Source: an uncultured Candidatus Saccharibacteria bacterium | Lineage (GTDB): Bacteria; Patescibacteriota; Minisyncoccia; Phycocordibacterales; Zambryskibacteraceae | Reading direction: 5' to 3' | Assembly: GCA_964383705.1 (NCBI GenBank) | Contig: CAYLHJ010000006.1 | Location: forward strand, 1-50,218 | DNA length: 50,218 nucleotides | Shown here: piece by piece, positions 1 through 50,218 of the stretch | How the letters are laid out: every line of letters begins with the position of its first letter | How positions within the stretch are numbered: position 1 is the stretch's first letter | Notes under the pieces: model-generated | The model's database searches: none | What the model saw: only the letters and a program-made list of their open reading frames with translations | What the model was told of the DNA's origin: nothing | Made by a program: the position numbers and the translations under genes

Positions 1-21
1 ACCCAGATTTTTAGAAGCAAG

Positions 22-54
22 AAAAAAGAGCGCCACACTTTCATGCAGCGCTCT
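22..54 (-). terminator. Intrinsic terminator for ORF 62-523
   Basis: AGAGCGC...GCGCTCT stem preceded on + by an A-run (U-tail on minus). Confidence 0.55.
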
Positions 55-61
55 CAGAGTT

Positions 62-523
62 TTAACGACGAGAAGCGTAGCGAGAATCCCGGATCAGGTT
101 CGGCGCATTGTTGGTATTGAAGACCTCAGTCTGACTCTTGGGGTGCTTTGCGAAAAGCGCAAGAGTCCAGACGGGGTATCCATTGCTACGATTTAACGTT
201 CCAAGTATCCGCCATCCAGTCCAGTTCACTGTCGCGTCTGCTTTCAGGATGTCTTTCAGGAAAGCCAGAACCTTCTCGGGTGGTGCCAGCTTGGCCCAGG
301 AATCAAGACCGAGTTCACCCTGAACTCCGTGTTCCTTGAAACAGCGCCGTCCGTGTTCAAACTGGTGTTGCATGATGCGATCATGATCCCACCCCATCAT
401 CTGATCCAGATCCGAATCGTATTCGTCTGGAAACTGATATTGAGCAATGAGCATGTATGATGCATTGCCCAAAGATCCCATGGCGCCATACCGTGGCGCC
501 TCGGCCTGATAGACTCTCGCCAT
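62..523 (-). CDS. Hypothetical protein (153 aa), GC-richer than surroundings
   Basis: Clean ORF; minus-strand TTGACT-N16-TATTAT promoter at 592-565, AAGGA SD, downstream terminator. Confidence 0.7.
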   Translation of the reverse strand: MARVYQAEAPRYGAMGSLGNASYMLIAQYQFPDEYDSDLDQMMGWDHDRIMQHQFEHGRRCFKEHGVQGELGLDSWAKLAPPEKVLAFLKDILKADATVNWTGWRILGTLNRSNGYPVWTLALFAKHPKSQTEVFNTNNAPNLIRDSRYASRR

Positions 524-798
524 TTTCTGGTCCTTTCAAGATTGAGAGAGAACTCACTAAGCTGATAATATCATCTTTTTGTGGAAAGTCAAGTATGCAT
601 TATATTAATAGGACAAACAAAAAGTACCAATATATTCCACCTTCTCTTTCACCTCATCTAAATACATCCCGTCAGATAATATTTCCAGAATAACCGACTG
701 GTAGGGACCCAATTTCTGACGAATTGACAATATTGTTTTTTTGTGTAATTTAATAAACAGACAACGATCTTTTCACTTACATTCTAGGAGGTTCCGCA

Positions 799-1647
799 GT
801 GCAAAACAAAACACTGCTGGGTCTCCTTGGGATTCTCGGCATATGGCTGACAGCGGGACTTGCCCTCCCTTTCGTAAATGTTCTGGATGAATTTACTCCA
901 GGACAGTTGATGGTCTTTCGAGGTTTTCTGACGGCCCTTATGGCGCTCATCGGACTTCGTGGAGTCATCGGAAGGGTAGACAAGTATACCTATCTCATCG
1001 CTCTCACTGTACCCTTTGCAACTCTGGGACTTTTCCAGGGCATTCGTCTCTGGGGCGCTGGTCCGACAATCATTATTATCACCGCGACCCCACTAGTGAA
1101 TTTTTTTATTGGGGCTTTCTTGGGCAGGCATGTTTCAAGAGCTTCAGTAATTGGATTCATGTTAGTTCTTGGCGGTGTAGTGATTGCCAGATGGGGTGGG
1201 CACTTCCATTGGGAAGGATTTCTCTGGACACTCTTCGGAACAATCATGAACGGTGTTCTCTATGAGTGGTTCAGTAGAGCAAAGGCACGCTTTCTTCAGA
1301 AATGTTTCTGGGGAAGTATGGGAATGGGTACGCTCGGACTTATTTTCAGTACGCACACTTCGTGGAATGCAATCGGCGAACCAAAAGTATTACTTACTGT
1401 GCTTGGGTTCGCATTTGTTGGAGGGTTTCTTTACTGGCTTTCTAACCTGATTGCCTTTGAGAATCTTCCAACAACCGAAGCAAGTATTCTTGCTCAAGGA
1501 GAAACTCCAGCGGTTATTCTTGGAGCGAGTCTTCTGCTCGGTGAACACCTTTCCTTCACCTAATGGATTGGTGTTGCGATTGCGCTCTATGGAGGGTGGT
1601 ATCTCTCCAGATGGCTTTCACAAGCAGCAAAGAAACATAATACTTAA
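799..1647 (+). pseudogene. EamA/DMT family transporter interrupted by in-frame TAA at 1561-1563
   Basis: Two EamA-type hydrophobic repeats; frame continues after TAA as WIGVAIALYGGWYLSRW... to TAA 1645-1647; AGGAGG SD, GTG start, TTGACA at 724. Confidence 0.75.
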
Positions 1648-1680
1648 AAGCCTCGCAATACATCGCGAGGCTTTTCTTTT
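1646..1680 (+). terminator. Intrinsic terminator
   Basis: AAAAGCCTCGC-N8-GCGAGGCTTTT plus T-run. Confidence 0.8.
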
Positions 1681-1740
1681 ACAACCAAGTTCTAAACTCA
1701 TACACCCAGGGACCCAGATTAAACTGATATAATTTTTTGC

Positions 1741-2187
1741 ATGTATCCGTTAGAAAAATTCTATATCTATCTCTCTCCGTACACAGCGCATGCTATTGAG
1801 ATTGATGGTGTGGTATATCCAACCATTGAACATGCATATCAATGTCAAAGATATACGGATTCAAAAATTATAGAAGAGATTAGGAACGCACACAGTCCAG
1901 TAAAAGCTTGGGAAGTCTCTTCAAAATATAAATCTCTTCAAATTCCTGAATTTAAAAGCGAAGAATACAAACTTGAGGTTATGAAGAATCTTATGAGATT
2001 AAAAGCGCAGCAGCACGAAGATGTAAGACAGGCTTTAATTGATTCAGGCGAACTCAAAATAGTTAAACATATTGTTACTTACCCGCCTGGTGATGGTTTT
2101 TGGGATGACGGAGAAGATGGTGATGGATTTAATCACACTGGAAGACTTTGGATGGAGATTAGGCAAGAAATTAATTCTCAGCAGTAA
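1741..2187 (+). CDS. NADAR (YbiA/DUF1768) family protein
   Basis: YPTIEHAYQ, K..QH, D.FW..G..G.G.N..G.LWMEIR motifs. Confidence 0.85.
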   Translation: MYPLEKFYIYLSPYTAHAIEIDGVVYPTIEHAYQCQRYTDSKIIEEIRNAHSPVKAWEVSSKYKSLQIPEFKSEEYKLEVMKNLMRLKAQQHEDVRQALIDSGELKIVKHIVTYPPGDGFWDDGEDGDGFNHTGRLWMEIRQEINSQQ

Positions 2188-2314
2188 TTTGCAGTTTTGT
2201 TAATAAATTATTGTTGGTCGGCTCATTTTTATTGACAAATAATATATATCTGACATAATTATTTTAGAATAGTTTCTAGCCCAATTCACCTTCGAAGCTC
2301 TCATTGGGGGGAAT

Positions 2315-2593
2315 ATGTCGCGCTGGCTGTTTTCAACAGGGTGGGCTATCTTGGTGATCACGGTCTTGGTTCTATCCCTAGTCCTCATCGGGACTTTGAT
2401 TCGCCGTTTTTTTCGGTGCCCTTCTTGCCGTAGCTGGAAGAAGCGCAAAGAGGAGAAGTATCATGTAGGTCATTCTCACAAGGGAAACGAATACAAGGAA
2501 GTGTTTGTCTATTGTGGGAAGTGTCCTGACCGCCTCCTCTACCAGCACATCGTGAGGCTCAGCTACAATGGAACCACGGATAGTTGGGAGTAA
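2315..2593 (+). CDS. Small membrane-anchored zinc-ribbon protein
   Basis: N-terminal TM helix, CPSC and CGKC pairs; G-rich SD; terminator AAGAGCACAC-ATCC-GTGTGCTCTT at 2608-2631. Confidence 0.65.
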   Translation: MSRWLFSTGWAILVITVLVLSLVLIGTLIRRFFRCPSCRSWKKRKEEKYHVGHSHKGNEYKEVFVYCGKCPDRLLYQHIVRLSYNGTTDSWE

Positions 2594-2712
2594 CCTTTTC
2601 GCAGTTCAAGAGCACACATCCGTGTGCTCTTTCATTTTATCCAAAAAAGATTCAAATATTTGTAACTGTAATTTGTAAAAATATATGAATTTTAAGCTGA
2701 TATAATTTTATA

Positions 2713-3411
2713 GTGAAATATTATCTCCGACTTATTTCTTTACCACTTTTGCTTTTTGTTCTATATACATCACTTTTTTTGATTTGGCGCTTATTCAATT
2801 TTCCCTCGACAGAGGTTTTAACTGTAATAGTTAGTGAGTGGTTTAATAAATATGGAATACCCGTACTACTCCTTGGCTCTTTTCTTGAGGGGGTACTTCT
2901 GGTAGGGAGCTATTTCCCCGGAGTATTTATAATATTTTTAGGAGTGATTGTTGCTGACTCAGCGCTTGAAGCAACTTTGGCTGTTTTCATATCTACCATA
3001 GGTTTGCTTATTGCCCATATTCTCAACTATTTTTTAGGCAAGTACGGTTGGTATAGATTATTGGTGAAATTTGGTATGAGCGAAGCCGTGGAACAATCTA
3101 AAAAACGTTTAGAAAAACAGGGACCAAAAGCAATTTTTTTCAGTTATTGGTTGCCAAGCATTGGAACTATTACTGATACTGCCGCCGGTATCATAGGAAT
3201 CCCTTTTAGGGTTTTTATGAAATATTCACTAGTTTCATCAATATTTTGGTATAGCTTGGTGGGGGCGCTTGTCTTTATTTCTGGGGATACTACGCTTTCT
3301 ATTGCTACTGGTGGCACTGGAATGATTTTTGTTTACGCAGTTATTTTTGTTTGGATGTCTATCTTAATAGTCGTTGACTATATTGAAAGGAAGAAAATAT
3401 CTCATAATTAA
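2713..3411 (+). CDS. DedA/VTT family membrane protein
   Basis: LEG...G.YFPG, NYFLGKYG, AAGIIG.PF..F motifs. Confidence 0.85.
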   Translation: MKYYLRLISLPLLLFVLYTSLFLIWRLFNFPSTEVLTVIVSEWFNKYGIPVLLLGSFLEGVLLVGSYFPGVFIIFLGVIVADSALEATLAVFISTIGLLIAHILNYFLGKYGWYRLLVKFGMSEAVEQSKKRLEKQGPKAIFFSYWLPSIGTITDTAAGIIGIPFRVFMKYSLVSSIFWYSLVGALVFISGDTTLSIATGGTGMIFVYAVIFVWMSILIVVDYIERKKISHN

Positions 3412-3446
3412 AATCTTACTTTATATGTTTTTGATATAATTAATAT

Positions 3447-3902
3447 ATGTCTATAGAAACAATTGATATAAAACTTATTCAATTTTTTAAAAAAATTTCA
3501 ATTCCCATCGCAAGAATCGCTCTTTTTGTTGTTTTCTTCTGGTTCGGCTTACTCAAAGTTATTGGATTGAGTCCTGCGAGCGGGGTTGTCGAGCGTCTTT
3601 TTGAAAGTACGATTCCATTTATGAGTTTTGGCACTTTTATTATTATCTTCGGATTATTTGAGTGCTTGATTGGTATTTTGTTTTTGATTCGAGGGATGGA
3701 GCGTATTGTCATTCCACTTCTTTTTATTCACATGGTGACTACATTTGGTCCTCTCATTTTCTTACCATCTGAAACATGGCAATCTTTCTTGGTCCCAACA
3801 CTTGAGGGTCAATACATAATAAAAAATCTTGCCATTATTGCTGCAGGAGTTGTAGTGGCTGCGAATCTCCACCCAATTCGTGCCTCAAGACAATCTTTAT
3901 AA
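3447..3902 (+). CDS. DoxX/YkgB-like membrane protein
   Basis: VFFWFGLLK and TLEGQYIIKN motifs, 4 TM helices. Confidence 0.75.
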   Translation: MSIETIDIKLIQFFKKISIPIARIALFVVFFWFGLLKVIGLSPASGVVERLFESTIPFMSFGTFIIIFGLFECLIGILFLIRGMERIVIPLLFIHMVTTFGPLIFLPSETWQSFLVPTLEGQYIIKNLAIIAAGVVVAANLHPIRASRQSL

Positions 3903-3973
3903 ATTATTACATATAAGATTAGGGTTCATAAAATTTGCTATTATTTTCATTGGAAAATCACAAAGGAGGATTT

Positions 3974-4202
3974 GTGCGTATTGATAGAGATGTCATGGCA
4001 ATGAACCAAAGAGAGCTTCGACATGAAGTCATGAGGTTGAGGGGCGCTTTTCGCAAGGAATTGAGAGATACTGGTAATCGTAGGTGTTGGATAAATCTCC
4101 TTCAAGCTTTGCCAGAGGGGGAGACGATTAAACCCCCTCTCGCTTCCGGAAAACGAGTTTCTTGCTAATTGCCGGCGCTATCATGCCAGAAACTCTGTGT
4201 AA
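3974..4202 (+). pseudogene. Small hypothetical protein, apparently frameshifted at C5 run 4133-4137
   Basis: AGGAGG SD plus GTG 3974; +1 frame after the C-run gives LSLPENEFLANCRRYHARNSV* ending at 4202. Confidence 0.5.
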
Positions 4203-4318
4203 AAAGAATTAGACAAGTTATTTAATCGGGCTATACTGTTCGTAGTAGTACCCTGGTGCACTATGCCTCTGAGTCGCCAGGTTTTCTTCACAAGAGGCAC
4301 CCCTCAAGCGAGGTATCT

Positions 4319-4405
4319 ATGCCGAAGACGGTCGCCCCCTGCATGAATTCGCCGAACGTCCGCCGGATCCGCACCATGAAGCCCACCGCCGCCCGGCCCG
4401 CCTAG
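4319..4405 (+). CDS. Putative 28-aa peptide MPKTVAPCMNSPNVRRIRTMKPTAARPA
   Basis: GAGGT SD, high-GC3 codons, upstream TAGACA-N16-TATACT promoter (4210-4237), downstream terminator. Confidence 0.5.
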   Translation: MPKTVAPCMNSPNVRRIRTMKPTAARPA

Positions 4406-4432
4406 CAACAACGGCCGGCTACGCCTAAGGGG

Positions 4433-4461
4433 AACCCGCAACTAGAATAGTTGCGGGTTTT
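4433..4461 (+). terminator. Intrinsic terminator
   Basis: AACCCGCAACTA-GAA-TAGTTGCGGGTT plus T-run. Confidence 0.8.
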
Positions 4462-4540
4462 CTGTTTTTAAGTGGATAATTTTTTGATAATGGCTGATAT
4501 AATTTAATTATTATCAATTTTTATTTTACTATTTTTATTT

Positions 4541-4897
4541 ATGACAAATGAAAAGAAAATAGAATGGATTTTAAGAATTGGTGTTGCTGGAGAATTTTTT
4601 GGGCATGGGGTTTTCGCTCTTCAGGGTAAAGAGGCGTGGATTGGATGGGCACAAAAGCTTTTGGGCCTCGATGCTTCAATGGCGGCGACTTTTATTATGC
4701 TTGTGGGGATTGTAGATGTTTTGCTTGCCATTTCTGTTCTTGTAAAGCCGATGCGTCCACTTTTGCTTTGGATGGCATTTTGGGGCTTCTTAACAGCACT
4801 TGTTCGTCCCCTTGTTGGAGATCCAATTTGGGATTTCGTTGAGAGGTGGGCAAACTGGGCGGCACCACTTGCTCTTTACTTCTTTTATAAGAAATAA
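4541..4897 (+). CDS. DoxX-like small membrane protein
   Basis: LRIGVAGEFFGHG and W.FVERWANWAAPLAL; multiple TM helices. Confidence 0.65.
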   Translation: MTNEKKIEWILRIGVAGEFFGHGVFALQGKEAWIGWAQKLLGLDASMAATFIMLVGIVDVLLAISVLVKPMRPLLLWMAFWGFLTALVRPLVGDPIWDFVERWANWAAPLALYFFYKK

Positions 4898-4991
4898 TTC
4901 CTTACTTAGATAATAGGTGGGGTTATAAAATGACGGACCTAAAGGTTCGTCATTTTATATATTCTATTATTTAAATTGTTATACTTTCATT

Positions 4992-5435
4992 ATGAATAAT
5001 TTTGAAGATCCAATAATGCCCCCAGAAGGTGATGCTTATGGCGGTCGGTATGAGTCTGCGGATATTGACATAGAAGAACTCAGAAGATATTTAGTTGATA
5101 CGAAATTTGAAAGTGAAGAAGACATTGCTAATGTTTTAACGGGGACATATTCCATGTCACGAAAAGACGATGTGGGTGACATTGAGGCAAATATGACGAG
5201 AGAATATAAGGTAAGTGATATTAAAGAAAATGCTAAGCGTCTACTAAGAGGAGAAGAGCTCAAGAAAGCAGAAAGCCAGCCTCTTTCTGGTCATGAACCA
5301 CAAGCCGTACTGAGGGTTACTTTGAGGACTCTTGGTGATAAAAGTTTCGATTTGAGAATATTTAAGGTATTTAATCGAAATCAGAATTATAGATTTGAGT
5401 ATGTTTTGGGGCTTTTAAGCGAGGATAAAGAATAG
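4992..5435 (+). CDS. Hypothetical acidic protein
   Basis: Clean ORF; TGTTATACT extended -10 6 nt upstream of ATG. Confidence 0.65.
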   Translation: MNNFEDPIMPPEGDAYGGRYESADIDIEELRRYLVDTKFESEEDIANVLTGTYSMSRKDDVGDIEANMTREYKVSDIKENAKRLLRGEELKKAESQPLSGHEPQAVLRVTLRTLGDKSFDLRIFKVFNRNQNYRFEYVLGLLSEDKE

Positions 5436-5448
5436 TGTAATTTTTATT

Positions 5449-6537
5449 ATGGAGATAAAAATTTTCTCTCGAATAAGAATTTTATTTAATAAATATGAAA
5501 GACATATTTCTTCGACATCTCTTATCTTGGGGTTTGTCGTAGATAATTTAACCTTGCAAAGGATAGATCTTCTTTTTGAAAATATCGTCCTGTTTTCTTA
5601 TTTATTTATTTCTTTAATAAGCATCATAATTTTTAACCTTCATAGGTCTTCAATTATTGAGGGTAAAGTTTTAGATAAATTAAGTCCATTTATTCCAGTT
5701 GTAATTCAGTTTGTTTTCGGCGGACTCTTCAGTGGCTTTATTGTCTTTTACACACGTAGCGCCTCGCTTCTCACAAGCTGGCCATTTCTTTTGATACTTT
5801 TCACTATTTTAATAATGGGGGAGTTATCAAGAGAATTTTATAGAAAATTTAGCTATCAATTAATTGTGTTTTTCATTGCTTTATTTTCTTTCTCTATATT
5901 CTATGTACCAGTTCTTACTAAAAAAATGAACGAATGGATTTTCATTTTAAGTGGAATAATAAGCGTTACCTTAATTTATTTACTTATTCGTCTTTTTATT
6001 ATATTTATCCCCAAATTAGTATATGAAAACTTAAAGATAATCATGTGGGGGACAGGCTCATTCTTTATTCTTATAAATATTTTTTATTTTTCAAATATTT
6101 TGCCGCCAATTCCACTATCACTTAAGGATGGTGGTATTTATCACTCAGTAATTCGCACGCAGAATGGATATGTCCTAAGAGGAGAAGAGAGAAAATTATT
6201 AGATTTATTTCGACTCTATAAACCGATTCATGTGTTTCCTGGCAATCCTATTTATGCCTTTAGTTCAGTATTTGCGCCGACTGATTTAAATACAGAGATT
6301 GTCCACGAATGGCAGTATTACGATAAAAAAGAGGACGCATGGGTTACCATAAGCACTATTAAATTCCCTATAGTTGGAGGAAGTGATGGAGGTTACCGTG
6401 GGTATTCATTTAAAGAAAATTTATTCCCCGGGAAATGGAGGGTCAATGTTAATAACACTCGTAATCAAGTCATTGGTAGACTTAAATTTAGGGTAACACA
6501 AGGTCGGCCGTTAAATATGGAAGATAAGGTTTACTAG
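5449..6537 (+). CDS. DUF2914 domain-containing membrane protein
   Basis: Multi-TM N-terminus; C-terminal VFAP..L...I.H.W, GG..GGYRGYS.K, G.WRV.V. Confidence 0.8.
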   Translation: MEIKIFSRIRILFNKYERHISSTSLILGFVVDNLTLQRIDLLFENIVLFSYLFISLISIIIFNLHRSSIIEGKVLDKLSPFIPVVIQFVFGGLFSGFIVFYTRSASLLTSWPFLLILFTILIMGELSREFYRKFSYQLIVFFIALFSFSIFYVPVLTKKMNEWIFILSGIISVTLIYLLIRLFIIFIPKLVYENLKIIMWGTGSFFILINIFYFSNILPPIPLSLKDGGIYHSVIRTQNGYVLRGEERKLLDLFRLYKPIHVFPGNPIYAFSSVFAPTDLNTEIVHEWQYYDKKEDAWVTISTIKFPIVGGSDGGYRGYSFKENLFPGKWRVNVNNTRNQVIGRLKFRVTQGRPLNMEDKVY

Positions 6538-6593
6538 TGGTTTTAAGGGTATTTAATTTGTTATAATCACACTTATTATTTTCACGAGGGCTT

Positions 6594-7190
6594 ATGGATA
6601 AAAATAAAATAGTTGTCGGAGGCATTATAGTTTTTATTATTATCGCGGTCTTTATCTGGTGGCCTGGTCGTGTCGGTATTGATGATGGTAGTCAAAATAA
6701 GGTCCTCTTAGAAAATTCAAAAGATAATGGAGACCTTTCCTTTGAAATATTGCCTGATATCAAAAACCAGGAGTACACCATTGATGAAAGAAAAATAAAA
6801 CTTCAAAATGGTGAAGCAAAAACAGCGCTTGTGGGGGGTGGTTCTGCTTTAGGAGAAACCAAAGTTCTTGATGGACCAGCTTATGCTGACATAGATGGTG
6901 ATAATTATAAGGATGCGGTTGTAATTCTTCGTGATGAGCCGGGGGGTAGCGGTCTTTTTTACCATGTAGCGGCCGTTGTGACCGATTCAGGCAATACCCA
7001 CGCAACCAATTCAGTGTTCCTGGGTGACAGAATTCGTATTAAATCAATTAGTATAGGAAGAGATGACATTACAATAGTTACTCTTACTAGGATGCCAAAT
7101 GAGCCATTTGCTACAATGCCAACCGTAGAAAAGGTGGTGACGCTAAAATATGAGGGTGGTTTGTTGGTTGAAAAAACTGAATCTCTCTAA
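6594..7190 (+). CDS. Membrane-anchored/secreted hypothetical protein
   Basis: N-terminal TM; DIDGD..KD and PGGSG.F.....V...LGDRI motifs. Confidence 0.75.
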   Translation: MDKNKIVVGGIIVFIIIAVFIWWPGRVGIDDGSQNKVLLENSKDNGDLSFEILPDIKNQEYTIDERKIKLQNGEAKTALVGGGSALGETKVLDGPAYADIDGDNYKDAVVILRDEPGGSGLFYHVAAVVTDSGNTHATNSVFLGDRIRIKSISIGRDDITIVTLTRMPNEPFATMPTVEKVVTLKYEGGLLVEKTESL

Positions 7191-7219
7191 GGAGTAATTT
7201 CCTGTATTATATATAAATT

Positions 7220-8098
7220 ATGCAATGGTTTTTGCTCGCGCTCCTGAGCGCCATCTTTCTTTCGGCATCATCAATAATAGAGAAGCAGGTTTTAAAAAAA
7301 GTTCATGCTATGGATTTTTCTTCAGCTCATGCAGTTCTGAACTTTTTTCTCTCTCTTCCGTTTATATTTTTTATTGACTGGCAGGAGGTTACTGGAATAA
7401 TTATTCTTTTTACGCTTACGGCTTCACTTTTTTCTGCTTTAGCTTTTTTGCTTTCAGCAAAAGGAGTTCGTCATCTTGAGTTGAGCACTGTTTCGCCCTT
7501 ATTATCGCTTAGTCCTGGAGTAACGGCTGTCATTGCTTTTCTTGTGCTTGGCGAGAAACTCCATTTTCTAGGTATTGTTGGAATTGGCTTTATGATTATT
7601 GGCTCATATATTTTAAGTAGCCATCCTCATCAAAAATTACTCGATCCTCTCCGTACAACTATTCGTTCCAAATATATCTATTTTATTTTCTTGGCGATTA
7701 TTTTTTATTCAATTGGCTCAATCTTTGACAGGGCAATACTGCATACTTTCTCAACAGCACTTCCTATCTATTTTCTTTTCGTTCATTTTTTCATTGCTCT
7801 CCTTTTTATTCCAATTTCAGGGATATTTGGCTTTGGTCTTAAGGGGATAAGGCAGGGTTTTCGTGATGGTGGGATAGGTCTTTTCTCTGTATCAATTTTA
7901 TCGATGATCTCTACATTTTTTCAAATGTTCGCTATTCAGCTTGTTCCCGTCGCGCTTGTGTCGGGGGTGAAGAGATCATCATCATTTTTTACGACTATTA
8001 TTGCTGGCGAGCTTTTTCATGAAAATAATCTAAAAAGAAAAATTATCGCTTCTTGCATTATCATTGTTGGTTCATTTTTTATTGCTTTTGGATTTTGA
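7220..8098 (+). CDS. EamA/DMT family transporter
   Basis: About 10 TM helices, duplicated EamA repeat (LGEKL, ELFHE). Confidence 0.85.
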   Translation: MQWFLLALLSAIFLSASSIIEKQVLKKVHAMDFSSAHAVLNFFLSLPFIFFIDWQEVTGIIILFTLTASLFSALAFLLSAKGVRHLELSTVSPLLSLSPGVTAVIAFLVLGEKLHFLGIVGIGFMIIGSYILSSHPHQKLLDPLRTTIRSKYIYFIFLAIIFYSIGSIFDRAILHTFSTALPIYFLFVHFFIALLFIPISGIFGFGLKGIRQGFRDGGIGLFSVSILSMISTFFQMFAIQLVPVALVSGVKRSSSFFTTIIAGELFHENNLKRKIIASCIIIVGSFFIAFGF

Positions 8099-8170
8099 CT
8101 TTTATTCCTTCGGGTGTAAATTGTAATTTGAAGTTTTTTCAAGTTCTTTTAATCCAAAAGGAGATGTTCC

Positions 8171-8629
8171 ATGAATCAGAGGAATGGCCGAAGCAATACG
8201 GTGGGGCTCAGTGGTGATTGTATCAATTCCCATACGAGCCCGAATGGGGGAACCAACGGTCATGCCAAGCGTGGCAGAAGCGAGAAGTCAGAGAACTCTC
8301 ACAATGGGACAGTCCTTGTCTCAAGGGGTACACGAATCAATGTCGGCCCCAGATGTTTTGAGCTTCATGCAGGAGTCTGGGGAGATTTCAGAGGATTGCG
8401 TGGAAACTTCAGTGGAGTCTACGGGAACGTTACTGGCTGTCGTGGAGATGTCAGCCAGGTCACTGGTGACATGACCTACATCACGGGGGATGTGACAGCC
8501 GTGAAGGATTGCGTTACTGACATCGAAGGCGATGTCACAGGCAAGACCGATTTTCGTGGAAGACTTCCTCGGAAGCATCGGTCAAGGGTCTTCCCGCACA
8601 TGTTTTCCTTGTCTCCTAAGGATGGATGA
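8171..8629 (+). CDS. Heptapeptide-repeat protein
   Basis: Eight 7-aa repeats (G/x-V-x-G-D/N-V-T); AAGGAG SD; TTGACT at 8095. Confidence 0.7.
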   Translation: MNQRNGRSNTVGLSGDCINSHTSPNGGTNGHAKRGRSEKSENSHNGTVLVSRGTRINVGPRCFELHAGVWGDFRGLRGNFSGVYGNVTGCRGDVSQVTGDMTYITGDVTAVKDCVTDIEGDVTGKTDFRGRLPRKHRSRVFPHMFSLSPKDG

Positions 8630-8638
8630 TTAGGCCTT

Positions 8639-8684
8639 GTAGCCCGAACGCGTTTTTTTATGCGTTCGGGCTGCTTTCTTTTTT
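8639..8684 (+). terminator. Intrinsic terminator
   Basis: GTAGCCCGAACGCG...TGCGTTCGGGCTGC plus T-run. Confidence 0.75.
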
Positions 8685-8712
8685 AGATAATCCCAGATAT
8701 TCTGATATGGAA

Positions 8713-9570
8713 ATGAATAAATATGAAGTCCTTGCAACTGCTCCGTCGGAGGATTACGAACTTTTAGATAGTGGTTCGGGTTATAAACTTGAGAGATTTG
8801 GCAAGATTATTGTTTCCAGACCAGACCCTCAAGTTCTTTGGGATAAAAAATTTGGGAGTGATTGGCAAAAATCTCAGGCAAGCTTCGAAAAAAATTGGGT
8901 TGGAAGGAAAAACATTCCTGATGACTGGAAGATAAGATTCGGCGACCTCAGTTTTTCGCTTAAATTATCTTCATTTAAACATGTTGGTGTTTTTCCAGAG
9001 CAAGAAGAGAATTGGAAGTGGATAAAGAAGACAATTACTGATTCAAATCGCAATATTTCGGTTCTCAATCTGTTTGGTTACACTGGTGGAGCAACTCTTG
9101 CGGCGCTTTCATCCGGCGCAGAAGTTTGTCATGTAGATGGATCAAAAGTATCACTAAATTGGGCAAAAACAAATGTTCAATTGTCGGGTTTTTCTGATAA
9201 ACCTGTTCGCTTCATATTAGACGATGCTCTCTCTTTTGTTAAAAGGGAAGTTCGTAGGGGTAATAAGTACGATGCCATAATTATGGATCCGCCAGCATAT
9301 GGGCACGGCCCAAATGGAGAATTATGGAAAATCGAAGATAATTTATCAGAATTGCTCTCAAATTGCTATGATGTTTTATCTGAAAATCCACTTTTTATAT
9401 TAATGAGCGGCTATTCATCTGGTTATTCTGCTATTGGTTATGAAAACTGCCTTAAGGATTGCACCTTTCGTTTTGGTGGTTCTGTACATTCAGGGGAACT
9501 ATCTATTAGGGAATCAAGAACGGACAGGAGTTTGCCTGCCGGTATATTTGCGCGGTGGACGATTTCTTAG
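8713..9570 (+). CDS. Class I SAM-dependent methyltransferase (RlmI/RlmK-like)
   Basis: YELLDSG...KLERFG, VLNLFGYTGG, DPPAYG; start placed at ATG 8713 (8707 possible) because the upstream ORF extension crosses a terminator. Confidence 0.85.
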   Translation: MNKYEVLATAPSEDYELLDSGSGYKLERFGKIIVSRPDPQVLWDKKFGSDWQKSQASFEKNWVGRKNIPDDWKIRFGDLSFSLKLSSFKHVGVFPEQEENWKWIKKTITDSNRNISVLNLFGYTGGATLAALSSGAEVCHVDGSKVSLNWAKTNVQLSGFSDKPVRFILDDALSFVKREVRRGNKYDAIIMDPPAYGHGPNGELWKIEDNLSELLSNCYDVLSENPLFILMSGYSSGYSAIGYENCLKDCTFRFGGSVHSGELSIRESRTDRSLPAGIFARWTIS

Positions 9571-9597
9571 TGTAATGATAGGGAGCGGAGACCGTCT
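9571..9597 (+). promoter_or_regulatory. ECF-sigma-type promoter TGTAAT-N16-CGTCT
   Basis: Directly before the ECF sigma ATG; an identical motif and spacing occur at 39782-39808. Confidence 0.6.
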
Positions 9598-9600
9598 TCT

Positions 9601-10107
9601 ATGAAAGATCATAAACAACAAGAGAGTTTTTTAAAGGCATATGATGAGCTAGCCGATCAGCTTTTCCGGCATTGCTACTTCAGGATCTCGAATTATGAAG
9701 CGGCCTTGGATATGGTTCAAGACGGATTCTCAAAGACCTGGCAACATTTAGCTCAAGGTAATGAAGTTAGAAACTTTAAACCATTTCTTTACCAAGTCAT
9801 GAATCATCTCATTATAGATTATTATCGAAAATCAAAAAGCTCTTCGCTCGATAGTTTAATTGATGAAGGTTTTGATCCGAAAGACGCTTCGGTAGACATT
9901 GAGAAAGACGCTGAGTTTTCTCTTGTAGTTAGGTCACTTTCTTCTTTGAGCAAGGAAGATAAGGAAGTCGTCGTCTTGCGACACATAGACGGACTCTCAA
10001 TTGGTGAAATTTCGAAGTTTTTGGGAGAGTCTGAGAATGTTGTTTCCGTCAGACTCCACAGGGCTATAAAAAAACTTAAAAAAATATTGAGTCATGAAAA
10101 ACATTGA
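9601..10107 (+). CDS. ECF RNA polymerase sigma factor
   Basis: Region 2 (D.VQD.F.K.W; FLYQ...HLIIDYYRK) and region 4 (LS..EIS..LG.S...V..RLHRA). Confidence 0.92.
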   Translation: MKDHKQQESFLKAYDELADQLFRHCYFRISNYEAALDMVQDGFSKTWQHLAQGNEVRNFKPFLYQVMNHLIIDYYRKSKSSSLDSLIDEGFDPKDASVDIEKDAEFSLVVRSLSSLSKEDKEVVVLRHIDGLSIGEISKFLGESENVVSVRLHRAIKKLKKILSHEKH

Positions 10108-11140
10108 AGATTTAATTTCAAAAATATCGAAGACTGTTTCCATGTCTAAGCTAGACAAGGAGCGTATTAGAAATGTTCTCATTTCTAATTTTGATGATGC
10201 ATCGATTCAAACACAAAAACAAATTCCATCCCCATTCTTTTCTCAGTGGCTAATGTTTTTTCATAGACACGCTATGAGCTCTGTTGTTGTAGCTATTTTA
10301 TTTTTGACTGGGACAACAAGTGTCTTGGCTGAAAAAGCTCTTCCTGGAAGCCCGCTATATTTCTTGAAGACGGGGGTAAATGAAGAAGTTCGGGGCTGGT
10401 TTTCGGTATCAGATTATGAAAAAGCCGAATGGCAAGTTGAATTGGCCGAGCGCAGGCTCAATGAAGCTGAGATAATATCTCAAAAACCAAATATCTCTTC
10501 TAAGATCAGAGAGGAGCATAAGAGAGCTGTTGATTTGCAAGTACTAACAGCGAATGAAAATGCTGAGTCCCTTGAAAAAAAAGATGAAGACTTGTCTCAG
10601 GCAACTTTTTTGGCAAATGAAGAGCCGGCAGCTTCAGAGGGATTGAGCAAGAAATCCTCGGAATTCAAAGGTGATATGAGCCAGCCTTCTGTTGAAGCGG
10701 GTTTAGTATTAAAGAAGGCTGATTTTGTTGCGACCTCTTCTCCAGAGGAAATGAATAAGACTCGTCAATCATATCGAGAAAAAATCACTTCACTTCATAA
10801 AGAGTTAACTCATTTGAGAAAAGAAATAAAGTCAGATCCTAAAAGTTTACGATTTGAAGCGAGATTGCTTTTTGCACAAAAACTTTTCCTAGAGTCACTT
10901 AGTGATGATATATCAGATGAAGAGAGTGAAGAGAAATCAAGGATTATCAATGAGATTATAGTTGATACGGAAAGCTACATTGGCAATGTTAGAGAAATCT
11001 TTAATTCAGAAATAGAAGATCCTGTTTTTGAAGAAAATCAATTCAATAGAGATGATTCTGATAAAGATAGATCTGACGACAGTAAAGACATTGATTCAGA
11101 CAAGGAGGAAGATATTAAGGAAAGAGTGTTTGAAGATTAG
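10094..11140 (+). CDS. DUF5667-like single-TM protein, putative anti-sigma partner
   Basis: Overlaps the sigma gene; TM then ALPG.PLY.LK..VNE, AERRL.EA; acidic tail. Confidence 0.7.
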   Translation: MKNIEDLISKISKTVSMSKLDKERIRNVLISNFDDASIQTQKQIPSPFFSQWLMFFHRHAMSSVVVAILFLTGTTSVLAEKALPGSPLYFLKTGVNEEVRGWFSVSDYEKAEWQVELAERRLNEAEIISQKPNISSKIREEHKRAVDLQVLTANENAESLEKKDEDLSQATFLANEEPAASEGLSKKSSEFKGDMSQPSVEAGLVLKKADFVATSSPEEMNKTRQSYREKITSLHKELTHLRKEIKSDPKSLRFEARLLFAQKLFLESLSDDISDEESEEKSRIINEIIVDTESYIGNVREIFNSEIEDPVFEENQFNRDDSDKDRSDDSKDIDSDKEEDIKERVFED

Positions 11141-11179
11141 TATAGAAAAATCTATTACTAACCATATATTATAAATAGG

Positions 11180-11818
11180 ATGGAATTCTTAAGTACACAC
11201 TATCGACTCTTTATTTTAAACTTGATTTCTATTTCGACATTTATCTTCCTTTCTTTTATTGTTTTTACTTCCTATAGCCCGATTCCTTTTGATGTTTGGG
11301 CTTATGAAAATCGTTCATTTTTAGAGAGTACAACTTTGACTAATTTAATGATTGGTGTAAGTAATGTTTTTGACCCTATAGTTTTATCTATTTTAGTTGT
11401 TATCTTATTTTTCTTTTTGATATTTATTAGTAGAAAAGAAAATGCATACCTATTTCTATTTTCTATCTTCGGAGGTCTTTCATCTGTTTTTATCTCAAAA
11501 AAATTTTTTGCTATTGAGAGGCCGTTGGGTGATGTCATTGTTTCTGGGAGTAGTTTCCCCAGTGGTCATGCGACAATTGCCGCAATTTTTTTTCTTACTA
11601 TTCTCTTTACTTTAGATCATAACATTAAAAGTAGAACTCTTAATTTTCTTCTGGCGTTGGTTGCATTTGGGGCTGTGTTCTTGACTGGACTTAGCAGAGT
11701 TTATCTTGGAGTTCATTGGATAAGTGATGTTTTGGCCGGTTTTGCTCTGGGGGTGTTTTGGCTAAGCTTTTCTTTTATAATTTTTTATTTTATTCGATTT
11801 AAATATAAACAATATTAA
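11180..11818 (+). CDS. PAP2 family phosphatase (undecaprenyl-PP phosphatase-like)
   Basis: K......RP, SFPSGH, SRVYLGVHW.SD motifs. Confidence 0.9.
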   Translation: MEFLSTHYRLFILNLISISTFIFLSFIVFTSYSPIPFDVWAYENRSFLESTTLTNLMIGVSNVFDPIVLSILVVILFFFLIFISRKENAYLFLFSIFGGLSSVFISKKFFAIERPLGDVIVSGSSFPSGHATIAAIFFLTILFTLDHNIKSRTLNFLLALVAFGAVFLTGLSRVYLGVHWISDVLAGFALGVFWLSFSFIIFYFIRFKYKQY

Positions 11819-11874
11819 GTAAGAAAAGATGTTATAATTCGTCACAAATAAGCGATAATAGATAATTAATTTAT

Positions 11875-12648
11875 ATGGAAAAAATTCAAAAGTATGTTCC
11901 GCCTTTGTTTGTCATCCTGTCAGTTTTTTTAGTTGTTTTAACAATAAATGCTCTAAAAGCCAACCAGTATATAGGCGGTGAAGGCGTGCCACAGAATGTT
12001 ATAACAGTGAGTGGTGACAGCGAAGTTTTTTCTCCTCCAGATGTTGCCAATTTCACATTCAGTGTTGTTGAGGTCGGAAAAACAAATAAAGAAGCTCAGA
12101 CAAAAGTGACAGAAAAAATGGATAAAGCCTTAAAGGCAATAAAAGATCTTGGAATTGAAGATAAGGATGTAAGGACCGTGGATTACAGCGCATACCCGAA
12201 GTATGAATATAGTAATTCCATTTGCACGCAGTTTAGTTGTCCGCCATCTCGGCAGACAATTGTTGGCTATGAAGTTAGTCAGACCATTTCTGTAAAAGTT
12301 CGAAATGTGGATGATGCTGGAAAAGTTATAGATGCTGCAACCTCAGCTGGGGCATCGAATGTCAGCGGTCTTTCTTACAGTGTCGATGAACCAGAAGAAC
12401 TTGAACGCCAGGCCCGAAAGCAGGCGATAGATGAAGCTAAGGCGAAAGCCGAAGTGTTAGCAAAAGATCTTGGCGTTCGTCTTGTTCGCATTGTTAATTT
12501 CTCCGAAAATGGTAATTACCCAATTCCATTTTATAAGGCAGAGCTCGGTATGGGTGGAGCCGATGCTGTTTCTCAACCGGTGCCTAGTCTTCCAACCGGA
12601 GAAAATAAGATTACTTCAAGCGTTACAATTACTTACGAGATTCGTTAG
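11875..12648 (+). CDS. SIMPL (DUF541) domain protein
   Basis: ITVSG..EV...PDVA, AIDEAKAKA..LA..LG, GE.KI.SSV.ITY. Confidence 0.88.
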   Translation: MEKIQKYVPPLFVILSVFLVVLTINALKANQYIGGEGVPQNVITVSGDSEVFSPPDVANFTFSVVEVGKTNKEAQTKVTEKMDKALKAIKDLGIEDKDVRTVDYSAYPKYEYSNSICTQFSCPPSRQTIVGYEVSQTISVKVRNVDDAGKVIDAATSAGASNVSGLSYSVDEPEELERQARKQAIDEAKAKAEVLAKDLGVRLVRIVNFSENGNYPIPFYKAELGMGGADAVSQPVPSLPTGENKITSSVTITYEIR

Positions 12649-12656
12649 CAAGGAAT

Positions 12657-12691
12657 AAAAAGACACCCCCTAGCTATAGGGGGTGTCTTTT
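12657..12691 (+). terminator. Intrinsic terminator
   Basis: AAAAGACACCCCCTA-GCTA-TAGGGGGTGTCTTTT. Confidence 0.85.
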
Positions 12692-12695
12692 AGTT

Positions 12696-12724
12696 TTGAC
12701 AAGTCTTTAAAAGGGGTATATTAT
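12696..12724 (+). promoter_or_regulatory. Sigma70 promoter of secE-nusG-rplK
   Basis: TTGACA-N17-TATTAT. Confidence 0.7.
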
Positions 12725-12765
12725 CTGGCTAAGTACGCCTGCGGGCGTTTTTTAATATCAAAGAT

Positions 12766-12945
12766 ATGAAAATTGTTGAATATATTCGAGATACGAAAGG
12801 TGAGTTGAAACATGTCTCATGGCCGACCCGTAGACAGGCCACAGCCTTTACTATGATTGTTATCGTATTGTCGCTTTCAGTTTCTATATATCTAGGTCTA
12901 CTTGATGCTTTGTTTTCCGAAATCTTGAAGCTTATCGTATCTTAA
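12766..12945 (+). CDS. secE: Preprotein translocase subunit SecE (59 aa; not in ORF track)
   Basis: MKIVEYIRDTKGELKHVSWPTRRQ...YLGLLD; ELK.VSWP motif, directly upstream of nusG. Confidence 0.92.
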   Translation: MKIVEYIRDTKGELKHVSWPTRRQATAFTMIVIVLSLSVSIYLGLLDALFSEILKLIVS

Positions 12946-12972
12946 TAAATATTTTGTTCTTTTCTTAACTAT

Positions 12973-13518
12973 ATGTCCAAGCAAAAAATTCAAGAAGGTA
13001 GAAATTGGTATGTTATCCATACTTATGCAGGATATGAAAATGCGGTTATGAGAAATCTCAAGCAACGCATTGAGTCTCTTGGTATGGAGGATAAAATCTT
13101 TAATGTTATTGTCCCAACCGAAAAGAAAATAAAGATAAAAGGTGGTAAACGTGTAGAGGAGGAAGAGAAGATATATCCAGGTTATATTCTAGTTGACATG
13201 ATGGTGACTGATGATTCTTGGTATGTTGTCAGGAATACTCCTAGGGTTACTGGTTTTGTTGGTTCCGGAGTTTATCCTGTGCCTATTGATAAAAAAGAGG
13301 TTGATAATCTTTTTGCTAGGATGAATGCTGGAAAAGTTATGCATGCTGTTGATTTTGGGGTTGATGATGCGGTCATGATTATTGACGGCCCATTTAAGGA
13401 TTTGGAGGGAAAGGTTAAGGAGGTTGATGAGGCGCGAGGCAAGGTTAAAGTGCTTGTTTCTATGTTTGGTCGTGAAACTCCAGTTGAGCTTGATTTCTTG
13501 CAAATTAAGAAGATATAA
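12973..13518 (+). CDS. nusG: Transcription termination/antitermination factor NusG
   Basis: WYVIHTY.GYE, YPGYILV, VRNTP.VTGFVG, KOW domain MFGRETPVEL. Confidence 0.97.
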   Translation: MSKQKIQEGRNWYVIHTYAGYENAVMRNLKQRIESLGMEDKIFNVIVPTEKKIKIKGGKRVEEEEKIYPGYILVDMMVTDDSWYVVRNTPRVTGFVGSGVYPVPIDKKEVDNLFARMNAGKVMHAVDFGVDDAVMIIDGPFKDLEGKVKEVDEARGKVKVLVSMFGRETPVELDFLQIKKI

Positions 13519-13538
13519 AGTAGTCTGTTTTACACTAT

Positions 13539-13964
13539 ATGGCCAAAAAGATAACTAAAAAATTAAAGGTAGTTCTCCCAGCAGGGAAAGCCGTGCCAAC
13601 TCCACAAGTGGGCCCAGTTTTGGGTCAGGCAGGTATTAATATTGGAGAATTCATGAAGCAGTTCAACGATGCTACTCGTGAAATGATGGGGGAAACTATT
13701 CCTGCAGAAATTTCTGTTTATGAAGATAGAACTTTCACTTTTATTTTGAAGACTCCTCCAGCCTCAAGTCTGATACTTAAAGCTATTGGGCAAGAAAAAG
13801 GTTCTGGTAAGAATGTTGCAAATAAAGTCGGTAAGATTTCTAAATCTCAACTTAAGGAGATTGCTGAAAGAAAAATGCCAGATTTAAATGCTAATGATGT
13901 AGATGCTGCGATTAATATTATTGCCGGCTCGGCTCGCTCAATGGGAGTTGATGTGAAAGAGTAA
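13539..13964 (+). CDS. rplK: 50S ribosomal protein L11
   Basis: AGKA.P.P.VGP.LGQ.G.NI, KTPPAS, K.PDLNA. Confidence 0.97.
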
Positions 13965-14120
13965 TAGGGCCTCTATTTAGATATTGAGATAATTCATTTT
14001 TGTGTTCCAATTTTAATATTCACATAAATTGTTAGTATTACACAGGTATTTAACAGTATTTCCACCATCTTATTCCAATTTACTTATTGACTATTTCAAT
14101 AGTAGTAAGAGAATTTAACC

Positions 14121-14293
14121 GAGGCTTGGTCTTAACGAAGGGGAATCTTTAAAAAATACATAATTAGTTCTTCTGTATTTAAGATGTTATGAGCATCTTA
14201 ATCGAAGACAAAAATAATAAAAAGAAGTTTTCCTCCTTCTTTTAATGAACAAGCTGGAAAGGCCAGAAAGGCACCGCAAGCGGGCCTTTTTGG
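14121..14293 (+). ncRNA. Candidate 6S-like rod-shaped RNA with 3' terminator
   Basis: Nested complementary arms around an A-rich central bubble; TTGACT-N16-GAGAAT upstream; GC hairpin at 14263-14293. Confidence 0.45.
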
Positions 14294-14344
14294 TATATGG
14301 GATTTTGTAGTTTGTCGTATGTATGCTATTACTAATCTATATTC

Positions 14345-15058
14345 ATGAAGTCTTCAGAAAAATCTCAATTGGTGAAAAATATAGTGAGTGGCAGTCTCCG
14401 TTTCGAGGATAGATATGTTGCAGATAAAACGGTTCTTAGTGGAGTAGTAAAAATTCTTAAAGATGCAGGGTATCGGGTAGTTCTTACTCAAGGAGTATAC
14501 GATCTTTTCCATACGGGGCACAAACGATATCTTGAAAATGCAAAGGGGGAGGGTGATATTCTTATTGTAGGTGTTGATAGTGATGAGTTAACAAGGAAGC
14601 GCAAGGGTCCAGGAAGACCTTTTGACACGCTAAGCGACCGACTCGAGATTCTTTCTGGTATGAGAGCTATTGATATTCTTACTGTAAGGAATCATGATGA
14701 GCATATGTATGATTTGATCAAGTTAGTCAAACCAGACGTGCTCATAATGTCCCAAACAACAGAAGATTTTAAAGAAAAGGATCGTTTGAGCCTATTGAAA
14801 TATTGCGGTGAAATAAAAGTTCTTCCCTCTCAGTCATCAACTACGACTACTGCAAAGGTGAGACGAATGATGACGGGGGGCGCGGAACAATTGGGTCGGA
14901 GAGTCACAGACCTTATTAATGAATTCCTTAAAGGTATAAATAATACTAATGAAATTAGCAATCCTTTATCTTCCGGTTCTACACAAAGGACACCTAGAAT
15001 TTTGTCAAAAGCAAAAGCCAGACACTCTCTTCGTTCTAGGAAGAAGTCTAATAAATGA
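14345..15058 (+). CDS. Cytidylyltransferase family (RfaE-II/TagD-like) protein
   Basis: TQGVYDLFHTGH (HxGH), LIVGVDSD, KG.GRP, R.EIL, TTT tail. Confidence 0.85.
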   Translation: MKSSEKSQLVKNIVSGSLRFEDRYVADKTVLSGVVKILKDAGYRVVLTQGVYDLFHTGHKRYLENAKGEGDILIVGVDSDELTRKRKGPGRPFDTLSDRLEILSGMRAIDILTVRNHDEHMYDLIKLVKPDVLIMSQTTEDFKEKDRLSLLKYCGEIKVLPSQSSTTTTAKVRRMMTGGAEQLGRRVTDLINEFLKGINNTNEISNPLSSGSTQRTPRILSKAKARHSLRSRKKSNK

Positions 15059-15779
15059 GTTTCCTATTTTAGAACGTGATATAAGGGCACTAGATCCAGA
15101 TCTTGTTCTCATTCAAGCTCGATCTCTTAATCTTGCCCGAGAGATAAAGATTTTAGAAAAAGATAACATAAAAAATATTTCAAATACTGATGATGTGGTT
15201 GTTTCTGACGATGATGTAATGAGAGAGGTCTCTGAGAAATATCTAAAAAACAAGAAGGTTTCCTTTGACGATACGTTTTTACGTTGGAATAAGATGAATG
15301 CAATAACTAAGACTCCACCAAAAGAAGATGAAGTTATTTCCGAGGATTATTTTGATAAGGAGATGATTGAGATTGCCGAGAAAGAGTCCCAAAAGAGCTC
15401 TGACTGGTGGCGACACGTTGGTTCTGTTTTAATAAAAAATAAAAAGCCGATTTTGATTGGTTTCAATAAACATTTTCCCACAGAGCATTCCCAATACATT
15501 GATGGCGACCCCAGAGCTAATTTTGATGCAGGTGATTCTCGTATTGTTGATGTTGTTGTATCCCAGCACGGTGAAGCTTCAATAATTTCTGAAGCTGCAA
15601 ATAGGGGCATAGCAACAAAAGGAACTTCGCTTTACATAACTACTTTTCCTTGTCCGACTTGTGCAATGCTCATTGCACAGGCGGGAATAGAAAAAGTTTA
15701 TTATCGAGATGGCTATTCTCTTCTTGATGCTCAAAGAATTTTAAAAGAATCGGGGGTTGCTTTAATAAGGGTAATGTAA
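14949..15779 (+). CDS. Deoxycytidylate (dCMP) deaminase with extra N-terminal domain
   Basis: S.DWWRHVG, HGE, PCPTC zinc motif, GI.KVYY; N-terminal PVLHKGH. Confidence 0.82.
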   Translation: MKLAILYLPVLHKGHLEFCQKQKPDTLFVLGRSLINEFPILERDIRALDPDLVLIQARSLNLAREIKILEKDNIKNISNTDDVVVSDDDVMREVSEKYLKNKKVSFDDTFLRWNKMNAITKTPPKEDEVISEDYFDKEMIEIAEKESQKSSDWWRHVGSVLIKNKKPILIGFNKHFPTEHSQYIDGDPRANFDAGDSRIVDVVVSQHGEASIISEAANRGIATKGTSLYITTFPCPTCAMLIAQAGIEKVYYRDGYSLLDAQRILKESGVALIRVM

Positions 15780-15786
15780 AAAAACA

Positions 15787-15812
15787 GGCCGACCCTATGA
15801 AGGGTCGGCCTT
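15787..15812. terminator. Bidirectional terminator between convergent operons
   Basis: AGGCCGACCCT-ATGA-AGGGTCGGCCT flanked by A- and T-runs. Confidence 0.7.
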
Positions 15813-16748
15813 TGGAATCTGTGGGATGTTGGAGTATCCCGAGAAGAACTTTATGGGCTCTGCACCAATGTTTGGGACGCCGATTTGCACATGGATGTGT
15901 CGAACTGACGCACCGGAGCGAATTGGCTCACCAAACCGCATGAGAAGTCCACCGCCCTCCACCTGAAATTGTTCCCGAATCCAAACGAGAACATCTCGGA
16001 GCTCTCCCATCTCAAATGGTGAGAGATTCTCTGGCAACTCTGCATGCCTGCGAAGAATTGCTATGAGGTGGACTTTGGTGCCTGGGTAGGGATACATACT
16101 TTCTGTGACAACCCAGTGGTCAAACTCACGGAGAATCGGCTTCGTGTGATTCCTTGGAAGGTTTTCGAGGCAGAACGGGCAGTAATCTTCATCCCGAATT
16201 CTCTCAAGCTCTTTCCTGTATGCTGGACTTCGAGCGTTTGCCGGCTCTACGTGTTTGACCTTTCGGCAGTACTTCTCCCACGTGAAATCTCTGTTGTTTC
16301 TCTCGTCTCGAAAACGATCCAAAGAGAATACAAGGTTCCAATCCTTCCATTCGATTTCTGGAAAGACTGCGTCTCCATACTCTACAGCATGAACTCTAGT
16401 AAGCCAGAGTTCGTCTGCATGAGGGAGTGCGAACCTGTAGACTTCAGTCCCGCCGATGACGAAAATGTCCTCATTGCGAGATCGCCCGAGTATTTCATCC
16501 CAAGAGTGGGCGGTTGTTACGGCCGCCTTGATGGGTTCAATTTGTCGCGTGAGCACGATGTTTTCTCTATCGGATAGTGGCCTGCCAATACGGCGGACGA
16601 TACCCTTGAAAGTTTCATGCCCCATGACAACCGCTATTCCCTTGGTTTGAAGCTTGAACCACTTAAGATCTTCCGGGAGTTTCCAAGGAAGATCTCCATT
16701 TCTGCCGATGATCTTGTTTGCGGACATGGCAGCGATGATCTTTAGCAT
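15795..16748 (-). CDS. folA: Dihydrofolate reductase fused to C-terminal HIT-family domain
   Basis: IG.NG.LPW.LPEDL.WFK, VMG..TF, RPL..R.N, VIGG.EVY, GD..FP; then CPFC...YPY...HIHVQ. Confidence 0.88.
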   Translation of the reverse strand: MLKIIAAMSANKIIGRNGDLPWKLPEDLKWFKLQTKGIAVVMGHETFKGIVRRIGRPLSDRENIVLTRQIEPIKAAVTTAHSWDEILGRSRNEDIFVIGGTEVYRFALPHADELWLTRVHAVEYGDAVFPEIEWKDWNLVFSLDRFRDERNNRDFTWEKYCRKVKHVEPANARSPAYRKELERIRDEDYCPFCLENLPRNHTKPILREFDHWVVTESMYPYPGTKVHLIAILRRHAELPENLSPFEMGELRDVLVWIREQFQVEGGGLLMRFGEPIRSGASVRHIHVQIGVPNIGAEPIKFFSGYSNIPQIPKADPS

Positions 16749-16750
16749 GG

Positions 16751-17671
16751 TTACTCCGTGACGGGGATATCCTGCATGGCGGGGTGGGGGTTGTAGTCCG
16801 AGAGTTCAAAATGTTCAGTGCGAAACGCGAAGATGTCAGTAATTGTCGGATCATTGATCCGAACGGTGGGGAATCGGAGAGGTTCGCGTCCGACAAGTTC
16901 TTTCATGCGATCAAATTGGTTCTCGTATATCTGAGCATCGTGAAGCGAGTGGATATACATATACGGTTCGTATCCAGTGACCTGAGCAAGCATAAGTGTG
17001 AATGCCGCCCACTGCAAGATGTTAGAAGGCACTCCGATTGGGACATCAGCCGAACGCTGGTCCATTCGCAAGGTGAGCTTGCCTTCCAAAATCGTTACTT
17101 GAATATCTCCATGGCATGGAGCAACAACGACTTTGCGCCGAAGATCTTCATGCTGAAGAGTCCAGAACGGGATCCACGGGCTCACTTTGTGGGTAGAGAG
17201 AAATGGGTACTTCCGAATTTGTTTCACCAGATTTTCAATCTGGTTGAAGGTTCCACCATCAGGCATTGGGAATCGGGCAAAGCCGGGACCATAGGATGCA
17301 TCACCTAAGTCACCTGGCGGGAGACCAAAATTTGCGCACTTTTCTTCAGTTACCCAGCGTTTCCACCAGGAGGCCCACTCTTTCCCGCCAAACTCTTTGA
17401 GCTCGGCAATGGTTCGGGCCCCGTTGATAAAGGCGATGAGTTCAGCGATCGGCCGTCGCCAGAATCCGCTGATGTCACGGTCTGGAATAATGGGGAATCC
17501 GTTCTCAAACTTGAAAACCATATTTGGTGTTGTGAGGCAGGCATGCCTTGCGGTAGTCTGAAACATATTCTGTGTTCTGACTGAATTACCTTCTTTCATC
17601 ATGTAATTGAGCGTGTCTCGATACTGGGTATCTGGTACGCGCTCCGAGTACGGCTTGTAATTGGCGGGCAT
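16751..17671 (-). CDS. thyA: Thymidylate synthase (atypical ThyA)
   Basis: GFP, AEL..F, GDLG..YG, APCH, QRSAD...GVP.N, IYENQ, Y.PHP. Confidence 0.88.
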   Translation of the reverse strand: MPANYKPYSERVPDTQYRDTLNYMMKEGNSVRTQNMFQTTARHACLTTPNMVFKFENGFPIIPDRDISGFWRRPIAELIAFINGARTIAELKEFGGKEWASWWKRWVTEEKCANFGLPPGDLGDASYGPGFARFPMPDGGTFNQIENLVKQIRKYPFLSTHKVSPWIPFWTLQHEDLRRKVVVAPCHGDIQVTILEGKLTLRMDQRSADVPIGVPSNILQWAAFTLMLAQVTGYEPYMYIHSLHDAQIYENQFDRMKELVGREPLRFPTVRINDPTITDIFAFRTEHFELSDYNPHPAMQDIPVTE

Positions 17672-17782
17672 AGCACGTTCCTTGTTGGTGTAAAAGGACG
17701 TATTTCCGAGCTGATACTATCACAAGGATTGTTCTTCGCAATCTCATGCAAAATAAGTTTTCATTTGGTATTCTTTACAAAC

Positions 17783-19501
17783 ATGGTTAAGGACAATATC
17801 TATGAATCCATAGTGACTTCTCTCAAAGAGCTCAAATTGCCAGAGACTGATTTTGTTATTGAGCATCCGGCAGATATTTCTCATGGAGACTATTCTTCTA
17901 ACGTTGCTTTAATTTTATCAAAGAAGTTAAAAGAAAGTCCTGATATTATCGCTAAAAATATTGTTGAAAAATTAAGTGAGAAAAGAATTGACGGGGTTGA
18001 GTCAATCTCTATTGCTGGTCCTGGGTTTATCAACTTCTTTCTCTCAAAGAAATTTTTTGAGGACAGTCTCAGGAGTATTTTTTCTCAGAAAAATCTTGTA
18101 GGAAATAATAATTCTCTGGATAAGAAAAAAATTGTCTTAGAGTACACAGATCCAAATCCGTTTAAGGAGTTTCATATTGGGCATCTTATGTCTAATGCTA
18201 TAGGAGAATCAATATCTAGGGTTATTGAGGCTAATGGGGCTGAAGTCAGAAGGGCTTGTTATCAGGGTGATGTTGGCATGCATGTTGCTCAAGCCATAGC
18301 TTATAAACTGTATCAGAAAGAAGGAGATTACAAGCATTGGAAGGGGGGAATTAGGGAAATGGCAATTGCTTATGCAGAGAGTTCGAGATTATCTAAAGAG
18401 GATGAGTCTTATAAAGACAATGTTAAAGAAATAAATAAGAAAATATACGAGAAAACTGATGAGGCGGTAAATCAACTTTATAACGAAGGGCGAGATATTT
18501 CTTTAAAATATTTTGACGAGATGTACAAGATTTTGGGAACGAAATTTGATTTTTATTTTTTCGAGAGTACTACTGGAGAATTTGGCAAAGCCCTCGTCCA
18601 TGAAAATTTAAAAGTTTTTGAAAAAAGCGATGGTGCGATTGTATACAGAGGGGAAATCCGTGATCCATCACTCCATACTCGTGTATTTATAAACAATGAA
18701 GGGTTACCGACCTATGAGGCAAAAGAGCTCGGCCTTGCCAAGATTAAATATGATACTTATCCATACGACACTTCTATCGTTATTACAGGCAATGAAATAA
18801 ATGATTATTTTAAAGTACTTTTATCTGCTATGGGAGAAATCTTTCCTGAATTGGCAGATAAAACAAAACATATTTCACACGGTATGCTTCGTTTACCTAC
18901 TGGCAAAATGTCATCAAGAACAGGAGAAGTTATAACAGCTGAATCTCTTATTAATGAGGCGAAAGAAAAGGTTCGCGAAAAGATAGATGCAAGTGATCGA
19001 GGAATAGAAGATAAAGAGAAATTAGCCGAAGAGGTTGCTGTGGGTGCGATTAAATATTCTATCCTAAGACAGTCTCCCGGTAAGGATATTATTTTTGATT
19101 TTGAAACCTCACTTTCATTTGAAGGTGATTCTGGGCCGTATCTTCAATACACTCATGCGCGAGCCCACTCTCTTATTTCAAAATATGAAGATTTATTTAA
19201 TGAGAAAGTTTCTGGTATTGATTTTGATAGGATTGATGATTCAGCACTTCCTGTAATTAAAATTCTCAGTCAATTCTCTGAAGTGGTAGCAAGTGCTAAT
19301 GAAGAATTTGCTCCACATAAAATAAGCTCGTATCTTATTTCTCTTGCTTCAACTTTCAATACTTTTTATGGCAATAATCTAATCGTTGATGAGGAAAATA
19401 AAGAAGTTTCTAAAATTAGGATTTATGTTACGTTGGCGACGGCCAATATAATCAAAAAGGGCTTATATTTATTGGGTATTTCGGCTCCAGAAAGAATGTA
19501 G
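17783..19501 (+). CDS. argS: Arginine--tRNA ligase
   Basis: HGDYSSN, AGPGFINF, PNPFKEFHIGH, KMSSRTG, GDSGPYLQY, PERM end; start moved to ATG 17783. Confidence 0.96.
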   Translation: MVKDNIYESIVTSLKELKLPETDFVIEHPADISHGDYSSNVALILSKKLKESPDIIAKNIVEKLSEKRIDGVESISIAGPGFINFFLSKKFFEDSLRSIFSQKNLVGNNNSLDKKKIVLEYTDPNPFKEFHIGHLMSNAIGESISRVIEANGAEVRRACYQGDVGMHVAQAIAYKLYQKEGDYKHWKGGIREMAIAYAESSRLSKEDESYKDNVKEINKKIYEKTDEAVNQLYNEGRDISLKYFDEMYKILGTKFDFYFFESTTGEFGKALVHENLKVFEKSDGAIVYRGEIRDPSLHTRVFINNEGLPTYEAKELGLAKIKYDTYPYDTSIVITGNEINDYFKVLLSAMGEIFPELADKTKHISHGMLRLPTGKMSSRTGEVITAESLINEAKEKVREKIDASDRGIEDKEKLAEEVAVGAIKYSILRQSPGKDIIFDFETSLSFEGDSGPYLQYTHARAHSLISKYEDLFNEKVSGIDFDRIDDSALPVIKILSQFSEVVASANEEFAPHKISSYLISLASTFNTFYGNNLIVDEENKEVSKIRIYVTLATANIIKKGLYLLGISAPERM

Positions 19502-19529
19502 TTGACAAAACACCTGATTGGTGTACAAT
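19502..19529 (+). promoter_or_regulatory. Sigma70 promoter with palindromic spacer
   Basis: TTGACA-N16-TACAAT; ACACC-N5-GGTGT inverted repeat in the spacer. Confidence 0.65.
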
Positions 19530-19618
19530 AGTAGGTGCAGTAGTTTTTCTGTCGGGCGCTTCATCGCATTTTCGATGTCCCCGTTGTACATTCATAACCT
19601 TCAGCAAAGAGAGGACTC

Positions 19619-20107
19619 ATGCGGCGTTTCGCGACCCTGCTTTCGGTCGCCCTCGCGATGGTCGTGCTCAACAACCTGAGCCCGCCCGTCCTGAGTGCGA
19701 CCCCGTTGGTCGATTATTGCCAGATCTTCCAGGTGCAGAACCAGAACGACCTCGGCGGCAACGCCATCACCGACCAGCTCCTGGTCGGCCAGAACAGCGC
19801 CAGCGACTTCGTCGAGAACCAGATCAACTGGCCCAAGGCCGGGGAGGTGCTCGGCGTCTCGCCGGGCTCGAGTACTCTGGCGCAGGCCACGACCATCGCG
19901 GAGATCGCGAACTACATGGAGAAGCCCGACTCCGGCATGACCGAAGACGGCATCGAGGCCAGTCCGGTCTACGTGGACAAGACGACCGGAGGCGACCTCA
20001 GCGTCGACGATGACACCGGCAACAAGTACGCCGGCGCCCGCAGCTTGCGGGCGCCTCGGGACCGGCAGACGATCGCGTCCCAGGGCACGGAGCCCGACTC
20101 CGGTTGA
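19619..20107 (+). CDS. GC-rich secreted hypothetical protein
   Basis: Signal peptide MRRFATLLSVALAMVV, GAGGA SD, mostly G/C third codon positions, own promoter and terminator. Confidence 0.75.
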   Translation: MRRFATLLSVALAMVVLNNLSPPVLSATPLVDYCQIFQVQNQNDLGGNAITDQLLVGQNSASDFVENQINWPKAGEVLGVSPGSSTLAQATTIAEIANYMEKPDSGMTEDGIEASPVYVDKTTGGDLSVDDDTGNKYAGARSLRAPRDRQTIASQGTEPDSG

Positions 20108-20143
20108 CGAACCTTCCGGACATGTCCGGAACAAGCTGAACGG

Positions 20144-20179
20144 AAGCCCCACCAAGCAATTGGTGGGGCTTTTTCTTTT
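20144..20179 (+). terminator. Intrinsic terminator
   Basis: AAGCCCCACCAA-GCAA-TTGGTGGGGCTT plus T-run. Confidence 0.85.
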
Positions 20180-20214
20180 CCAAAACATTTTAAAAGTGAT
20201 AGGATTTCTTTATT

Positions 20215-23200
20215 ATGGCTCAGAATAAAGAACCTCTGGCAAATAAAAGTTCTATTGCCGAAACAGAAGAGCGCATCCTTAAATTTTGGACGGAAAATAA
20301 GGTCTTTGAAAAAACTCTTGAAAAAGATGCCCCAAAAGGAGACTTTATTTTTTATGAAGGTCCGCCAACCGCCAACGGCAGGCCTGGCATTCATCATCTT
20401 GAAGCAAGAGCTTTTAAGGATGTTATCCCGCGCTATAAAACAATGCGAGGGTTTCGTGTTCTACGTAAAGCTGGCTGGGATACTCATGGGCTTCCTGTTG
20501 AGCTTGAAGTTGAAAAACGTTTGGGTCTTAAATCAAAAGGGGAGATAGAGGAGTATGGTATTGAGAAATTTAATGAAGAATGCAAAAAAAGTGTTTGGAC
20601 ATATGTAGACGAATGGAAAGATTTTACTCGTCGCATCGGATACTGGATTGATTTAGATCGTCCATACGTCACTTATGAAGCAAATTATATCGAATCAATT
20701 TGGAATATTGTAAGCGAGATTAGTAAAAGAAATCTCATATACAAAGATTATAAAGTAGTGCCGTGGTGTCCAAGATGTGGCACTGCGCTATCAAGTCACG
20801 AGCTTGCTCAAGGATATCAGGAAGTCAAAGACCTCTCTCTTTACGTGCAATTTAAAGCAGTGGATGCTGATGAATATTTTCTTGCTTGGACTACTACACC
20901 GTGGACTCTTCCTGGTAATGTTGCTCTAGCAGTTGGAGAAGATGTTTCATATGTAAAAGTTGAATTTGAAGGCAAAAAGATTTGGCTTGCCAAGTTGCGA
21001 CAACAATTTGTTATTCCTGATGGGAAAATTATCGAGGAAGTAAATGGGAGAGATCTTGTAGGTCGTAAGTATGAGGCACTTTTTCCATATCTTGGAAATA
21101 ATATAAGTGAAAAAGAAAGAGATAAAATCTCTAAAGCTTTTACTATTTATGGAGCTAATTTTGTCACTACGGAAGATGGGACGGGTATAGTCCACACAGC
21201 TGTTATGTATGGCCAAGATGACTTTGAGTTAGGAACAAAAATTGGTCTACCTAAGTGGCATTTGGTCGGTTTGGATGGAAAGTTTTTGTCCGGAATGGAT
21301 TCCTTAACAGGAAAATTTGTTAAGGATGAAGAAGTTGAAATTTCAATTCTCAAAGATTTACACAGTCGCGGTTTATTATTTAAAAAAGAAAAATATGCTC
21401 ACACATACCCTTTCTGCTGGCGATGCGGAACTCCTTTAATTTACTATGCTCGTGATTCTTGGTATATAAAGATGTCTTCCCTTCGCGACGAACTACTTTC
21501 TCAAAATCAAGAGATAAATTGGGAGCCTTCTCATATAAAAGATGGGAGATTTGGAGAATGGCTCCGTGATGTTAAAGATTGGGCTATTTCTAGAGAGCGA
21601 TATTGGGGGACACCTCTTCCTATTTGGGTTTCTGAAGACGGTAGTGAGACAGAGTTTATCGGCTCAGTTGGCGAACTTAAGAAAAAAATTGGGGTAAAAA
21701 ATTCTTTTACCATCATGCGCCACGGCCTTTCAGATCACAATGTTGCTAATTTACTCAGTTCTTTACCAGATAATCCTCATCATGTTACGGAAGATGGGAA
21801 AATAGAAATAAAAAAAGTCGCAGAAAGTTTGAAATCAAAAAAAATTGATATTATCTTTGCTTCGGATTTCGTGCGTACCAAAGAAACTGCCGAAATTGTC
21901 GCTGAGGCTCTTGGATTTTCTTCTGAAAAAATTATTTTTGATAAAAGATTGCGAGAAGTCAATTTTGGTGATCTTAACAATCATCCAAGGGGAGATACGT
22001 GGAAAATTTTTTCTGATGCTAAAGAGCGTTTTGTAAAGTCGTATCCAAACGGAGAGAGTTTTAGTGATGTGAAGAGGAGGTTGGGGGAGTTTATATATGA
22101 AATAGACAATAAATTTGAGGGTAAAAATATACTCATTGTCGGGCATGAAGTTCCTCTCTGGCTTCTCTCGGCCGTTGCCAATTCTTGGACAATCGAAGAA
22201 TCAATCAAGAATCGCCCCGATGACAAGGAATTTATGGCAAATGCCGAAGTTCGTGATTTAGTTTTTATTTCTTTACCACACAATGAATCATTCGAACTAG
22301 ATCTTCATAGACCTCATATTGACTCAATAACTTTTCAGTCTAGATCAGGGAAGTCAATGAAAAGAATTCCTGAAGTTATGGATGTTTGGTTTGACTCAGG
22401 CGCGATGCCCTTTGCACAGCATCATTATCCATTTGAAAACAAAGAATGGATTGATACAAAAGGATACCCAGCAGATTTTATATCCGAAGCAGTTGATCAA
22501 ACTCGTGGTTGGTTTTATACACTTCACGCAATCGGTGTTTTACTAAATAAAGGTAGGGCGTTTAAAAATGTTATTTGTCTCGGTCATATCCTCGACAAAG
22601 ACGGTCAAAAAATGTCCAAGTCAAAAGGCAATACGGTAAATCCTTGGGAAATGATTGATAAATACGGAGTAGATGTTTTGCGTTATTGGATGTATACAGT
22701 TAACCAGCCCGGAGAATCAAAAAACTTTGATGAGAGAACGGTTGATGATGTAGTAAAGAAAGTTTTCAATTTATTTTTGAATGTTGTTAGATTTTATGAA
22801 ATGTATGCGGATAGTGATATTGCAAACTCTAGACCAGAGAGCCCACATGTTTTGGATAAGTGGATACTTTCATATCTGGATTCATTAACTGATCAAGTTA
22901 CATTATCTCTTGATGATTATAAAATTCTTGAAGCGGCCCGAGCCATCCGAGAATTTATAGGAGATTTTTCTCAATGGTATGTAAGGCGCTCACGAGAAAG
23001 GCTCAAGTATGATGTTATTGATGATGATAAAAAGTATGCCACCCAAACTCTAAGATTTGTCATCCAAGAACTTTCAAAACTTTTAGCGCCATTTTCTCCA
23101 TTTATTGCAGAAGATGTTTATCAAACAGTAACAAAAGGTCAGATTAAGGTTAGTGTTCATGCAGAAGATTGGCCGGATCCCCAAACGGATAAAGGGCAAA

Positions 23201-23673
23201 GGGAAGGAGAATTAAGGCAGATGGATGAAGTTAGGAAAATTGTCAGTCTCGGTCTAGAAGCAAGGGCAAAAGCTGGTATAAAGATTCGTCAACCGCTTCG
23301 TTCTCTTACAATAAAAAACGACCTTTTGAGAGGAAAAAAACAAATTCTTGAGTTAATTTCTGATGAAGTAAATGTAAAGGCAATATATTTTGATGTAAAT
23401 TGCGCAGATTTAGTTCTATTGGATATCAATATCGACGATGAGCTTCATAAGGAAGGGGAAATGAGAGAGCTTATTCGCGCAATACAAGATATGCGAAAAC
23501 AAAAAGGCCTTTCTCCTTCAGATCGTATTTCTCTAACTATAAAGCTTAATGAGTGGGGCAGATTAAATATCGAAGAATTTAGAAAAGAAATAGAAGAGAC
23601 ATGTGGCATTGAACATTTAACTTTAGACTCTGAATTATTGAAAGGAGAAAGTTGGTTTGAAATTATTTATTAA
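20215..23673 (+). CDS. ileS: Isoleucine--tRNA ligase (type 2) with inserted histidine-phosphatase domain
   Basis: EGPPTANG.PG.HH, GWDTHGLPVE, WTTTPWTLP, DWAISRERYWGTP, DQTRGWFY, KMSKS; RHG domain at about 21700-22270. Confidence 0.95.
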   Translation: MAQNKEPLANKSSIAETEERILKFWTENKVFEKTLEKDAPKGDFIFYEGPPTANGRPGIHHLEARAFKDVIPRYKTMRGFRVLRKAGWDTHGLPVELEVEKRLGLKSKGEIEEYGIEKFNEECKKSVWTYVDEWKDFTRRIGYWIDLDRPYVTYEANYIESIWNIVSEISKRNLIYKDYKVVPWCPRCGTALSSHELAQGYQEVKDLSLYVQFKAVDADEYFLAWTTTPWTLPGNVALAVGEDVSYVKVEFEGKKIWLAKLRQQFVIPDGKIIEEVNGRDLVGRKYEALFPYLGNNISEKERDKISKAFTIYGANFVTTEDGTGIVHTAVMYGQDDFELGTKIGLPKWHLVGLDGKFLSGMDSLTGKFVKDEEVEISILKDLHSRGLLFKKEKYAHTYPFCWRCGTPLIYYARDSWYIKMSSLRDELLSQNQEINWEPSHIKDGRFGEWLRDVKDWAISRERYWGTPLPIWVSEDGSETEFIGSVGELKKKIGVKNSFTIMRHGLSDHNVANLLSSLPDNPHHVTEDGKIEIKKVAESLKSKKIDIIFASDFVRTKETAEIVAEALGFSSEKIIFDKRLREVNFGDLNNHPRGDTWKIFSDAKERFVKSYPNGESFSDVKRRLGEFIYEIDNKFEGKNILIVGHEVPLWLLSAVANSWTIEESIKNRPDDKEFMANAEVRDLVFISLPHNESFELDLHRPHIDSITFQSRSGKSMKRIPEVMDVWFDSGAMPFAQHHYPFENKEWIDTKGYPADFISEAVDQTRGWFYTLHAIGVLLNKGRAFKNVICLGHILDKDGQKMSKSKGNTVNPWEMIDKYGVDVLRYWMYTVNQPGESKNFDERTVDDVVKKVFNLFLNVVRFYEMYADSDIANSRPESPHVLDKWILSYLDSLTDQVTLSLDDYKILEAARAIREFIGDFSQWYVRRSRERLKYDVIDDDKKYATQTLRFVIQELSKLLAPFSPFIAEDVYQTVTKGQIKVSVHAEDWPDPQTDKGQREGELRQMDEVRKIVSLGLEARAKAGIKIRQPLRSLTIKNDLLRGKKQILELISDEVNVKAIYFDVNCADLVLLDINIDDELHKEGEMRELIRAIQDMRKQKGLSPSDRISLTIKLNEWGRLNIEEFRKEIEETCGIEHLTLDSELLKGESWFEIIY

Positions 23674-23674
23674 T

Positions 23675-24268
23675 ATGGCTCACCATATTTACACTACAGA
23701 TGGCCTCGTTCTTAAAAGCGTCCCTTCTGGAGAGGCTGATAAATTCTTTTTTATTGTTACTAGAGATTTAGGTCTTATTGTCGCGACAGCTAAAAGTGTA
23801 AGAAAGGTGGGTTCGAAATTATCAAACGGTTTGGAAGATTTTTCTCGATCTTTATTCTCATTTGTTCGTGGGAGACATGCGTGGAAAGTCACTAGTGTAA
23901 AACCGTATTTCAACTCCTATAGAAAAATCCAAGGAGACAAACAAAAACAACTTCTCTGGGTGCGAATTCTTTCACTTGTTAGGCGTCTTGTTAAGGGGGA
24001 AGAAAAGCATGAGGAAATATTTTTGTTGCTTGAAAATCTTTTTTTCCACTTATCTTTAAGGAGATATTCAGACGCAGAGCTTCTTGCTATAGAATCTATT
24101 ACGATTCTAGAACTCCTCTCTCTTCTTGGCTATATGAATATTCGTGAGGAGTACCGCTCTTTTTTGCCATTACAGTCATTTTCTGATGAAAATACTAACA
24201 AAGCTAACAAATTGCAAAAAATTATCCTTCTTGATATAAACCACGCGCTGGGAGCTTCACAGCTCTGA
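23675..24268 (+). CDS. recO: DNA repair protein RecO
   Basis: N-terminal OB fold G.VLK....GEADK......T.DLG...A.AKSVRK..SKL. Confidence 0.8.
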   Translation: MAHHIYTTDGLVLKSVPSGEADKFFFIVTRDLGLIVATAKSVRKVGSKLSNGLEDFSRSLFSFVRGRHAWKVTSVKPYFNSYRKIQGDKQKQLLWVRILSLVRRLVKGEEKHEEIFLLLENLFFHLSLRRYSDAELLAIESITILELLSLLGYMNIREEYRSFLPLQSFSDENTNKANKLQKIILLDINHALGASQL

Positions 24269-24299
24269 TTCTTAATCAAAATACGGTATAATTTTTCCT

Positions 24300-26234
24300 A
24301 TGATTAATAAAGACTTAGACCGCATTGGTGAGATGGAAAGAGGTCTCTATTCAAGAAAAGAACACCCAGAATATAAAGATGATAGGTCAAAAATGACTAG
24401 CAATGAATTAAACGTACCTCCAGAATGGTCCCACGAAAAGGATGACATTGCGGTTTTGTTAGAGAAGGATCGAACTGAGAAAGAGCGAGCTCAAAATTCT
24501 TTTTTCAAGAAGATACTCCTTGGTTCAATTGTTTTTTTTATTCTTGCTCTAGGGGTTGCATCATATCTTTTTTTTGGTGGCTCTAACTTTGTTTCTGGTG
24601 ACAATATAGATATTTTGGTTATGGGGCCAACCTCAATTGGTGGCGGAGAGGAGCTTTCACTTGAGATTGTTGTTCAAAATAATAATAGAGCCGACCTTGA
24701 AGGGGTAAATTTGTTACTTGAATATCCGCCGGGGACAAGAACAAAGGATGATTTTGATACAGAACTTACTAGACACAGCGAGTCTTTTGGTGATATTTCT
24801 TCAAACAGCGAAGTTAAAAAGACTGTAAAGTCAGTCTTGTTTGGTGAAAAAGACAGCATAAAGACAATAAAAATGACTTTGGAGTATAGGATAAAGGGTT
24901 CAAGCGCAGTCTTTTTTAAGGATAAGAATTACGAGATATCTATCAAGTCTTCTCCGATTTTGGTGACTGTAGAGAATCCAAGTGAAGTGAACTCAAATGA
25001 ACCGGTTGAATTTGTCGTTAAGATTGTATCAAATAGTGCTGATACGATTAGGAATCTTCTACTTCGCGTCGAATATCCGTTTGGTTTTGCATTTCAAAGC
25101 GCGAATCCAAAACCGACGTCCGATAATTCACTTTGGGAGTTAAAAGATCTTCCAAGTGGTGGAAATATTACTTTGCGCATAAAAGGCATTCTTCAAGGCC
25201 AAAGTCAGGAAGAGAGAACATTTCACTTTTTCACAGGTTTAGCTAGTGAAAAAAATGAACGTGAGCTTGGCGCCATTTTCTCTCTAATCTCACCTACAGT
25301 AAGTATTCAAAAACCATTCCTAACTTTAGATGTTGCTCTTGCTGGCAATAGCGCTTCACAATATATAGCAAAACCGGGAGAAAAAATTCAAACAAATATT
25401 GTCTGGACAAACAACCTGTCGAATCAACTTTTAGACGCTAAAGTGGAAGTTGAATTTTCTGGGAATGCTCTTGATAAGACCTCCGTTCGAGCATCTGGTG
25501 GCGGGTTTTACCGTTCGATAGATAACACCATTGAATGGGACAGGAAAACAACTCCGGAACTTAACACCTTAAATCCAGGTGATGATAGCCTGGTTAATTT
25601 CAGTTTTTCACCACTAGGTTCTTTTGCCGGCGGAGTTTCAAATCAGGAAATTAATATGAAAATTACAGTATCTGGTAGACAGGTTGCTGATAATGGTAAA
25701 TCAGAAAACATATCTGTAAGCAAGGATTTGTCAGTAAAGATTGGATCAACAGTAAATGTTGCAGCTCGATTGGTTCGCTCACTGGGTTCTTTTGAGAATA
25801 GTGGTCCTATTCCCCCTAGAGCCGATAGCGAAACCACTTACACGGTTATATGGAGTCTTACTAACTCTTTAAATTCTATAACTAATGCAAAAGTTGTCGC
25901 TAAATTACCGCCAAATGTAAAGTGGACTAATTTGAGTTCTCCTCAAGGCGAAAACTTTGATTTTGATGAGCAGACCAATGAAGTGATTTGGTTGGTCGGT
26001 GACTTACGCTCGGGAGCTGGATTTACCAATCCTCTTCGCCAGATGGTATTTCAGATCTCTTTTTTACCTAGCTTGAGTCAGGTTGGCACTTCGCCGGTTG
26101 TCCTCGAGGAAAGCATGTTGATTGGAAAAGATTCATTTACTGGGCAAGATCTTGAGGTGGTGATACCTGCACTAACTACTAAATTTATTACTGATCCTGA
26201 TTTTGATAATGGTGATGATGTTGTTATTAAATAA
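24300..26234 (+). CDS. Single-TM protein with tandem Ig-like beta-sandwich domains (DUF11-like)
   Basis: TM near residues 70-90; repeated V.YP.GF/W.L..L..G units; N.GP.PP....TTYTV.W. Confidence 0.7.
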   Translation: MINKDLDRIGEMERGLYSRKEHPEYKDDRSKMTSNELNVPPEWSHEKDDIAVLLEKDRTEKERAQNSFFKKILLGSIVFFILALGVASYLFFGGSNFVSGDNIDILVMGPTSIGGGEELSLEIVVQNNNRADLEGVNLLLEYPPGTRTKDDFDTELTRHSESFGDISSNSEVKKTVKSVLFGEKDSIKTIKMTLEYRIKGSSAVFFKDKNYEISIKSSPILVTVENPSEVNSNEPVEFVVKIVSNSADTIRNLLLRVEYPFGFAFQSANPKPTSDNSLWELKDLPSGGNITLRIKGILQGQSQEERTFHFFTGLASEKNERELGAIFSLISPTVSIQKPFLTLDVALAGNSASQYIAKPGEKIQTNIVWTNNLSNQLLDAKVEVEFSGNALDKTSVRASGGGFYRSIDNTIEWDRKTTPELNTLNPGDDSLVNFSFSPLGSFAGGVSNQEINMKITVSGRQVADNGKSENISVSKDLSVKIGSTVNVAARLVRSLGSFENSGPIPPRADSETTYTVIWSLTNSLNSITNAKVVAKLPPNVKWTNLSSPQGENFDFDEQTNEVIWLVGDLRSGAGFTNPLRQMVFQISFLPSLSQVGTSPVVLEESMLIGKDSFTGQDLEVVIPALTTKFITDPDFDNGDDVVIK

Positions 26235-26251
26235 TTTGTTAAAGCAATACT

Positions 26252-27565
26252 ATGTCGGAGAATGATTCTAAGGAAAATAAGCTTGAAGCAATTGTTGCTT
26301 TAGCGAAGCGTCGTGGTTTTATCTATCCCGGTTCAGATATATATGGCGGTCTTGCCGGCACATGGGATTATGGACCATTAGGTGTGGCGCTTAAAAGAAA
26401 TGTTCAGAATCTTTGGTGGAGAATATTTATAGAGGAAAGATCAGATATGTACGGAATGGATGCTGCAATCCTGATGAAGAGTGATGTTTGGAAAGCAAGT
26501 GGCCATGTGAGTGGATTTTCTGACCCGCTTGTTGAATGTGCAAAGTGCAAGAAGCGATTTCGGGCAGATATTTTGGAGAACGAAAAAAAATGCGCTGAGT
26601 GTGGGGGAGAGCTTGGTGGAGTAAGGCAGTTTAATATGATGTTTCAAACTCATGTTGGTGTGATAAATGATGAGACATCGATATCATATCTTCGCCCAGA
26701 AACTGCCCAAGGGATGTTTGTTAATTTTAAAAACGTTGTTGATTCTTTTCACCCAAAACTTCCATTTGGTTTAGGCCAGATTGGTAAAGCTTTCAGAAAT
26801 GAAATTGCCCCAAGGGACTTTCTTTTTCGTGCCAGAGAATTCGAACAAATGGAGATAGAATATTTTGTTAAAGAAAGTGAATGGGAAAAATATTTTGAAA
26901 ATTGGAGAATTTTGATGCTTGAGTGGATGAAGGTCATAGGCCTTTCTCAGGAAAAGGTACATGAGCTCGAGGTTTCAGCGGAGGACAGGGCGCACTATTC
27001 AAGGAGAACTATTGATTTTGAATATGACTTTCCTTTTGGTAGAAAAGAACTTTACGGTTTGGCATATCGGGCTGATTTTGATTTACGTAATCACCAGAGC
27101 GTATCGGGAGTTTCTCTTGAATATTATGATGAAGAGACTAAAGAAAGACTTATTCCTCATGTTATTGAGCCAACCTTCGGCGTTGACAGGACTATTCTCG
27201 CGATTCTTTCAGATTCGTTATCAGTAGACAATCTGGGAGATGAACCGCGAACATATCTCAAATTATCTCCACAGATAGCACCTGTTCGTGTTGCGGTTTT
27301 TCCGCTCCTAAAAAATAAACCAGATCTTGTTTCTAAGGCTCAACAGGTTTTCTTGCTTATAAAGGAAAATATTCCGAATGTTGTTTTTGATGATAATGGC
27401 AACATAGGTAAACGATATCGAAGGCAAGATGAGATAGGAACTCCACATTGTATTACGATTGATTTCGAAACCCTTGAAAACGATACGGTTACTATACGAG
27501 ATAGGGATTCTGGTGAGCAAAAAAGAATTAAGATTGAGGAAATCATAAAAGATCTAGTCTCTTAG
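26252..27565 (+). CDS. glyS: Glycine--tRNA ligase (alpha2, class IIa)
   Basis: KRRGF, YLRPETAQG, GK.FRNEI, REFEQME.EYF, IEP.FG.DR, IGKRYRRQDEIGTP. Confidence 0.96.
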   Translation: MSENDSKENKLEAIVALAKRRGFIYPGSDIYGGLAGTWDYGPLGVALKRNVQNLWWRIFIEERSDMYGMDAAILMKSDVWKASGHVSGFSDPLVECAKCKKRFRADILENEKKCAECGGELGGVRQFNMMFQTHVGVINDETSISYLRPETAQGMFVNFKNVVDSFHPKLPFGLGQIGKAFRNEIAPRDFLFRAREFEQMEIEYFVKESEWEKYFENWRILMLEWMKVIGLSQEKVHELEVSAEDRAHYSRRTIDFEYDFPFGRKELYGLAYRADFDLRNHQSVSGVSLEYYDEETKERLIPHVIEPTFGVDRTILAILSDSLSVDNLGDEPRTYLKLSPQIAPVRVAVFPLLKNKPDLVSKAQQVFLLIKENIPNVVFDDNGNIGKRYRRQDEIGTPHCITIDFETLENDTVTIRDRDSGEQKRIKIEEIIKDLVS

Positions 27566-27613
27566 ACTTTATTTTGAAACTTTTTATTAGAGTGCTAGAC
27601 TCTTCTTAATTAT

Positions 27614-28882
27614 ATGAAGATAGAGGAAAAGAAACTCAAATCCGGTTTGCGGATTATTACTGTGCCGATGAAAGATAGTTTAACAACCACGGTTCTTGTT
27701 ATGGTTGGAACTGGTTCTAAATATGAGACCAAGGAGCAAAGTGGTTTATCTCACTTCTTGGAACATATGTGTTTTAAGGGTACGATAAAAAGACCGAAAT
27801 CTATTGATATTAGCCACGAATTCGATAGCATAGGCGCTCAAAATAATGCCTTCACCTCTTTTGAGTACACTGGCTATTATGGAAAAGCCCACCCTAAGCA
27901 TGCGGAAAAGATGATTGAGGTTCTCGCTGATCTTTACTTAAATCCTACATTTCCTGATACAGAGCTTCAAAAAGAGAGGGGTGTCATTATCGAGGAGATG
28001 AATATGTATGAAGATTTGCCTCAACGCTATGTTCGAGATGTTTTTTCAGCCCTTTTATATGGGGATCAGCCCGCAGGTTGGGGTATTATCGGCGACAAAG
28101 ATGTTATCAAAAAAGCAACCAGAGAAGATTTCATCTCTTATAGAAAAGAGCACTATGTTGCGGAAGCCACAACAATTGTTGTAGCGGGCCGTATTAATTC
28201 AAAAAAAATTATTTCTCTTGTTGAAAAATCATTCTCCTCTATTTCACAAGGTAAAAAAAAGGGAAAAGTTAAAATCAAGGAAGTTCAAAAATCTCCTCAG
28301 ATTAAGATAAAATTTAAGAAAACTGATCAGGCGCATCTTATGTTGGGCGTTAGGACATTTTCGATATTTCATCCAAAAGTCCCAATTCTTGAGGTATTGT
28401 GTGCAATTCTTGGTCAAGGAATGAGCTCTAGATTGTTCCAGAGACTTAGAGAAGAGATGGGTGTTGGTTATTATGTAAGAGCAAGCGCTGATAGTTTTAC
28501 TGATCACGGTTATTTATCAGTAAACACAGGGGTAGATACCAAAAGAGTCCCAGAGGTTGTTGATGCTATTTTGGATGAATTCAAAAAACTGAAATCAGTT
28601 TTAGTCTCAGATATCGAGCTTTCAAAGGCAAAAGAATCATTACTCGGTTCTTTTGTTATGGATCTAGAGTCATCTGACAGTGTTGCTGAATATGTAGGTG
28701 ACCGCGCTGTATTAAAAAAGGTTATTGAATCACCAAAAGATGTTGAGCTAAAAATAAGAAAAGTTACCGCAAGAGAAGTTCAGAAATTGGCGCAGGAGAT
28801 ATTCAAAAATGATGGATTAAATCTGGCGATTATTGGTAATTTGAATGGTGCCGGTTCTCTTCGTTCGATTTTAAAAATATAG
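27614..28882 (+). CDS. M16 family zinc peptidase
   Basis: HFLEH (HxxEH), NAFTS, ERGVIIEE, MSSRLFQ.LRE. Confidence 0.92.
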   Translation: MKIEEKKLKSGLRIITVPMKDSLTTTVLVMVGTGSKYETKEQSGLSHFLEHMCFKGTIKRPKSIDISHEFDSIGAQNNAFTSFEYTGYYGKAHPKHAEKMIEVLADLYLNPTFPDTELQKERGVIIEEMNMYEDLPQRYVRDVFSALLYGDQPAGWGIIGDKDVIKKATREDFISYRKEHYVAEATTIVVAGRINSKKIISLVEKSFSSISQGKKKGKVKIKEVQKSPQIKIKFKKTDQAHLMLGVRTFSIFHPKVPILEVLCAILGQGMSSRLFQRLREEMGVGYYVRASADSFTDHGYLSVNTGVDTKRVPEVVDAILDEFKKLKSVLVSDIELSKAKESLLGSFVMDLESSDSVAEYVGDRAVLKKVIESPKDVELKIRKVTAREVQKLAQEIFKNDGLNLAIIGNLNGAGSLRSILKI

Positions 28883-28904
28883 ATAACGGTGATATCATTG
28901 TTTT

Positions 28905-29978
28905 ATGAAAAGCTTGGAAGGGGGTAATATATTTGCATTAAGTACTGGTACTATTGTAAGAGCGGTCCTCGTCCTAATTTTCTTTTACTTCCTTTATTAT
29001 GTTCGGGATGTTGTCCTTGTAATTCTATCAGCAATTGTCATTGCTTCAGCTATTGAACCAGGAACTAAGTGGTTTGTTCAAAGAAAGATTCCGAGAATTA
29101 TCTCTGTCTTATTTATATATATTGTTGCGGCTGCTATCCTTTTTACTTCTTTTTATTTCTTTTTACTCCCTCTCGTTCAAGAATCATCAGATTTTTTAAA
29201 AACCTTTCCCGAATATACAAAAAGTATTGCCCAAAGTAATGTCGTAGATACAATTCCAACAAATTCTGGTAATTTTCTGCAGGGTTTTTCTGAGGGCTTT
29301 TCACTCCAAGCTATAATTTATGGAGTTAACAATGCATTGACCAATATTTCAAGCGGTTTTATTGGGGCGATTGACGTTATATTCGGTGGAGTTTTGAGCT
29401 TCTTTCTTATCGTCATCTTGTCTTTTTATTTGGCGGTTCAAGAGGATGGTGTGGGAAAATTTTTGAAGATTGTTACACCAATACAACATGAAAAATATGT
29501 TATTGATTTATGGAGTCGGTCAAAAATAAAAATAGGTCTTTGGATGCAAGGTCAACTATTGCTTGTCATTATAGTTGCAGTTATGACGTTTCTTGGTCTT
29601 ACTCTTATTGGGGTTAGAAGCGCACTACTTCTCGGCTTTTTTGCTGGGTTATTTGAGCTTATTCCGCTTTTCGGCGCTTTTCTCGCTGCAATTCCCGCTG
29701 TTCTCATAGCTTTCCTTGATGGGGGGTTAACACTTGCAATACTTGTTATTGGTCTTTTTGTTATTATTCAGCAGTTTGAAAGTCAGCTAATCTATCCTCT
29801 TGTGGTTAAGAAGGTTGTTGGAGTTCCACCGATTATATCAATTGTGGCCTTGGTAATTGGCGCCAAGCTCGCTGGCTTTTTGGGTATTCTGCTTTCCGTG
29901 CCATTAGCGGCCGTTTTAATGGAGCTTTTGAATGATGTTGAGCGACGCAAAATGCAAGAGGGTAATATAGAAGGTTAA
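28905..29978 (+). CDS. AI-2E family transporter
   Basis: W..GQ, ELIP.FG, QQFE...I.P, G.LG.LL.VP.AA. Confidence 0.88.
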   Translation: MKSLEGGNIFALSTGTIVRAVLVLIFFYFLYYVRDVVLVILSAIVIASAIEPGTKWFVQRKIPRIISVLFIYIVAAAILFTSFYFFLLPLVQESSDFLKTFPEYTKSIAQSNVVDTIPTNSGNFLQGFSEGFSLQAIIYGVNNALTNISSGFIGAIDVIFGGVLSFFLIVILSFYLAVQEDGVGKFLKIVTPIQHEKYVIDLWSRSKIKIGLWMQGQLLLVIIVAVMTFLGLTLIGVRSALLLGFFAGLFELIPLFGAFLAAIPAVLIAFLDGGLTLAILVIGLFVIIQQFESQLIYPLVVKKVVGVPPIISIVALVIGAKLAGFLGILLSVPLAAVLMELLNDVERRKMQEGNIEG

Positions 29979-30025
29979 CTAATTGCAGAATGGCGTATTG
30001 CCGGGAGAACAGATAACTATCTTCT

Positions 30026-31486
30026 ATGTCGAAGTCTAAGGAACAAAATAATAAGAATTCATTTTACATAACCACAACTCTTCCATATGTGAATGCAAAT
30101 CCTCATATTGGTTTTGCTATGGAAATTGTTCGTGCAGACATCATTGCTCGGTGGAAAAAATTACAGGGTTATGATGTGTTTTTTAATACTGGAACAGATG
30201 AACATGGAACGAAGGTCTATCGTAGGGCGATTGAGGAAGGCAAAGACCCCCAAGAATATGTTGATGATTGCGCTCAAAAGTTCAAAGGGCTAATAACACT
30301 TCTTAATTTAGATAGAGATATTCATTTTATTCGTACCACTGATCTGCACCATAAAAAATCTGCTCAGGAGTTTTGGAAGAAATGTGCCAATAATGGTGAT
30401 ATCTATAAAGCAAAATATACAATAAAGTATTGTGTCGGGTGTGAACTTGAAAAGACAGAATCAGAGCTCGTTGATGGCAGGTGCCAAATACATCCAAACC
30501 AAGAATTAGAGCTTATTGACGAGGAGAATTATTTTTTTAAATTTTCCAAATATCAGGACAAATTACTATCCTTATATAAAGAAAATGAACATTTAGTCAT
30601 ACCAGATTTTCGTTTTAATGAGATAAAAAAATTTGTTGAACGGGGTCTTGAAGATTTCAGCATTTCTCGTCTTAAAGAAAAAATGCCTTGGGGTGTGCCA
30701 GTCCCAGATGATGAAAGTCATGTTATGTATGTATGGTTTGATGCTTTGGTTAACTATGTTTCTACTTTAGGTTGGCCAGAAGATATGGAGACCTTTAATA
30801 AATTTTGGGTTGAAGGGACTCCAGTTCAATATGCTGGCAAAGACAATCTTCGTCAGCAATCTGCTATGTGGCAGGCGATGCTTATCTCTGCCGGCCTCCC
30901 TCCAACAAACACAATAGTTATTGACGGTTTTATTAATATGGGAGGCCAGAAGATGAGTAAGAGTTTGGGAAATGTGGCTGACCCATATGAGATTGTTAAA
31001 GAGTACGGTGCTGATGCATTTAGGTATTTTGTGGCAAGAGAACTTTCAACCTTTGAAGATTCAGATTATACGCCAGAGCGATTTAAAGAAGCTTATAATG
31101 CCAACTTAGCTAATGGTCTGGGTAATTTAGTAAGTAGGATTATGAGGATGGCTAGTGATAATTTAGAAGGCCCTGTTCAAATTTATGAGGCGCCACTTTT
31201 TTCAGAGTATTCAGATTTTTTAAATAATTTCCAGATTAATAAAGCCACTGATTTAATTTGGAAACAAATATCCGCCTTGGATCTTATAATCCAAACAGAA
31301 CTTCCATTTAAGTTGGTCAAAAAAGATATTGTGGCTGGTAGGAGGATAATATCAGATTTAGTTATTCAGCTAGATATTATTGCTAATATGTTAATCCCAA
31401 TTCTCCCTGAGGCTTCTTCAAAGATAAAAGAGCTCATAAAATCAAATAAACCTCCAGAAAAACCCTTATTTGCTCGCAAGGATTAA
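30026..31486 (+). CDS. metG: Methionine--tRNA ligase (short form)
   Basis: YVNA.PHIG, TGTDEHG, YVWFDAL.NY, KMSKS. Confidence 0.96.
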   Translation: MSKSKEQNNKNSFYITTTLPYVNANPHIGFAMEIVRADIIARWKKLQGYDVFFNTGTDEHGTKVYRRAIEEGKDPQEYVDDCAQKFKGLITLLNLDRDIHFIRTTDLHHKKSAQEFWKKCANNGDIYKAKYTIKYCVGCELEKTESELVDGRCQIHPNQELELIDEENYFFKFSKYQDKLLSLYKENEHLVIPDFRFNEIKKFVERGLEDFSISRLKEKMPWGVPVPDDESHVMYVWFDALVNYVSTLGWPEDMETFNKFWVEGTPVQYAGKDNLRQQSAMWQAMLISAGLPPTNTIVIDGFINMGGQKMSKSLGNVADPYEIVKEYGADAFRYFVARELSTFEDSDYTPERFKEAYNANLANGLGNLVSRIMRMASDNLEGPVQIYEAPLFSEYSDFLNNFQINKATDLIWKQISALDLIIQTELPFKLVKKDIVAGRRIISDLVIQLDIIANMLIPILPEASSKIKELIKSNKPPEKPLFARKD

Positions 31487-31487
31487 T

Positions 31488-32273
31488 ATGCCAGAGTTTT
31501 TTGATATTCATTGTCATATTGAAAGCGAATTGTATGACGAAGATCGAACGGAAGTAATTAATCGTCTTGTTGAGGCTAATACATTAGCAATAAGTGTTGG
31601 CACAGACATCGAGAGCTCTCATAAAGTAGTGACACTTGCGAAAGAAAATAAAAATATTTTTGCATGTGTAGGTATTCACCCTAGAGATGATGAGAAAGCA
31701 ATTTTTAATGAAAAAGAATTTCAAATACTTGTAAATAATCCCAAAACAGTTGCGATGGGTGAATGCGGTTTGGATTATTTTAATTTAGAAGGGGAGGCCG
31801 TTGGAGAAAAAAGAAGGCAAAAAAAACTTTTTGAACAGCAAATTAATTTTGCTATTGAAAATAATAAACCACTAATGATTCATTGTCGCGATGCTTATGG
31901 GGACGTGTTAGATATTCTTGAAAATTATGCTCGGGAGTATGGAGACGGATTAAGGGGTAATATGCATTTTTTTGCGGGGGATATGGATATAGCTAGGCGT
32001 CTTCTTGATATCAATTTCACCATTTCGTTTACTGGGGTTATTACTTTTGCTCGTAATTATGATGAAGTTATTAAATATATTGCACTTTCATCTCTTCTTT
32101 CTGAAACGGATGCTCCTTATGTAGCACCAAAACCATTAAGGGGGAAACGCAATGAACCAGTCTATGTTTCCAGAGTTGCTGAAGAAATCGCCCTTATTAG
32201 GGGAGAAGAAGCTTCTTTTGTAAAAAAGGCACTTGTCCAAAACGCCCTTCGGGTGTTTCAAATTTCTATATAA
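31488..32273 (+). CDS. tatD: TatD family hydrolase
   Basis: D.HCH, GIHP, GECGLDY, IHCR, ETDAPY, RGKRNEP. Confidence 0.92.
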   Translation: MPEFFDIHCHIESELYDEDRTEVINRLVEANTLAISVGTDIESSHKVVTLAKENKNIFACVGIHPRDDEKAIFNEKEFQILVNNPKTVAMGECGLDYFNLEGEAVGEKRRQKKLFEQQINFAIENNKPLMIHCRDAYGDVLDILENYAREYGDGLRGNMHFFAGDMDIARRLLDINFTISFTGVITFARNYDEVIKYIALSSLLSETDAPYVAPKPLRGKRNEPVYVSRVAEEIALIRGEEASFVKKALVQNALRVFQISI

Positions 32274-32356
32274 ACATTGTTCTTGCGACCGAATTGCTTA
32301 TATGGTAATGTTTTATTCCCCTTTGAGGGAATTTAATAGTTAAGGAATGTCCATAT

Positions 32357-32830
32357 ATGACTGACTCAGTTGATATCGAGTCGGGATCTGACAATCTTCG
32401 AATCTATGAAGTGGGCTATCTATTGCTCCCTTCCATTCCAGAAGAAAAAGTTCCTGATGAAGTTTCTATTATAAAAAAAGCGATACAAGACGCTTCGGCA
32501 ACAATTATAGCCGAAGGGAGTCCTACGCTTCGTGCTCTTGCTTACGAAATTACTAAGCATATTGGTGCAAAGAATGAGCATTATGAAAACGCTTATTTTG
32601 GTTGGGTAAAGTTCGAATCAAATCCTGAAGGTGCAATTAAGATAAAATCATTTCTTGACGGTCTTGGAAGTATTTTGCGGTTTATCTTAATAAAGACTGT
32701 GCGTGAATCAACAATTCAAGCCCCTCTTGATTTACCAGAAGAAGATGAATCACTTGAGGTTGTAAAGAAGGAAGAGTCTGTTTCTGGAGAGTATCTTGAT
32801 AAAAAGATTGATGAGTTAATAGCTCCGTAA
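32357..32830 (+). CDS. rpsF: 30S ribosomal protein S6
   Basis: YE.GYLL.P, LAY.I, ILRF.LIK; rpsF-ssb-rpsR order. Confidence 0.88.
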   Translation: MTDSVDIESGSDNLRIYEVGYLLLPSIPEEKVPDEVSIIKKAIQDASATIIAEGSPTLRALAYEITKHIGAKNEHYENAYFGWVKFESNPEGAIKIKSFLDGLGSILRFILIKTVRESTIQAPLDLPEEDESLEVVKKEESVSGEYLDKKIDELIAP

Positions 32831-32845
32831 TACAATTAGAACACC

Positions 32846-33295
32846 ATGTACTTAAACAAAGCATTGCTTATTGGAAATCTCACTCGCGACCCAGAAGTTA
32901 AAGCACTGCCGTCTGGGGTTCAGGTTGCGAGTTTTTCTCTTGCCACAAATAGAGTTTGGAAGGATAAGAATGGGGCGAAACAAGAAAGTGTGGATTTCCA
33001 TAACATTGTTGTATTCGGAAGGCAGGCTGAAACCGTTTCTCAATATCTTAGAAAAGGTAGTTCAGTATTGGTTGAAGGTCGTATGCAGACTCGTAGCTGG
33101 GATGGACAGGATGGTGTAAAAAAATATCGAACAGAAGTTGTGGCTGATCGGGTTCAGTTCGGTCCGAAACGAGATGGATCTTCCAATCAAAGTTCTCCTG
33201 CTTCTAGTCAATCAGTTGCTCCGCAAGAAAAAGACGCTCTTGATACCATTGAGTATCCAGAAGATGAGATCAATCCAGACGACATACCGTTTTAA
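32846..33295 (+). CDS. ssb: Single-stranded DNA-binding protein
   Basis: NK..LIGNL.RDPE, EGR.QTRSW, C-terminal DDIPF. Confidence 0.97.
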   Translation: MYLNKALLIGNLTRDPEVKALPSGVQVASFSLATNRVWKDKNGAKQESVDFHNIVVFGRQAETVSQYLRKGSSVLVEGRMQTRSWDGQDGVKKYRTEVVADRVQFGPKRDGSSNQSSPASSQSVAPQEKDALDTIEYPEDEINPDDIPF

Positions 33296-33313
33296 TAATT
33301 TCTTATTTAGATT

Positions 33314-33508
33314 ATGAAATCAGATCAAATAGAACAAATTCAACACGTAGATTATAAGGATACAGGACTTTTGAAGAAGTTCCTGACTCCGCACGCCAGA
33401 ATCCTCTCTAGGAGAAAGTCTGGTATTTCTGCTAAAAGTCAGAGAAAAATTTCAATTGCAGTAAAGCGCGCCAGATTCCTTGGGCTTCTGCCGTTTGTTT
33501 CGCGGTAG
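33314..33508 (+). CDS. rpsR: 30S ribosomal protein S18 (no Zn cysteines)
   Basis: DYKD..LLKKF, QR....AVKRAR.LGLLPF. Confidence 0.95.
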   Translation: MKSDQIEQIQHVDYKDTGLLKKFLTPHARILSRRKSGISAKSQRKISIAVKRARFLGLLPFVSR

Positions 33509-33542
33509 TATTTAATAATTGCCTGTAGGCGTGTTTTCAAAT

Positions 33543-33842
33543 ATGAAGCGATTACCTCTATGGGCGGAGGGTGTGTTATTTGGGATACTCTTTGCTCCTT
33601 TAATTTTTTTTCTAAAGATTATTTGTCCGACTGAATTGGGGTGTTTTGCTGATCCTTTTTTTATTCCAATATTTTCTCCAATCTTTCTAATTCAATATAT
33701 ATTTGAATTCAATATTACTACCGCCTCAGTTAAAACTGAAATTTTATTTATAATTTTATTTTGGGGAATAGTTGGCGGTATTTTAGGTAAAATTTATGAT
33801 GTAGTGGTTTCTCAACATAAGGAAGAAGAATTTGGCGAGTAA
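33543..33842 (+). CDS. Small membrane protein
   Basis: 2-3 TM helices, CPTELGC loop; ATG 33543. Confidence 0.6.
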   Translation: MKRLPLWAEGVLFGILFAPLIFFLKIICPTELGCFADPFFIPIFSPIFLIQYIFEFNITTASVKTEILFIILFWGIVGGILGKIYDVVVSQHKEEEFGE

Positions 33843-33852
33843 CCTCTAAAAA

Positions 33853-34425
33853 TTAAAAATTGCTACCAAGTCTGTCTACGTATTCTTTTGTTTCTGTATT
33901 GATTCTTATTACATCTCCTTCTTTTACGAACATTGGGACTTGAAGAACTGCTCCAGTTTCAAGGGTGACTTGCTTATTCCCACCTTTTGCAGTATCTCCC
34001 TTTACTGCCGGATTTGCTTCAGTTACTTTAAGATCCACCTTGATAGGGAGTTTAACGCCAATAATTTCATCATTAAAGACCATAGCGTCAATTATGGAAT
34101 CTTTTTTTAGGAATTGGCCTTGTTCTCCAATAAAATCTTCACTTAATTTAAACCTTTCACTTGGATTGTCTGGTTTGCAGAACCACCATTCACCTCGATT
34201 ATTGTATAGATATTTTATTTCTTTACTTTCTATATCTGCTTCCTCAACCTTTTCTGATACATGAAATGACCGCTCTGTCACTTTGCCAGTAATTAGGTTT
34301 CTTAATTTCGTAGCGTTTACCGGTTTTCTCTGTTGCTTGCGGAATACATGAGAATTGATAACTTCATAAGGTTCTCCGTCAAGTATTATATATTTTCTCT
34401 CAACAATTTCGTTATATTCAAGCAT
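33853..34425 (-). CDS. efp: Elongation factor P
   Basis: LRNLITG, P.VKGDTA.GG.K..TLETG....VP.FV..GD.I.I.T. Confidence 0.93.
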   Translation of the reverse strand: MLEYNEIVERKYIILDGEPYEVINSHVFRKQQRKPVNATKLRNLITGKVTERSFHVSEKVEEADIESKEIKYLYNNRGEWWFCKPDNPSERFKLSEDFIGEQGQFLKKDSIIDAMVFNDEIIGVKLPIKVDLKVTEANPAVKGDTAKGGNKQVTLETGAVLQVPMFVKEGDVIRINTETKEYVDRLGSNF

Positions 34426-34531
34426 TGTGGTGATTTTCTCTCGTAATAGAGCTAGATTCTAGCAGAAGTTTGCTAAATGTCTATTGTCTTATTGCTTGGT
34501 CTTTACTAAGGAAAAAGATATTATATTTCTA

Positions 34532-34846
34532 ATGAAAAGCATGGAGAGTGCGCCATACGAAAATATACCAGATGATTCGGATAGGAAAAAAGAAGCTCCG
34601 TTTCAATCAATGTCAGGATATTTTTGTGAGCTTCTTGCTATTAGACTAAATAGTGAAGATTCCACGATAATTCAAGAAGAAATTTTTACCCCCAATGGTG
34701 TTACAGTGGAGATGCTTGAAGGTGTAAATGAGATGAGTGCTCCGATAATAGCAACCAAAATTGATAAGTATTTAGATTTAAATAGCGAAAATGGACGGAT
34801 GATGTTGGCAAAAGAAATCGCCGACGAAATTAAGAATTCTCAGTAA
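34532..34846 (+). CDS. Hypothetical acidic protein
   Basis: ORF with TATTAT 7 nt upstream of ATG 34532; convergent with recA. Confidence 0.55.
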   Translation: MKSMESAPYENIPDDSDRKKEAPFQSMSGYFCELLAIRLNSEDSTIIQEEIFTPNGVTVEMLEGVNEMSAPIIATKIDKYLDLNSENGRMMLAKEIADEIKNSQ

Positions 34847-34847
34847 G

Positions 34848-35855
34848 CTAAATATCTTTTAATTTAAGTTTGATATCTTTTAAAATTGAATCGGCAATTT
34901 TTTTGTTTTCTTTGAGAAATTGTCGAGTAGCATCATATCCACGACCAAGTTTTGTTTCACCATAAGCATATGATGAACCTGATTTTTGCATAATGCCATA
35001 TTTTTCGCCGAGAGCTATAATCTCGCCTTCTCGTGATATGCCTTCGTTATACATTAAATCAAATTCAGTTTGTTTAAATGGCGCTGCGACTTTGTTTTTT
35101 ACTACTTTTACTCTAACCCGGCCGCCCATAATTTCTTCCCCCTTTTTTATTTGAGCAATTCTCCTTATATCAAGGCGTACTGAAGTATAAAATTTTAATG
35201 CTTTACCCCCCGGCGTGGTTTCTGGATTTCCAAACATTACCCCAATTTGCATTCTTATTTGATTAATGAAAATAACAATTGTCTTTGATTTAGCAACAAT
35301 GGCAGTCAGTTTGCGCAAGGCTTGAGACATCAGTCGAGCCTGTTTTCCTACATGGTATGCACCCATGTCTCCTTCGATTTCATCTTTTGGAGTTAGGGCG
35401 GCAACTGAGTCGATGACAATAACATCCATTTTTCCTGATCGTACCAAACTTTCTACTATTTCAAGCGCTTGTTCTCCAGTATCTGGCTGAGAGATGAGGA
35501 GTTCGTCAATCTTTACCCCAAGTCGTTTCGCATATTCAGGATCCATGGCGTGCTCGGCATCAATAAAGGCACAAATCCCATCTATCTTTTGGGCTTCTGC
35601 TATGACATGGAGTGAAAGGGTTGTTTTACCAGATGATTCAGGCCCAAATATTTCAACAATTCTTCCTCTTGGTAGGCCGCCAACACCAAGAGCCGAATCA
35701 AGCCCGATTGAGCCTGTCGGTATTGCATTTATATCAACCTTCGGCTTCTCGCCAAGCTTCATTATAGAATCTTCTCCAAACTTCGTTTTTATTTGTTTTA
35801 TAGTATCGTCTATATTTCGTCTTGGTGATTCTCCATTTATTTTCTGTTTCTTCAT
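34848..35855 (-). CDS. recA: Recombinase RecA
   Basis: [39 protein letters not shown]. Confidence 0.98.
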
Positions 35856-36283
35856 ATGGTTTGATTGTTCGTTTTTAGACTAACTTCTGTTCCGGTTTGA
35901 GGTTCTGTTTTTGGATTTGCCCCAATTACTGCATTCTTCGGTAATACTAAGTGTAAATATTTTGTTTTTTTCTTACCAAAGCGATCTTCTACTTCAAGTT
36001 TCATTACTGAGTATCCAGGCGATGCAACAATCTTTTCAGAGAATTTTCCTTCTTCATTGACGAAGATAGGGGAGTCATTTAATTTTATTGAAGAAATGTT
36101 TTTTGCATCACCTTTAATGTCGAAGACATCGTAAGTAAGTGTTGCGCCATCACGAGGTTCCTCAATATTTATAACAGGTCCGGTTATGAGGTTTTTTGCT
36201 TGAAAAAGGGAATAACTTAAAATTCCAAAGATTGCGAGGAAGGTTAGCGTGACTAGAACTGTTTTTCTTGCTTCAGTTTTCAT
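35852..36283 (-). CDS. Membrane-anchored Ig-like domain protein
   Basis: N-terminal TM, GP.I.I..P.DG, G.F.E......GY....L...DRFG; overlaps both ftsK and recA. Confidence 0.7.
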
Positions 36284-38498
36284 TGTTTAAATCGGTTTCT
36301 GTACCACTTGTTTCTCCTTCTGATTTTATAAGCACATCTCTCGGTTTTGAACCCGATCCTGGGCCGACAACCCCCCTCTCCTCAAGCATATCCATCAATC
36401 TGGCTGCCCGAGCGTATCCAACACCAAGTTTTCTCTGAAGATAAGAAGTTGAGGCTTTGCCCGCGTTAATAACTACTTCGCGCGCATCCTCATACAAATC
36501 GTCTCCATCTTCATCATCCAAACTTGCATCAAATATTGCCTGTCTACCAGCGGTCTCTTGTGAAAAATCAATCTCACTTGGCAGGTCACTTTCATAGTTA
36601 TCTACCAAATATTTAACAAGGCGTTTAACTTCACTTTCAGTAATAAATGCTGATTGTATGCGCTGAGGTTTTGACATCTCGCCTGACATATAAAGCATGT
36701 CTCCTGCGCCAAGAAGTTTTTCTGCGCCTGCACTATCTAGAATTGTACGGGAATCAATTTGAGAAGCAACTTGTAATGCAATACGAGAGGGGATATTTGC
36801 CTTGATGAGACCAGTAATAACATTAACCGACGGTCTTTGTGTCGAAAGAATAAGATGTATTCCGACGGCGCGACTCATCTGAGCTAGTCTAACAATTGCA
36901 GATTCGAGCTCTCTTGGATATGCCTGCATAATGTCAGCCAATTCATCTATGATGATCACAATGTATGGCATAGTTTCTGGCATTTCTTCTGTTTCTCCAC
37001 TCTTTTCTTTATATTTTTTTAATTCTGGTTCAAGAATATTTTTATGGTAAGACTCAATATCTCTTACAGAAGATTCTTCAAGCACATCATATCTTCTGTC
37101 CATTTCCTTTGCCGCCCATTTGAGGGCGAGGATGGCTTTCTTGGCTTCTGTAATAACCGGTGTTAATAGGTGAGGGATATTGTTGTAAAGAGTAAGCTCT
37201 ACTCTTTTAGGGTCAATCATCATTAGTTTAAGCGTTTCTGGTGGGTTGCGGAAAAGAAGGGAAGAAATGATGGTGTGTATAGTTACAGACTTACCTGACC
37301 CAGTTGCTCCAGCTATGAGTAAGTGGGGCATTTTTGCAATGTTTGCAAAGTAAGATTTACCAGAGATACCTTTTCCGAGTGAAAAAAGTAGGGCTTTGTC
37401 TGATTCTTGAAACTCGGGTTCTGATAGCAAGCTACCGAGTCCGACAGTAGTTTTTGTGCTGTTTGGTATTTCAATACCGACCAGTGATTTGCCCGGTATG
37501 GGTGCTTCGATTCGAACTGGGTGTGCTGCCAATGCTAGTTCAAGATTATTCTGTAGACCTAAAATTCTGGAAAGTTTCACCCCCTCAGCCGGTTTAAGCG
37601 CGTAACGAGTTATAGATGGTCCTATTGATATCTCGTCCATCTCAACCGCAATTCCAAAATTCTGAAGAGTTCTTTTAATAATGTTTGAGTTTGCTTTTAT
37701 ATCTCCAACCCCCGGTTTACCTCTATCTTTTTCTAGAAGAGACATTGGTGGGGGAGTAAATGGTTTTAATGAAATACTTTTCTGTTTTGTTGATATGAAA
37801 TCTTGAAGGGGATCTTTGTCTTTTTTCAAATCAAGCATTTTGGATATAGGATTTCTGTTTTCAGTATTTTGATCTACTTCGTCGGCTTCTTCTCTAGCAA
37901 CCTCTTCTTTGTTTGGTTGGATGCTTTGAATAATTACAGGGGAGTCTTCTAATGTGCTCGCATTACTGTCTTTCCTAAAGTATGAAAATAAACCACTTAT
38001 TTTGGATAAGAAGTTGAATCTAAGAGTGGTATCAAAAGTGATTAGGAATGAAATAACAAGTAGGGCGACAAGTATTATGCTTGTGGCATAAACATCAAAG
38101 AAATTTATTAGGGGTCTAGATATTATATTTCCGATTAACCCTCCACCCCCTTCGAGAAGCACTGCGATAATTCCAAGTGCAGAAAGGAAAAATAACACAG
38201 AGCCAATGGTTTGTATTAAAGCAAAGTTTCTCTTCAAATTTTGGAAAAATGAGACACAGAGCATAAAAAAGAAAAGACAAAGAACATAATATCCGTAGCC
38301 AAACAAGAGGAAAAACAGGGTGAAAATCTTATTCCCAACAACACCACCTTTATCAAAGGTTGAAAGTATTAGAAATGTGCCAATAACAAAGAAAATTACT
38401 CCTAAAACAGCCCGAACTGTTTCATCCTGTAGATTTGATAGCGGATTTCTTATTGCATCAGTAATCCCATTTTCTTTCCCTTTTTTCTTTCTACCCAT
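36273..38498 (-). CDS. ftsK: DNA translocase FtsK/SpoIIIE
   Basis: 4-TM N-terminus, PHLLIAGATGSGKS, IIDELAD, TQRPS, gamma domain S.LQRKL.VGY.RAAR. Confidence 0.97.
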   Translation of the reverse strand: MGRKKKGKENGITDAIRNPLSNLQDETVRAVLGVIFFVIGTFLILSTFDKGGVVGNKIFTLFFLLFGYGYYVLCLFFFMLCVSFFQNLKRNFALIQTIGSVLFFLSALGIIAVLLEGGGGLIGNIISRPLINFFDVYATSIILVALLVISFLITFDTTLRFNFLSKISGLFSYFRKDSNASTLEDSPVIIQSIQPNKEEVAREEADEVDQNTENRNPISKMLDLKKDKDPLQDFISTKQKSISLKPFTPPPMSLLEKDRGKPGVGDIKANSNIIKRTLQNFGIAVEMDEISIGPSITRYALKPAEGVKLSRILGLQNNLELALAAHPVRIEAPIPGKSLVGIEIPNSTKTTVGLGSLLSEPEFQESDKALLFSLGKGISGKSYFANIAKMPHLLIAGATGSGKSVTIHTIISSLLFRNPPETLKLMMIDPKRVELTLYNNIPHLLTPVITEAKKAILALKWAAKEMDRRYDVLEESSVRDIESYHKNILEPELKKYKEKSGETEEMPETMPYIVIIIDELADIMQAYPRELESAIVRLAQMSRAVGIHLILSTQRPSVNVITGLIKANIPSRIALQVASQIDSRTILDSAGAEKLLGAGDMLYMSGEMSKPQRIQSAFITESEVKRLVKYLVDNYESDLPSEIDFSQETAGRQAIFDASLDDEDGDDLYEDAREVVINAGKASTSYLQRKLGVGYARAARLMDMLEERGVVGPGSGSKPRDVLIKSEGETSGTETDLNNEN

Positions 38499-38590
38499 TG
38501 TTGTGATTATTATTCACAAATAATACCACAAAGCATTAAAGTCTTTTCCTCAAAAACCTAGTTTTTTAAACATAAAAAACACATACTGAC

Positions 38591-38599
38591 TTATCCACA
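38591..38599 (+). promoter_or_regulatory. DnaA box
   Basis: Perfect TTATCCACA; others at 38510 (TTATTCACA), 39707 and 48212. Confidence 0.5.
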
Positions 38600-38609
38600 G
38601 CTCTAAGAT

Positions 38610-38866
38610 AAGGACAATTTTGGCCTAGATTCAAAAGCCTTTTTCAGAAGTTTGGATCTTAAGGACAACTTGACAATTATTAAAGGACACGATAAAATTA
38701 AAAGGACAATAAAAAGACAAATAATTTAATCAGTGACAGATTAAAAGTCATAACATTTCTATGGAATCAAACAAGGACAAATCAAATCAAATTGAAGTTC
38801 ATGATTCATCAAATAAACCCCTAAATAATAGCGATTTTGTATTAAGTCCTTATTTTAATAAAGACA
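38610..38866 (+). repeat. Array of AA(G/A)GACA heptamers over the promoter and 5' end of the 38761 gene
   Basis: AAGGACA at 38610, 38661, 38683, 38702, 38773; AAAGACA at 38713, 38860; inverted pair at 39304/39318. Confidence 0.75.
38670..38698 (+). promoter_or_regulatory. Sigma70 promoter
   Basis: TTGACA-N17-TAAAAT. Confidence 0.75.
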
Positions 38867-39615
38867 AAAATTTTACTTTCGTATTTCAAAAGATAAAAAA
38901 GATTTCGGCTGCTATATATATGCTGACAAATTTTTTTGATGATCAAGAACCACTTAAATGGTCTTTAAGGAAATTAAGTACAGATCTACTCAATACATTG
39001 TCTAGAAAATCTGATGCTCAGAGCGGGGAAGTGGTAAAAAACAAATTGTCGGAAATGATTTTAGAAATAATGTCTCTTTTGGAAGTGGCGTCTTTTGCCG
39101 GCCTCTTGTCACCTATGAATATTTCCATTATTCGCCAAGAGTTTAATGGCGTTTTAGAGAAAATTCGCACAGAGGGCATATCTTTGGGCCGTAATATTTT
39201 TGGAGCAAAGGAGGGATTTTTTAAGGTTGCTGATATTGATAATGGCACAGAAGATTATGAGGGTGCTTTTGGTACCAAAGATTCGTCATCAGGCAATAAT
39301 ATAAAAGACAAAAATATTGTCCTTAAAGATTCTTTGGATTTTGATAGGAAAGATGAAGAGATTAACAATAATTCCGAGGAAGATTTAAAGCCCAAATTAA
39401 AGGTCTTTAGTCCGGTTGCCGTCAAAAAGAACAAGAGACAGAGCGCTATAATCAACCTCATAAAAAAGAAGAAAGAAATAATGATAAAGGATGTGGCTAT
39501 GATTATTGATGATTGTAGTGAAAAAACTCTTCAAAGAGAGCTCGCTTCTCTGGTGGATAGCGGTATATTAATGAAACAAGGTGAAAGGCGTTGGACACGA
39601 TACAGCTTCGCTTAA
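38761..39615 (+). CDS. Four-helix-bundle plus C-terminal DeoR-like winged-HTH DNA-binding protein
   Basis: K..KI..AIY.LT.FF...EPL...LR helical N-domain; RQ..II.LIK...EI.IKDV......CSEKTLQREL..LV..G.L...GERRW.RY. Confidence 0.72.
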   Translation: MESNKDKSNQIEVHDSSNKPLNNSDFVLSPYFNKDKNFTFVFQKIKKISAAIYMLTNFFDDQEPLKWSLRKLSTDLLNTLSRKSDAQSGEVVKNKLSEMILEIMSLLEVASFAGLLSPMNISIIRQEFNGVLEKIRTEGISLGRNIFGAKEGFFKVADIDNGTEDYEGAFGTKDSSSGNNIKDKNIVLKDSLDFDRKDEEINNNSEEDLKPKLKVFSPVAVKKNKRQSAIINLIKKKKEIMIKDVAMIIDDCSEKTLQRELASLVDSGILMKQGERRWTRYSFA

Positions 39616-39781
39616 CCTCATAAAACCCATTGTTTATTGACTTTTTCGTCAATTTTGTTAATATGCAACCTGCTCATGGAGCTAGTTACGCTAGTTATTT
39701 CATGAGTTATCCACACGGTTTTTTGCGGATATGGAGCCTAAGGTTATAATAATGACTATATATAGGGTTAAACCTATATAT

Positions 39782-39808
39782 TGTAATAGATGGAATTATA
39801 ATCCGTCT
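39782..39808 (+). promoter_or_regulatory. ECF-sigma-type promoter TGTAAT-N16-CGTCT
   Basis: Same -35/-10 words and spacing as 9571-9597. Confidence 0.55.
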
Positions 39809-39811
39809 GAT

Positions 39812-40125
39812 TACTAAGACTTTAGTTTCCTGATCTTTGATAATTGAATAGCGAATACAAAAATTTTCTGAACCCCTTTTTTCCTCCATTCTTGTTTAAG
39901 ACAGAAAATCAGTTTTAGATTACCAACTCTCTTCTCGTCCCGAGTCGATTTGCTTTTACTTCGGTAAAGGCAAAATTGGGATGGGGGGTTGAAAAGTTGA
40001 GAAATATTATTAGGAATTTATTAGTTATTAAACCCTCTGGAGAGGAAACTCTCTGGAGTACAACCGTATGTATTTGCGAACACATTATTAGTAATTTTCG
40101 CAAATAGGTACATTGAATTTAAATT
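39812..40125 (+). promoter_or_regulatory. Long structured 5' leader with boxA-like motif
   Basis: TGATCTTTGATAATTGAA at 39831; cUUCGg hairpin 39949-39974; GAAA hairpin 40034-40057. Confidence 0.55.
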
Positions 40126-42120
40126 ATGAAAAGATTACTTACAGGTTTTGTTGCGGTTGCGATGGTTTTGACTCTCTCAGGTGTTGCTGCGGCTCCGGCT
40201 CAAGCAGCTACTGTTGCTGAGCTCTCAGCTATGATCGCTCAATTACAAGCACAGCTCGCTGCGCTTGGAGGAGGGTCTTCATCTGCTGGATACCAATTCA
40301 ACGCTGATTTGACTCTAGGTTCTTCTGGCTCAGATGTTTCTGCGCTACAGAGCTGGTTAATGTCAAAGGGATATTCAATCCCAGCTGGTGCAACTGGTTA
40401 CTTCGGTTCTCAGACACAAGCAGCATTGTCAGCTTACCAAGCGGCTAATGGTATTTCACCAGCAGCTGGTTACTTTGGTCCAATCACTCGAGCAAAAGTA
40501 AATGCTATGGGTGGCACACCAGGAACACCAACACCAGGAACACCTGGCACACCAAGTCCAGTTCTTGAAGGTGATGCAGGATCAGTTGATAACTATTCAC
40601 TTCAATCTGAGTTTAACAACGAAGATGTTGGAGAAGGAGAAGATGAGGTATCTGTTATGAGCTTTGAAGTAGAAGCTGATAATGGTTCTGACCTCGAGTT
40701 CACTTCTATGAAGGTTTGGTTTGAAAACCAAGATACTGGTTCTTCAGAAGACTTCAATGATTACGCTGACTCAGTCCAAATTTGGCTTGATGGTGAAATG
40801 GTTGGAGAAGCAGATGTAAATGATTTCTCTGCTGATGATACGTCAGGAACAGAATCAGATAACTCAACAAGCGATTCTATTGATGAATGGGAGAAAACAA
40901 TTTCTCTTGATAATGCAATCGTTCGCGCTGGTGATACATCAGAATTCGTAGTTTCTGTTACAGCAGTAAATAGCATTGACTCTTCAGATCATGATTCAGA
41001 TGATTGGGATGTTGATGTAACTAATGTTCGATTTGAAGATGCTTCAGGAGCAGTTATTTCTGAAGATCCAGCATTGGATGAAACAGCATTTGACTTCGGA
41101 ACATTCGCTGATGCAACTAACGTTGAAATGAAAGTTTCATTGTCAAATGACAGTCCAGATTCACAAGTTGTGAATGTTGACGATACAGATGAAACAGAAG
41201 GAGTTGAGCTCTTAACATTCGAAATCGAAGCTGAGGGTTCAGATATCGTTTTGAACGATATCCCAGTTCTTCTTACTGTGTCACAACCTACTGTTACTGA
41301 CGATGTTGATTTCGTTGTAAACAACCTTGTTTTGACAGTTAATGGAACAGATTACCAAGAAGCAGTTTCAACTTCAGCAGGTTCAGCAGCTACTGTTACT
41401 TTCGACGATCTTGATATCACGATTGACGAAGGTGATACGCTTGAATTCGTAGTGTCAGCAGATGTCAATGATACTCAGGCTTCTGAGTTTGTTGATGGAG
41501 ACACTTTGAAGGCCGAACTCCGCGCTTCAGAAGTTGACGCTATCGACGCTGATGATCAAGAAGGTGATTCTATTGCTGACGCTGATGCCACTGGTACAGC
41601 TCTCGGTGATGAAATGGCTTTCTACGATGTCGGTATCATGGTTACATTTGTTTCAGCTAGCGAATCAGTTGTAGATGGTGGTGTAAATGCGTTTGATGGT
41701 ACTGGTACATTTGTTATCAAGTACAAGGTAGAAGCTTTTGACGGTTCAATATACTTGTCAGATTCTGCTACAGCAACAACAGCAGCTACTATCCCAGACA
41801 CAACTCTCACTTCAGCTGGTGTTCGTTACCTTGTAGATGGTGCTGGAACAGCAACTACTGCAAATCTATCAACAGTTGTTACATTCAGTACATCTGATGG
41901 TGCAACTGATTCAGGTATAACTAACGGTGTTGAACTTGCAGATGGTGAAACATCAGAGTTCACATTGACAGCTACTCGAACGAACGACAATGCAGGTGAT
42001 GCTGGTCTATTCCGAGTACTTCTTAAGGCAATCACATGGGCAACAACTGACGCTTCAACGCAGAATGTCTATGACTTTGACCTCGAGGATTACAAGACAG
42101 ATTCAGTTTCAATCAACTAA
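40126..42120 (+). CDS. Secreted peptidoglycan-binding, highly acidic S-layer-like protein
   Basis: Signal peptide, coiled coil, PG-binding domain (L.LGS.G.DV.ALQ..L, GYFG..T..AL..YQ, GYFGP.TR), PGT linker, D/T/E-rich beta domains. Confidence 0.82.
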   Translation: MKRLLTGFVAVAMVLTLSGVAAAPAQAATVAELSAMIAQLQAQLAALGGGSSSAGYQFNADLTLGSSGSDVSALQSWLMSKGYSIPAGATGYFGSQTQAALSAYQAANGISPAAGYFGPITRAKVNAMGGTPGTPTPGTPGTPSPVLEGDAGSVDNYSLQSEFNNEDVGEGEDEVSVMSFEVEADNGSDLEFTSMKVWFENQDTGSSEDFNDYADSVQIWLDGEMVGEADVNDFSADDTSGTESDNSTSDSIDEWEKTISLDNAIVRAGDTSEFVVSVTAVNSIDSSDHDSDDWDVDVTNVRFEDASGAVISEDPALDETAFDFGTFADATNVEMKVSLSNDSPDSQVVNVDDTDETEGVELLTFEIEAEGSDIVLNDIPVLLTVSQPTVTDDVDFVVNNLVLTVNGTDYQEAVSTSAGSAATVTFDDLDITIDEGDTLEFVVSADVNDTQASEFVDGDTLKAELRASEVDAIDADDQEGDSIADADATGTALGDEMAFYDVGIMVTFVSASESVVDGGVNAFDGTGTFVIKYKVEAFDGSIYLSDSATATTAATIPDTTLTSAGVRYLVDGAGTATTANLSTVVTFSTSDGATDSGITNGVELADGETSEFTLTATRTNDNAGDAGLFRVLLKAITWATTDASTQNVYDFDLEDYKTDSVSIN

Positions 42121-42157
42121 CCTTTTGGTCTAGTTTAGAGACAGAAAAAGTCTAAAC

Positions 42158-42190
42158 AAAAACCACTTCGAAAGAGGTGGTTTTTGTTTT
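42158..42190 (+). terminator. Intrinsic terminator
   Basis: AAAACCACTTC-GAAA-GAGGTGGTTTT. Confidence 0.85.
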
Positions 42191-42216
42191 GCCCGTTTTT
42201 TGATAGCATAGTGATT

Positions 42217-44226
42217 ATGCAATATAGCGGGATAGGCATTATTACCTCAATATTTATGGCCATATTGCCATTTGCAACTTCTAGGCATCTTTTTTATGGT
42301 GCCATAAATAGTAAGTATTTCTCTATCATTATTTTTGTATTTCTCCTTGCCTTATACGGTGCCTATCAAGTCTTTTATAAAAAACACGAATTTAATATAA
42401 AACGAAGGTGGCTTCTTATTTTTATAACAATAACTATTGCCCTATATTTTATTTCAGCATTTCTGGGTGTTTTCTCGGGGCGTTCTTTGCAATCTGACAT
42501 TGTTCGCTCCAGCGGGGTTTTATTTCTTGCAAGTGTTGGGCTTTTAGCCTACCTATTAAGTGAATTTCTTTCTAAAGAAGATTGGCCACTTATACGTCGT
42601 TCGATTGCAATATCTGGTGGGATATTTGGTCTTTTTACCATTTTAGGTGCAGAAGGTTTTGGTTTAACTAGCAGATTCCTTTGGACAAATCTTGGTATTG
42701 GAGGCTTTACATTTGGGAACAGCACTTTTGCTGGTGTCTATCTTGTTTTGGCGTTTATATCGGGACTTATAGAATTATTCAGATTTGATAAAAAATCTAA
42801 AAGATTTTGGGTTCTCGCCACATCTTTATTATTTATAATCTTTTCTCCGATTATTTTTAATATAGGAATATTTTGGAAAGGCGCTTTGTCCGAAGTCTTC
42901 TCTAATCCACTGTTATTAATAGGAAGTGCTAGGGCATCAAGTGTAACAGCTTGGGCCGTAATTTTATTTTTAATTGGATGGTCGGGTATTAAGCGGATTT
43001 CCAATAAGCAAATTAGAAAATATTTTTTTTCTGGATGGAGCATTTTGTGGGTGGCGGGAATGTTTACAGGCATTGCACTCCTTTTTACTTCAGGAAGTTT
43101 TGTACAAGAAAAATATATTCAATCTTCAAGCGAAGCTCGTATTATTGTTTGGGATAGCGGATTTCAAGCGTGGAAGGAGAGACCAATTCTTGGATGGGGG
43201 TCAGAAAATTTCAATTATGTCTTTGAAAATCATTTCGATAATCGCCTATATTTGGACAAAAACTTTGGTGAGGTTTGGTTTGATAAAGCGCATAATATTT
43301 TTATAGATACCTTGGTTGATGTTGGTGTTTTAGGTTTTCTAGCTATTATTTTGGTTATCGCTTATTTCCTTTTTGTTATCCGGTGTGCTTTTAAAAAGGA
43401 TTTAATTTCAAACTTTGAAGCAATTATTCTTTCGATTTTGCCTTTTGCTCATATTCTCCAATTGCAGACTGGTTTTGATACTCCGGGGACTTTCGCCTTA
43501 CTCACGCTTTTTGGTGGTTATGCCTTATATCTTGAGAAAGAAATGGTTTCAGAAGTTAAAGAAATTAATACAGAAAGCAAAATTAATGTTTGGGTTAATA
43601 AATCTTTTGCTATTCTACTCGCCTTGATTTCAGTTTTTGGTTTGAAGTATTTATTTCTCGATGAATACGGCCGTCAATTTTCATTATTTAAAACATTTAC
43701 GACAAGCGATAACAAAATCCAAGAAAAATATGTAAAAGATTCACTTTCTCGTATTTCTGATTTTGAATCTTTGCGCCTTTCTTCCAATTCATTTATTAAA
43801 GGCGTACTTGAATTAATGGCTTCTCCAAACTTTAATAAAGCAATGGCCGATATCGCCCTTTCTCGCTTGTCATTATATGAAGATCGCTACCGAGCCTATC
43901 TTGAAGAAGTGCCAGATTATTATCGGGCGCGTATGAATTTAGCCCATATCTTGCTTATGGAAACTGTATTAGGCAAAAACAGGATTGCGGAGGCGAGGGA
44001 AATTATAAAAGATTCATATAATATTTCTCCACAAAATCCGCTCACTTACGCAATGGACGCTCTCGCCGATTTATATGTCGGAAATATCAAGGGAGCAAAG
44101 GAAAAAATTAACGCTGGTATTGCTTTAAATCCTGACATACCATTTTCTAAAGAAGTAATGGCTTATATTGAAAGGCAGGAGAAGTCTTTTCCTACAGTTA
44201 CGGTCCTAAAGCTAGAAAATCTGTAA
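42217..44226 (+). CDS. O-antigen ligase / O-oligosaccharyltransferase-like membrane protein with TPR-like tail
   Basis: TFGN, R.IVW....Q....RP.LGWG.ENF, FDKAHN.F.D.LV..G..G; helical C-terminus. Confidence 0.82.
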   Translation: MQYSGIGIITSIFMAILPFATSRHLFYGAINSKYFSIIIFVFLLALYGAYQVFYKKHEFNIKRRWLLIFITITIALYFISAFLGVFSGRSLQSDIVRSSGVLFLASVGLLAYLLSEFLSKEDWPLIRRSIAISGGIFGLFTILGAEGFGLTSRFLWTNLGIGGFTFGNSTFAGVYLVLAFISGLIELFRFDKKSKRFWVLATSLLFIIFSPIIFNIGIFWKGALSEVFSNPLLLIGSARASSVTAWAVILFLIGWSGIKRISNKQIRKYFFSGWSILWVAGMFTGIALLFTSGSFVQEKYIQSSSEARIIVWDSGFQAWKERPILGWGSENFNYVFENHFDNRLYLDKNFGEVWFDKAHNIFIDTLVDVGVLGFLAIILVIAYFLFVIRCAFKKDLISNFEAIILSILPFAHILQLQTGFDTPGTFALLTLFGGYALYLEKEMVSEVKEINTESKINVWVNKSFAILLALISVFGLKYLFLDEYGRQFSLFKTFTTSDNKIQEKYVKDSLSRISDFESLRLSSNSFIKGVLELMASPNFNKAMADIALSRLSLYEDRYRAYLEEVPDYYRARMNLAHILLMETVLGKNRIAEAREIIKDSYNISPQNPLTYAMDALADLYVGNIKGAKEKINAGIALNPDIPFSKEVMAYIERQEKSFPTVTVLKLENL

Positions 44227-44284
44227 TTTATATTGAGGGGGGTTGTGGTTTCCGGATTATTTTTTCATTGTATAATGTTGGTAT

Positions 44285-44446
44285 ATGAGCAAGTATTTTG
44301 ATCAAACTTTTTTTAAGTTTCTGTTTGGTTTCATTGCAATTTTGGCCGCAAGCTTTGCTTTTCTTTACTTTACAAGGCTTTTAGATACAAACAGGGAGCC
44401 GACATTGAATACTTATGCTGAAGTTGAAGTAGTCGGAGCGAATTAA
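44285..44446 (+). CDS. 53-aa single-TM protein (not in ORF track)
   Basis: MSKYFDQTFFKFLFGFIAILAASFAFLYFTR...; TATAAT 8 nt upstream. Confidence 0.55.
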   Translation: MSKYFDQTFFKFLFGFIAILAASFAFLYFTRLLDTNREPTLNTYAEVEVVGAN

Positions 44447-44489
44447 CAAAAAATCCTTAGCATCTGCTGAGGATTTTTTGTATAAATTT

Positions 44490-45830
44490 ATGAAATACTC
44501 AATTAAAATAATGTTTTTGGTAACCTTTATTGTTTTGCCAGTAGGACTCCGTGCTTCAATGGTTTTTTCAGAAATTATGTATGACTTATCCGGAGCAGAC
44601 ACTAATGAGTGGATTGAAGTAGAGAACTCTGGCTCAAATCAAATCGACTTTTCTTTGTGGAAATTATTTGAAGCTAATTCTAACCACGGCCTTAATTTAA
44701 TAAGTGGAAATGCTGTCATTGGAGCAGGGGAATTTGCAATAATTGCAAATGATTCAGCCGCTTTTATTTCGGAATTCCCATCTTTTTCTGGTAATCTTTT
44801 TGATAGCTCTTTTAGCCTTTCAAATACAGGAGAGACTTTGGTTTTGCGAGATGAGACTTTATCAGATAAGGATACAGTCTCTTACGATTCAGGTATGGGG
44901 GCAACTGAAGATGGCAATTCACTCCAAAATTTAAACTCCAGTTGGACCCCCGCATTTCCGACCCCCGGTGTTAAAAATAGTGATACTGGCAATTCTCAAG
45001 AATCGCAGGAACCGGTAGCGGAAGAAAGTAATTCTTTAGGATCTTCCAACAAATCTTTATCAACTTCTGTATCACCAGAAAAGAAGGTCAATAATTCAGC
45101 AACCCCCGCGTTAATAGTTTCAATAGGAAAAGATCAACTTACGGCGATTGGTAATCCCGTTGAATTTATGGCGGACGTAAGAGCGGCAACTCCATTGGCT
45201 AGAAAAATTATTTATAGGTGGTCTTTTGGAGATGGCTCAACGGGGGCTGGTCAAAAGGTAACTTACAATTATCCTTACCCTGGAGATTATGTTGCGGTTC
45301 TCGATGTTTCTCGTGGTTCTGACAAGGCAACAGCTAGAGTTAATGTCAAAGTTATTGAGCCAAATTTGGTTTTCAAGGCTCTATCTTCTGGAGTAATTCA
45401 AATAGAAAATAAAGGAAAAGAAGATGTTAATTTATCTTTTTGGAAGATTGAATCGTCTGATAAATCTTTTGTTTTTCCAGAAAATACTATTGTAAAGGCG
45501 ACAAGCTTAATTAGTGTTCCGCCGGAAGTATCGAATCTTAATGTTAATCCAACAAATTTGATCTACGTGTTTAACCCACTTAATGTCCGTTACATAAGCA
45601 GTGATCAAAAACAGGGGGAAAATCTTGGGCAAGTGGCAATAATAGACAAAACCCCAAGAATAAATGCAGAGCAAACAAAAACTAATCCCAAGGAGATTCT
45701 TAATAAAGAAAATTCAATAGATATTTCAAGTGAAAATCTTACTGCTTCGGCCGCCAATTTCTTTGAAGTGGAGAAACCCCCAAGTCTTTGGAATAGGTTG
45801 AAAAAGTTTTTTACTGGAATATTCAGGTGA
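44490..45830 (+). CDS. Lamin-tail domain plus PKD domain secreted protein
   Basis: SEIMYD..G.D..EWIE..N, LSN.GE.L.L, PTPG..N; Y.WSFGDG, Y.YPG.Y. Confidence 0.82.
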   Translation: MKYSIKIMFLVTFIVLPVGLRASMVFSEIMYDLSGADTNEWIEVENSGSNQIDFSLWKLFEANSNHGLNLISGNAVIGAGEFAIIANDSAAFISEFPSFSGNLFDSSFSLSNTGETLVLRDETLSDKDTVSYDSGMGATEDGNSLQNLNSSWTPAFPTPGVKNSDTGNSQESQEPVAEESNSLGSSNKSLSTSVSPEKKVNNSATPALIVSIGKDQLTAIGNPVEFMADVRAATPLARKIIYRWSFGDGSTGAGQKVTYNYPYPGDYVAVLDVSRGSDKATARVNVKVIEPNLVFKALSSGVIQIENKGKEDVNLSFWKIESSDKSFVFPENTIVKATSLISVPPEVSNLNVNPTNLIYVFNPLNVRYISSDQKQGENLGQVAIIDKTPRINAEQTKTNPKEILNKENSIDISSENLTASAANFFEVEKPPSLWNRLKKFFTGIFR

Positions 45831-45899
45831 ACCCATTGAAAGTTAAATAACATGTAGTATTTGACTTATTTTTCTAAATATATAAACTATTTTGCATAA

Positions 45900-46010
45900 G
45901 GCCAAAGACAGTAGGCAGTTGCCTAAAAGGCGACAGAGGTCCTACCGAGGCAAACCGCTCATCTGAGCGGTCGCAACTCTTGCGGCCTTATAAAGGTCGT
46001 ATTTTTTTGT
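45900..46010 (+). promoter_or_regulatory. Ribosomal protein L10 leader (autoregulatory RNA)
   Basis: AAGACAGTAGG...CCTACCGAGG stem upstream of rplJ; TTGACT at 45861. Confidence 0.8.
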
Positions 46011-46019
46011 CCAAATTTT

Positions 46020-46508
46020 ATGGCAATATCAAAAGAAAAAAAGAAAGAAATTGTAGCAAAGCTTAAAGGAGCTTTGCAGGGTGCAAAATCTCTTGTATTT
46101 GTGAATTTCCACGGTTTAAATGTCATGGGAGTAAATGAGATGCGAAGAGGTCTTCGCAATGCCGGTGTATCGTATCTTGTTGCAAAAAAATCTCTAATCC
46201 GTCGAGCATTAGATGAAGTTAAGTTTTCTGGAGAGACTCCAGAGCTTCCTGGTGAACTTGCTTTGGCTTGGAGTGATGATTTGATAGCGCCAGCTCGAGA
46301 AGTTTATGGATTCCAAAAGAAAAACCCAGAAGGTTTAAAGATTGTCGGAGGTATGTTTGAAGGAAAGTTTATGAGTCAGGTGGATATGATGGACATCGCG
46401 ATGATTCCTGCGCTACCTGTTCTTCATGGCAAGTTCGTCAACATTATCAATTCGCCAATTCAGAGATTTGTTATTGGTTTGAGTAAGATTGCAGAGAAAA
46501 AATCTTAA
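46020..46508 (+). CDS. rplJ: 50S ribosomal protein L10
   Basis: KEKK...V, F.GL.V....MR..LR, V.KK.L; upstream of rplL. Confidence 0.93.
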   Translation: MAISKEKKKEIVAKLKGALQGAKSLVFVNFHGLNVMGVNEMRRGLRNAGVSYLVAKKSLIRRALDEVKFSGETPELPGELALAWSDDLIAPAREVYGFQKKNPEGLKIVGGMFEGKFMSQVDMMDIAMIPALPVLHGKFVNIINSPIQRFVIGLSKIAEKKS

Positions 46509-46529
46509 ATTATTATTTATTCACTAACT

Positions 46530-46919
46530 ATGTCAGAAGAAACAAAAGTTGAAGTTCCAGCAAAATTCAAATCAATTGTTGAAGAAATTGAGAAAATGTC
46601 AGTGCTTGATTTGAATGAGCTTGTAAAAGTGTTTGAGAGTAAGTTTGGCGTATCTGCAACAGCTGTCGCTGCCGCTCCTGCGTCTGGCGCTTCTGCTGAA
46701 GAGGCAAAAGACACTATGAATGTTGAGCTCACCGATGGTGGTGCAACAAAAATCGCAGTTATTAAGGTAGTAAAAGAAGTTTTGGGCCTTGGTCTTAAGG
46801 AAGCGAAAGATTTAGTAGATGCTGCTCCGGCAATGCTAAAGACAGATATGAAGAAAGAGGAAGCGGAGGATTTGAAGAAAAAGATTGAAGAAGCTGGAGG
46901 TAAGGTTACATTCAAATAA
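46530..46919 (+). CDS. rplL: 50S ribosomal protein L7/L12
   Basis: KI.VIK.V....[19 protein letters not shown]. Confidence 0.97.
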
Positions 46920-46941
46920 TTCTTATATTAAGAAATAATCA

Positions 46942-46966
46942 AAAAATCCCCGTATGGGGATTTTTT
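46942..46966 (+). terminator. Intrinsic terminator
   Basis: AAAAAATCCCC-GTAT-GGGGATTTTTT. Confidence 0.8.
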
Positions 46967-47022
46967 GTATAAGGAAGACGCCACCAGTTATATTGCAACG
47001 GATGGCGTCAGGTTAGTGCTAG

Positions 47023-47487
47023 CTATTGCATCAAGAGTTGGAGTTTTCTCAACTCTCTCTCAATTTCTTGTACAGACCTCTTAAACCACTCTTCTTCGAA
47101 CAGTTCACTCCACTCTTCTATCTTCTTCTGCCCGTTGTATATGCTTCTAGCAAAAAAACTACTGCCGTCTATGATAATGGGCCCACCAATTGTAGCGATG
47201 GGGTAGACATCGAGAATATTGCCGTGTTGGGTAATAAGCCAGCTGTGTTCATGACCATGAACTATACAACTATCTACAACGTGCAGATTGAAAATTTCTC
47301 CAATTGCACGGGCAAGCATGTGACAGGAAAGGACGATAGTCTCTCCGCTAGTTTTTTCTCCGAAGTTAATGTCCGGCAAGTTTTCAACTAGCCACCTAAC
47401 TTTCCTCCACAAGAGGATATCTTCTCCGTGGATTAATGCCATGGCATACGGGGTCATATATTCTCCAGTAAAATGGTCAGAGTCCAT
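47023..47487 (-). CDS. Hypothetical protein with possible Cys-His-Asp (transglutaminase-like) triad
   Basis: SCH.LARA...HSWL...ILDVYP; start uncertain (47487 preferred, minus-strand TTGACA upstream). Confidence 0.6.
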   Translation of the reverse strand: MDSDHFTGEYMTPYAMALIHGEDILLWRKVRWLVENLPDINFGEKTSGETIVLSCHMLARAIGEIFNLHVVDSCIVHGHEHSWLITQHGNILDVYPIATIGGPIIIDGSSFFARSIYNGQKKIEEWSELFEEEWFKRSVQEIERELRKLQLLMQ

Positions 47488-47554
47488 GCTATTGATAGAA
47501 TAATAGTTTGATATTGTCAATATTCTCCCCAAGCTCATTTTTCAATGGTAGAAT

Positions 47555-48190
47555 ATGGGGATAAAGAAAATCATGGAAACACTGACTAAGTTATTCGGTA
47601 ATGCTGCAAAGGTAAAGATTATTAAGCAGTTTTTGTTTAATCCCAATACGCCTTTTGGTATTTCAGATATAGCGGACCGAACAAAAGAATCCGAATCAAA
47701 GGTTAGAAAAGAGATTAATCTTTTAGCAAAAATGCGCCTTGTGAAGCGCAAAGTCTTTTCTAAGACGATTTATAATAAAAAAAAGTCAAAGATTACTCAG
47801 AAAAAGGTTCGTGTAAATGGGTGGTTACTTAATAGTAATTTTGAATACCTCGCTCCGCTTCAGAGTTTCCTTATAAATGTAAACCACTTAAGTCCTAAGG
47901 ATATATCAAGAAAGCTAAACCGCGGGGGGAACTTGAAACTTGTAATTACATCTGGCGTCTTCATTCAGGATCCCGAAAGCAGGGTAGACCTTTTGGTGGT
48001 GGGGGATCATTTAAAGAAAGGGGTTATAGACTCAACAATTAAAACAATAGAGTCAGAAATAGGGAAAGATATTAGATATGCTGTTTTTGAAACTCCAGAT
48101 TTTCAATATCGGCTTGGCCTTTACGACAAACTCATCAGAGATATTTTGGATAGTCCGCATGAAAAGATATTAAATAAGCTTGGCGTTTAA
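47555..48190 (+). CDS. wHTH plus degenerate nucleotidyltransferase-fold protein
   Basis: L.KLFG..AKVKI...FL.N HTH; G.F......VDLLVVG, E.EIGK.I.Y. Confidence 0.65.
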   Translation: MGIKKIMETLTKLFGNAAKVKIIKQFLFNPNTPFGISDIADRTKESESKVRKEINLLAKMRLVKRKVFSKTIYNKKKSKITQKKVRVNGWLLNSNFEYLAPLQSFLINVNHLSPKDISRKLNRGGNLKLVITSGVFIQDPESRVDLLVVGDHLKKGVIDSTIKTIESEIGKDIRYAVFETPDFQYRLGLYDKLIRDILDSPHEKILNKLGV

Positions 48191-48366
48191 TTGGCAAAAT
48201 CGGGTTTATTATTATCCACATAAACAAAAAACGGCCCTAAATAAAGGAACGACGAAATGATATAATGGGAAGAGAGCACTTTTGCCAATAAGTTAAAAGG
48301 TCAGAATTATCAATAATTGTGTCGCAGTAACTCTGCACACGTTCCGCTTCGGCGGGTAAAGTATTT

Positions 48367-49056
48367 ATGATTATCAATACCTGGAGCACAGCGCTTCAAA
48401 GTTCTTTTGCGGGTTTGTGGATAGGGATCGTAAACTATCTACCAAACATTGTTGTTGCAGTTATCATTTTTGTTTTAGGTTGGGTTGTCGGAACAGTTGT
48501 TGGTCGTGGCATTCAACAGCTTTTTAAGTCTATTCGTGTAGATGAGGCTCTTAAAAAGACCGGGGCAGATGAAATGATGCACCGAGGTGGCTTGAATCTT
48601 AATACAGGAGCATTTGTCGGTGGACTGATTAAGTGGTTTATTATTCTCGTGTTTCTTATTGCCGCTTTCGATGTATTGGGCCTTGCAGAAGTAAATCAAT
48701 TTCTTCAAGGTGTAGTTCTTCAATACCTCCCCAAAGTGATTGTTGCAGTACTTGTTTTACTTGTTGCTGGTGTTTTGGGTGATGCGGTTCAGAAAGCCGT
48801 TATCGCTTCAGCCCGAGCCGCTGACATAAGATCTGCTGGTATGTTGGGCGCTGTTGCGCGATGGTCAATTTGGATTTTTGCGTTTCTGATTGCACTTTCC
48901 CAGCTTGGTATCGCCGCTCCATTCTTTCAGACTCTATTTACTGGCTTTATTATTGCCCTTTCCTTGGCTATCGGTCTTTCATTTGGTCTTGGGGGTCAGG
49001 GTGCCGCATCAGATTTCATTGCGAAAATGCGTGATGAGATGAATGATAGAAAATAA
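48367..49056 (+). CDS. MscS-type TM-helix (CmpX-like) membrane protein
   Basis: Repeated YLP.I..A..I motifs, GLSFGLGG. Confidence 0.8.
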   Translation: MIINTWSTALQSSFAGLWIGIVNYLPNIVVAVIIFVLGWVVGTVVGRGIQQLFKSIRVDEALKKTGADEMMHRGGLNLNTGAFVGGLIKWFIILVFLIAAFDVLGLAEVNQFLQGVVLQYLPKVIVAVLVLLVAGVLGDAVQKAVIASARAADIRSAGMLGAVARWSIWIFAFLIALSQLGIAAPFFQTLFTGFIIALSLAIGLSFGLGGQGAASDFIAKMRDEMNDRK

Positions 49057-49079
49057 TCTCTTATTGAGGCATTAGTGTT

Positions 49080-49109
49080 GAAAACACCCGATTAATATCG
49101 GGTGTTTTC
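49080..49109 (+). terminator. Intrinsic terminator
   Basis: AAAACACCCGAT-TAAT-ATCGGGTGTTTT. Confidence 0.8.
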
Positions 49110-49114
49110 GTTAT

Positions 49115-49142
49115 TTGACTTTATTTTCTGTTTGTTTATACT
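49115..49142 (+). promoter_or_regulatory. Sigma70 promoter for 23S rRNA transcript
   Basis: TTGACT-N16-TATACT; boxA-like GTACTTTGACAATTTAA at 49291. Confidence 0.65.
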
Positions 49143-49563
49143 ATATCCCTATCTGTATGTTAAAAATCTTCAAACCTCTAAAAAAGCGGAATCCATAACC
49201 CGAAAATTTCGTGTTAGAAGAAAAACCGCTTTGAAAAAGGCGGTTTTTCTTAAACCAAAAATCCGCTAGGTAATGAGGAAACAGACAGAAGTACTTTGAC
49301 AATTTAATTCCTGTCATATCACCGTTTCTTCTGTACCAACAGAGGGGTCTTCGGTGGTAGAGATAGGGTCAAAAAACATTTGCAAAGATTTGATTGTATG
49401 ATTTTTGCAAAGACAATGATAAATGTTCTTATGATTGATTTCATAGAACAGAACAAAGCAAATTTTTTTGTGCATTACTTATGCGAAAGTAATGTGTAGA
49501 AAAAATTTCATTTTTATTTGTGATTTGCAAATAAAAATGAATAAGGCGGTTTTTACATTTCCT

Positions 49564-50218
<655 letters not shown>

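What the first reader, a model, noticed from the sequence alone, without database searches (positions are those of the whole stretch)
38499..39615. AAGGACA heptamer array plus four-helix-bundle/wHTH protein, divergent from ftsK-recA
Seen: co-oriented AAGGACA at 38610, 38661, 38683, 38702 and 38773, with variants at 38713, 38732 and 38860. Several spacings are near helical multiples (11, 19, 22). The copies cover a near-consensus TTGACA-N17-TAAAAT promoter and continue into the CDS, where the poorly structured linker holds an inverted pair AAAGACA-N7-TGTCCTT (39304-39324). DnaA boxes flank the locus (38510, 38591, 39707). The protein has an N-terminal helical domain resembling the oligomeric four-helix-bundle (23S-IVP/Avd-like) family and a C-terminal DeoR-like wHTH with no ligand-binding domain. 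Inference: an oligomeric protein that binds a site array in and around its own gene, like an iteron/centromere system. It could be an undescribed chromosome organisation or segregation element, or a DNA-looping autoregulator that also controls ftsK-recA.
Basis: partly seen in the sequence, partly recalled or inferred. Interest (0 to 1): 0.75.

Follow-up and report, generated by a model that had tools for sequence, protein, structure and literature searches.

The report
Self-targeting regulator with heptamer array
A small DNA-binding protein found in almost every member of one order of tiny uncultured bacteria has its likely binding site, TAAARGACA, repeated across its own promoter and inside its own coding sequence, so the DNA sites have visibly shaped the protein's sequence.

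Summary
Five co-oriented AAGGACA plus AAAGACA variants lie at 38610-38866. This is the only cluster of its kind in the 675-kb genome.

It is also conserved. In 33 divergent loci (median 34% protein identity), AAGGACA and AAAGACA are the top repeated 7-mers upstream. They concentrate at -100..+100 and again in the linker-coding DNA, and fall to background in the flanks.

Selection acts on the DNA. The motif occurs in all three reading frames. It exceeds synonymous-codon shuffles on both strands: 158 observed against 65±6, and 49 against 9.5±3.

The protein has an Avd/IVP-like four-helix bundle, a disordered linker and a winged helix. It was found in 138 of 151 genomes of its order and is always divergent from ftsK.

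Best reading: an oligomeric autoregulator that binds the array, probably with a small regulon and shared control of ftsK.

I found no support for the centromere or iteron idea. ParB is present, the GC skew does not switch here, and no plasmid relatives turned up.

The upstream DnaA box is not conserved. The downstream one belongs to the next gene's promoter. Binding itself is inferred, not shown.

The parts
38761..39615 (+). Gene for the 284-aa regulator. Disordered N-tail aa 1-34 (38761-38862); four-helix bundle aa 35-145 (38863-39195); disordered acidic linker aa 146-217 (39196-39411); basic arm plus winged helix aa 218-284 (39412-39612).
   Evidence: ORF; model with pLDDT above 90 in both domains and below 50 in 160-221; fold matches; 159 homologues at E<=1e-3; 4509 cluster representatives; domain charges.
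38610..38616 (+). AAGGACA heptamer 1, 11 nt downstream of the TTATCCACA at 38591.
38661..38667 (+). AAGGACA heptamer 2, ending 2 nt before the -35 hexamer.
38670..38698 (+). Predicted sigma-70-type promoter TTGACA-N17-TAAAAT of the regulator gene.
   Evidence: 11 of 12 consensus match, the best in 38350-40200. Prediction only; no transcript data.
38683..38689 (+). AAGGACA heptamer 3 (full TAAAGGACA from 38681), inside the promoter spacer.
38702..38708 (+). AAGGACA heptamer 4, 3 nt after the -10 hexamer, at about the predicted transcription start.
38713..38719 (+). AAAGACA variant heptamer 5, in the predicted leader.
38773..38779 (+). AAGGACA heptamer at +12 from the ATG, read as codons K5-D6-K7. 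The same +12 position holds a site in 13 of 33 loci.
38860..38866 (+). AAAGACA heptamer, codons K34-D35-K36, at the start of the helical domain.
39302..39324 (.). Linker-coding sites: TAAAAGACA (39302-39310, + strand, codons I-K-D-K) and inverted TGTCCTT (39318-39324).
   Evidence: The IKD position is conserved in the protein alignment with DNA-biased codons: Ile ATA 40 of 51, Asp GAC 110 of 138.
36273..38498 (-). ftsK, transcribed divergently. It shares the 262-bp intergenic region with the regulator gene.
   Evidence: ORF; an FtsK homologue is divergent upstream in 33 of 33 loci.
38591..38599 (+). Perfect TTATCCACA upstream of the array. Not conserved at orthologous loci.
   Evidence: present upstream in 2 of 33 loci.
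39707..39750 (+). TTATCCACA (39707-15), then 7 bases, TTGCGG (39723-28), 16 bases, TATAAT (39745-50). Likely the promoter of the downstream surface-protein gene, and not part of the array.
   Evidence: TTATCCACA downstream of the stop in 30 of 33 loci, with the same layout.

Best explanation
The gene at 38761-39615 encodes a lineage-specific transcription factor. Its winged helix recognises the 9-mer TAAARGACA, with core AARGACA.

Architecture. An N-terminal Avd/IVP-like four-helix bundle probably makes the protein oligomeric. Each subunit then carries its DNA-binding domain on a disordered, acidic tether of about 70 residues. Several tethered winged helices can therefore bind a cluster of irregularly spaced, co-oriented heptamers with high avidity.

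At its own gene. In this genome the sites abut the -35, lie in the spacer and lie just after the -10. In most relatives, inverted half-sites bracket the -10 (TGTCY..TATAAT GGACA). Occupancy should therefore block RNA polymerase, giving negative autoregulation. Further sites run through the leader, codons 5-7, the N-tail and the linker-coding DNA. I read these as auxiliary operators that raise local occupancy, by roadblock, looping or a local reservoir.

Wider targets. ftsK shares the control region in every locus examined, so it is probably co-regulated. A few other loci carry paired sites and probably form a small regulon: a large surface-protein gene divergent from valS, and the cca gene with the cca-xth gap.

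Shown: clustering, uniqueness, deep conservation, selection at the DNA level, the fold and the synteny.
Inferred: that this protein is the binder, its oligomeric state, the sign of regulation and control of ftsK.
For: 1. Uniqueness. The only stretch in 675 kb with 4 or more AARGACA per 300 bp is 38610-38860 (7 sites, all + strand; P = 4e-11).

2. Conservation without a prior. I used 33 loci: the window plus 32 orthologues. L004 was dropped as identical to L007. Median pairwise protein identity is 34%. The 7-mers most often repeated upstream are AAGGACA (2 or more copies in 16 loci, present in 24) and AAAGACA (14 and 27). Sites peak at -100..+100 and at +450..+750. There are 69 + strand sites in the last 100 nt before the ATG, against 0-2 per 100-nt bin inside ftsK, and background levels beyond the stop codon.

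3. Selection on DNA rather than on peptide. In the coding sequences I count 158 sense sites against 65.0±5.6 in 1000 synonymous-codon shuffles, and 49 antisense sites against 9.5±2.9. Sites occur in frames 0, 1 and 2 at 83, 38 and 37. Asp in K-D is GAC in 110 of 138 cases, against 42 of 98 in neighbouring genes (P = 9e-9). Ile before K-D is ATA in 40 of 51 cases, against 197 of 595 elsewhere. Density per kb on the + strand is 11.7 in the N-tail, 10.2 in the linker, 2.3 in the bundle and 4.1 in the winged helix. This used 31 loci; two lacked the alignment anchor.

4. Operator geometry. TATAAT followed directly by RGACA occurs in 15 of 33 loci. TGTCY just before the -10 occurs in 13 of 33. The inverted pair occurs in 9 of 33. 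Shuffles give about 0.2 loci each. TATAATGGACA occurs 0-1 times per genome in five relatives, and in two of them it lies at this gene.

5. Protein. The winged helix fold scores Z 9-11. HTH_DeoR passes Pfam's cut-off in homologues P0045 and P0064. The recognition-helix residues C252-L261 and wing residues G274, R277 and W278 are invariant in 26 sequences, matching the invariance of the motif. The N-domain's four best fold matches are all IVP/Avd (Z 12.6-14.1). Avd is a pentameric barrel (PMC6182149, passages).

6. Phyletic link. The protein was found in 138 of 151 genomes of the order. The paired pattern AARGACA-N2-16-TAAARGACA was found in 129 of 151, about 424 matches against 26 for the reversed control (my sum of the table). 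About 50 of the 151 listed matches lie at this gene (my hand count). The complete genome G109 has neither the protein nor the pattern.

7. Synteny. ftsK is divergent upstream in 33 of 33 loci.
Against: - No binding, expression or transcript-start data exist. No RNA run holds the locus, and the promoter and -10 assignments are consensus predictions.
- In the 22 loci with a motif-flanked -10, 42 of the 45 upstream + strand heptamers lie downstream of that -10, in the transcribed leader. The window's own locus was not scored in that call. Sense sites outnumber antisense sites about 3 to 1 in the gene. An RNA-level reading of the direct repeats is therefore not excluded.
- The N-domain has no sequence-level match to PF05635. 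For helical bundles a Z near 13 can reflect only a common arrangement (note).
- Seven of the 13 genomes in which the protein was not found still carry paired sites, and 6 carry none. In two that I looked at, the sites lie at the valS-divergent and cca loci. Those assemblies are 94-96% complete, so this is ambiguous.
- Orthologue start codons were chosen by my own rule. The '+12' count depends on that rule.
Confidence: 0.68

Rival explanations
1. Recognition is at the RNA level. The protein binds UAAARGACA repeats in its own mRNA (leader, start-codon region and linker codons) and represses translation or alters mRNA stability. The DNA half-sites at the -10 would be a separate or minor feature.
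For: In 22 loci with an assignable -10, 42 of the 45 upstream sense heptamers lie in the predicted leader. Sites often sit at -13..-6 and at +12, flanking the start codon. Sense sites outnumber antisense sites 158 to 49 in the gene. Avd acts together with DGR RNA (PMC6182149, passages). Winged helices closest in fold include Z-alpha and SelB, which bind RNA or unusual nucleic acid.
Against: Antisense sites are also far above synonymous shuffles (49 against 9.5±2.9). One recurs at a fixed place in the bundle-coding DNA. Inverted TGTCY half-sites lie upstream of the -10 in 13 of 33 loci. In the window three heptamers lie upstream of the predicted -10. At the valS-divergent promoter the heptamer sits exactly 17 nt before a TATAAA, in the -35 position. 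Spacings show modest modes at 11-12 and 22-24, as expected for one face of duplex DNA.
Confidence: 0.1
2. The 1-kb array is a chromosomal landmark rather than, or in addition to, an operator. An oligomer-coated patch next to ftsK would act in chromosome organisation, segregation or positioning.
For: There are 8-15 sites per locus over about 1 kb, including coding DNA where a simple operator is not needed. Linkage to ftsK is invariant. Inverted half-sites at the promoter combined with direct repeats recall iteron Rep autoregulation (recalled knowledge). The winged-helix centromere binders TubR and AspA appear among the weak fold matches. The locus is 11-13% of the genome away from dnaA in three complete relatives.
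Against: A canonical ParB is present. GC skew stays positive through the locus, so it is neither origin nor terminus. The upstream DnaA box is not conserved. No relatives were found on plasmids or phages. There is no adjacent ParA- or TubZ-like motor gene. Other paired sites lie at ordinary promoters.
Confidence: 0.1
3. The heptamers are bound by some other factor, such as another regulator, or RNA polymerase sigma reading GGACA as a -35-like element. The neighbouring protein would then be only the regulated gene.
For: GGACA resembles the TTGACA -35 hexamer. In several relatives TGGACA-N17-TATAAT serves as the apparent promoter. Seven of the 13 genomes in which the protein was not found still carry paired sites.
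Against: The densest cluster in each genome examined lies on this gene. The conserved TAAA extension is not part of a -35 element. Sites inside coding DNA, in both orientations, make no sense as promoters. The protein's recognition helix is invariant across the family, as the motif is. The genomes lacking the protein are incomplete, apart from G109, which has no paired sites.
Confidence: 0.07

Closest known systems
MraZ and its repeated boxes at the head of the division/cell-wall cluster
   Same: An oligomeric regulator that binds a run of short co-oriented boxes in its own promoter and controls division genes. The MraZ octamer opens to engage four GTG(T/G) boxes (PMC12957436, abstract and passages).
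   Different: The fold is unrelated: MraZ is SpoVT/AbrB-like, not a bundle plus winged helix. MraZ boxes have regular spacing and lie only in the promoter. Here the spacing is irregular and sites continue into coding DNA. G000 also has its own MraZ, so this protein is not a replacement for it.
Avd / 23S rRNA intervening-sequence protein family (PF05635; PDB 4dwl, 2gsc, 2rld)
   Same: They are the best fold matches of residues 32-145: Z 12.6-14.1 with 105-109 residues aligned, and Foldseek TM 0.74-0.80 normalised to the target. Avd is a pentameric barrel (PMC6182149, passages), which suggests an oligomerising role.
   Different: There is no sequence-level match. No reverse transcriptase or template/variable repeats were noticed among the neighbouring genes I looked at. 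The domain is fused to a winged helix, and it is only mildly basic (pI 9.0). The oligomeric state is untested.
DeoR-type and other autoregulated winged-helix repressors (HTH_DeoR PF08220; ArsR/SmtB, BlaI/MecI, IclR, ROK by fold)
   Same: The DNA-binding domain is of the same type, and operators overlap its own promoter.
   Different: There is no effector-binding domain, so no obvious ligand. The winged helix is C-terminal rather than N-terminal. The site is a monomer-sized asymmetric 9-mer in co-oriented arrays rather than a single palindrome. Many sites lie inside its own coding sequence.
Iteron Rep proteins and winged-helix centromere binders (TubR-tubC, AspA), and ParB with parS inside its own gene
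   Same: Winged-helix proteins that bind arrays of direct repeats at or in their own genes and autoregulate. For the Rep proteins, inverted half-repeats at the promoter combine with direct repeats elsewhere (recalled knowledge). TubR and AspA appear as weak fold matches.
   Different: There is no partner motor or replication function nearby. The locus is chromosomal and single-copy, with no skew switch. ParB is present separately. No plasmid or phage relatives were found. The Replication protein C Pfam match is only E = 0.11.

Membership tests
HTH_DeoR domain (PF08220) | Profile match at or above Pfam's gathering score (21 bits) | tested here: inconclusive
   The window's protein scores 14.1 bits, E = 0.04, below the cut-off. 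Homologues P0045 (24.9 bits) and P0064 (24.8 bits) pass; P0032 scores 20.1. The family as a whole therefore carries the domain.
HTH_DeoR domain (PF08220) | Winged helix-turn-helix fold | tested here: met
   Model residues 218-284 have pLDDT 91-94, with three helices plus a beta hairpin. They match many winged helices at Z 9-11 and rmsd 1.3-2.5.
DeoR family of regulators (full-length) | N-terminal HTH followed by a C-terminal sugar-phosphate effector domain (DeoRC) | tested here: not met
   The HTH is C-terminal. No effector domain was found by Pfam or NCBIfam. The rest of the protein is a four-helix bundle plus a disordered linker.
23S rRNA IVP / Avd family (PF05635) | Profile match to PF05635 | tested here: not met
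   PF05635 is not among the Pfam matches at E<=1. A PF05635 search of the whole genome, six frames, gave no match at E<=0.001. A profile search against PDB sequences found none of the family.
23S rRNA IVP / Avd family (PF05635) | Up-down four-helix bundle that superposes on solved members | tested here: met
   2rld Z 14.1, 2gsc Z 13.0, 4dwl (Avd) Z 13.0 and 8ub7_B Z 12.6 are the top four of 48,161 chains. Foldseek gives 2gsc E = 5e-3 with target TM 0.74-0.80. Caveat: the tool warns that helical bundles can reach Z of about 13 by common arrangement alone.
23S rRNA IVP / Avd family (PF05635) | Homo-pentameric barrel | not testable with these tools
The pentamer is documented for Avd only (PMC6182149, passages).
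ParB/parS centromere system | ParB N-terminal (CTPase) domain in the binder | tested here: not met
   No ParB_N match in this protein. A separate ParB lies at G000:C2:12378-12680.
Iteron origin / Rep initiator | Rep-type initiator plus origin features (strand-skew switch, clustered DnaA boxes) | tested here: not met
   The Replication protein C match is only E = 0.11. GC skew stays positive across 1-50 kb, with only a local dip over the minus-strand genes. There is one perfect DnaA box upstream, conserved in 2 of 33 loci.
Autoregulated transcription factor (functional class) | Its own promoter carries a conserved site cluster that overlaps core promoter elements | tested here: met
   The promoters are predictions, not mapped starts.
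Autoregulated transcription factor (functional class) | The protein binds those sites | not testable with these tools
   Needs EMSA, footprinting or DAP-seq.

The most novel reading that the evidence does not exclude
The protein is not just a repressor. A multivalent oligomer coats a roughly 1-kb TAAARGACA array that spans its own promoter and gene, right beside ftsK. This builds a fixed nucleoprotein landmark that couples local gene dosage or chromosome position to division and envelope genes in these minimal cells. Selection for that array would have written short peptide motifs (M-x-x-x-K-D, I-K-D, K-G-Q) into the protein itself and into cca.
Probability: 0.12. Interest if true: 0.85.

Novelty: new variant of a known kind. 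Interest (0 to 1): 0.6.

Why it matters
Almost nothing is known about gene regulation in the uncultured, genome-reduced Patescibacteria. This finding gives a near-universal regulator for one order: 138 of 151 genomes, and 4509 cluster representatives in public data. It comes with a predicted 9-bp site, a predicted autoregulatory circuit, linkage to the division translocase ftsK and a short list of candidate targets. All of these can be tested in vitro without culturing the organism.

It is also an unusually clear case of binding sites inside a gene constraining the encoded protein. The same DNA word is kept in different reading frames in the unstructured parts of the protein.

The domain combination, an Avd/IVP-like bundle tethered to a winged helix, has no name in the sources I searched. 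The source names listed are generic ('hypothetical protein', 'DeoR-like helix-turn-helix domain', 'predicted transcriptional regulator'). Paper searches found nothing on it.

Tried and rejected
- RNA evidence: no RNA holder is listed for 38400-40200, so I laid no reads.
- Rfam: nothing credible in 38300-40300 (one lncRNA match at E = 0.77), and no tRNA.
- The candidate small RNA in the xth-cca gap has no Rfam match at E<=0.1. Its fold is not unusual (z = -1.5).
- A profile search against PDB sequences returned only flagellin at E = 0.24.
- Earlier-findings look-up: nothing for this place.
- Protein atlas: only unnamed clusters from the same lineage.
- Plasmid and phage collections: no match.
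- Literature: no paper held 3 of the 4 terms Patescibacteria, winged helix, FtsK and four-helix bundle. The Paceibacteria/transcription factor search returned nothing relevant.
- 'The array is a replication origin or terminus': rejected on GC skew.
- 'TATAATGGACA is a general promoter feature': rejected, since it occurs 0-1 times per genome.
- 'The C2 AAGGACA cluster is a second array': rejected, since it is a coding peptide repeat.
- 'The heptamer is a genome-wide polar or uptake word': rejected, since the density is 0.44 per kb with no excess in the window.
- A CsrA-like GGA motif: rejected, since about half the sites are AAAGACA.
- TF-negative genomes G028, G118 and G025: I found no hidden copy of the gene near their motif pairs. 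This is inconclusive because those assemblies are incomplete.
Full report
**What is there**

The window is contig C6 of a 675-kb, 20-contig genome that is 99.7% complete by marker genes. The named relatives of its proteins come from Zambryskibacteria, Paceibacterota and Minisyncoccota.

Between ftsK (36273-38498, minus strand) and a 284-codon ORF (38761-39615, plus strand) lies a 262-bp intergenic region.
- AAGGACA at 38610, 38661, 38683, 38702 and 38773.
- AAAGACA at 38713, 38860 and 39304.
- TGTCCTT at 39318.
- TTATCCACA at 38591 and 39707.
- An 11-of-12 promoter match, TTGACA-N17-TAAAAT, at 38670-38698.

Relative to that promoter, one heptamer ends 2 nt before the -35, one lies in the spacer, and one starts 3 nt after the -10.

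**Is it more than chance?**

The window as a whole is not enriched: 9 AAGGACA against 6.7±2.5 in shuffles. But 6 of the 9 fall within 715 bp. In the whole genome there are 100 AAGGACA and 298 AARGACA, or 0.44 per kb counting both strands.

The only 300-bp stretch with four or more AARGACA is 38610-38860. It holds seven, all on the + strand. A three-copy AAGGACA cluster on C2 is a coding YQGQ repeat.

**Orthologous loci**

The protein has 159 homologues at E<=1e-3 in the word-indexed search and 4509 cluster representatives in the exhaustive search. It was found in 138 of 151 sampled genomes of the same order. In a phylum-wide sample of 251 genomes it was found in 7 at E<=1e-10, and 4 of those 7 belong to the same order, G000 included.

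I assembled 33 loci: the window's own, 29 and 3. L004 was dropped because its protein is identical to that of L007. Median pairwise protein identity is 34%, and the maximum is 57%.

- An unbiased count of 7-mers in -250..+30 ranked AAGGACA and AAAGACA first. AAGGACA has two or more same-strand copies in 16 loci and is present in 24. AAAGACA has 14 and 27.
- Plus-strand AARGACA peaks at -100..+100 and again at +450..+750 from the ATG.
- The last 100 nt before the ATG hold 69 sites, against 0-2 per 100-nt bin inside ftsK. Beyond the stop codon the counts return to background.
- Flanking bases extend the motif to TAAARGACA: T at -2 in 77% and A at -1 in 84% of 77 upstream sites.

**DNA or peptide?**

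- Within the coding sequences the motif occurs in frames 0, 1 and 2 at 83, 38 and 37.
- In the linker it is read as K-D-x in frame 0 (28 sites) or K-G-H/Q in frame 1 (30 sites), depending on the orthologue (31 loci, two dropped for lacking the alignment anchor).
- Keeping each protein sequence and permuting synonymous codons 1000 times gives 65.0±5.6 sense sites against 158 observed, and 9.5±2.9 antisense sites against 49 observed.
- Asp in K-D is GAC in 110 of 138 cases, against 42 of 98 in the neighbouring genes (P = 9e-9).
- Ile before K-D is ATA in 40 of 51 cases, against 197 of 595 elsewhere in the same genes.
- Density is highest where the protein is unstructured: 11.7 per kb in the N-tail and 10.2 in the linker, against 2.3 in the bundle and 4.1 in the winged helix.

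So the conserved 'IKD' in the linker and the 'M-x-x-x-K-D' at the N-terminus are best read as footprints of a DNA word. The N-terminal site sits at +12 in 13 of 33 loci (start codons chosen by my rule).

**Operator geometry in relatives**

Many orthologues have a -10 box bracketed by inverted half-sites, for example TGTCCgatatataatGGACA.
- TATAAT followed by RGACA: 15 of 33 loci.
- TGTCY just before the -10: 13 of 33.
- The inverted pair: 9 of 33.
- Shuffles give about 0.2 loci for each.

TATAATGGACA occurs 0-1 times per genome in five relatives. In two of them it lies just upstream of this gene (one search compared). So it is not a general promoter feature.

In the 22 loci with such a -10, 42 of the 45 upstream plus-strand full heptamers lie downstream of it, in the predicted leader. 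The window's own locus was not scored in that call. Neighbouring sites are most often 11-12 or 22-24 nt apart, but the distribution is broad.

**The protein**

The AlphaFold model (26-sequence alignment) is confident for residues 35-142 and 219-284, and below pLDDT 50 for 12-22 and 160-221.

- N-domain. Its best matches among 48,161 chains are 2rld, 2gsc, Avd (4dwl) and Avd within the DGR complex (8ub7_B), at Z 14.1, 13.0, 13.0 and 12.6. Other bundles follow at Z of 11 or less. Foldseek agrees (2gsc E = 5e-3, target TM 0.74-0.80). There is no sequence-level match to PF05635. The tool also warns that helical bundles reach such Z values easily. I therefore call it IVP/Avd-like in fold, not a proven family member.
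- Oligomer. Avd is a pentameric barrel (PMC6182149, passages).
- C-domain. It is a compact winged helix (Z 9-11 to many). HTH_DeoR is below the cut-off in the query (14.1 bits) but above it in two homologues.
- Conserved residues. Recognition-helix residues C252-L261 and wing residues G274, R277 and W278 are invariant in 26 sequences, in parallel with the invariant GACA core.
- Charge. A conserved basic arm (VAVKKNKRQS) precedes the domain, and the linker is acidic (pI 4.5). That the arm reads the TAAA part in the minor groove is my inference.

**Context**

An FtsK homologue is divergent upstream in 33 of 33 loci. A homologue of the downstream 664-aa protein with a PG_binding_1 domain follows in 30 of 32. 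Where the intergenic region is short, the bracketed -10 is palindromic enough to serve both directions (TATAAT-GGACA on one strand, TATATA-GGACA on the other). This makes joint control of ftsK plausible, but it is not shown.

**Other targets**

The paired pattern AARGACA-N2-16-TAAARGACA was found in 129 of 151 genomes. There are about 424 matches, against 26 for the reversed control (my sum of the table). About 50 of the 151 listed matches lie at this gene (my hand count).

Recurrent other places:
- The promoter of a large surface-protein gene divergent from valS. This is seen in G000 (C2 56686 and 56807), G093, G047 and G028. There the heptamer lies 17 nt before a TATAAA, in the -35 position.
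- The cca gene, where K-G-Q...K-G-Q is encoded by two heptamers, together with the cca-xth gap. This is seen in G093, G147, G025 and in G000 (C1 52050 and 52219).

In G000 the intergenic TAAAGGACA sites are confined to these three loci.

**What it is not**

- GC skew is positive throughout the window, with only a local dip over the minus-strand efp-recA-ftsK island. The locus is therefore neither origin nor terminus.
- dnaA lies on another contig. It is 76, 92 and 100 kb from the gene in three complete relatives.
- ParB and MraZ are both present elsewhere in the genome.
- No relatives were found on plasmids or phages.
- The upstream TTATCCACA is present in 2 of 33 loci. The downstream one is present in 30 of 33, but always as TTATCCACA-N7-9-TTGCAG-N17-TATAAT ahead of the next gene.

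**Mechanism and odds**

My best reading, at about 0.68, is an oligomeric winged-helix regulator. Its flexibly tethered DNA-binding domains bind the irregular, co-oriented TAAARGACA array with avidity, occlude its own promoter (and probably ftsK's), and use the leader and intragenic sites as auxiliary operators.

Rivals:
- RNA-level recognition of the sense repeats, at 0.10. It is favoured by their position in the leader and by the strand bias. It is disfavoured by the antisense enrichment, by the inverted half-sites upstream of the -10 and by sites at -35 positions.
- A chromosome-landmark or centromere-like role, at 0.10.
- A different binder, at 0.07.

Binding, oligomeric state, the sign of regulation and ftsK control are all inferred.

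**Novelty**

The kind of system is known: an autoregulated winged-helix regulator with repeated boxes. MraZ is the closest functional analogue (PMC12957436, abstract and passages).

The variant is new in three respects. The domain pairing has no specific name in the sources I saw: the names listed are generic, and paper searches found nothing. The family is order-wide. And the operator array extends into the protein's own coding sequence, with measurable effects on the protein's sequence.

Noticed in passing
window 39707-39750; orthologous loci L002-L035: A perfect TTATCCACA (the DnaA-box consensus) lies downstream of the regulator's stop codon in 30 of 33 loci. It is always followed by 7-9 nt, then TTGCAG, about 17 nt and TATAAT, ahead of the conserved PG_binding_1 surface-protein gene. 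It looks like a conserved promoter-upstream element, possibly a DnaA-dependent promoter. The same layout precedes the candidate small RNA on contig C1.
   Followed up: partly
G000:C1:52004-52295 (L043 1506-1795): The 290-nt gap between the convergent xth and cca genes holds a promoter-like TTATCCACA-N5-TTTATT-N17-TATAAT with a TGTCCTT in its spacer. It also holds a terminator hairpin about 200 nt downstream and three heptamers. This is a candidate small RNA with no Rfam match at E<=0.1 and an unremarkable fold (z = -1.5). The same gap carries heptamers next to TGTGGATAA in G093 and G147.
   Followed up: partly
G000:C2:56686 and 56807 (L044 4187, 4308); also L037, L039, L045: Two to five TAAAGGACA sites lie in the intergenic region between valS and a large surface-protein gene (1127 aa in G000), co-oriented with that gene. 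One site lies exactly 17 nt before a TATAAA. This is conserved in at least four genomes.
   Followed up: partly
L038 1795-1850 (G093 cca); many genomes: Inside cca, the conserved catalytic-region peptide ...KGQ-IDP-KGQ-D-IKDK... is encoded by three heptamers. The 31-mer AAGGACA..TTGAC..TATAAAGGACA recurs in many genomes of the order. G000's own cca lacks it.
   Followed up: partly
G000 contigs C5, C10, C12, C15: These four contigs have 57-59% G+C, against 33-41% for the other sixteen. They probably come from a different organism and were binned into this genome.
   Followed up: no
window 39616-40125: There is a 510-nt non-coding gap before the surface-protein gene. With the predicted promoter at 39723-39750, this implies a leader of about 370 nt, which contains an 18-nt perfect-centre palindrome (39752-39787). 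There is no Rfam match. A gap of 450-1100 nt is present in the orthologous loci too.
   Followed up: no
window 12659-12690: An AAAGACA/TGTCTTT pair here is simply the stem of a terminator-like hairpin (AAAAGACACCCCC...GGGGGTGTCTTTT). It is unrelated to the array.
   Followed up: no
G000:C2:53719-53765: Three AAGGACA copies 18-22 nt apart lie in a coding Y-Q-G-Q peptide repeat of the large PG_binding_1 surface protein.
   Followed up: yes
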